A stretch of DNA of 39,390 nucleotides from Escherichia phage HF4s, in sequence record MT833387.1. One strand, given 5' to 3'. A program made the translations under genes and the position numbers. The notes below the pieces were generated by a model. It saw nothing but the letters and a program-made list of their open reading frames with translations, did not search any database and had not been told where the DNA came from. Below, piece after piece: positions 1 through 39,390 of the stretch (the stretch's first letter is position 1; each line of letters opens with the position of its first letter).

Positions 1-13
1 AAGTGAGATAAAT

Positions 14-436
14 ATGGCGACTGAACCAAAAGCTGGTCGCCCCTCTGATTATATGCCGGAGGTGGCTGACGATATCTGCTCGTTGCTTTCTTCTGGCGAA
101 AGTTTGCTGAAAGTATGTAAGCGTCCTGGTATGCCGGATAAGTCCACTGTTTTCCGCTGGTTGGCAAAGCATGAGGATTTTCGCGACAAGTACGCGAAGG
201 CAACTGAGGCACGAGCTGATTCTATTTTCGAAGAGATATTCGAAATTGCTGACAATGCGATTCCAGATGCTGCTGAGGTGGCAAAGGCAAGACTTCGCGT
301 TGATACCCGCAAATGGGCGCTGGCCCGAATGAATCCCCGTAAGTATGGCGACAAGGTAACTAACGAGCTTGTCGGTAAGGACGGCGGCGCAATCCAGATT
401 GAAACATCACCGATGAGCACTCTATTCGGAAAATGA
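14..436 (+). CDS. terminase small subunit (Sf6 gp1 / P22 gp3 type)
   Basis: 140-aa ORF opening the morphogenesis block, 4-nt overlap with the large terminase; size and position match Sf6-type TerS. Confidence 0.85.
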   Translation: MATEPKAGRPSDYMPEVADDICSLLSSGESLLKVCKRPGMPDKSTVFRWLAKHEDFRDKYAKATEARADSIFEEIFEIADNAIPDAAEVAKARLRVDTRKWALARMNPRKYGDKVTNELVGKDGGAIQIETSPMSTLFGK

Positions 437-1845
437 CCTCGATTAATCCTATCTTTGAACCGTTCATTAAGGCGCATCGCTACAAAGTCGCCAAAGGCGG
501 TCGAGGTAGCGGTAAATCATGGGCAATTGCGAGGCTGCTTGTTGAAGCGGCGCGTCGGCAGCCGGTGCGTATTCTCTGCGCTCGTGAACTGCAAAACAGT
601 ATCAGCGATTCGGTAATCCGGTTGCTTGAAGACACCATAGAGCGGGAAGGGTATTCGGCCGAGTTTGAAATTCAGCGTTCCATGATTCGTCATCTCGGAA
701 CTAATGCTGAGTTCATGTTCTACGGCATCAAAAACAACCCGACAAAGATTAAATCGCTCGAAGGTATTGATATCTGCTGGGTGGAGGAAGCGGAAGCGGT
801 AACGAAGGAATCGTGGGATATTCTGATACCAACCATCCGTAAGCCGTTCTCTGAAATATGGGTAAGCTTCAACCCGAAAAACATCCTCGACGATACCTAT
901 CAGCGATTCGTCGTAAACCCTCCTGATGATATTTGTCTGCTGACGGTGAACTACACCGACAACCCGCACTTTCCTGAAGTTCTCCGTCTGGAGATGGAAG
1001 AGTGTAAACGCAGAAATCCGACACTGTATCGTCACATCTGGCTTGGTGAGCCAGTAAGCGCAAGTGATATGGCAATCATCAAACGTGAATGGCTTGAAGC
1101 CGCAACCGATGCGCACAAGAAACTCGGATGGAAAGCGAAAGGCGCTGTTGTCTCTGCGCATGACCCATCAGATACAGGGCCAGATGCTAAAGGTTATGCA
1201 TCGCGTCACGGTTCGGTAGTTAAGCGCATTGCCGAAGGTCTGCTGATGGACATCAATGAAGGTGCTGACTGGGCTACTTCGCTGGCAATTGAAGACGGCG
1301 CTGACCATTACCTGTGGGATGGTGATGGCGTCGGTGCGGGCCTACGCCGACAGACAACGGAAGCGTTCTCCGGCAAGAAAATCACCGCCACGATGTTCAA
1401 GGGTAGCGAATCGCCATTCGATGAAGATGCATCGTACCAGGCCGGAGCATGGGCTGATGAAGTCGTACAGGGTGACAACGTTCGCACTATTGGCGATGTG
1501 TTCCGCAATAAGCGAGCGCAATTCTATTACGCGCTGGCTGACAGGCTGTATCTGACATATCGGTCGGTTGTCCACGGTGAGTATGCAGACCCCGACGACA
1601 TGCTGAGTTTCGACAAAGAAGCGATAGGCGAGAAGATGCTGGAGAAGCTGTTTGCAGAACTGACGCAGATTCAGCGCAAATTCAATAACAACGGGAAGCT
1701 GGAGCTAATGACTAAGGTCGAAATGAAGCAGAAGCTCGGTATTCCATCTCCTAACCTGGCTGATGCGCTGATGATGTGTATGCATTGCCCGGCATTGGTC
1801 CGCGAAGAAACAGAAATATACGTTCCCTCATCCTCCGGTTGGTAA
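433..1845 (+). CDS. terminase large subunit
   Basis: 470 aa; N-terminal Walker A (GGRGSGKS) ATPase followed by nuclease-like C-terminal half; position after TerS. Confidence 0.93.
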   Translation: MTSINPIFEPFIKAHRYKVAKGGRGSGKSWAIARLLVEAARRQPVRILCARELQNSISDSVIRLLEDTIEREGYSAEFEIQRSMIRHLGTNAEFMFYGIKNNPTKIKSLEGIDICWVEEAEAVTKESWDILIPTIRKPFSEIWVSFNPKNILDDTYQRFVVNPPDDICLLTVNYTDNPHFPEVLRLEMEECKRRNPTLYRHIWLGEPVSASDMAIIKREWLEAATDAHKKLGWKAKGAVVSAHDPSDTGPDAKGYASRHGSVVKRIAEGLLMDINEGADWATSLAIEDGADHYLWDGDGVGAGLRRQTTEAFSGKKITATMFKGSESPFDEDASYQAGAWADEVVQGDNVRTIGDVFRNKRAQFYYALADRLYLTYRSVVHGEYADPDDMLSFDKEAIGEKMLEKLFAELTQIQRKFNNNGKLELMTKVEMKQKLGIPSPNLADALMMCMHCPALVREETEIYVPSSSGW

Positions 1846-1847
1846 AC

Positions 1848-3973
1848 ATGGCAGAGACATTAGAGAAAAACATGAGCGGATCATGCTCAGGTTTGACCGC
1901 GCCTATTCTCCACAGAAGGAAGTGCGCGAAAAGTGCATTGAAGCTACGAGGTTTGCTCGTGTCCCCGGAGGTCAATGGGAAGGAGCAACGGCGGCTGGAA
2001 CTAAGCTTGATGAGCAGTTAGAGAAGTATCCTAAGTTTGAAATCAATAAGGTAGCAACTGAACTTAACCGCATCATTGCAGAATACCGCAATAACAGAAT
2101 CACTGTTAAGTTTCGTCCTGGTGACAGAGAGGCAAGCGAAGAGTTAGCCAATAAATTAAATGGTCTGTTCCGTGCTGACTACGAAGAAACTGATGGCGGT
2201 GAGGCTTGTGATAATGCATTTGACGACGCTGCTACTGGTGGTTTCGGTTGCTTCCGTTTGACGTCGATGCTGGTCAATGAATACGACCCCATGGACGATC
2301 GTCAGCGTATTGCTATTGAACCAATATACGACCCGTCGCGCTCTGTGTGGTTTGACCCTGACGCTAAGAAGTACGACAAATCTGACGCGTTGTGGGCGTT
2401 CTGCATGTATTCGTTGTCACCTGAAAAATATGAGGCTGAATACGGAAAGAAACCTCCTGCTTCTCTGGATGTAACGTCTATGACCAGTTGGGAATATGAC
2501 TGGTTTGATGAAGATGTTATTTACATAGCGAAGTATTACGAAGTTCGTAAAGAGTCTGTTGACGTCATCAGTTATCGACATCCAATCACTGGAGAGATTG
2601 CAACATACGACAGTGATCAGGTTGAAGATATTGAAGATGAACTGGCAATAGCTGGATTTCATGAAGTGGCAAGGCGCTCAGTGAAGCGCCGTCGTGTGTA
2701 TGTATCCGTAGTGGATGGTGATGGTTTCCTTGAGAAACCTCGACGTATTCCTGGTGAACATATCCCCCTCATCCCGGTTTATGGAAAACGCTGGTTCATT
2801 GATGACATTGAGCGTGTCGAAGGGCACATTGCAAAAGCAATGGATCCACAACGTTTGTACAACCTTCAGGTTTCAATGCTGGCTGATACTGCAGCGCAAG
2901 ACCCCGGTCAGATCCCTATAGTTGGCATGGAGCAAATTCGTGGACTTGAGAAGCACTGGGAGGCTCGCAACAAGAAACGCCCAGCGTTCTTGCCGTTGCG
3001 CGAAGTGAGAGATAAATCTGGCAACATTATCGCTGGAGCTACCCCTGCAGGATATACACAGCCTGCGGTTATGAATCAGGCATTGGCTGCATTACTACAG
3101 CAAACCAGTGCAGATATTCAGGAGGTTACAGGCGGCAGTCAGGCCATGCAGCAGATGCCAAGTAATATTGCTCAGGAAACGGTTAACAACTTGATGAACA
3201 GAGCAGATATGGCTTCGTTTATCTATCTGGACAATATGGCGAAAAGTCTTAAACGCGCTGGTGAAGTATGGCTGTCAATGGCGCGTGAAGTGTACGGTTC
3301 AGAACGTGAAGTGCGCATCGTTAACGAAGATGGAAGTGATGATATCGCTGTCCTGAGCGCACAGGTTGTTGACAGGCAAACAGGGGCTGTTGTTGCGTTA
3401 AATGACCTTTCTGTCGGTCGATACGATGTGACGGTTGATGTTGGACCAAGCTACACAGCACGACGTGATGCAACGGTTTCTGTACTGACAAATGTCCTTA
3501 GCTCTATGCTTCCAACAGACCCAATGCGCCCGGCAATTCAGGGTATTATTCTGGACAATATCGATGGCGAAGGCCTTGATGACTTCAAAGAGTACAACCG
3601 AAACCAACTGCTGATATCTGGTATTGCAAAACCACGCAATGAGAAAGAGAAGCAGATTGTTCAACAGGCGCAAATGGCAGCACAAAGCCAGCCAAATCCT
3701 GAAATGGTTCTCGCTCAGGCGCAAATGGTAGCAGCGCAGGCAGAAGCGCAAAAAGCAACTAACGAAACTGCTCAAACTCAAATCAAAGCATTTACTGCCC
3801 AGCAGGATGCGATGGAGAGTCAGGCAAACACTGTCTATAAACTGGCTCAAGCCAGAAACATCGATGACAAAGCAGTGATGGAGGCAATACGCCTTCTGAA
3901 AGATGTCGCCGAGTCACAACAACAGCAATTCCAGTCACCACCACAGTCACCGGCAGACTTAATGCCGAGTTAA
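1848..3973 (+). CDS. portal protein (P22 gp1 / Sf6 gp3 type), N-terminus disrupted by apparent frameshift
   Basis: Longest intact ORF is 1883..3973 (696 aa), with an N-terminal region aligning to P22 portal. An ATG at 1848 with MAETLEKN lies 3 nt after the terL stop in another frame; restoring one A in the A5 run 1866-1870 gives MAETLEKKHERIMLRFD, co-linear with the P22 portal N-terminus. Confidence 0.85.
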
Positions 3974-3986
3974 CCAGGAGTAATCA

Positions 3987-4870
3987 ATGGAAAACGAACT
4001 GATCATCGACGGTCAGGTTATTGACCTGTCTGAAACACAGGAAAATGCAGAAGAAACCATCATCCAAACAGAGTCACAGCCTGAGAATGAAAGCCAGGAT
4101 GACAACGGAAAAGAGATGGCAACTGATCCTGAAAAACCGAAGAGACACCAGAAGATTACGCCTTGCGTATTGGTGATGAAGAAATTCAGCTTAACGCTGA
4201 CGATGATGATCACATTGACGGGCAACCTGCACCGCAATGGGTGAAAGATCTTCGCAAAGGCTTCAAAGAAACACAGAAAGAAAACCGTGAGTTGCGCCGC
4301 CAGCTTGAGGAAGCATTAGCCAAGCCTGCGGAACATCAGCAACCACAACCAGACGCTATTCCACCAAAACCGACTCTTGAGTCGTGTGATTATGACGAAC
4401 AGGCGTTTGAACAGGCATTGACTGATTGGCATGAGAAAAAAGGCCGTGTCGAACAGCAGCAGCAACAAAAACTACGTCAGCAACAGGAATACCAACAGCG
4501 TTTCCAGCAAAGGGTAGAAGCGCATAAACAACGGGCAGCCAAACTTCCTGTGAAAGATTATCAGGAAATGGAGGCCATTGTTCTTAGTGAGCTACCACCA
4601 ATTCAGCAGGAAATCATCATTCACTGTGCAGACGAAGGCTCTGAACTACTCGCCTATGGCTTAGGTAAGAGCCAGCAATTACGCCAGCGTGTAGCCGCTG
4701 AGACAGATCCAATTCGCGCAGCATTCCTCTTGGGGCAGATTAGCAAACAGGTAAGCCTTGCTCCAAAACCAAAGAAAGCCATCAAGCCAGAGCCGGAAGT
4801 ACGTGGTGGCGGTGCTGATGCGAAACAAGACGAATTCAACAAATTATGCCCCGGCGCAAAAATCGAATAA
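3987..4870 (+). CDS. scaffolding protein (P22 gp8-like), split by apparent frameshift
   Basis: Two overlapping ORFs (3987..4244 and 4163..4870 with a TTG start) between portal and coat; acidic N-terminus and charged helical C-terminus typical of scaffold; frame change at the A5 run 4132-4136. Confidence 0.7.
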
Positions 4871-4881
4871 GGAAAAGATAA

Positions 4882-6153
4882 ATGCCTAACAATCTCGACA
4901 GTAACGTCAGTCAAATCGTTCTGAAAAAATTCCTTCCGGGTTTTATGTCAGATTTAGTTCTGGCGAAAACCGTAGACCGTCAGTTGCTGGCAGGTGAAAT
5001 CAACTCCAGCACTGGCGATAGCGTTAGCTTTAAACGTCCGCATCAATTCTCATCCCTCCGTACTCCCACTGGTGATATTTCAGGGCAAAATAAAAACAAC
5101 CTGATCTCAGGTAAAGCTACGGGGCGTGTAGGTAACTACATCACTGTTGCTGTTGAATATCAGCAACTGGAGGAAGCGATCAAGCTTAACCAACTGGAAG
5201 AAATTCTCGCGCCGGTTCGCCAGCGAATCGTTACCGACCTTGAAACAGAGCTTGCTCACTTCATGATGAATAACGGTGCGTTGTCACTTGGTAGCCCCAA
5301 TACTCCAATCACCAAATGGTCTGATGTTGCGCAGACGGCATCTTTCCTGAAAGACCTCGGCGTTAATGAAGGTGAAAACTATGCTGTAATGGATCCATGG
5401 TCTGCACAGCGACTTGCTGATGCGCAGACTGGTTTGCACGCTTCAGATCAATTGGTTCGTACTGCATGGGAGAATGCGCAGATTCCAACCAATTTTGGCG
5501 GCATTCGCGCACTGATGTCTAATGGGCTTGCCTCTCGTACGCAGGGGGCATTTGGCGGAACACTGACAGTCAAAACACAGCCAACTGTTACCTATAACGC
5601 AGTTAAAGACTCATACCAGTTCACTGTAACATTGACCGGAGCGACAGCCAGCATTACAGGTTTTCTGAGAGCTGGTGATCAGGTTAAATTCACCAATACC
5701 TACTGGCTGCAACAGCAGACCAAACAGGCGTTGTATAACGGAGCCACACCAATTAGCTTCACTGCAACGGTTACTGCTGATGCTAATTCAGACAGCAGTG
5801 GCGATGTGACGGTTACGCTTTCTGGTGTTCCGATTTATGACACGACAAACCCGCAGTACAACTCTGTAAGTCGTCAGGTAGCGGCAGGCGATGCCGTATC
5901 TGTAGTAGGCACTGCTAGCCAGACAATGAAGCCAAACCTGTTCTATAACAAGTTCTTCTGTGGACTTGGCTCTATCCCACTGCCGAAACTGCACAGTATT
6001 GATTCTGCTGTTGCAACATATGAAGGTTTCTCCATCCGCGTACATAAATACGCAGATGGCGATGCCAACGTGCAAAAAATGCGCTTTGACTTACTGCCTG
6101 CATATGTGTGCTTTAACCCTCACATGGGCGGTCAGTTCTTCGGTAATCCGTAA
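4882..6153 (+). CDS. major capsid (coat) protein, P22 gp5 / Sf6 gp5 type
   Basis: 423 aa, directly after scaffold with a strong RBS; length and position match the P22-like coat. Confidence 0.9.
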   Translation: MPNNLDSNVSQIVLKKFLPGFMSDLVLAKTVDRQLLAGEINSSTGDSVSFKRPHQFSSLRTPTGDISGQNKNNLISGKATGRVGNYITVAVEYQQLEEAIKLNQLEEILAPVRQRIVTDLETELAHFMMNNGALSLGSPNTPITKWSDVAQTASFLKDLGVNEGENYAVMDPWSAQRLADAQTGLHASDQLVRTAWENAQIPTNFGGIRALMSNGLASRTQGAFGGTLTVKTQPTVTYNAVKDSYQFTVTLTGATASITGFLRAGDQVKFTNTYWLQQQTKQALYNGATPISFTATVTADANSDSSGDVTVTLSGVPIYDTTNPQYNSVSRQVAAGDAVSVVGTASQTMKPNLFYNKFFCGLGSIPLPKLHSIDSAVATYEGFSIRVHKYADGDANVQKMRFDLLPAYVCFNPHMGGQFFGNP

Positions 6154-6159
6154 TAACAA

Positions 6160-6177
6160 GGGGCTTCCGCCCCTTTT
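6160..6177 (+). terminator. intrinsic terminator-like hairpin after the coat gene
   Basis: GGGGC-ttcc-GCCCC stem-loop followed by TTTT, 7 nt after the coat stop. Confidence 0.5.
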
Positions 6178-6195
6178 ATGTTTTAAGGAAACAAT

Positions 6196-6381
6196 ATGGA
6201 TCGCATGAGTGTATTCCTTGCCGCAGATAACGAATCCGGACATGTACAGGCCGTTATCGCAGAAAAAGACTTCCAGTTTTTCGAAAAGTTGGGCTTTGTT
6301 GCCTCAGTTGATGAATTGAAACCGACCAGTAAGCGAGGTCGTAAGGCGGCAGACAATGGCAACAGTACTGACAAAGGGTGA
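6196..6381 (+). CDS. small hypothetical protein (Sf6 gene 6 position)
   Basis: 61-aa ORF between coat and the gp4-like gene, with RBS; overlaps the next gene by 26 nt. Confidence 0.5.
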   Translation: MDRMSVFLAADNESGHVQAVIAEKDFQFFEKLGFVASVDELKPTSKRGRKAADNGNSTDKG

Positions 6382-6838
6382 GATCGTCCTTTTTGCGCTT
6401 CGTAAGTTTGCTATTGCTTCTAATGCATCGCTGACTGATGTTGAGCCGCAATCAATTGAAGATGGTGTAAATGATCTGGAAGATATGATGTCCGAGTGGA
6501 TGATTAACCCCGGCGACATTGGTTACGCTTTCGCAACTGGAGATGAGCAGCCATTACCAGATGATGAGTCAGGTCTTCCAAGAAAATACAAACACGCAGT
6601 AGGCTATCAGTTATTGCTGAGAATGCTATCTGATTACAGCCTTGAACCAACTCCGCAAGTTCTCAGTAACGCCCAACGCTCATATGATGCCTTGATGACC
6701 GACACTCTGGTTGTTCCTTCAATGCGACGACGTGGAGATTTTCCTGTATGGCAGGGTAATAAATATGACGTGTTCACATCTGACCGATATTATCCAGGCG
6801 ATCTCCCTCTGATTGATGGCGATATCCCAAACGCATAG
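6356..6838 (+). CDS. tail accessory / head completion protein (P22 gp4-like)
   Basis: 160 aa; N-terminus aligns with P22 gp4 (conserved ASxASLTDVEPQS motif). Confidence 0.8.
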   Translation: MATVLTKGEIVLFALRKFAIASNASLTDVEPQSIEDGVNDLEDMMSEWMINPGDIGYAFATGDEQPLPDDESGLPRKYKHAVGYQLLLRMLSDYSLEPTPQVLSNAQRSYDALMTDTLVVPSMRRRGDFPVWQGNKYDVFTSDRYYPGDLPLIDGDIPNA

Positions 6839-6846
6839 GTGAATAA

Positions 6847-8265
6847 ATGCCTATTCAGCAACTTCCGCTTATGAAAGGTGTCGGCAAAGACTTCCGAAAC
6901 GCTGACTATATCGACTATCTGCCAGTGAATATGCTGGCTACACCCAAAGAAATCCTGAACAGCAGCGGATATCTTCGCTCATTCCCTGGCATTGCCAAAC
7001 GCTCTGATGTGAACGGTGTATCTCGCGGCGTCGAGTACAACATGGCACAAAATGCTGTTTATCGCGTGTGTGGTGGCAAGCTGTACAAAGGCGAAAGTGA
7101 AGTCGGTGACGTTGCCGGAAGTGGTCGCGTATCAATGGCGCATGGTCGAACATCACAGGCAGTAGGCGTTAATGGTCAACTGGTCGAGTATCGCTATGAT
7201 GGCACGGTTAAAACCGTCTCAAACTGGCCTACTGATAGCGGGTTCACTCAGTATGAGTTAGGCTCGGTCCGCGACATTACGCGCTTACGTGGGCGTTATG
7301 CGTGGTCAAAAGACGGAACTGATTCATGGTTTATCACTGACCTTGAAGACGAATCGCATCCTGACCGCTACAGCGCACAATATCGCGCAGAATCTCAGCC
7401 GGACGGCATCATCGGCATCGGAACATGGCGAGACTTCATCGTATGCTTTGGTTCATCAACGATTGAATATTTCTCCCTGACTGGGGCAACCACCGTTGGT
7501 GCCGCTTTGTATGTCGCACAGCCATCACTGATGGTGCAGAAAGGCATTGCCGGAACTTACTGCAAAACGCCATTCGCTGATTCTTATGCGTTCATCAGCA
7601 ATCCGGCAACAGGTGCGCCGTCTGTATATATCATCGGCTCCGGTCAGGTATCACCAATCGCCAGCGCGAGCATTGAGAAAATACTGCGCTCCTACACTGC
7701 TGATGAACTGGCTGATGGCGTGATGGAATCGTTGCGGTTTGATGCTCATGAGTTGCTGATTATTCACCTGCCGCGCCATGTTCTGGTGTACGACGCATCT
7801 TCAAGCGCCAATGGTCCGCAATGGTGTGTGCTGAAAACAGGCCTGTATGACGATGTGTACCGCGCTATCGACTTCATTTACGAAGGCAATCAGATAACAT
7901 GCGGCGATAAACTGGAATCCGTGACCGGGAAATTGCAGTTCGATATCAGCAGCCAGTATGGGCTACAGCAAGAACACCTGTTGTTTACACCACTCTTCAA
8001 AGCTGAGAACGCCAGATGTTTTGATCTGGAAGTTGAATCATCGACTGGTGTCGCTCAGTACGCTGACCGCCTGTTCCTCTCTGCAACCACTGACGGCATA
8101 AATTACGGACGTGAGCAGATGATTGAGCAGAATGAACCGTTCGTTTACGACAAACGCGTTTTGTGGAAGCGTGTCGGGCGAATCAGGAAAAATGTCGGCT
8201 TCAAACTTCGCGTTATCACGAAGTCACCTGTAACTCTGTCTGGCGCTCAGATAAGGATTGAGTAA
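6847..8265 (+). CDS. tail hub protein (P22 gp10-like)
   Basis: 472 aa, same length and position as P22 gp10. Confidence 0.8.
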
Positions 8266-8966
8266 TGGCGGATTCATCACTGAATAATCCTGTCGCGATT
8301 CAGGCTACGCGCCTTGATGCTTCAATTTTGCCACGCAATATATTCAGCCAGTCTTATCTGCTGTATGTCATAAATCAGGGAGCTGATGTCGGTGCAATTG
8401 CTGGGAAGGCAAATCAGGCTGGCCAGGGCGCTTACGATGCCCAGGTAAAAAACGATGAACAGGACGTAGAACTGGCTGATCACGACGCAAGAATCACCGC
8501 AAACACAAAAGCGATAAATCTCCTTGAGGTCAGGTTAACAACCGCCGAAGGGAAGATAGTCGTACTGCGTAGCGATGTTGATTACTTGCTGGATGAGGTT
8601 ATCGATATTCAGGCGCATCTGGTCACTGTTGACCAAAGACTGGATGGCGTAGAAAGCGATGTATCTGACATTAAGAGTGATTACGTATCGAAAACCGTAA
8701 CAGAATCGCAGTCTCTTGCGTCACCGCTGGATGTAAAAACATCATATTCAGTTGATGGAATTCAGGTAGTTGGAGCAAGGCAGACTGGATGGACTGCAGC
8801 CACAGGTACGCCACTTCTTGGCTCATTCAACGCTAACCAGTCATACACGGTCGGCACTACGTACACGCAATCCGAAGTCGCAGCTCTCGCAACAGGTTTG
8901 CAGCAGGCGCGGCAGCGTATTCTGGCGCTTGAAACAGCACTTAGATTACATGGGCTGATTGACTGA
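8265..8966 (+). CDS. tail needle protein (P22 gp26-like)
   Basis: 233 aa, same length as P22 gp26; heptad-rich central region consistent with a trimeric coiled-coil needle. Confidence 0.8.
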
Positions 8967-9421
8967 TGATTACATTCAAACCAACGCGAAACATCGACCT
9001 GATCGAAGCAGTCGGAAATCACCCTGACATTATCGCCGGTAGCAACAACGGCGATGGATACGACTACAAACCTGAATGCCGTTACTTTGAGGTGAACGTG
9101 CACGGGCAGTTCGGCGGAATTGTTTACTATCAGGAGATTCAGCCGCTGACCTTTGATTGCCACGCCATGTACCTGCCAGAGATTCGCGGATTCAGCAAGG
9201 AAATCGGGCTGGCTTTCTGGCGATACATTCTGACGAACACCACCGTTCAGTGCGTCACATCGTTCGCTGCACGCAAATTCCGCCACGGGCAGATGTACTG
9301 CGCAATGATTGGCCTTAAGCGTGTAGGAACCATCAAGAAATACTTCAAAGGCGTGGATGACGTGACGTTTTACAGCGCCACACGCGAAGAACTAATCGAC
9401 TTCCTGAATCACGGGAGATAG
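8966..9421 (+). CDS. P22 gp14-like virion protein
   Basis: 151-aa ORF in the gp14 position between needle and ejection genes. Confidence 0.6.
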   Translation: MITFKPTRNIDLIEAVGNHPDIIAGSNNGDGYDYKPECRYFEVNVHGQFGGIVYYQEIQPLTFDCHAMYLPEIRGFSKEIGLAFWRYILTNTTVQCVTSFAARKFRHGQMYCAMIGLKRVGTIKKYFKGVDDVTFYSATREELIDFLNHGR

Positions 9422-9423
9422 CC

Positions 9424-10116
9424 ATGTTATATGCATTTAAGCTGGGCAGAAAACTGCGCGGCGAGGAACCTTATTGCCCTGAAAAAGGCGGGAAAGGTGG
9501 CAGCTCTGATAAAAGCGCAAAGTATGCAGCAGAAGCTCAGAAGTATGCCGCAGACATGCAAAATCAGCAGTGGCAGACGATCATGAAAAACCTTGCTCCG
9601 TTCACGCCGCTTGCGGAGCAGTATGTTAACCAGCTTCAGAATCTTTCCAGTTTAGAAGGACAGGGGCAGGCACTTAATCAGTATTACAACTCTCAGCAGT
9701 ATAAAGACCTTGCAGGTCAGGCTCGCTACCAGAATCTTGCTGCTGCGGAGGCGACGGGGGGACTTGGTTCGACAGCCACAAGCAATCAACTGGCTACGAT
9801 CGCGCCGACACTCGGTCAGTCTTGGTTATCAAACCAGATGAGCAATTACAACAATCTGGCAAACGTTGGGCTTGGTGCTCTGCAAGGTCAGGCAAACGCC
9901 GGGCAGACGTACGCCAACAACATGAGCAGCATTGCACAGCAAAGCGCAGCTCTTGCCGCTGCTAATGCCAACAAACCATCAAGTCTTCAGACAGCAATTA
10001 GTAGCGGAACGTCTGGTGCGATTGCCGGTGCAGGTCTTGCCAGCCTTTTGGGAACATCAACACCTTGGGGCGCTGGCATTGGTGCTGGTATCGGATTGCT
10101 TGGTTCGTTGTTTTAA
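9424..10116 (+). CDS. ejection (internal virion) protein, P22 gp7-like
   Basis: 230 aa; Q/N/A-rich with Gly-rich hydrophobic C-terminus; position and size match gp7. Confidence 0.75.
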   Translation: MLYAFKLGRKLRGEEPYCPEKGGKGGSSDKSAKYAAEAQKYAADMQNQQWQTIMKNLAPFTPLAEQYVNQLQNLSSLEGQGQALNQYYNSQQYKDLAGQARYQNLAAAEATGGLGSTATSNQLATIAPTLGQSWLSNQMSNYNNLANVGLGALQGQANAGQTYANNMSSIAQQSAALAAANANKPSSLQTAISSGTSGAIAGAGLASLLGTSTPWGAGIGAGIGLLGSLF

Positions 10117-10125
10117 GGGGTAATC

Positions 10126-11514
10126 ATGGCTACTTGGCAAGGATCAAATGGCGGATTGTTGGCTGGTATCGGCGGCGTCAACTCAAACGCTCCGAGCGTA
10201 AATGACATCGGCAATACGCTTCAGCTTATCAGGCAGAACAATGATATTGAGCGTTCAGGCGCTAACAATGTTGGGCTGACTGCTTTGCAAGGCCTTTCAG
10301 GTATTGCGGGGGTGTTTCAGCAGGAAAAGCAGGCTCAGCGGCAGAAAGAATTTCAGCAGGCATACGCTAATGCTTATGCGTCTGGTGATCGCGGTGCTTT
10401 GCGTCAGTTGGCTACTCAATATCCAGACCAGATTGAATCCGTTCGTAAAGGCATGGGATTCATTGATGAAGAGCAGCGTAATTCTATCGGCACCTTAGCA
10501 GCTGGCGCACGCCTTGCGGCCTCGTCTCCAGAAGCAATGCAATCATGGCTGCAAAACAACGCCAAGGAACTGGCGCGCGTCGGCGTTGACCCTAACAACG
10601 TTGCTCAGATGTATCAGCAGAATCCTTCAGGATTTGGTGAGTTTGTTGATCACCTCGGAATGGCTGCTCTTGGTCCGATTGATTACTTCAATGTTCAGGA
10701 CAAGATGGCTGGTCGTGAGATTGACAGAGGCAGACTGGCAGAGACAATCCGCAGCAATCAGGCCGGAGAGGCGCTAACAGCACGAGGTCAAAACATCACG
10801 ATGCGCGGTCAGGATTTATCTGCTTCTACTGCGCGACGCGGTCAGGATTTGGCAATGCAGCGAGCGTCAACAAGAGGAACCGCTGGGAATGACGAGCGTA
10901 CAGTTCAGTTATCAGATGGCAGAACTGTAACGGTAGGCGGGAAGCTTCACGGCGCTGGGGCTAATGCGTTCTACGAAGGCATCGACAACGAGGGGAATAT
11001 GGTTCGCGTTCCTGCCAGTTCAATCGCAGCGCCTGCAACATCGTCTGCATCAGCACAAAACTATGCCATGAAGAAGGATATCGACGCGATCGCAAATGCA
11101 GACGCTTCTGCTCTCGATTTCATGACAGGAATGACCGGCGGTGCAGGTAACCCGGCAATTGGTGCTGATGTTCGCAGCCGATTAACAGGAAAAGAGCAGC
11201 GCCAGTTATATAACTCAGCACAACGTATTCAGGGAAGAATGCAGAATCAGGGCGTGGCGGCAGCAAGGGACATGGGTGCCAGTGGTATTAACACCGTTGC
11301 AGAAGCGAAGATGTATTTTCAGGGGATGCCGCAGGTTGACTATTCAAGCCCGGAGGCTATGCAGCAGTCGATTCGTGAAATTCAGGAATACACCAACAAT
11401 TACAACCAACAATATAACGTTAATGTTGGCAAATCTCAGCGGAAGCAATCTCAACCTGCACAGGTATCACAGCCAGCAGCCAGCAGTAACTTTTCTTCAC
11501 TATGGGGTGATTAA
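10126..11514 (+). CDS. ejection protein, P22 gp20-like
   Basis: 462 aa in the gp20 position. Confidence 0.75.
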
Positions 11515-13511
11515 TGGCTAAAGCATGGAAAGATGTTATCGCCTCTCCACAGTATCAGGCGTTAGCACCAGAACAAAAAGCGCAGGCTCAGGAGCAATAC
11601 TTCAATGAAGTCGTTGCTCCGCAAGCCGGAGAAAATGCAGAGCAGGCTAAGCAAGCTTTCTATGCTGCCTATCCATTGCCATCTGTGCAGCCAGTGGAGA
11701 CACAGCAACCAGTAGCACAGCAACAACCACAGCAAAGTGGATTCATGTCTGATCTTGGCGAAGCAGTAAAAGAGACTGGTCGCGGAATGGTGCAGGCTGG
11801 CGTGAACGTGGCAAACATACCTGCATCAGTTGCCGATGCTGTAATAAGCGCGGCGGCTTGGGCTGGCGGTAAACTCGGCATTGGCGATGGTACATATCAC
11901 CCAGCGCCACGAGTAACAACGCAGGGATTAGAGCAGGACTTTGGCCTTCAGCAAGGCGCGCTGACTCCACAAACGACAGAGGGCAGGGTGTTTGCTGAAG
12001 CATTGCCTTACCTCACTCCTGCTGGCGTTGAGAGAGCGGCAGCACAGGCACCAACACTTGCTGGTCGAATTGCTCAGGGGGCAACTCGCCTTCTAGCAGA
12101 AAACGCAGTTGGATCACTTGCTGCAAATAGTGCGAAAGATGATGCGGAAGCACTCGCCACCGATTTAGGCGTTGGTGTGCTGGCTGGCGGTGCTATTAAC
12201 GCTGCCGGACGTGGATTAGGTGCTGCTTATCGTGGCGTTCGTGGTGCTATTGCGCCAGAAGCGCAGCAGGCTATCAGATTTGCAGAGCGTGAAGGAGTTC
12301 CTCTGCACACCACAGACCTGTTACAGCCTACTTCCCGGGTCGGAAAAATGGCGCAGACTACAGCAGAAAATATCCCTCTGGCTGGCACAAGCGGAATGAG
12401 AGCAACGCAACAGGAAGCGAGAAGCCAGTTGGTGCAGAGATTTGCTGATAAATTCGGCGAGTACGATCCGGCAGTTGTTATTGACAGCCTTAAAGCGAAA
12501 ACATCAGGAATTCGTCGTGCTGCAGGGAGCCGTCTTGAGCAGGTTCAGAATGCAATGGCGGGAGTCAATATACAGCCTGCGCGAGCAATTCAGCAGATTG
12601 ATACTGAGATATCTAATCTGCAGAAGCTTGGTAAGGTAGCTGATAACGAGACAATTTCAAAACTTCAGTCATATCGTGATGAGCTTGTTCGTAATGCTGG
12701 CCCTGATGGTCCGGTAAATCTGGATTTGAAGCAATTAAGCGACCTGCGCAGCCAGTTCAGAATGGACGTGAAGGGTGAGCGACCAGTGTTACCAAACCGT
12801 TCCGATGCCGCCATTCAGCGCGTTTACAAGGCAATGACTGACGATATCAATGGTGCCATTGGTCAGAATCTTGGCAACGATACTCTCCGTAAATATCAGC
12901 AGGCCAATGCCGTCTACGCTGACGAAGCGGCGAAACTAAAGAATACCAGGCTGAAGAATGTTCTCATGAAAGGCGACCTGACGCCTGAGGTCGTAAACAA
13001 CATGCTTTTCAGTAAGAACAAGTCTGAGGTGCAGAACCTCTACAACTCTGTCGGCCAAGTAGGTCGGTCTCAGATGCGTAACGGCATTATCGGCAAGGCG
13101 ATGGAAAAATCAGGTGGCTCACCTGACCAGTTCCTGCGACAGGTTAACCTGATGTCTAACCAGACTGGAATCGCGTTTAAAGGTCGTGATGCTGCTTATC
13201 TGAAAGGGCTGAAGAACTACCTGGAGTCAACGAAGCGAGCAGGACAAGCAGGAGTAACAACGCCAACCGGCCAGCAGGCTATCCCGTTCATTATGGGAAT
13301 TGGCACTGTAACTAACCCAGCATTATTAGGGGTTGGAGGTGGATATGGCTTACTTGCAAGAATGTATGAGAGCGAACCAGCACGTAATGCGATGCTTCGC
13401 CTGGCAAATACCCCTAGAGGGTCTACCGTCTTCGAGAAAGCGTTATCTGACGTCGAGCGCATTGTTAATTCATTCGCTCAGGGCGCGAAGTCTGAGGCAT
13501 TAAGTGAATAG
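11514..13511 (+). CDS. ejection protein, P22 gp16-like
   Basis: 665 aa in the gp16 position; Gly/Ala-rich segments. Confidence 0.75.
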   Translation: MAKAWKDVIASPQYQALAPEQKAQAQEQYFNEVVAPQAGENAEQAKQAFYAAYPLPSVQPVETQQPVAQQQPQQSGFMSDLGEAVKETGRGMVQAGVNVANIPASVADAVISAAAWAGGKLGIGDGTYHPAPRVTTQGLEQDFGLQQGALTPQTTEGRVFAEALPYLTPAGVERAAAQAPTLAGRIAQGATRLLAENAVGSLAANSAKDDAEALATDLGVGVLAGGAINAAGRGLGAAYRGVRGAIAPEAQQAIRFAEREGVPLHTTDLLQPTSRVGKMAQTTAENIPLAGTSGMRATQQEARSQLVQRFADKFGEYDPAVVIDSLKAKTSGIRRAAGSRLEQVQNAMAGVNIQPARAIQQIDTEISNLQKLGKVADNETISKLQSYRDELVRNAGPDGPVNLDLKQLSDLRSQFRMDVKGERPVLPNRSDAAIQRVYKAMTDDINGAIGQNLGNDTLRKYQQANAVYADEAAKLKNTRLKNVLMKGDLTPEVVNNMLFSKNKSEVQNLYNSVGQVGRSQMRNGIIGKAMEKSGGSPDQFLRQVNLMSNQTGIAFKGRDAAYLKGLKNYLESTKRAGQAGVTTPTGQQAIPFIMGIGTVTNPALLGVGGGYGLLARMYESEPARNAMLRLANTPRGSTVFEKALSDVERIVNSFAQGAKSEALSE

Positions 13512-13620
13512 GGCGACGCCAACACATATTCCGAAAATTAAGAAAGCAAAGTTCAACAAGTTTCGTTCCATAAACCCTCCACTCTTTTAACCAATTATAA
13601 CCGACCTTAACGCAACGCTG

Positions 13621-13646
13621 CGCAAGTTTTAGCTTGTGCGGTTTTG
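13621..13646 (+). terminator. imperfect hairpin plus U-tract upstream of tailspike
   Basis: CGCAAG-ttttag-CTTGTGCG followed by GTTTTG in the 155-bp gap between gp16 and tailspike. Confidence 0.3.
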
Positions 13647-13666
13647 CTGCGCCAGGAGCACAGTAA

Positions 13667-16042
13667 ATGTCAGATATCACAACAAATGCTGTTGTCGTAA
13701 ACCCACGCCCTATTTTCACCGACTCAAGAACGTTCCGAGCAGTTGCTAATGGTAAAATCTACGTAGGGAAAATAGACACCGACCCAACCATTCCATCAAA
13801 CCAGATCCCGGTCTACCTTGAAAATGAGAATGGTGACAAGGTTCAAATCCCTCAACCACTCATCGTAAATAACGCTGGCAAGATTGTTTACAACGGACAG
13901 TTAGCAAAGGTCGTAACGGTAAACGGTTATAGCATTGCCGTATATGACGCCTACGGTTCTCAAGTTGACTATATCCCAAACGTCCTTGGGTACGATCCAG
14001 ATAGCTTCAAAGACCAATTAGCTGGCCCAGACGGAGCATCGTTAATTGGTTATGGCAATGGAACGGTTGCAGATAAGCTTGATGAGCTTAAGACGCCATT
14101 TGACTTCGGCGCTAAAGGGGATGGAGTAACTGACGACACGCTGGCATTACAAGCATACATTGATGGTGTAGATGGCGACATTGACTTATACGGAAAAACT
14201 TATCTAGTTAGCAAAAACCCAGCACTTGCAACTACCTATCCAACGGAACCTGATTTAGCCAACAATGGATACAACTTCTGCCCGTGTCTCGCTATAGTTA
14301 ATAAAACCAATAAGAGAATCTTTAACGGCACACTCGTCAGCAAGGTATTTGGTCAGTCTGTTCTGTCTATCATCAACAGCACAGGAATAGAAGTTAACCT
14401 TAAAATTGTTGGGTTTGGTAAGTTTCCTGCCATTGACCACCCTAGTGGATATGCGGAAAAAGGATATTCAACTGGGGGCTACAATACGATTGATGGAGGC
14501 CTTCTTCTTGGCCCAAACAATTCAATCCCCACCTCCAGCTATACGCTAGGAAAGTACAATGGGGTATCAGGTCAGTTCCCAATATACGATGCCTCATGTA
14601 ACCCTACAGGTGGATATCAGTCTACTTGGGGTGCATTTGGAGGGGGTTACATTGGTAGCTATGCATGTGCTGTAACTATTCAGCGGGCATGCAAAAATAT
14701 AACACTACGCGGCTGTGAGATATACGGATTCAATGAAGCTGCTGTCGGCATTGGCATAAGATTTATTGTCAGCTCCACTGGATACACCGACTATACAACC
14801 GATGCTGATGTTCCTCGTGGGGTTAACGTCCTGGATTGCTATCTGCATGACTGCTACACAGCAGGAGTGCACGTATGCTCAGGGTACAATATTGTTTATG
14901 ACTCGTTAAGAGTGGAGAACATTGGTCATCCCAATGCAGATGACGCAACAGACACAGACATTAACCCAGGATACGGAGTAACAACATCAAGATTTAGAAA
15001 CATCCGAAACATAACTTGCGTGAATAGTTTCTTCCTAAATTGCAAACGCAAATCTATCGATTTCCATGCAGGCGGGCAATTGATAGTTGATGGAAACTAT
15101 TGCATGAGAACAGGTGTCAATGGCATATATTTTGAGGCGGGATTTGGTTGGGATAATGGATACGAGCCATATAACGTCATTGTTACTAACAATTACATTG
15201 TTACAAGAGCACTAGGCGTGGTTGGCACTGGTGGGATTTCCATGGTAGGAAATGGCTCCGCCCTAGCAGAGTCATACCCGTATCCTTTTTTGAAGTGTAA
15301 CAACAACTATATTGAGGTAAGGGCTGCCAACGGGGTGGGTATTAATAATGGTTACAACAATAACGATTACCACTATGAGGACATAAACATATGTGATAAT
15401 ACGGTTGTATACAAATCTGACACCTACACCCCGGGTCAGTTTGTTGCTATTCGTTGCAACCTAAATACTCCTTCATCTACTACTCTTCCGAAGCAAAACA
15501 TCAAGCTCTGTCGTAACAGCATAAAAATCCTGACAACGCTTGGTAATTACGCATTCGGAACTCCAATAACCATCGGTGGAACTCCTGCTGTTCTTATTGC
15601 AACCGATAATACAGTGGATATGGGGAACGTAGCTAATGGATCAAGTGCATGGTATGCGACAATTACCCCCAACCCAATAACTGACTATTACTTCTCAGGT
15701 AATAAAATACTTAACTACATTAAACCAGCCACTTTAAGACAAGCGGAAGTTATGTTCTATGACAACATAGGATTTACTGCCACAGGAACTTATGTTTCGA
15801 TAGCTATGCAGTGGTTTAGAGGGATATGGACGGTTGATGCAGCTGGTCTCGATTCACTTGCTGGCGCTAAGTCAGTTACCCTTGCATCTGACGGGGTCGG
15901 GATCACTCAGGGAACCCCGATACAACATGGGTCAATATCAGCTGCAATGACAATAAGTTCATCTAATATTGGGTTTACTACCACCGCCGGAACGACATGC
16001 TACGTTGGCGTAAAAATGAAACCTGTTGGTATTAAAGCATAA
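13667..16042 (+). CDS. tailspike protein: P22-type head-binding domain fused to a pectate-lyase-like beta-helix depolymerase domain
   Basis: 791 aa; first ~115 aa closely match the P22 gp9 head-binding domain (NPRPIFT...[16 protein letters not shown]...YDPD); remainder is unrelated to the P22 endorhamnosidase and carries the [13 protein letters not shown] motif of pectate-lyase-fold depolymerases. Confidence 0.9.
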
Positions 16043-16046
16043 ATAT

Positions 16047-16070
16047 GGCGGGGATACCCCCGCCTATTTT
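16047..16070. terminator. bidirectional intrinsic terminator between convergent tailspike and gtrC
   Basis: GGCGGGG-ata-CCCCGCC hairpin flanked by A/T runs on both sides. Confidence 0.6.
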
Positions 16071-17301
16071 ATTTCTGGTATATGTAATCGATACCGTAAT
16101 ATTCTCCAGCAGCTTTAGGGTTATGGAACTTATCAAGGCGATCCCCTAACCTGAAAGTGTTCTTCTCATTATATTTTGGCACTGTAATCACCTTTTCTCC
16201 AGAATGAATGCCTTTCTCTATCATTGCCACTCTGTCCAAGTATTGATTGTTTATATCTATGTAATATGATGACAACATGAAATAATCAACAAGAAATACA
16301 GGCAATAAAGTTAAAAGTAATACTGGCGTATAAAATTTTGAGATTTTCCCCTCAAATGAAGAAATTATCAGCGACAGACTTGCGAGAAGCAAAATAAAAC
16401 CAGTGGTCATAGCCCTTTGCGGATAGTAAGGTGCTGCAAACATAATTACATTCGAGCCGATTGCAAGGGCAAAGAATATAAAGGAGTATTGCATTTTTGT
16501 TTTATCATGCAGCATTGACAATGACGACAAAATAAACATTGATGTCATGATTACGATTATTAGTGCCCCATACTGCACAAGCATTTCAGGCATCCGGTCA
16601 AGCATGTGAAAGTAGATTCTTTCAGTTAAATCTTTTGAATACCATGAACTGAATGAAGGGCCGGAAGCCCTTGCTGCATTCCCAGGTGCCAAAAGCATGG
16701 AGGCAGAACCAACAAGTACAAATGGCAATAGAGCCAAATCTTTTACAGCGAAACGCTTGTTTATGAATGCCAATATACTATGACAAACGATAAATCCCAC
16801 AGAAAGCACCGCCACTGACTCATTCGATGCGCCAGCTAAAAATCCTAACGCAGCTTGTGGTATGGTAAATTTTACACCTTTCATTAAATTATTGCACAAG
16901 AGCATTAGAAGTAATGAAGGTATTAGATAATTAACAAACCCTACAACCCAAAAGGTATTTTGGCCTATGGAAGGGTTAAAAATAAAGAATGAAACCGCTA
17001 TTAAGCAGAATATAGCAGCCCCACCCTGAGCCATTCTCCTAATAACATGCATCAGAAGTATGCTAACTGTCGCGGTAACAGTTGCACTCATCGCATTAGA
17101 TTTAGCAAAAAGGATCATCGGACTAATAAAGTCTACTATGTATCTGCCGCTCCACCCCATATACATTGCAATATGCTTGTCAATGCTAAATCCAAGATTG
17201 CAGAATGCATAATCATCAGATTGCATTGGTGAAAGATAGCTTATTGCCCAAACCATCCCAAAGAAGGCAATATATGCGATAGGGTCTAAATACTTTTTCA
17301 T
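16069..17301 (-). CDS. gtrC: serotype-specific O-antigen glucosyltransferase, GtrC-type polytopic membrane protein
   Basis: 410-aa multi-pass membrane protein immediately downstream of gtrA-gtrB in the same orientation; visibly AT-rich relative to neighbours. Confidence 0.7.
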
Positions 17302-18214
17302 TTTCTTCCCTTCAGCACGTAACGAGGCCTATTCTTAACTTCTACGTAAATCCTGCCAATGTACTCACCGAGCACACCAATTCCTATTAGCTGAATACCG
17401 CCAAGAAAAAGAATAGAAACAAGGAGGGATGGATACCCACGAACCGCATTACCAAAGGCCAGGGTGTCTATAATCATCCACGCGCCGTACATAAACGCAG
17501 CACCGGCAACGAACAGGCCAATATAAGTCCACATGCGCAGTGGGAATGTTGAGAAGCTTGTGATCCCCTCAAGCGCCAGGTTCCATAGCTTCCAGCCGTT
17601 GAATTTGGTGCTTCCAGCCACTCGTTCTGCTCTGGCATACTCCACAACATCGGTACGGCCGCCAACCCAACTCAATACGCCTTTCATGAACAGGTTGCGC
17701 TCAGGCATGAGCTTAATGTTTTCTACCACCTCGCGAGACATTAGCCTGAAATCTCCAACATTTTCCTCGATCTGCGGGTTGCTGATTTTGTTATGCAGCT
17801 TATAGAACCACTCGGCGGTTTTCCTCTTCAGTCTGCCATCAGTTGAGCGGTCAGATCGTTTAGCAAGCACCATGTCAGCACCTGCTAGCCACTTTTCAAT
17901 CAGATGAGGAATGACCTCAATCGGGTCTTGCAGGTCAACATCAATAGGAATAACGGCATCACCTGTTGCATGGTCTAACCCTGCAAACAATGCTGGTTCT
18001 TTACCAAAGTTTCGTGTAAATGACAGCGGAACAACTAGAGGATCTGAAACGGACAGAGCGTTAATGATTGACTCCGTAGCGTCTTTGCTACCATCATTTA
18101 TAAAAACAATTTCCACTTCATATGGCTTCAACTCTTCGAATTCACGTACCGTTTTATAAAAATAGGTATCGCTTCCTCTTCGTTGAAGACAGGAACGACC
18201 AGAGATATCTTCAT
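17298..18214 (-). pseudogene. gtrB: bactoprenol glucosyltransferase GtrB, frameshifted after codon ~19
   Basis: ATG overlapping the gtrA stop encodes the canonical [19 protein letters not shown] and then terminates; the rest of GtrB ([10 protein letters not shown]...) continues in another frame; break at the T5 run (plus-strand A5, 18158-18162). Confidence 0.85.
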
Positions 18215-18573
18215 TTCGCATCCCTAAAGACAATGAACTTTGAATAGACGAAACCGCACACTAGGCTGATGGCGGAGAAGGTGACAAGAGTGACAATTGG
18301 AGGAAGTGCACATTTATCGGCAGCCCATCCAACAGTAGCACTCAGTGTTCCCATGAATCCTACATATAACATGTAGCGCATCGTTGTAGTCGAAGCTTTG
18401 AATGTGAATTTTGCATTCGCGAAGAAGCTAAAGCTCACAGCCACAACGAAACCTGCGAAGTTTGCAAGAGCCTGATTGGTGTGCGCGGCATAGATACATA
18501 CACCAAAAACCACCCAATGTATAAGTGTGTTCAGCACACCAATCGAGGTGTACTTTGCAAATAGCTTTAACAT
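18211..18573 (-). CDS. gtrA: GtrA flippase-like small membrane protein
   Basis: 120-aa hydrophobic protein with stop overlapping the gtrB start (ATGA); typical gtrA size and arrangement. Confidence 0.85.
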
Positions 18574-18706
18574 TTCTTCTATCAGCTAATAATCAAAGGC
18601 ATGAAGTCTATCATCCAAGCATCAATCGATCGATGACTTGCTGTGGTTGATGAGACAAAACTGAGATACACAAGGCTTTGTGACATTCGATAGTGGTTAA
18701 GGTCGA

Positions 18707-19900
18707 TCACTCCACCTTTTCATCAAGCCAGTCCGCCCACCACTGCATCATTTCTCTGCGCTTATCGAGATACTGAGCATGGTTGTAAATCCCACGCACA
18801 GATCCGCCGTTGGCATGTGCCAGTTGCACTTCAATAGCATCAGCAGGCCATTCGTGCTCGTTCATAATCGTGCTGAATTCATGCCTGAATCCGTGACCGC
18901 TTTCCAGACCCTCATAGCCGATTTGTTTGATCACAAGCAGTACCGCGTTCTCGCAGATTGGCTTCTTCTTATCGTTGCGCCCGGCAAAAACAAACTCTGA
19001 TACTGGTTTGGTGATTGAGCTTAGCGTAGTGAGAAGTTCAACCACCTGGTCTGACATAGGAACCACATGAATTTTGCGTCCTTTCATCACACTGGCGTCG
19101 ATGGTGATAATCCTGTTTTCAAAATCGACGTTCTTCCATAGCATGGAACGAAGCTCTTTCGTTCTTAGGGCTGTGTAGCGTAAAACTTTGGTCGCAATGA
19201 GCGATACGATACTTCCTGAAAATGTTGCCAGTGCTTTGTTGAATGCAGGGATCTGGTCTGCAGGAAGAAACGGGAAGTTCTTCTTGCGGTATCCCTTCAT
19301 GGCGTCAGCAAGGTCAGGTGCCGGGTTATATTTAGCCCTACCAGTGACAATAGCGTAACGGAAAACCTCGCCGCATCTTCTGCGGGCTTTGTTGGCTCGC
19401 TCCATTGCACCGCGATCTTCAAATCTGCGGATTACTTCCAACAGTTGCATCGGCTCAATATCCTGAATCTCAAGACCGCCGATGATGGGTAAAATGTCGT
19501 CATCAAACATTTTGGCAAGTTCAGTTGCATAGCCTACTGACCAGACTTGCTTCTTGTGCTCGTACCATTCCTTGTAAATCGCACTAAAGGAATTGTTGTT
19601 AGACGAAGCCTTTTTCGCCTTTACCGGATCGATGCCAACCGAGATGTCTTTCCTCGCAGTCCATGCTTTATCCCTTGCCTCTTGCAAAGTCATAAGCGGA
19701 TATTTTCCGACGGTCAGGATTTTCTCCTTACCGTCAATCTTGTAGCGAAGCTGCCATACCTTTTTCCCGGATACAGGGACATAAAGGTACAGGCCATTAC
19801 CATCGAGAAGGCGGTATGGTTTTTCTTTCGGCCTTGCTGCTTCAATCTGCTTAACGGTGAGCATGGGTAAAAATCCGGTGGGTAAAATTATTTTATCCAC
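18707..19900 (-). CDS. int: tyrosine integrase, P4-type (IntS-like)
   Basis: 397 aa with GTG start; N-terminal arm-binding-type domain and C-terminal catalytic domain with conserved R...H..R...Y region; attP-like sequence immediately upstream. Confidence 0.9.
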   Translation of the reverse strand: MDKIILPTGFLPMLTVKQIEAARPKEKPYRLLDGNGLYLYVPVSGKKVWQLRYKIDGKEKILTVGKYPLMTLQEARDKAWTARKDISVGIDPVKAKKASSNNNSFSAIYKEWYEHKKQVWSVGYATELAKMFDDDILPIIGGLEIQDIEPMQLLEVIRRFEDRGAMERANKARRRCGEVFRYAIVTGRAKYNPAPDLADAMKGYRKKNFPFLPADQIPAFNKALATFSGSIVSLIATKVLRYTALRTKELRSMLWKNVDFENRIITIDASVMKGRKIHVVPMSDQVVELLTTLSSITKPVSEFVFAGRNDKKKPICENAVLLVIKQIGYEGLESGHGFRHEFSTIMNEHEWPADAIEVQLAHANGGSVRGIYNHAQYLDKRREMMQWWADWLDEKVE

Positions 19901-20025
19901 TTTTTACCCGTCATGGAGTGCGGCTGTCAACGATCTGACGCGAACCATTACGAACTGTTAATCTACGGAAGGCTTGATATTCAGGGGATTTTGCGGACTG
20001 GTACGGATGGGAGCGAACTGATAAA

Positions 20026-20040
20026 TGGTGTCCCCTGCAG
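20026..20040. other. candidate attP core (reverse complement of the 3' end of an argW-type tRNA-Arg gene)
   Basis: TGGTGTCCCCTGCAG matches the complement of the tRNA acceptor 3' end, in the 213-bp gap between xis and int, as expected for P4-type integrases. Confidence 0.5.
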
Positions 20041-20113
20041 ACATCTACTTGAAGCGGCAGGGGATTGATTGGAATGGTGTTTTTTAGGTGTGAGAAATAT
20101 TTTACCCGCTATT

Positions 20114-20314
20114 TTACCCATTGGCGCGGCTTAAGAGCTTATTTTTGAATTCACAATGGTCACGATATAACCATCTTGCGCGTCCGTGGATAACTTTGGC
20201 TTTTGGCAGGTCGCCGGACTTAATCCGGTCATAGATGAAGGTTTTACCGAAGCCAGTATCGGCCATGATGAATTTCAAATCAACCAGGGAATCAGGCTGT
20301 AGTTCGTGTTGCAT
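20114..20314 (-). CDS. xis: excisionase / AlpA-family DNA-binding protein
   Basis: 66 aa with AlpA-like helix-turn-helix (IMADTGFGKTFIYDRIKSGDLP...GRARWLYRD); directly upstream of int. Confidence 0.7.
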   Translation of the reverse strand: MQHELQPDSLVDLKFIMADTGFGKTFIYDRIKSGDLPKAKVIHGRARWLYRDHCEFKNKLLSRANG

Positions 20315-20371
20315 GAGTGCTATCTCCGAATAGGGAATCGAACCTGCAAATCAGGCAATAAAAAACCGCCA

Positions 20372-20539
20372 TCAGGCGTTTTTGTGTTCTTTCAGTTCTT
20401 CAATTCGAATATTGGTTACGTCTGCATGTGCTATCTGCGCCCATATCATCCAGTGGTTATAGCAGTCGTTGATGTCCTCTGCTTCGATAACTCTGTTGAA
20501 TGGCTCTCCATTCCATTCACCTGTGACTCGGAAGTGCAT
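20372..20539 (-). CDS. small hypothetical protein (55 aa)
   Basis: ATG-initiated ORF below the track size cutoff (MHFRVTGEWNGEPFNRVIEAEDINDCYNHWMIWAQ...). Confidence 0.45.
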   Translation of the reverse strand: MHFRVTGEWNGEPFNRVIEAEDINDCYNHWMIWAQIAHADVTNIRIEELKEHKNA

Positions 20540-20610
20540 TTATCATCTCCATAAAACAAAACTCGCCGTAGCGAGTTCAGATAAAAGAAATCCCCGCGAG
20601 TGCGAGGATG

Positions 20611-20895
20611 TTATTCATTGCCGATATTCACCTTTATCGCGAACACCTTTACCGGTTTATCACCGAAGTGCGGATGTGTGATTGTCTTGATTTCATAGCC
20701 GCCATACGGAACGTCAATTCTGCGGCTGGAATCGTCACGCTTCGGATATCCCTTTGTGATAATCAGGCGGTCATACTCCCGGAACATAATTCGCTTATTC
20801 CAATAGTCATTACACAGGCGATACTCTTCCGTTTTCTCTCCTCGAATCATGGCATCGAAGTATTCACCTTTGACGGCAAGTTGTAGGTTAGCCAC
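20611..20895 (-). CDS. hypothetical ea-region protein
   Basis: 94-aa ORF, 8-nt overlap with the upstream gene. Confidence 0.5.
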   Translation of the reverse strand: MANLQLAVKGEYFDAMIRGEKTEEYRLCNDYWNKRIMFREYDRLIITKGYPKRDDSSRRIDVPYGGYEIKTITHPHFGDKPVKVFAIKVNIGNE

Positions 20896-21172
20896 GACCT
20901 TCCTCCTTTGGCTTGTGAATTTGTATCGTCATGCCGCTTTGAGTGGTGACTACAATGACAGAACCAGGCTGAAGGCTGTTAAGATTGAATGCTTCGTAAA
21001 ACGAATCCAAGGCCAGCGCTTTTTTATTCTTTCGGTTCCACCAACGCCATCCCTTGCTACAGGCTACACTGACAATCCACTGTCCACTCCTGTAAGCCAT
21101 ATAAAACCAGATGAGCAAAACCTGAAGGAAGGCTATCCAGTCAATAATCGTATATTTCGCGAAGGAGTCCAT
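20888..21172 (-). CDS. hypothetical single-pass membrane protein
   Basis: Internal ATG at 21172 preceded by GGAGGT RBS; one predicted TM helix (IIDWIAFLQVLLIWFYMAY). Confidence 0.5.
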   Translation of the reverse strand: MDSFAKYTIIDWIAFLQVLLIWFYMAYRSGQWIVSVACSKGWRWWNRKNKKALALDSFYEAFNLNSLQPGSVIVVTTQSGMTIQIHKPKEEGRG

Positions 21173-21379
21173 CACTTCACCTCCTGCGCCGTTTTGATGA
21201 TTGCTGCCAGACAATTCTTGCAAGGAACAAGCAGCGTTCCCTGCTCAATGCTCAATAGCGCATGCTGAGCATCCTGAAAAGCCATTCGAATGACCCTGGC
21301 CGATGACCGCACCATGTCTCAATCTCGTGCTTAGGGAGTTTAACTCCCTCTCGATAGTCATATTTGATGATGTGCTTTC

Positions 21380-21571
21380 TCACGACTTCACCTCCTGTTG
21401 AGCAGAAACCTGATTTTTGAGTGATTCAGAAATATTCCTGCAATACCTAGCGGATTCATCGTCGAAAATGCTTTCGAAATACTCAGCAATCCAGCCGAAC
21501 ACAACAACCTGCTCATTGCTTGGATTTGCACTTTGATTGAAGGCGGTTATTAGTGATGCACTCATACTCAC
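21380..21571 (-). CDS. hypothetical protein
   Basis: 63-aa ORF translationally coupled to the upstream gene. Confidence 0.4.
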   Translation of the reverse strand: MSMSASLITAFNQSANPSNEQVVVFGWIAEYFESIFDDESARYCRNISESLKNQVSAQQEVKS

Positions 21572-22389
21572 TTAACCTCCTGCGGCGGTTCAGGTAGTGG
21601 CATCCAGTGGGTTACATTGCTAATCAGACCATATTCATTAGTTTGAGGATGGTTGCCGCTATCATCTCCATATTTAAGACTCTCCATAAAACCATAATGC
21701 TTATTCCCATTAACTCTCACAAAACCGTAATAAGCTGGTATAACGCCGATCTCACACGTAACCAGTAAAGGAACACTAGTTCTCCAATTTATCTCGCCAA
21801 TTACAGGCATTCGCTCACTACAGCTTATCCAACCATCCGGAGTTACCGGATAGTTGCCAGCCAGTCTACGCAAAACAGCCTTAACAGCTTCAATACGGTC
21901 ATCATCAACTTTTTCTACAATATTGGAATTTAAATACTTCGAAGCGTTGCTATGCCAATCGCTGGTTTTAGGGTCTTGTCCATCCATCAAACGCCAAGCT
22001 TCAGCGATTAACTCATAGCCAGTGACAGTGGCTTCCTGCGCATCACCAATCAGTTGTGTGATCTCTCTTTCAAGCATGCTTAGAGGGTTAGGCATTGGTT
22101 TTTCTTCCGGTACTACTGGCGCTGGAGGGGCGGCGTAAATGCCCTCTATCACTAAATGTTTGCGCTCAAAATCATCTGGCTCTCGATGATATACGTAACT
22201 CCAATCACCAAGGTTATCATTGCGCCTGAAACGGAAACCTATCGGCTCTGCTTCCAGCGATGCCAGTGCGATACGCAGGGCAGCCAGGATATTCCCCTGG
22301 TAATCATCAAGCCCGAAAGGAAGCTCATCACGAACGCTTTCATAATCGTTGATAGCCTGCTGCAGCCATTCTCTTGTGATAGTGCTCAT
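21568..22389 (-). CDS. DUF551-type lambdoid prophage protein
   Basis: 273 aa; C-terminal W..PLPEPP region typical of DUF551 ea-region proteins. Confidence 0.6.
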   Translation of the reverse strand: MSTITREWLQQAINDYESVRDELPFGLDDYQGNILAALRIALASLEAEPIGFRFRRNDNLGDWSYVYHREPDDFERKHLVIEGIYAAPPAPVVPEEKPMPNPLSMLEREITQLIGDAQEATVTGYELIAEAWRLMDGQDPKTSDWHSNASKYLNSNIVEKVDDDRIEAVKAVLRRLAGNYPVTPDGWISCSERMPVIGEINWRTSVPLLVTCEIGVIPAYYGFVRVNGNKHYGFMESLKYGDDSGNHPQTNEYGLISNVTHWMPLPEPPQEVK

Positions 22390-23006
22390 GATGCCTCTCC
22401 TTTAACTGCTTCGGTGACGTTTATTCCAGCGTTGTGCAGTGCCTCAAGAACCTGATGCTGCCTGTAAACCATTTCAGTGTGGTAAGGCTCGTCAAAATCG
22501 ACGCGATGCAACATGCTATAGCATTGCGGAAGCACAACCTCCCGCAACTCCAGCTCAGCAATGCGCTTCTCTGCGGCTTCCAGCTTCTCGCGCATATCGT
22601 CAACGTACTCGACCAGAGATCCGCCAGCAGGAATTTCGCACTCCTCGACCAGTTGGAAGTAGATATCAGCTGCGGCCCGTGTGTTGCTATGCCTAGCGTC
22701 GCCCATCTCACCTTCACGAAGAGCATCGCGTTCGGCGGTAAGATTGGCTATTTTGCTGTCTTTGCCTTCCAGCTCAACTCGCAGCTTCCCTACCGTTAGC
22801 GCAATATCCTCGTTCTCCTGGTCGCGGTGTTTGATGTATTGCTGGTTTCTTTCCCGTTCATCCAGCAGGGCCAGCACAATGTGTGGCGTTATCAGGGACT
22901 CAAATTCGGCAACAGCTTGCTCGCCTCGCTTGTAATTCTTAATCCCACCTAAATCTTTCGCGTTCTGCGCCGCCTCACGCAGTGCCTGATAGTCAATCTT
23001 GCTCAC
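22386..23006 (-). CDS. Ea22/Ead-like coiled-coil protein
   Basis: GTG start at 23006 preceded by AAGGAGG, overlapping the Lar stop; coiled-coil rich. Confidence 0.55.
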   Translation of the reverse strand: MSKIDYQALREAAQNAKDLGGIKNYKRGEQAVAEFESLITPHIVLALLDERERNQQYIKHRDQENEDIALTVGKLRVELEGKDSKIANLTAERDALREGEMGDARHSNTRAAADIYFQLVEECEIPAGGSLVEYVDDMREKLEAAEKRIAELELREVVLPQCYSMLHRVDFDEPYHTEMVYRQHQVLEALHNAGINVTEAVKGEAS

Positions 23007-23226
23007 TGTTCGCCTCCTTTGCTCGCTGATTCCACTCTGCTCTAACCTCTGAATAAAAAATCGCGCAGTCATTTCCAGGCGCTGCATATTTGCTACCAGA
23101 TTGAGCGCGACACGTACCGCATCGAACGAAATAGAATCGACCGCCAGAGCCATATTCAGGGTGATCTGCTTCGCTGGCAACGTGCGCTGCACCGCCACAG
23201 AATGGACATGGTAGTAGGTTGCTCAT
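22993..23226 (-). CDS. Lar-family restriction alleviation protein
   Basis: [13 protein letters not shown]-terminus and second Cys pair (CGTC) characteristic of the Lar family. Confidence 0.65.
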   Translation of the reverse strand: MSNLLPCPFCGGAAHVASEADHPEYGSGGRFYFVRCGTCRAQSGSKYAAPGNDCAIFYSEVRAEWNQRAKEANSEQD

Positions 23227-23783
23227 GAATGCACTCCCTTGTGAAGCTGTTCCGCACAATGCAGCAGGGCGTCAGTCGCCTCTTTCACCGTAACGCAGTC
23301 GCCATCGTCCAGCCCGGACACCGACGCGTGCTTAACGAACGCCGCGCAAAGGTCATCAAACGCCTTAGCCCGGACTTCAGCCAGGAAAGCATCGGTGGCT
23401 GGGGTGTCAACACGGATGCTGTCGCGCAAGATGAAAAATGCATTGAGCATTCCAGTCTCTGGCACTTCATCCTGATGCTTCTCATACGCATCAAGAGCCT
23501 TCATCATCTCATGTCCGAATGGTTGAGGGTGCGCAGCCTTCAGCCCAGCATTCTCCGCCGCCAGCACTGAAAACTTCTCGTGTGCCAACTTAACAGCCGA
23601 ATCAGCCTGCTTAATTGACTCAATCGCTCTCTGTTGGTCTTCGGACAGAGCCGAAATCTTGGCCTCCGCTTCAGCAAATTTACGCACCAGATATTCAGCG
23701 TTTGTTTCGTTAACCTTTAAATCTCGTGGAATGCATTTACCTTTCAGAAATCCATCCATCTCAATTAGTGACATTTGTTTCAT
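23223..23783 (-). CDS. hypothetical ea-region protein
   Basis: 186-aa ORF coupled to flanking genes (ATGA overlaps). Confidence 0.5.
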
Positions 23784-23944
23784 TTCTTCCCACTCCGCAA
23801 CATCGCATTCAGATATTTGTTGTCATTAACAGAACCGAAACTCTTTCTCTTAAGCAATTCCTCTCTCGATGGCATTGGCTTTACGCGTTGGCGAATAATC
23901 ATTTCTGCCGGAAGAATGCCGGGATTGTATGCAAGTCCTCTCAT
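23780..23944 (-). CDS. small hypothetical protein
   Basis: Probable start at internal ATG 23944 with GAGGAA RBS, 8 nt after the upstream stop. Confidence 0.4.
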
Positions 23945-23954
23945 GGTAAATTCC

Positions 23955-24248
23955 TCAGTCATTACTGATAGCGCCATAGCGTGAGCGGTAATTACGCAGG
24001 CGCGGGTCAATTTCAGGGAAGTGGGTATATGTGGCTTTGCGGAATGGTCGGATTGATGTCTGGTAAATTCGCTCGCGTTCTTCTTTCTCTGCAAGCCATA
24101 TACAATGGCGAAATTCCTTTTCCTCTTTCGTTTCCTGCGGTAGCGACATTATCCGATCGTAGTTTTTTCTGAATTTATCCAGCACCTCCGATACGGAATT
24201 GCCGGAACAGCGGCGCGCGTCATCCGCACCATACAGAGGCGCTGGCAT
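23955..24248 (-). CDS. hypothetical protein (Abc-position, possible anti-RecBCD)
   Basis: 97-aa ORF downstream of the erf-ssb pair; function inferred from position only. Confidence 0.4.
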
Positions 24249-24271
24249 AATGGAATCCTTATTTTGCTAAT

Positions 24272-24654
24272 TTAGAAGGGAATTGAATCGTCGTATTCAG
24301 GATGATTTTGATGATTGCTACTTTGTTGCTGTTGGCTGTTTCCTGAAGTTGCAAATCCAATCTTTGCATTCAGTAATTCAAGAGTGATTGATTGACCATT
24401 TTGCCCCTGATAAACATCAACCCTGATGTTTTCTCCGGTAATTTCCACAATGCCACCTTCAACAAGAACACTACGGTAGTAATCCGCTTGCGCTCCTGGC
24501 TTGGCAAATACAACGGCGCTGTAGTTTGTCCATTCTTTCTTTTTGTCTGGCGATCGTAATACTGAACGCCAGCACGGATGTTGAATCCGATATTTTCCCC
24601 GGCCTGAAACTCTCTTGCGGGCTTGTTTAGTCTTACAGTAATCGAATGTGCCAT
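24272..24654 (-). pseudogene. ssb: single-stranded DNA-binding protein, frameshifted
   Basis: N-terminal ~40 codons in one frame; the other frame continues as an OB-fold-like sequence ending in the SSB acidic tail (EYDDSIPF-stop); break at the A5 run (plus-strand T5, 24540-24544). Confidence 0.75.
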
Positions 24655-25259
24655 TAAGCAGCCGCTCCTTCTAATTCGTCTCGTCTGATGTTGTAAACGC
24701 CCTGCGCTTTGTGCTGCTCCGGTGTGCCTTCGAGCATCTTCCACGCTTTGGCGAACGCCTGTTTAAGCTCTTCCACGGTGTTTTTCTGCAATGCTGCGTC
24801 AGTGAATGCTTTTAGAACCTGTTCAGGTGTAGGTGATGGTTTTGACTGCTTTGCTGCTGCGTTCTGCTGATGTTTATGCTCGTCTGTATCTGCATCTTTC
24901 GCATCATCAATGCCGAACAAACCATTGAGGCAATATTTGCGTGCATAAGAGCTTGTAGCTCCCGTAACTTGTGCAGAATCCATTCCTTTCTTGCTTTCTT
25001 CCTCTCGTGCAAGAGCGGTTGCCGTATGACTGTTTTCGCCATCGGTAATAGTTGCCGTGGCTTTCACGTAATACCGATCACCAATCAACACAACTTCATC
25101 GCTGATTGATAAAAACAGACCATTCAGTAACGGCTTAACGCCTTCAAGAATATCTTCGCAGCTTCTGTATTTATATTTACCGAATGAGTTGTACTGATTC
25201 TTTGGCGCGTTCAGATTCTCCTGAATAGCTGCCAGTCTTGCGTAAAATTCTTTGCTCAT
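24654..25259 (-). CDS. erf: Erf single-strand annealing recombinase
   Basis: N-terminal ~120 aa closely match P22 Erf (MSKEFYARLA.IQE.LNAPKNQYNSFGKYKYRSCEDILEGVKPLL...). Confidence 0.9.
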   Translation of the reverse strand: MSKEFYARLAAIQENLNAPKNQYNSFGKYKYRSCEDILEGVKPLLNGLFLSISDEVVLIGDRYYVKATATITDGENSHTATALAREEESKKGMDSAQVTGATSSYARKYCLNGLFGIDDAKDADTDEHKHQQNAAAKQSKPSPTPEQVLKAFTDAALQKNTVEELKQAFAKAWKMLEGTPEQHKAQGVYNIRRDELEGAAA

Positions 25260-25348
25260 ATGATTGTTCTCAGAATGGACATGGCCCAAGGAAATAACGC
25301 TGATTTAATACTTCAGTCTTTGCCGCATTTAAAAATACGCGAACACCT

Positions 25349-25534
25349 TCACGATCTCCCTTCTGGCGATACATTAACGCCTGCTGCGTGTACATGCGTC
25401 TCTGTAACTTGCTCTCCTTCACTGTGGTTGCAAGTGACATGAATATCTCCTTCGTTACCGATTAATTCTTTCATCTGACGAATGAATTCTTCGTCTGACC
25501 AGTTATCTGTAAAACTCATTTCCTGCGATACCAC
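25349..25534 (-). CDS. hypothetical small protein (arf position)
   Basis: 61-aa acidic ORF between kil and erf. Confidence 0.4.
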   Translation of the reverse strand: MVSQEMSFTDNWSDEEFIRQMKELIGNEGDIHVTCNHSEGEQVTETHVHAAGVNVSPEGRS

Positions 25535-25665
25535 GGAAGGTTGATAGCTGATTTCATCGCTTTATTTGCTTCAAGCCACATTTTGGAATCACCAATAAAT
25601 CGGGCTATTACTGCTTTGTTCTGTGCTGCACGAAGCATCTGGTGATTGATAGCTATTTCATTGCG
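25513..25665 (-). CDS. kil: Kil-like host-killing protein
   Basis: 50-aa ORF directly after cIII containing IARFIGDSKM, similar to the lambda Kil core (IATFIGDEKM). Confidence 0.6.
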
Positions 25666-25784
25666 CATAATAAGACCTCAACTCTTTTCCATCCGTCACG
25701 TAATTTACGGGTGATTCGTTCAAGTAAAGATTCATTTAGTTGGAAGGCACCCATGCGAGCGCCTCCCGCGATTGCGTAAATCAT
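25650..25784 (-). CDS. cIII: CIII-like protease inhibitor
   Basis: 44-aa ORF containing ESLLERITRKLRDGWKR, identical to the lambda CIII central helix. Confidence 0.8.
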
Positions 25785-25808
25785 GGGTGGTTCCTTATGT
25801 TGGTTTTA

Positions 25809-26777
25809 TTAGTAGGTTATTTTTGTTGCGAATACTTCGCCTTTTACGATGGCTGTTATGATATTTTTAGCAACATCTTCTGATGCGCCAACCTTGATAA
25901 GGTCAGCAAGTATTTTGTTATTTACTTCTTTCCGGTGAGCTTTATCCTTTGCTCTACGCTCTTCTTCGTCCTTGATTCTTTTTTCTTCTGCTATTCTGGC
26001 TTGCTCTTTTGCTTCAGCCTCGCGACGGATTCGTTCAGCCTCCTCCTGTGCTTTTCTGCGCTCTGCTTCAATTGCTGCCTGCTTTTCTCTTTCAGCTCGT
26101 TCTGCTGCCTCTTTTGCTTCGCGCTGTGCTCGTTGCTCGGCTTCAATGCGTTCACGCTCTGCACGTTCCGCTGCGGCCTTAGCTTCTGCTTCTCGCCTTG
26201 CTGCTGCTTCAATTTCGGCTTTTGCCTTTGCTTCGGCTTCTGCTCTGGCTTTCTCTTCAGCTTCTCTTTTTAATCGTTCTTCATGCTCTCGCTTTTCCTG
26301 CTCCGCTTTGAGTCTTGCCTCTTCTCTTTGGCGGTCAAATTCGCGATCCATCAAAATAGCTATTTCATGGTCAGACTCAATTTGCTTTGCGAGAGCTTCA
26401 GCTGCTGCCTTAGCTTCTTCTTCGGCTTTAATCCGCGCCTGTTCTTCCTCATAATCAGTAAGAGGCTGGCGCGCCTTGGCTTTCAGCTCATCAAGGCGAT
26501 CACGCACTGTCTTGCGGTTGGCATCAATTAGCTTTGGAATTTCCTTCAGTTCAGCAACAAGGTCTTTGCCAAGACCATCGAGATATGTTTTCGTCTGCGC
26601 AACTTTATACGCCAGAGAAGCGATCTCCTTTCTGCCCTTTGCCGTTGTGATATCAGGCACAAAGGACATAACTTCACGTTCAACCTTTTGAAGGATTTCT
26701 TCAATCTGGTCGGCAGACTGAAATACAGTCATTGCATTTGCTTTTTCAATAACAACTAAATCTGTTACTTCACTCAT
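25809..26777 (-). CDS. hypothetical protein with long charged coiled-coil (E/A/K/R repeat) region
   Basis: Start assigned to ATG 26777 (GGAGG RBS) downstream of the terminator; ~150 aa of EAKA/ERAER low-complexity repeats. Confidence 0.7.
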   Translation of the reverse strand: MSEVTDLVVIEKANAMTVFQSADQIEEILQKVEREVMSFVPDITTAKGRKEIASLAYKVAQTKTYLDGLGKDLVAELKEIPKLIDANRKTVRDRLDELKAKARQPLTDYEEEQARIKAEEEAKAAAEALAKQIESDHEIAILMDREFDRQREEARLKAEQEKREHEERLKREAEEKARAEAEAKAKAEIEAAARREAEAKAAAERAERERIEAEQRAQREAKEAAERAEREKQAAIEAERRKAQEEAERIRREAEAKEQARIAEEKRIKDEEERRAKDKAHRKEVNNKILADLIKVGASEDVAKNIITAIVKGEVFATKITY

Positions 26778-26789
26778 ATATCCTCCATC

Positions 26790-26818
26790 AAAAAAATTGC
26801 CCTCACATCGGAGGGCAA
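26790..26818 (-). terminator. intrinsic terminator (tL1-like)
   Basis: Minus-strand TTGCCCTC-cgatgt-GAGGGCAA hairpin followed by a T7 run. Confidence 0.7.
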
Positions 26819-26965
26819 AGAAGATTTCCAATAATCAGAACAAGTCGGCTCCTGTTTAGTTACGAGCGACATTGCTCCGTGTATTCACTCGTTGGAATGA
26901 ATACACAGTGCTATGTTTATTCTGTTGTTTATGCCAAAAATAAAGGACGGTTATGCGGCCTGAAA

Positions 26966-27415
26966 TTACTTAACCAATGATGCTGCATATTCGATAAGGT
27001 AAAGTTTTGGGGCCAGCCAAATTTTTAACCAAGTCATATTGGTTACTACACCAATAATAAAAATCCCCCACAGAGTCAAAACTCCAACCAATGGCATGAT
27101 AAGAAGGTTAATATCTCCTTTGCTATCCCAAACCATTGTCGGACTGTATTTGGTATTTCCCCTCTCCCATGAGTATCCTTCATCACCGATTTTACCTGTC
27201 TCAACTCTTTGGCACTGCTTCTTCATAAACCAGAAAACCAGTGGGATTGTTAGAATGGCTATTAATGTTTTAATCAGACTGTCAACCATATTCCATAGCA
27301 GCAACTGATGAACAACATCAGGAATCTGCGCTTGGCTGAATGAAACAGCCGCGTCTATTCCATTACTGGCTTTTTGCAGTAGTTCTACGAGAATCTTGTT
27401 TGCTTGTTCTTCCAT
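26966..27415 (-). CDS. membrane protein in SieB position (candidate superinfection exclusion protein)
   Basis: 149 aa, two strongly hydrophobic helices; first gene after N in the PL operon. Confidence 0.6.
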   Translation of the reverse strand: MEEQANKILVELLQKASNGIDAAVSFSQAQIPDVVHQLLLWNMVDSLIKTLIAILTIPLVFWFMKKQCQRVETGKIGDEGYSWERGNTKYSPTMVWDSKGDINLLIMPLVGVLTLWGIFIIGVVTNMTWLKIWLAPKLYLIEYAASLVK

Positions 27416-27423
27416 ATCTCACC

Positions 27424-27729
27424 TCAATCGTAATAAGCTGGAATTGATTTTCCGCGTTGCTTCTGGCGGCCTGAACAGGTCACACCCATTTCACTGCGTG
27501 GCTTGCGGTAGTAAATACGGTTCTGTTTAAGCTCGACTTCTTCTGCCTTCTTGCAGCGAAGGCTTCCGAGTGATGCTGCTTTATCTGCTCTGACGCAACC
27601 AGAGAGCTTTAGCGCAATTTTTCGCGCCAGTCGCTGCTCTTGCATTGCCTGTTCACGTTGAGCCTGTCTGCGTGCTCTGCGGCGATTTCTGGCGTTATCG
27701 TCAGCCAGATATGTAATGACTACTGTCAT
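27424..27729 (-). CDS. N: antitermination protein N
   Basis: 101 aa; arginine-rich motif near the N-terminus (NARNRRRARRQAQ); C-terminus (GVTCSGRQKQRGKSIP) matches lambda N. Confidence 0.85.
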   Translation of the reverse strand: MTVVITYLADDNARNRRRARRQAQREQAMQEQRLARKIALKLSGCVRADKAASLGSLRCKKAEEVELKQNRIYYRKPRSEMGVTCSGRQKQRGKSIPAYYD

Positions 27730-27836
27730 GTTGACCTCCGATGATTGACTTTGGCGGTGACGCGCCGGGTGCTTATCTTCCGGTTGCCGTCGTGCAGCTG
27801 CACTTCACGTCACCCCAAAGCCAACTACTCTTTGGT

Positions 27837-27878
27837 TCCCGCATTTCGGCGGGACAATCCCATCAATGTTAAAGAGCC
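27837..27878 (-). promoter_or_regulatory. nutL (boxA plus boxB)
   Basis: Minus-strand GGCTCTTTAACA (rrn-like boxA) followed ~12 nt later by the TCCCGC-CGAAAT-GCGGGA hairpin, identical to the nutR boxB. Confidence 0.7.
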
Positions 27879-27925
27879 TGCCAATCTGTTCCGTTTGGCT
27901 ACCAGCGTCCTGCTGATGGCTAAAG

Positions 27926-28010
27926 AATACTGTAGGTATTTTATTGTGTAAATACCCAAGGTATTTATTTTTGGTGAAATAATGATAAGCAAATGAATAC
28001 AAAGGATATT
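27926..28010. promoter_or_regulatory. OL operator region / PL promoter
   Basis: Three 15-bp sites of the form AATAC-N5-GTATT (AATACTGTAGGTATT, AATACCCAAGGTATT, AATACAAAGGATATT), same consensus as the OR sites. Confidence 0.65.
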
Positions 28011-28096
28011 TATTTTTTCGGTGTCTGCTTGTTCAGTGCTTTTTATGCGGGATATGTGAAGTGGATCCCGATAGCTATTGCTGCCGGGATTATGGG

Positions 28097-28464
28097 TTAG
28101 TCAGCGAAGGTTAAGACGAGAATTACCTTAATGATGTCTGCTACAACAGACACGGCCATAGATAAACCAAAGACAATCCAAGCCATAGAGATGTCTTCAC
28201 TACCATCGTATAGGGTTCCGTAATCACTGGTGTAAGGCGTAAATGTCGCGCCTTGATACAATAGGTATAAGCTTGATCCATAGAGGATAAATGCAGATAT
28301 CCCTTGTATTGCTATGATCACTAGAATCATGAAACGAGCTGATCTATGCGCCCAAGCCTGGCTTATTTTTCTGATAGAGATTTCGCAATAAAAGCATGCG
28401 CTAAGCCGTAAATTGTCGAGATTGCCAACATCCCAAAAAAGCTTGCTATAGCGGTTCCAACCAT
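28097..28464 (-). CDS. small multi-pass membrane protein in the rexAB position, split by apparent frameshift
   Basis: 33-aa hydrophobic ORF (AAGGGG RBS, 17 nt after the cI stop) and 77-aa two-TM ORF (28097..28330) are separated by an A5 run; adding one A fuses them into one ~122-aa protein with 3-4 predicted TM helices. Confidence 0.6.
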
Positions 28465-28481
28465 AATCGCCCCTTGCGTGA

Positions 28482-29198
28482 TCAAACCAGCCTCAGTTTT
28501 GTCTCAATTGCAACGCCTATAATCTTGCAGTTTCCATTGATTGGCACGAGAGGCCATGCAGGATTAAGTCCCTTGAGGTATTTATTTCCGCCGTCGATTA
28601 TCAGCTTCTTGAATGTTGCTTCGTTAGAGTCAGAAAGTTTTGCTATGACCAAGCTGCCGTTGATCGCCTCCCTTCCGGTATCGAAAAGAACGAATGTTCC
28701 CTCTGGAATGCTTAACCCAACCGGTGCCGTCATTGAATCACCTTCCACTTTAAGCCAGAACGCATTACCTTGAATATGCGCGTCAGACTCAAGCCAAACA
28801 TCTATGTCTTTAATGGTGTATGGTTCGCATGCTTCACACCACGAGCCAGCCTGGATACTGCTTAACACCGGATACCTCTTTCCTGCTCTGTATTCCCCTG
28901 CATACCTTACGTTGGCATCGCTCTTAAGGCTTTCTGCCTGTTCTGCAACCTTGGCAGCAATTGACTGGCTAAAATCAGCAATTGAGACTTGCAACAGTCG
29001 TGCAAAACCAGATGCAACCTCAACGTTTAGCGCGTTTCTGCCATTAAGATAATGCCCTACCGCTCCTTGGGTGATACCCAGTTCATCAGCGATTGAGTAT
29101 TGGGTTATTCCCAATTCTTTCTTTTTTGACTCATACAAAGCCTTAAGCCGCTTAGCGTCTTCCAGCTGTTCTGTCGTCAGTGATTTTTTATTTTCCAT
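28482..29198 (-). CDS. cI: CI-type repressor (HTH plus LexA-like S24 autoprotease domain)
   Basis: 238 aa; aligns along its length with lambda CI, including the Ala-Gly cleavage region and Ser/Lys dyad context. Confidence 0.92.
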   Translation of the reverse strand: MENKKSLTTEQLEDAKRLKALYESKKKELGITQYSIADELGITQGAVGHYLNGRNALNVEVASGFARLLQVSIADFSQSIAAKVAEQAESLKSDANVRYAGEYRAGKRYPVLSSIQAGSWCEACEPYTIKDIDVWLESDAHIQGNAFWLKVEGDSMTAPVGLSIPEGTFVLFDTGREAINGSLVIAKLSDSNEATFKKLIIDGGNKYLKGLNPAWPLVPINGNCKIIGVAIETKLRLV

Positions 29199-29204
29199 AG
29201 CTTA

Positions 29205-29275
29205 ATTCTAATAGCTAAGGTACTTAAACTAAAAATACCCTGAGTATTGATTGCTTTGAATACCTGTAGTATTCT
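29205..29275. promoter_or_regulatory. OR operator region with divergent PRM/PR
   Basis: AATACCCTGAGTATT and AATACCTGTAGTATT palindromes between divergent cI and cro. Confidence 0.7.
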
Positions 29276-29304
29276 TTGTTCATGGTTAATAACGGAGAGT
29301 GCAT

Positions 29305-29499
29305 ATGATTCGAATGACACTTGCCGATTACGCCAAAATCCATGGACAGGCTAAAGCAGCCAGTGACTTTGGTGTAATCCAGTGCGCTATCAGCAAGGCC
29401 ATTCTGGCAGGCCGTAACATCATGGTTACGGTAAAGCCTGATGGCAGTGTGATTGGAGAGGAAGTTCGTCCTTTCCCAAGCAACAAGAAAAACAAATAG
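29305..29499 (+). CDS. cro: Cro repressor
   Basis: ~64 aa, lambda Cro-like ([11 protein letters not shown]..., ending PFPSNKK); GGAGAG RBS before the ATG at 29305. Confidence 0.85.
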
Positions 29500-29505
29500 T
29501 AACAC

Positions 29506-29549
29506 CGCTCTTTAACAGTCATGGTCCTCATTCCCGCCGAAATGCGGGA
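29506..29549 (+). promoter_or_regulatory. nutR (boxA plus boxB)
   Basis: CGCTCTTTAACA boxA followed by the TCCCGC-CGAAAT-GCGGGA boxB hairpin between cro and cII. Confidence 0.75.
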
Positions 29550-29607
29550 ATACAACGCGCATAAGTTGATGCGCATAACTTCTTATTTGTTAAGGAAATA
29601 CTTACAT

Positions 29608-29904
29608 ATGGTTCGTGCAAACAAACGCAACGAGGCTCTAAGAATTGAGAGTGCGTTGCTTAACAAAATCGCGATGCTTGGAACTGAGAAGACAGCGGAA
29701 GCTGTGGGAGTTGATAAGTCGCAGATCAGCAGGTGGAAGAGGGACTGGATTCCAAAGTTCTCAATGCTGCTTGCTGTTCTTGAATGGGGTGTCGTCGACG
29801 ACGACATGGCTCGATTGGCACGACAAGTTGCTTCGATTCTCACCAATAAAAAACGCCCGGTGTGCAAGACCGAGCGTTCTTATCAAATACAAATGGAATT
29901 TTAA
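29608..29904 (+). CDS. cII: CII transcriptional activator
   Basis: Near-identical to lambda CII from MVRANKRNEALRIESALLNKIAMLGTEKTAEAVGVDKSQISRWKRDW...; the track N-terminal extension from 29521 is spurious because it covers nutR. Confidence 0.92.
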   Translation: MVRANKRNEALRIESALLNKIAMLGTEKTAEAVGVDKSQISRWKRDWIPKFSMLLAVLEWGVVDDDMARLARQVASILTNKKRPVCKTERSYQIQMEF

Positions 29905-29926
29905 CAACATCCAACGAGGTAATTAT

Positions 29927-30199
29927 ATGCGAAACAAAGGCTTTAATCCACCTGATACACACAAAGAAGCTAAGCGTTTGAGCTTCCTTCGTTCCATTGA
30001 TGAAAGAACTCAAATCTCTTTTGTGAAAGTTGCCAGAACTGAGCTTCTGAAGGCTGAGGCGAGGGCGTTGCTCCCGTCTCTACCAAAAGAGGATGGATAT
30101 ACGTTCATTCCAAACGCATTTCTGGAAAAGCTTCTCAAAGAAGACATATCCGTAAGTCAGTTTAACGATGTTCTTAAGGTCTTTCGTCAAGGCAGGTAG
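29927..30199 (+). CDS. hypothetical protein between cII and the replication initiator
   Basis: 90-aa ORF with GAGGT RBS, in a position that is empty in lambda. Confidence 0.5.
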   Translation: MRNKGFNPPDTHKEAKRLSFLRSIDERTQISFVKVARTELLKAEARALLPSLPKEDGYTFIPNAFLEKLLKEDISVSQFNDVLKVFRQGR

Positions 30200-30201
30200 T
30201 T

Positions 30202-31149
30202 ATGAGCAATACAGCAAAAATCTACGATTTCAGCGCCGCACACGAGCGCAGGAGCAACAGGATGGAGAACCAGAAAACTGGTTACATTCCGTTGTACCGG
30301 AGCATTCTGAAACAGTCATGGGCGAAAGATGTTTATCTTCGCACCCTGTGGGAAAACCTTCTCCTGAATGCCGCCAGAAAGCCATACAAAGCGAATTTCA
30401 AAGGTCATGAATGGCATCTGCAACCCGGTCAACTGGTTGTGACAGCAGCTGATTTAGGTCTTCAGTTATGCGACAGACATGGCAAGCCAGCAAGCCGTGA
30501 TCAGGTTGAGCGGATGCTTCAGGTTTTTGTGAAAGAGGGGATGATCTCCATTGATGGAGAGAAGCAAAAAGGTCGTGTGATCACCATCACAAATTACCAT
30601 GAATATGCTCAAAAAATGGACAATTTACCCGCACATGAAGCCGCACAAACAACCGCACATGATGCCGCACATGACGAAGCCAGTAATGGCGCGGATTTCA
30701 GCGCACATGCCGCACATGAAAGCGCACATGAAGCCGCACAAATAACCGCACATCATGAACAAGAAGGTATTAACAAGAATATAAATAATACCCCCCTACC
30801 CCCCAATGGGGGAGGCGATGGACAGGTTAAACCTGAACGTCGCAAGGCAGAACGAATCGACTACGAATCCTTCCTGAACGCCTACAACACCGAAGTCGGT
30901 GACAGACTGCCACACGCTGTTGCGGTCAACGAGAAACGCAAACGCCGCCTGAAGAAAATCATCCCGCAACTGAAAACGCCAAACGTGGACGGTTTCAGAG
31001 CGTATGTCAGGGCGTTTGTGCATCAAGCCAAGCCGTTTTACTTCGGAGACAACGACACGGGCTGGACGGCTGATTTTGATTACCTGCTGAGAGAAGACTC
31101 GTTAACGGGAGTTCGGGAAGGGAAGTTTGCAGACAGGGGGATTGCATGA
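30202..31149 (+). CDS. replication initiator (O-like) with internal origin iterons
   Basis: 315 aa; HTH-like N-terminal domain, central His/Ala-rich repeat encoded by DNA iterons, conserved C-terminal domain; coupled to the helicase gene. Confidence 0.8.
30627..30810 (+). repeat. origin of replication: ~7 iterons (GCACATGA core) plus A/T-rich segment
   Basis: Direct repeats CCGCACATGA(A/C/T) at 10-25 bp spacing inside the initiator gene, followed by an A/T-rich stretch and C6-tacc-C6-aat-G5. Confidence 0.7.
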
Positions 31150-32564
31150 GACAGGATATCGAAGCGAGCGTTATCGGTGGCCTGCTGATTGGTGGATTAA
31201 CTCCAACCGCCAGCGACGTTCTGGCAACGCTGGAGCCGGAAGCGTTTTCAATTCCGCTCTACCGGAAAGCCTTCGAGGTTATCCGCAAGCAGGCGAGAAA
31301 CAGAAACCTAATCGACGCGCTGATGGTTGCCGAGGCGTGCGGAGAGGAGCATTTCACGTCAATCCTGATGACCAGTAAGAACTGCCCGAGTGCCGCAAAC
31401 CTGAAGGGATATGCCGGAATGGTCGCGGATAACTATCACCGCCGTCTGGTGCTGGAAATCATGGATGAAATGCGTGAACCAATTCAGAGCGGAACCATCG
31501 ACGCATCGAGTCAGGCGATGGACGAGCTCGTAAAGCGTCTTTCAGCCATCAGAAAGCCCCGTGACGAGGTTAAACCTGTACGGTTAGGGGAAATCATCAC
31601 TGACTACACTGACACGCTTGACAGGCGTCTGAGGAACGGAGAGGAATCAGATACCCTGAAGACCGGAATCGAAGAACTTGACGCTATCACCGGAGGGATG
31701 AACGCAGAAGACCTGGTGATTATCGCCGCTCGTCCTGGTATGGGGAAAACCGAACTGGCTCTGAAGGTTGCCGAAGGCGTGGCAAGCCGCGTTATTCCTG
31801 GTTCTGACGTCCGGCGCGGGGTATTGATTTTCTCAATGGAAATGAGCGCATTGCAGATTGCAGAGCGAAGCATTGCCAACGCCGGGAGGATGTCGGTTAG
31901 CGTACTGCGAAATCCTGCATCGATGGATGACGAAGGCTGGGCGCGTGTTGCTAACGGCATGAGTCAGCTTGCGGATTTGGATGTATGGGTAGTCGATGCA
32001 TCGCGGTTATCGGTCGAAGAAATACGCTCAATCGCAGAACGGCACAAACAGGAAAATCCAAACCTGTCACTCATCATGGCGGATTATCTTGGCCTGATTG
32101 AGAAGCCGAAAGCAGACCGCAACGACCTCGCAATTGCTCACATCTCCGGAAGCCTGAAGGCGATGGCGAAAGACCTGAAAACGCCTGTTATCTCCCTGAG
32201 TCAGCTTTCGCGCGATGTTGAGAAGCGACCAAACAAACGCCCGACAAACGCAGATTTGCGTGATTCAGGAAGCATTGAACAGGACGCAGACTCAATCATC
32301 ATGCTCTATCGGGAAGCGGTATATGACGAGAACAGTAGCGCCGCGCCATTTGCTGAAATCATCGTGACGAAAAACCGTTTTGGCTCACTTGGTACGGTTT
32401 ACCAGCGGTTCTGTAACGGACACTTTGTTGCATGTGACCAGGATGAAGCCAGACAGATTGCACAGCATCAAATGCGCCTGCTGCGCGTGGCAGACGATAT
32501 GCACAAGGGGCGGACGTATGACCATCATACATCAGACGGGACGTATGACCATCTACATCACTGA
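31146..32564 (+). CDS. replicative DNA helicase, DnaB family (P22 gp12-like)
   Basis: 472 aa; Walker [10 protein letters not shown] and DnaB C-terminal motifs. Confidence 0.9.
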
Positions 32565-32574
32565 GCTAATAACA

Positions 32575-32601
32575 GGGGCTATTTACACAGTAGCCCTTTT
32601 T
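32575..32601 (+). terminator. intrinsic terminator (tR2-like)
   Basis: GGGCTA-9 nt loop-TAGCCC followed by TTTTT, directly after the helicase stop. Confidence 0.65.
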
Positions 32602-32628
32602 ATTGGATTAAGAACGAGGGGGATCCTG

Positions 32629-32841
32629 ATGGACACCGTTAACGGAATGTGTTCAGACGCACCGCGTGCCAAAAAATGTAAGTGCGGAAAATCACCGACA
32701 ATATTCGACATGGAGAACGGGTGCCAAATCTACTGCGCTAACCACGCTGTTGTGGCGGCCGCGAATTATCGCAGTGCGGTAACGGAGTGGAATAACCTGA
32801 AATCTGTTAGAGAGGGAAGTCATGAAAAAACTAACCTTTGA
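32629..32841 (+). CDS. small Cys-rich protein (NinA position)
   Basis: 70-aa ORF with CKCG...C..YC motif; overlaps the ninB start. Confidence 0.45.
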   Translation: MDTVNGMCSDAPRAKKCKCGKSPTIFDMENGCQIYCANHAVVAAANYRSAVTEWNNLKSVREGSHEKTNL

Positions 32842-33262
32842 AATTCGATCCCCAGCACATCAGCAAAACGCTATTCACGCAGTACAGCAAATTCTTCCAG
32901 ACCCAACCAAGCCAATCGTAGTGATCATTCAGGAGCGCAACCGCAGCTTAGACCAGAACAGGAAGCTATGGGCCTGCTTAGGTGACGTCTCTCGTCAGGT
33001 TGAATGGCATGGTCGCTGGCTGGATGCAGAAAGCTGGAAGTGTGTGTTTACCGCAGCATTAAAGCAGCAGGACGTTGTTCCTAACCTTGCCGGGAATGGC
33101 TTTGTGGTAATAGGCCAGTCAACCAGCAGGATGCGTGTAAGCGAATTTGCGGAGCTATTAGAGCTTATACAGGCATTCGGTACAGAGCGTGGCGTTAAGT
33201 GGTCAGACGAAGCTCGACTGGCTCTCGAATGGAAAGCGCGATGGGGAGATCGGGCAGCATGA
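32822..33262 (+). CDS. ninB: NinB recombination protein
   Basis: 146 aa, near-identical to lambda NinB. Confidence 0.92.
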   Translation: MKKLTFEIRSPAHQQNAIHAVQQILPDPTKPIVVIIQERNRSLDQNRKLWACLGDVSRQVEWHGRWLDAESWKCVFTAALKQQDVVPNLAGNGFVVIGQSTSRMRVSEFAELLELIQAFGTERGVKWSDEARLALEWKARWGDRAA

Positions 33263-33786
33263 CTATCAAATCAAATACGCCAGCACACGACAAGGACTGC
33301 TGGCAAACGCCGCTTTGGCTTTTTGATGCACTGGATATTGAGTTTGGATTCTGGCTGGATTCGGCAGCGAGCGACAAAAATGCTCTGTGTGCTCACTGGC
33401 TAACTGAGGCCGACGACGCGCTAAATTCTGAGTGGATAAGCCACGGTGCAATCTGGAATAACCCACCGTACAGCAATATCAGGCCGTGGGTGGAAAAAGC
33501 CGCTGAGCAGTGCATACAACAGCGACAGACGGTAGTTATGCTTGTGCCAGAGGATATGTCAGTCGGATGGTTCAGCAAGGCTCTGGAGAGTGTCGACGAA
33601 GTTCGCATTATCACTGATGGACGGATTAATTTTATCGAACCATCGACAGGGCTGGAGAAGAAGGGAAACAGCAAAGGCTCCATGCTGCTGATTTGGCGAC
33701 CGTTCATCAGTCCTCGACGGATGTTTACTACCGTATCCAAAGCGGCATTGATGGCGATCGGGCAGGGCGTCAGGAGGGCGGCATGA
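33259..33786 (+). CDS. phage DNA N6-adenine methyltransferase (Dam-type)
   Basis: ~175 aa with NPPY catalytic motif (IWNNPPYS); start overlaps the ninB stop. Confidence 0.75.
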
Positions 33787-33959
33787 GACGACAGCGACGA
33801 AGTTTCACCGACATCATCTGCGAAAACTGCAAATACCTTCCAACGAAGCGCTCCAGAAATAAACGCAAGCCAATCCCAAAAGAATCTGACGTAAAAACCT
33901 TCAATTACACGGCTCACCTGTGGGATATCCGGTGGCTAAGACATCGTGCGAGGAAATGA
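33783..33959 (+). CDS. ninE: NinE
   Basis: 58 aa, [23 protein letters not shown]... as in lambda NinE. Confidence 0.85.
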
Positions 33960-34345
33960 CAATGGATTATTCACAGTTAAGTGATTTTGAAATTAACGTG
34001 GCGGTATTCGAAGCCATTCATAACGGATCACCGGATTACAAAGAAGGTGAGAATGGCGATATGGTGTTTGTCTCATTTGAGGGAGACATTGTAAACGGAG
34101 ACGCAGTTGAAGTAGAAGTTGAGCGCGGATCATTTAACCCATGCGTAAACTCAGCAGACGCATGGCCGATTATCACTGAAAACAACATCAGCATAATTTT
34201 AGACAATCCCTCAATGCCGTGCGCCACAGACAACGCAAGGGACTTGTTTGATGATGCAGGACCGAATGTTGGTGTCGCATATGACAATCCACTCCGTGCC
34301 GCCATGATTGTCTTTCTCATGCTGCAGGACGCCAATAATGCTTAG
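33956..34345 (+). CDS. NinX-position protein
   Basis: 129-aa acidic ORF between ninE and ninF. Confidence 0.55.
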
Positions 34346-34514
34346 CCCATCCCAATCCATTCAATACCAGAAAGAAAGCGTCGAGCGAGCTTTAACGTGC
34401 GCTAACTGCGGTAAGAAGCTGCATGTGCTGGAAGTTCACGTGTGTGAGCACTGCTGCGCAGAACTGATGAGCGATCCGAATAGCTCAATGTACGAGGAAG
34501 AATACGATGGCTAA
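34338..34514 (+). CDS. ninF: NinF
   Basis: 58 aa, [25 protein letters not shown]... as in lambda NinF. Confidence 0.85.
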
Positions 34515-35118
34515 ACCAGCGCGAAGACGATGTAAAAACGAAGAATGTCGGGAATGGTTTCACCCTGCATTCGCTAATCAGTGGTGGTGCTCTCCAGAGT
34601 GTGGAACAAAGATAGCACTCGAACGACGAAGCAAAGAACGCGAAAAAGCGGAAAAAGCAGCAGAGAAGAAACGACGACGAGAGGAGCAGAAACAGAAAGA
34701 TAAACTGAAGATTCGAAAACTCGCCTTAAAGCCCCGCAGTTACTGGATTAAACAAGCCCAACAAGCCGTAAACGCCTTCATCAGAGAAAGAGACCGCGAC
34801 TTACCATGTATCTCGTGCGGAACGCTCACGTCTGCTCAGTGGGATGCCGGACATTACCGGACAACTGCTGCGGCACCTCAACTCAGATTTGATGAACGCA
34901 ATATTCACAAGCAATGCGTGGTGTGCAACCAGCATAAAAGCGGAAATCTCGTTCCGTATCGCGTCGAACTGATTAACCGAATCGGGCAGGAAGCAGTAGA
35001 CGAAATCGAATCAAACCATAAACGCCATCGCTGGACTATCGAAGAGTGCAAGGCGATCAAGGCGGAGTATCAGCAGAAACTCAAAGACCTGCGAAATAGC
35101 AGAAGTGAGGCCGCATGA
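34507..35118 (+). CDS. ninG: NinG (Rap) recombination-associated endonuclease
   Basis: 203 aa, lambda NinG-like with Cys clusters. Confidence 0.9.
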
Positions 35119-35321
35119 CGTTCTCAGTAAAAACCATTCCAGACATGCTCGTTGAAGCATACGGAAACCAGACAGAAGTAGCACGCAGACTGAAATGTAG
35201 TCGCGGCACGGTCAGAAAATACGTTGATGATAAAGACGGGAAAATGCACGCCATCGTCAACGACGTTCTTATGGTTCATCGCGGATGGAGTGAAAGAGAT
35301 GCGCTATTACGAAAGAATTGA
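35115..35321 (+). CDS. ninH: NinH
   Basis: 68 aa, lambda NinH-like ([36 protein letters not shown]...). Confidence 0.85.
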
Positions 35322-35970
35322 TGGCAGCAAATACCGAAATATTTGGGTAGTTGGCGATCTGCACGGATGCTACACGAACCTGATGAAAAAACTGGAGACG
35401 ATAGGATTCGACACCAAAAAAGACCTGCTTATCTCGGTTGGCGATTTGGTCGATCGCGGTACAGAGAACGTCGAATGCCTGGAATTAATCACATTCCCCT
35501 GGTTCAGAGCTGTACGTGGAAACCATGAGCAAATGATGATTGATGGCTTATCAGAGCGTGGAAACGTCAATCACTGGCTGCTTAATGGCGGTGGCTGGTT
35601 CTTTAATCTCGATTACGACAAAGAAATTCTGGCTAAAGCTCTTGCCCATAAAGCAGGTGAACTTCCGTTAATCATCGAACTGGTGAGCAAAGGTAAAAAA
35701 TATGTCATCTGCCACGCCGATTATCCTTGTGATAAATACGAGTTTGGAAAGCCAGTTGATCATCAGCAGGTAATCTGGAGCCGCGAACGAATCAGCAACT
35801 CACAAGACGGGATCGTGAAAGAAATCAAAGGCGCGGACACGTTCATCTTTGGTCATACGCCAGCAGTGAAACCACTCAAGTTTTCCAACCAGATGTATAT
35901 CGATACCGGCGCAGTGTTCTGCGGAAACCTCACATTGATTCAGGTACAGGGAGAAGGCGCGTGGGCATAA
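35299..35970 (+). CDS. ninI: Ser/Thr protein phosphatase NinI
   Basis: [24 protein letters not shown]... with GDLVDRG and GNHE metallophosphatase motifs, as in lambda PPase. Confidence 0.9.
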
Positions 35971-36479
35971 GAGAACTAAACCTCACCAAAGAGCAGCACG
36001 AGTGGCTGAATGGCTGGCTTGAACTGTGGGGCGCATGGGTTTATTCAGGTCGTCTGGAAAAGCGCATGAGCAGCGTAATAGCGAAGTTCATGGAGAGCGT
36101 AGAGCCGGGAAGAGTTATGACAAGGCCAATGTGCAATGATGATGATGGAATGTTGATTTCTCAGGTCGTCGATTCCGTCATGTACATCGACAAAAAAGCC
36201 TTTGGCATCCTCCTCAGCTACTACGCTCATGGTTCATCTAAGCGAGCAATTGCATCCTACTATCACGCGACTGCAAAGCCACGCAAGATGTGTGGACGTG
36301 GTGGCGAGGGATGGAGAAAACCTTCACTGGCAACCTGTAGAAACGAAATTGACGACATCCTGAAAGCGTCATTATTTGTTTTGTACCAACCAATGCAAAA
36401 TGCTTTCAAAATGCGTAAACGTGTTGAGAAAGTTAAGCATGTTGCTGTTAAAAACCTTGACATGCAATTAGCCATTTAG
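35961..36479 (+). CDS. Q: late-gene antiterminator Q (QuuD / phi21-Q type)
   Basis: 172 aa immediately upstream of the late leader and lysis cassette; shares LxxWGAW and PxCxDDD motifs with DLP12 QuuD-type Q proteins. Confidence 0.65.
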
Positions 36480-36496
36480 CCATAATTAGAGGGTAA

Positions 36497-36537
36497 GCTG
36501 CCGTTAGTGACTCTTAAGTTGCAACGGTGGCTTTTTT
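36497..36537 (+). terminator. tR'-like intrinsic terminator
   Basis: 9-bp stem with two G-U pairs followed by a T6 run, 18 nt after the Q stop. Confidence 0.55.
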
Positions 36538-36541
36538 ATTT

Positions 36542-36616
36542 GGGTCAGTCGTATAAAGGTCATTACGGAAGGCTGTTAACCTTCTTATCGTGGTTCGAGT
36601 CCACGCTGTCCCGCCA
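36542..36616 (+). tRNA. tRNA-Asn (anticodon GUU), phage-encoded
   Basis: Cloverleaf by hand: acceptor GGGTCAG/CTGTCCC (one mismatch), anticodon stem GAAGG/CCTTC with loop CTGTTAA, T-arm CGTGG-TTCGAGT-CCACG, encoded CCA. Confidence 0.55.
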
Positions 36617-36621
36617 AATAT

Positions 36622-36697
36622 GCTGGTTTAGCTCCAATGGTAGAGCAGTCGCCTTGTAAGCGAATGGGTAGCGGTTCAAGTCCGTTAACCAGCACCA
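36622..36697 (+). tRNA. tRNA-Thr (anticodon UGU), phage-encoded
   Basis: Perfect 7-bp acceptor GCTGGTT/AACCAGC, D-arm GCTC-CAATGGTA-GAGC, anticodon loop CTTGTAA, T-arm AGCGG-TTCAAGT-CCGTT, encoded CCA. Confidence 0.6.
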
Positions 36698-36939
36698 TAA
36701 CTGAGCCGTAGCCACTGGCTATCCTGAATTCATCAGTGATAGTTACGCTGCGGCCTTCTACACATGACCTTCGTGAAAGCGGGTGGCATGAGGTTGCGCT
36801 AACAACCTCCTGCCGTTTTGCCCGTGCATATCGGTCACGAACAAATCTGATTACTAAACACAGTAGCCTGGATTTGTTCTATCAGTAATCGACCTTATTC
36901 CTAATTAAATAGAGCAAATCCCCTTATTGGGGGTAAGAC

Positions 36940-37263
36940 ATGAAGATGCCAGAAAAACATGACCTGTTAGCCGCCATTCTCGCGGCAAAGGAACAAGGCA
37001 TCGGGGCAATCCTTGCGTTTGCAATGGCGTACCTTCGCGGCAGATATAATGGCGGTGCGTTTACAAAAACAGTAATCGACGCAACGATGTGCGCCATTAT
37101 CGCCTGGTTCATTCGTGACCTTCTCGACTTCGCCGGACTAAGTAGCAATCTCGCTTATATAACTAGCGTGTTCATCGGCTACATCGGTACTGACTCGATT
37201 GGTTCGCTTATCAAACGCTTCGCTGCTAAAAAAGCCGGAGTAGAAGATGGTGGAAATCAATAA
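36940..37263 (+). CDS. S: holin, lambda S type with dual start
   Basis: 107 aa, essentially identical to lambda S ([22 protein letters not shown]...); upstream stem-loop as in lambda. Confidence 0.95.
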
Positions 37264-37723
37264 TCAACGTAAGGCGTTCCTCGATATGCTGGCGTGGTCA
37301 GAGGGAACTGATAACGGACGTCAGAAAACCAGAAATCATGGTTATGACGTCATTGTAGGCGGAGAGCTATTCACTGATTACTCCGATCATCCTCGCAAAC
37401 TTGTCACGCTAAACCCAAAACTCAAATCAACAGCAGCCGGGCGCTATCAGCTTCTTTCCCGTTGGTGGGATGCCTACCGCAAGCAACTTGGCCTGAAAGA
37501 CTTCTCTCCGAAAAGCCAGGACGCTGTGGCATTGCAGCAGATTAAAGAGCGTGGCGCTCTACCGATGATTGATCGCGGTGATATTCGTCAGGCAATCGAC
37601 CGTTGCAGCAATATATGGGCTTCACTTCCGGGGGCTGGTTATGGTCAGTTCGAGCATAAGGCTGACAGCCTGATTGCAAAATTCAAAGAAGCTGGCGGAA
37701 CAGTCAGAGAGATTGAGGTATGA
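37247..37723 (+). CDS. R: endolysin, lambda R-type lytic transglycosylase
   Basis: 158 aa, near-identical to lambda R. Confidence 0.95.
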
Positions 37724-38157
37724 GCAGAGTAACCGCGATTATCTCCGCTCTGGTTATCTGCATCATCGTCTGTCTGTCATGGGCTGTTAATCACTACCGT
37801 GATAACGCCATCGCCTACAAAGAACAGCGTGATAAGGCCGCATCCATAATCGCTGATATGCAGAAGCGTCAACGTGATGTAGCAGAACTTGACGCCAGAT
37901 ACACAAAGGAGCTTGCTGATGCTAACGCGACTATCGAAAGTCTCCGTGCTGATGTTTCTGCTGGGCGTAAGCGCCTGCAAGTCGCCGCCACCTGTGCAAA
38001 GTCAACGACCGGAGCCAGCGGCATGGGCGATGGAGAAAGCCCAAGACTTACAGCAGATGCTGAACTCAATTATTACCGTCTCCGAAGTGGAATCGACAAG
38101 ATAACCGCGCAGGTTAACTACCTGCAGGAATACATCAGGACGCAATGCCTTCGATGA
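37720..38157 (+). CDS. Rz: spanin inner-membrane subunit Rz
   Basis: 145 aa; N-terminal TM helix identical to lambda Rz, divergent coiled-coil periplasmic part. Confidence 0.9.
37919..38104 (+). CDS. Rz1: spanin outer-membrane lipoprotein Rz1, embedded in Rz (+1 frame)
   Basis: Embedded ORF with signal peptide ending in lipobox-like VSAC followed by a Pro-rich segment. Confidence 0.75.
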
Positions 38158-38331
38158 TAGCGATAATTTTACTCATCATCCTTCACATCTGGCTCTGTAG
38201 ACAGGGTGATGATCACTTCTGGAGTGAATCCAGATTAAACATCTCATTGCTGATGCTTGATATTGAGCATCTTGCGCGCGGTAAGGGGCTGCGTTGAGAT
38301 AAGAGCCAGTCATTACAAATACCAGGATTTA

Positions 38332-38355
38332 GCCTCGCATTCGCGGGGCTTTTTA
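38332..38355 (+). terminator. intrinsic terminator-like hairpin
   Basis: 7-bp stem GCCTCGC/GCGGGGC with ATTC loop followed by TTTTT. Confidence 0.5.
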
Positions 38356-38375
38356 TTGCAACAAAGGTAAAGACG

Positions 38376-38663
38376 ATGGATGAAGAATATCGTAAAGACC
38401 TGCAACTGTGGTTTGGTCTTACGCATGCGCCGTTCTGCGTGATGCCGCGAGTATTCATGGAGGCTATGCCGCCAGAATGGCAAGAGAAGATGGCTCAGTT
38501 GCTTTTTGAGTATAGCGACACAATCAAAACGGATGTCTGCGGAGTTCACAGCTGTTTTGTTACTGCCAAAGACAGCAACAACCGCTTTATGAGGATGCCA
38601 GAAGATATTCTGAACTATCGTCATCCCCGACGTGAATTCATCGAATCAGTTCTGAAGAAGTAG
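38376..38663 (+). CDS. hypothetical lambdoid protein downstream of the lysis cassette
   Basis: 95-aa ORF with upstream AAAGG RBS. Confidence 0.55.
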   Translation: MDEEYRKDLQLWFGLTHAPFCVMPRVFMEAMPPEWQEKMAQLLFEYSDTIKTDVCGVHSCFVTAKDSNNRFMRMPEDILNYRHPRREFIESVLKK

Positions 38664-38909
38664 CCATTACAAAGCCTATCTACTGGTGGGCTTGATAATG
38701 AAACCAGAATTTATTCTTGGCAACCAGTTACGGCAGTACAGCGAAACAACCCAAGCCAGTAAGTGGGGAAATAACACTGGCAGCCACTGAAAGATGAACC
38801 TCCTGCCTTATGGCAAAAAGATTCTTTGTGGTGGCGGACTGATGGAAAGACATCTGTTATTGCAGAGACCATTCAATGAGTGGTCTCGACAATGGCTTAT
38901 ACCCTGCAC

Positions 38910-38935
38910 GGGATATCTTAACTGATATCCCTTTT
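38910..38935 (+). terminator. intrinsic terminator-like hairpin
   Basis: Perfect 8-bp inverted repeat GGGATATC-ttaact-GATATCCC followed by TTTT. Confidence 0.5.
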
Positions 38936-38956
38936 AACGGATAAACGGAGCCAACA

Positions 38957-39199
38957 ATGGCAGAGATTATTCCCATGACTGAAGAACAGAAATTCCAGTT
39001 AGAGATTTACAAGCTGGTAATGAACCAGAACGCAGCCGCAGAGGAAGCATTTCAATTCATCGGCACTGACGAGCTGAAGCTTGAGTTATTCAAAATTCAC
39101 TTCCAGTCAGGCGGCGCTAATTCAGATATCACGACCCGCACAATCGAAGCGGTACGTAAATCGAAGGAAGCGTTAGACCTGTTCACTACCGGAGCATGA
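38957..39199 (+). CDS. hypothetical protein
   Basis: 80-aa ORF upstream of terS. Confidence 0.5.
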   Translation: MAEIIPMTEEQKFQLEIYKLVMNQNAAAEEAFQFIGTDELKLELFKIHFQSGGANSDITTRTIEAVRKSKEALDLFTTGA

Positions 39200-39200
39200 T

Positions 39201-39380
39201 GTGAGCCGCGTAATCAATTTGGGTAAGGAGAAGAAATTTCCAATTACTCAAGAGCTATACGAGCGGCTGGAAAGCGTCATTCATGATTACGATGGTGAAA
39301 TCAGTTTATGCGAGGCGATTGGCACACTCGAATTGCTGAAGCAGTCACTGATTGAAGGCGCGAAAGAGTCCTCAACCTGA
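39201..39380 (+). CDS. hypothetical small protein (GTG start)
   Basis: 59-aa ORF starting at a GTG preceded by GGAG, 1 nt after the previous stop; last gene before terS on the circular map. Confidence 0.4.
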   Translation: MSRVINLGKEKKFPITQELYERLESVIHDYDGEISLCEAIGTLELLKQSLIEGAKESST

Positions 39381-39390
39381 AATGACAATT

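Follow-up and report, generated by a model that had tools for sequence, protein, structure and literature searches.

Two small genes between the lysis cassette and the terminase genes of P22-like phages have been annotated for about two decades as conserved hypothetical genes: orf80 and orf59c in P22, hkbM and hkbN in HK620, and genes 67 and 68 in Sf6. In the annotations of BTP1, P22, HK620 and Kapi1 the region runs from lysis genes through variable genes to orf80, orf59c and terS. Searching the literature by locus tags and gene names returned nothing on either gene beyond statements of dispensability. A P22 prophage carrying an orf25-orf80 deletion gives viable phage (PMC11016777) and P22 with orf80 disrupted is viable (bioRxiv 10.1101/2023.08.15.553423); on these two sources, orf80 is reported to be dispensable for lytic growth and lysogeny of P22 in the laboratory. 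The published P22 deletions cover orf80, and none is reported for orf59c alone.

Two other genes of the interval provide useful comparisons. Like orf80 and orf59c, pid of P22 is a small, nonessential gene in the lysis-to-terS region. It is a moron located between orf25 and orf80, its insertion site is empty in PS34-type phages, and its product is host directed and derepresses dgo (Cenens et al. 2013, PMC3573128). It is encoded on the opposite strand and has a promoter and a Rho-independent terminator to itself, whereas orf80 and orf59c have neither. The second gene, dec of phage L and SPN9CC, encodes a virion head-decoration protein; it occupies the same docking position as orf59c, starting 2 to 3 nt after the stop codon of the orf80 homologue and before terS, and has no sequence relation to orf59c.

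The window analyzed here, the whole 39,390-nt stretch of Escherichia phage HF4s (MT833387.1), is a complete genome of a P22-like (Lederbergvirus) temperate phage, circularly permuted, with its opening placed 13 nt ahead of terS. The final 30 bases joined to the initial 40 match contiguous HK620/Kapi1 sequence with only 1 to 2 substitutions. The preliminary description had proposed an 80-amino-acid open reading frame (ORF) and a GTG-initiated 59-amino-acid ORF, separated by 1 nt and immediately upstream of terS. The two frames are borne out at 38957..39199 (plus strand, ATG start) and 39201..39380 (plus strand, GTG start). Their placement before terS holds across the joined ends of the window and not within its linear form: the next gene after orf59c, 23 nt away, is an Sf6-type small terminase gene at 14..436 on the plus strand (PF20901, E 7.5e-45; phrog_1482). 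Both genes share the strand of the lysis cassette (holin, endolysin, and Rz) and of terS, and lie directly between them.

The tight coupling proposed for the pair is also recovered. A single base, 39200, separates the TGA stop of orf80 from the start codon of orf59c (39201-39203), and the Shine-Dalgarno GGAG of orf59c at 39190-39193 falls within the last codons of orf80, giving the plus-strand junction GGAGCATGAtG (39190..39201). The Shine-Dalgarno of orf80, likewise GGAG, is at 38947..38950 on the plus strand, 6 nt before the ATG, so that GGAG stands 6 to 7 nt ahead of the start codon in both genes; that of orf80 is kept in relatives despite a differing upstream flank. The GTG start of orf59c is the one used in the P22 annotation, and it agrees with the aligned N termini of distant members of the family. 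A promoter scan found no promoter-like site before either gene, and a terminator scan found no terminator after orf59c.

By sequence comparison, the two ORFs are orthologues of P22 orf80, a member of Pfam family DUF2560, and of orf59c, a member of phrog_3546. Megablast of positions 38700-39390 retrieves 193 phage records at 80-99% identity, including Kapi1, HK620, Sf101, Sf6, BTP1, and P22, and the annotations under the matches read orf80, hkbM, or "DUF2560 family protein" for the first gene and orf59c or hkbN for the second. ORF80 matches DUF2560 (PF10834) at 147.7 bits (E 1.1e-43), against a gathering cutoff of 25 bits, with residues 5-76 covering profile positions 1-72 of 72; it matches phrog_571 as well, and nothing in this end-to-end agreement sets it apart from the family. 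Residues 1-59 of ORF59c align with positions 1-59 of 59 of phrog_3546 (E 4.4e-43), and no Pfam family match was found for it. Against P22, HK620, Sf6, and Kapi1 (Kapi1_044/045), ORF80 is 98.8-100% identical, with 100% for the HK620 and Sf6 proteins, and ORF59c is 91-98% identical; gene order, 1-nt spacing, GTG start, and position before terS are the same as in these four phages. The window differs from P22 and BTP1, which have rha and pid upstream, in lacking both, its pid site being empty as in PS34 and HK620, and from P22 in its Sf6-type rather than gp3-type terS. Both genes have thus already been catalogued.

Pairwise dN/dS between the window and its relatives is 0.03-0.17 for orf80 and 0.16-0.26 for orf59c. 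Comparison of orf80 with P22, BTP1, and HK620 gives 8-11 synonymous and 0-2 nonsynonymous changes, and dN/dS against a Serratia allele is 0.165; these pairwise values, taken against independently fetched phages, are unbiased, whereas a pooled orf80 value is biased by the choice of 80 IMG/VR loci for their ORF80 identity. Both have full-length profile matches and dN/dS values well under 1, which identifies orf80 and orf59c as true protein-coding genes kept by purifying selection, in agreement with the earlier proposal of two real small genes. For the orf59c family, an exhaustive profile search yields 189 representatives of 50%-identity clusters at E <= 1e-3, mostly of 53-67 amino acids, with the pattern M..NV..LGKEKKFP...EL..R....I.EY.G.(I/V)S.....G.LE..K..LI. 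A few very long proteins (2,149-5,253 amino acids) align through several short stretches apiece and are probably spurious matches to repeats. The phrog_3546 profile also matches all 56 of the distant relatives compared with it, and no match to orf59c was found on plasmids.

ORF80 (9.0 kDa, pI 4.72) and ORF59c (6.7 kDa, pI 4.81) are predicted to be small, acidic, soluble, helical proteins. The AF2 model of ORF80 contains four helices (residues 9-22, 26-35, 39-54, and 58-77; pLDDT 77, pTM 0.62), and that of ORF59c, of low confidence (pLDDT 64), has residues 1-13 disordered followed by two helices. No transmembrane segment or signal peptide was found in either, the maximum 19-residue hydropathy being 0.4-0.9. 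As both proteins are acidic, DNA binding is unlikely for either. PDB sequence and profile searches gave nothing significant for the two proteins, and NCBIfam and PADLOC searches nothing meaningful. Foldseek with the ORF80 model had no match at E <= 0.001 in PDB or BFVD, its best viral match being an uncharacterized protein at E 2.7e-3, and the low-confidence ORF59c model had no Foldseek match. Neither protein has an HNH motif or an HNH match in Pfam, in agreement with the preliminary description, which had seen no HNH signature, and the two families are unrelated, with no homology found between ORF80 and ORF59c.

Several more specific assignments were considered and set aside. In ORF59c, an extended N-terminal stretch containing KKFP precedes two helices, an arrangement reminiscent of FNLRWP in Arc that suggested a ribbon-helix-helix protein; this was rejected, as 0 of 56 family members have a Pfam ribbon-helix-helix match and hhalign gives a probability of 2.9% against P22 Arc and 0.2% against Mnt. 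A helix-turn-helix reading of AFQFIGTDELKLELFK in ORF80 was rejected because ORF80 is acidic, because the residue at the canonical Ala position is bulky, and because the abundant helix-turn-helix structures gave no fold match. A 24-residue match to JetB (E 0.011) was discounted.

The distribution of the two genes points to independence. A tblastn search recovers DUF2560 from 177 phage records and orf59c from 44. Of 80 IMG/VR viral contigs with 100%-identical ORF80, which were selected by that identity and are not independent samples, 17 carry orf59c; with the window and named phages included, the count is 23 of 90 loci. The end of orf80, ...ACCGGAGCA-TGA/TAA, is followed within 1 to 5 nt by the start of the next gene in nearly all 90 loci, the exceptions being the two most divergent alleles. 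What follows varies: in most loci terS itself starts 4 to 5 nt after the orf80 stop, with its Shine-Dalgarno inside orf80, and elsewhere the place of orf59c is taken by dec, phrog_1365, phrog_2423, a DUF1737 protein, or a 162-amino-acid gene. The gene docked there can also be a phrog_11049 domain fused in frame to orf59c, one locus (L062) carries both orf59c and dec, and loci of the L012 type look like a clean orf59c deletion or empty site, TGATG-CTCAACCTGAAA.

Distant relatives of orf59c occur in other settings altogether: within a DNA-polymerase/helicase/RNA-ligase module, among a series of small ORFs, immediately downstream of a P22-type portal gene, and, in a Providencia phage, between the helicase and Q genes of a nin-like region. 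These gene orders show orf80 and orf59c to be two independent modules and no obligate pair: orf80 is an anchor gene, conserved widely, where the head-gene block borders the lysis side, and orf59c belongs to a set of interchangeable cargo genes able to dock at its 3' end. In the sense of Cenens 2013, orf59c behaves as a moron in being present or absent between two genes that adjoin in related phages, orf80 and terS, and has no promoter and terminator of its own, being separated from orf80 by 1 nt and from terS by 23 nt. The wide conservation of orf80 across P22-like phages means that it is not moron-like in presence and absence.

These observations bear directly on the earlier suggestion that the genes form a toxin-antitoxin-like pair in which one protein neutralizes the other. 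Small size, adjacency, and translational coupling would suit such a pair, as would the rare in-frame orf80-orf59c fusion seen in one contig (P0024). The joint inheritance of a type II system is nevertheless not found, the genes mostly not co-occurring (177 versus 44 records and 17 of 80 loci, as above): orf80 lacks orf59c in about three quarters of loci, and orf59c relatives stand alone elsewhere. Nor was a toxin fold or an antitoxin DNA-binding domain found with Pfam, NCBIfam, PADLOC, PDB, or hhalign, the last including the negative Arc and Mnt comparisons of ORF59c. No promoter-like site precedes the pair, and P22 is reported to remain viable after deletion or disruption of orf80, including in constructs that have no functional orf80 but keep orf59c. 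We regard a toxin-antitoxin relationship as extremely improbable.

The relation to terS can be approached in the same way. Identical ORF80 is found beside four kinds of terS, namely PF20901 in this window, PF03592 (L041), PF16677 (L012), and a 146-amino-acid type without a Pfam match (L018). In Klebsiella phages and in prophages of Serratia and Shimwellia, homologues of DUF2560 (36-75% identity) again lie between the lysis genes and terS, among still other neighbor genes, and those of 36-44% identity have kept both length and position. Conserved residues of ORF80 include N25, F34, G36, and E43. Among Salmonella phage records, separate tallies give 92 with the P22-type portal and 91 with DUF2560, which, if the two sets of records largely overlap, suggests that most Salmonella phages with this portal carry DUF2560.

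A role as packaging accessory, in which ORF80 with or without ORF59c would assist terminase, modulate terS/terL, or set terS expression by coupling, would account for orf80 always bordering the head-gene block on its upstream side and for the usual start of terS 4 to 5 nt after the orf80 stop with its Shine-Dalgarno inside orf80. The corresponding position in HK97-like phages holds the HNH gene gp74, and gp74 of HK97 is needed for cos cleavage by terminase. Yet ORF80 shows no covariation with one terS/terL type, and a dedicated packaging partner is unlikely because identical ORF80 adjoins four different terS families, whose N-terminal domain types are unrelated. The acidity of both proteins, the reported normal growth and lysogenization of P22 without orf80, and the location of orf59c relatives in other phages, well away from packaging genes, likewise argue against it. 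The packaging-accessory pair considered possible in the preliminary description is not supported, and neither is a functional pair of another kind; a packaging role of any of these kinds seems unlikely.

The same geometry could be read as a property of the DNA rather than of the protein, with orf80 acting mainly as a recombination boundary and ribosome-delivery leader and its product being of minor importance. Mosaic joints fall at the orf80 start (about -17 nt), at codon 27/28 (HK97), and at the stop; similar Shine-Dalgarno-containing sequences (ACCGGAGC) lie on both flanks; and the 3' end of the gene supplies a Shine-Dalgarno to every downstream cargo gene. HK97-like phages illustrate the internal joint: they share window positions 38657-39038 at 93.8% identity, comprising spacer, hairpin, Shine-Dalgarno, and the first 27 orf80 codons, and then switch to gp74, leaving orf80 truncated. 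Such an adapter would not, however, explain the strong purifying selection on amino acids evident in the synonymous and nonsynonymous counts, nor homologues of 36-44% identity with the same length and position, and a mere leader would not keep a predicted four-helix protein across genera. We consider it quite unlikely that the DNA and translation signals are the main function of orf80.

On the other flank, the constant position of DUF2560 after the lysis cassette in P22-like, Klebsiella, Serratia, and Shimwellia phages could indicate a lysis accessory, the proteins tuning lysis timing or spanin/endolysin function. The predicted features do not fit, with no transmembrane segment or signal peptide and with hydropathy as low as stated above. 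Holin and endolysin types also vary among loci with similar ORF80, a variable cargo slot and a spacer of about 290 nt intervene between Rz and orf80, and orf80 is reported to be unneeded for lytic growth. Such a role is very unlikely.

The spacer just mentioned (38664..38956, plus strand) contains no conserved ORF and travels with orf80, showing 90-94% blastn identity with HK97, SPN9CC, and P22. An ORF of 27-43 amino acids within it was dropped as not conserved, with frameshifts at an A-run and truncations, and Rfam gave no match over 38300-39390. The hairpin noted at its downstream end, GGGATATC-TTAACT-GATATCCC at 38911-38932, consists of an 8-bp stem and a 6-nt loop and is followed by TTTT (38911..38936 in all, plus strand). 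Of the claim that it is terminator-like, the structure itself stands: the 66-nt segment with the hairpin folds better than shuffled sequences (z = -2.6, with 1 of 200 shuffles equal). Its terminator character finds no such support: the terminator scan did not call the hairpin, its T-run being only 4 T, and the stem is imperfect in most relatives. Among the loci compared, the perfect 8-bp stem is found in this window and one other locus only; at least 60 relatives carry GGGATAAC...GATATCCC, with an A.A mismatch in the stem, and single changes in either arm are uncompensated.

Homology to P22 breaks between window positions 38916 and 38943, that is, at the hairpin, and this is the site at which P22 and BTP1 carry the pid moron of about 630 bp, the site being empty in this window. 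The hairpin thus presents itself, from these comparisons, as a weak and imperfectly conserved element at a mosaic joint, and a terminator role is not supported. The P22 late operon is subject to antitermination by gp23. If the late operon of HF4s is organized as in P22, even a weak terminator at the hairpin would be read through; the antiterminator of the window is not of the Kapi1 Q type.

The genes immediately upstream place the pair in an accessory context. In the window, the slot between Rz and the spacer holds a 95-amino-acid cargo ORF (38376..38663, plus strand) that matches phrog_3527 over profile positions 139-230 of 233 and has no Pfam match. In relatives, the same slot holds rha, KilA-N with hkbL, a "transcriptional regulator", a Tad2-like gene, or an Acb2/Tad1-like gene. 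In Kapi1, the closest relative in this region, the gene directly upstream of the pair, Kapi1_043, is Tad2-like (PF11195, E 3.9e-26), and in a Serratia prophage (L094) an Acb2/Tad1-hairpin protein (PF24729, E 4e-19) is encoded between Rz and DUF2560. Kapi1_043 is reported to be the most highly expressed gene of Kapi1, and the orthologues of orf80 and orf59c, Kapi1_044 and Kapi1_045, are absent from the list of genes undetected by RNA-seq (PMC12922286).

Because Tad2-like, Acb2/Tad1-like, and pid genes are found there in relatives, the lysis-to-terS interval is an accessory and counter-defense hot spot, to which ORF80 and ORF59c are linked only by position. A variable accessory slot before the terminase had been proposed, and it is confirmed by the differing slot contents among relatives and by the interchangeable docked genes. 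The Tad2-like and Acb2/Tad1-hairpin products are small soluble phage proteins encoded just upstream of DUF2560; ORF80 and ORF59c match neither family, so that the likeness is positional, and Pfam and PADLOC searches matched neither protein to these or other known counter-defense families.

What the neighborhood says about a host- or defense-directed role is mixed. The Tad2-like, Acb2/Tad1-like, and pid genes in the neighboring slot of relatives speak for it only through guilt by location. Since dec can occupy the docking slot too, not all of the cargo there is host directed. The constant position of orf80, mostly coupled to terS, would also fit a role in the head-gene block, and the searches for PADLOC and anti-defense Pfam matches were negative.

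Taken as a whole, the locus is best explained, with moderate confidence on our part, by two independent accessory genes of a P22-like phage that may encode late binding proteins directed at the host or its defenses. By analogy with the P22 late operon, orf80 and orf59c would be transcribed as part of an antiterminated late transcript, and they would be translated by coupling. Each product, acting separately, could then serve as a small acidic binding or inhibitor protein against a component of the host or of an anti-phage defense late in infection. That ORF80 and ORF59c act on such a component, instead of serving packaging, lysis, or the structure of the virion, is something we infer only tentatively, and we would put it at slightly below an even chance. 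It could further be speculated, as a somewhat unlikely conjecture, that DUF2560 acts in P22-like and related lambdoid phages as a late counter-defense or host-takeover factor and phrog_3546 as a small mobile inhibitor that moves between the early and late modules of many phages, each neutralizing a specific immunity or housekeeping protein of the host.

DUF2560 emerges from this comparison as a strongly constrained, widely conserved family that is dispensable in the laboratory and serves as a docking point for interchangeable cargo. As such, orf80 and, to a lesser extent, orf59c are reasonable candidates for a counter-defense screen in a well-developed phage genetics system. Should they prove to be counter-defense factors, two families of phage "dark matter" would gain a function; if not, they would be ordinary conserved hypotheticals.

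A mosaic joint lies within orf80, the 80-aa DUF2560 gene of the window. Nucleotides 38657-39038 are 93.8% identical to positions 1199-1582 of the HK97 locus (L006), and the window and the HK97-like siphoviruses have in common the spacer upstream of orf80, its hairpin, the Shine-Dalgarno sequence and the first 27 codons of the gene. After codon 27, the HK97-like siphoviruses instead continue into the gene for the HNH endonuclease gp74, and it is this switch that constitutes the joint. Immediately 5' of orf80, some relatives carry a fragment of a Terminase_2-type small terminase (terS) gene (P22, L002, about 2270-2334; proteins P0002 and P0007), which shares 78% identity over 40 aa with the terS of L041 (4812-5339) and is sometimes in frame with orf80, resulting in gene calls of 126-129 aa. 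By eye, a ACCGGAGC-containing sequence is shared between the 3' end of orf80 and its 5' flank, and this may mark a recombination boundary.

The spacer itself contains a small ORF (38794-38925, + strand) that is probably not a gene. In P22, HK620, and HK97, the ORF encodes MNL(Q/L)PYGKKDSLWWRTDGKTSVIAE.IQ, of 27-28 aa; the copy in the window is frameshifted, with A5 and not A6, and in many relatives it is truncated or shifted. The Shine-Dalgarno sequence before it is weak, and orf25, annotated in the same stretch of P22, is not kept as an ORF in the window. The spacer also includes the empty site (38916-38943) of the pid moron of P22 and BTP1, where approximately 630 bp of P22, consisting of pid with its 5'UTR and its terminator, are missing. 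The same segment is missing from HK620 and, as previously reported, from PS34 (PMC3573128).

The variable slot between Rz and the spacer is occupied by different genes in different relatives. In the window, it holds a 95-aa ORF (38376-38663, + strand), preceded just 5' by a terminator-like, G+C-rich hairpin with a T-run (38331-38350). The encoded protein matches phrog_3527 at profile positions 139-230 of 233 only, and a Pfam search returned no match. Kapi1 (L098) has a Tad2-like gene instead (Kapi1_043, 2935-3456; PF11195, E 3.9e-26), which is unrelated to the 95-aa ORF (BLASTP E 1.0), and the Serratia prophage (L094) has an Acb2/Tad1 hairpin gene (3371-3652; PF24729, E 4e-19). Both lie directly 5' of the DUF2560 gene, and both belong to recognised counter-defence families.

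Exchange of neighbouring genes is also seen downstream. In L022, a 162-aa cargo gene (4245-4733) is docked 3' of orf80; its product gave no match in a Pfam search, and by eye its N-terminus, MTTIAWDGKTLASD, resembles an Ntn-hydrolase or proteasome-type start. The 59-aa phrog_3546 gene, orf59c, is found fused in frame to a 99-aa phrog_11049 domain, giving a protein of 158 aa (P0307; L097, 4001-4477), and as five cluster representatives carry this fusion, it is probably real. A 140-aa fusion of orf80 with orf59c (P0024) occurs on one contig only and fits a 1-nt deletion, and it may be a sequencing error.

Within the holin, endolysin, and Rz region (36940-38157), the holin and endolysin of Kapi1 are 100% identical to those of the window, whereas Rz is only 56% identical; nothing in the window matches the Q antiterminator of Kapi1. 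The window's portal protein is 99% identical to the Sf6 and N7 portals. The genome of HF4s is a fine-scale mosaic.
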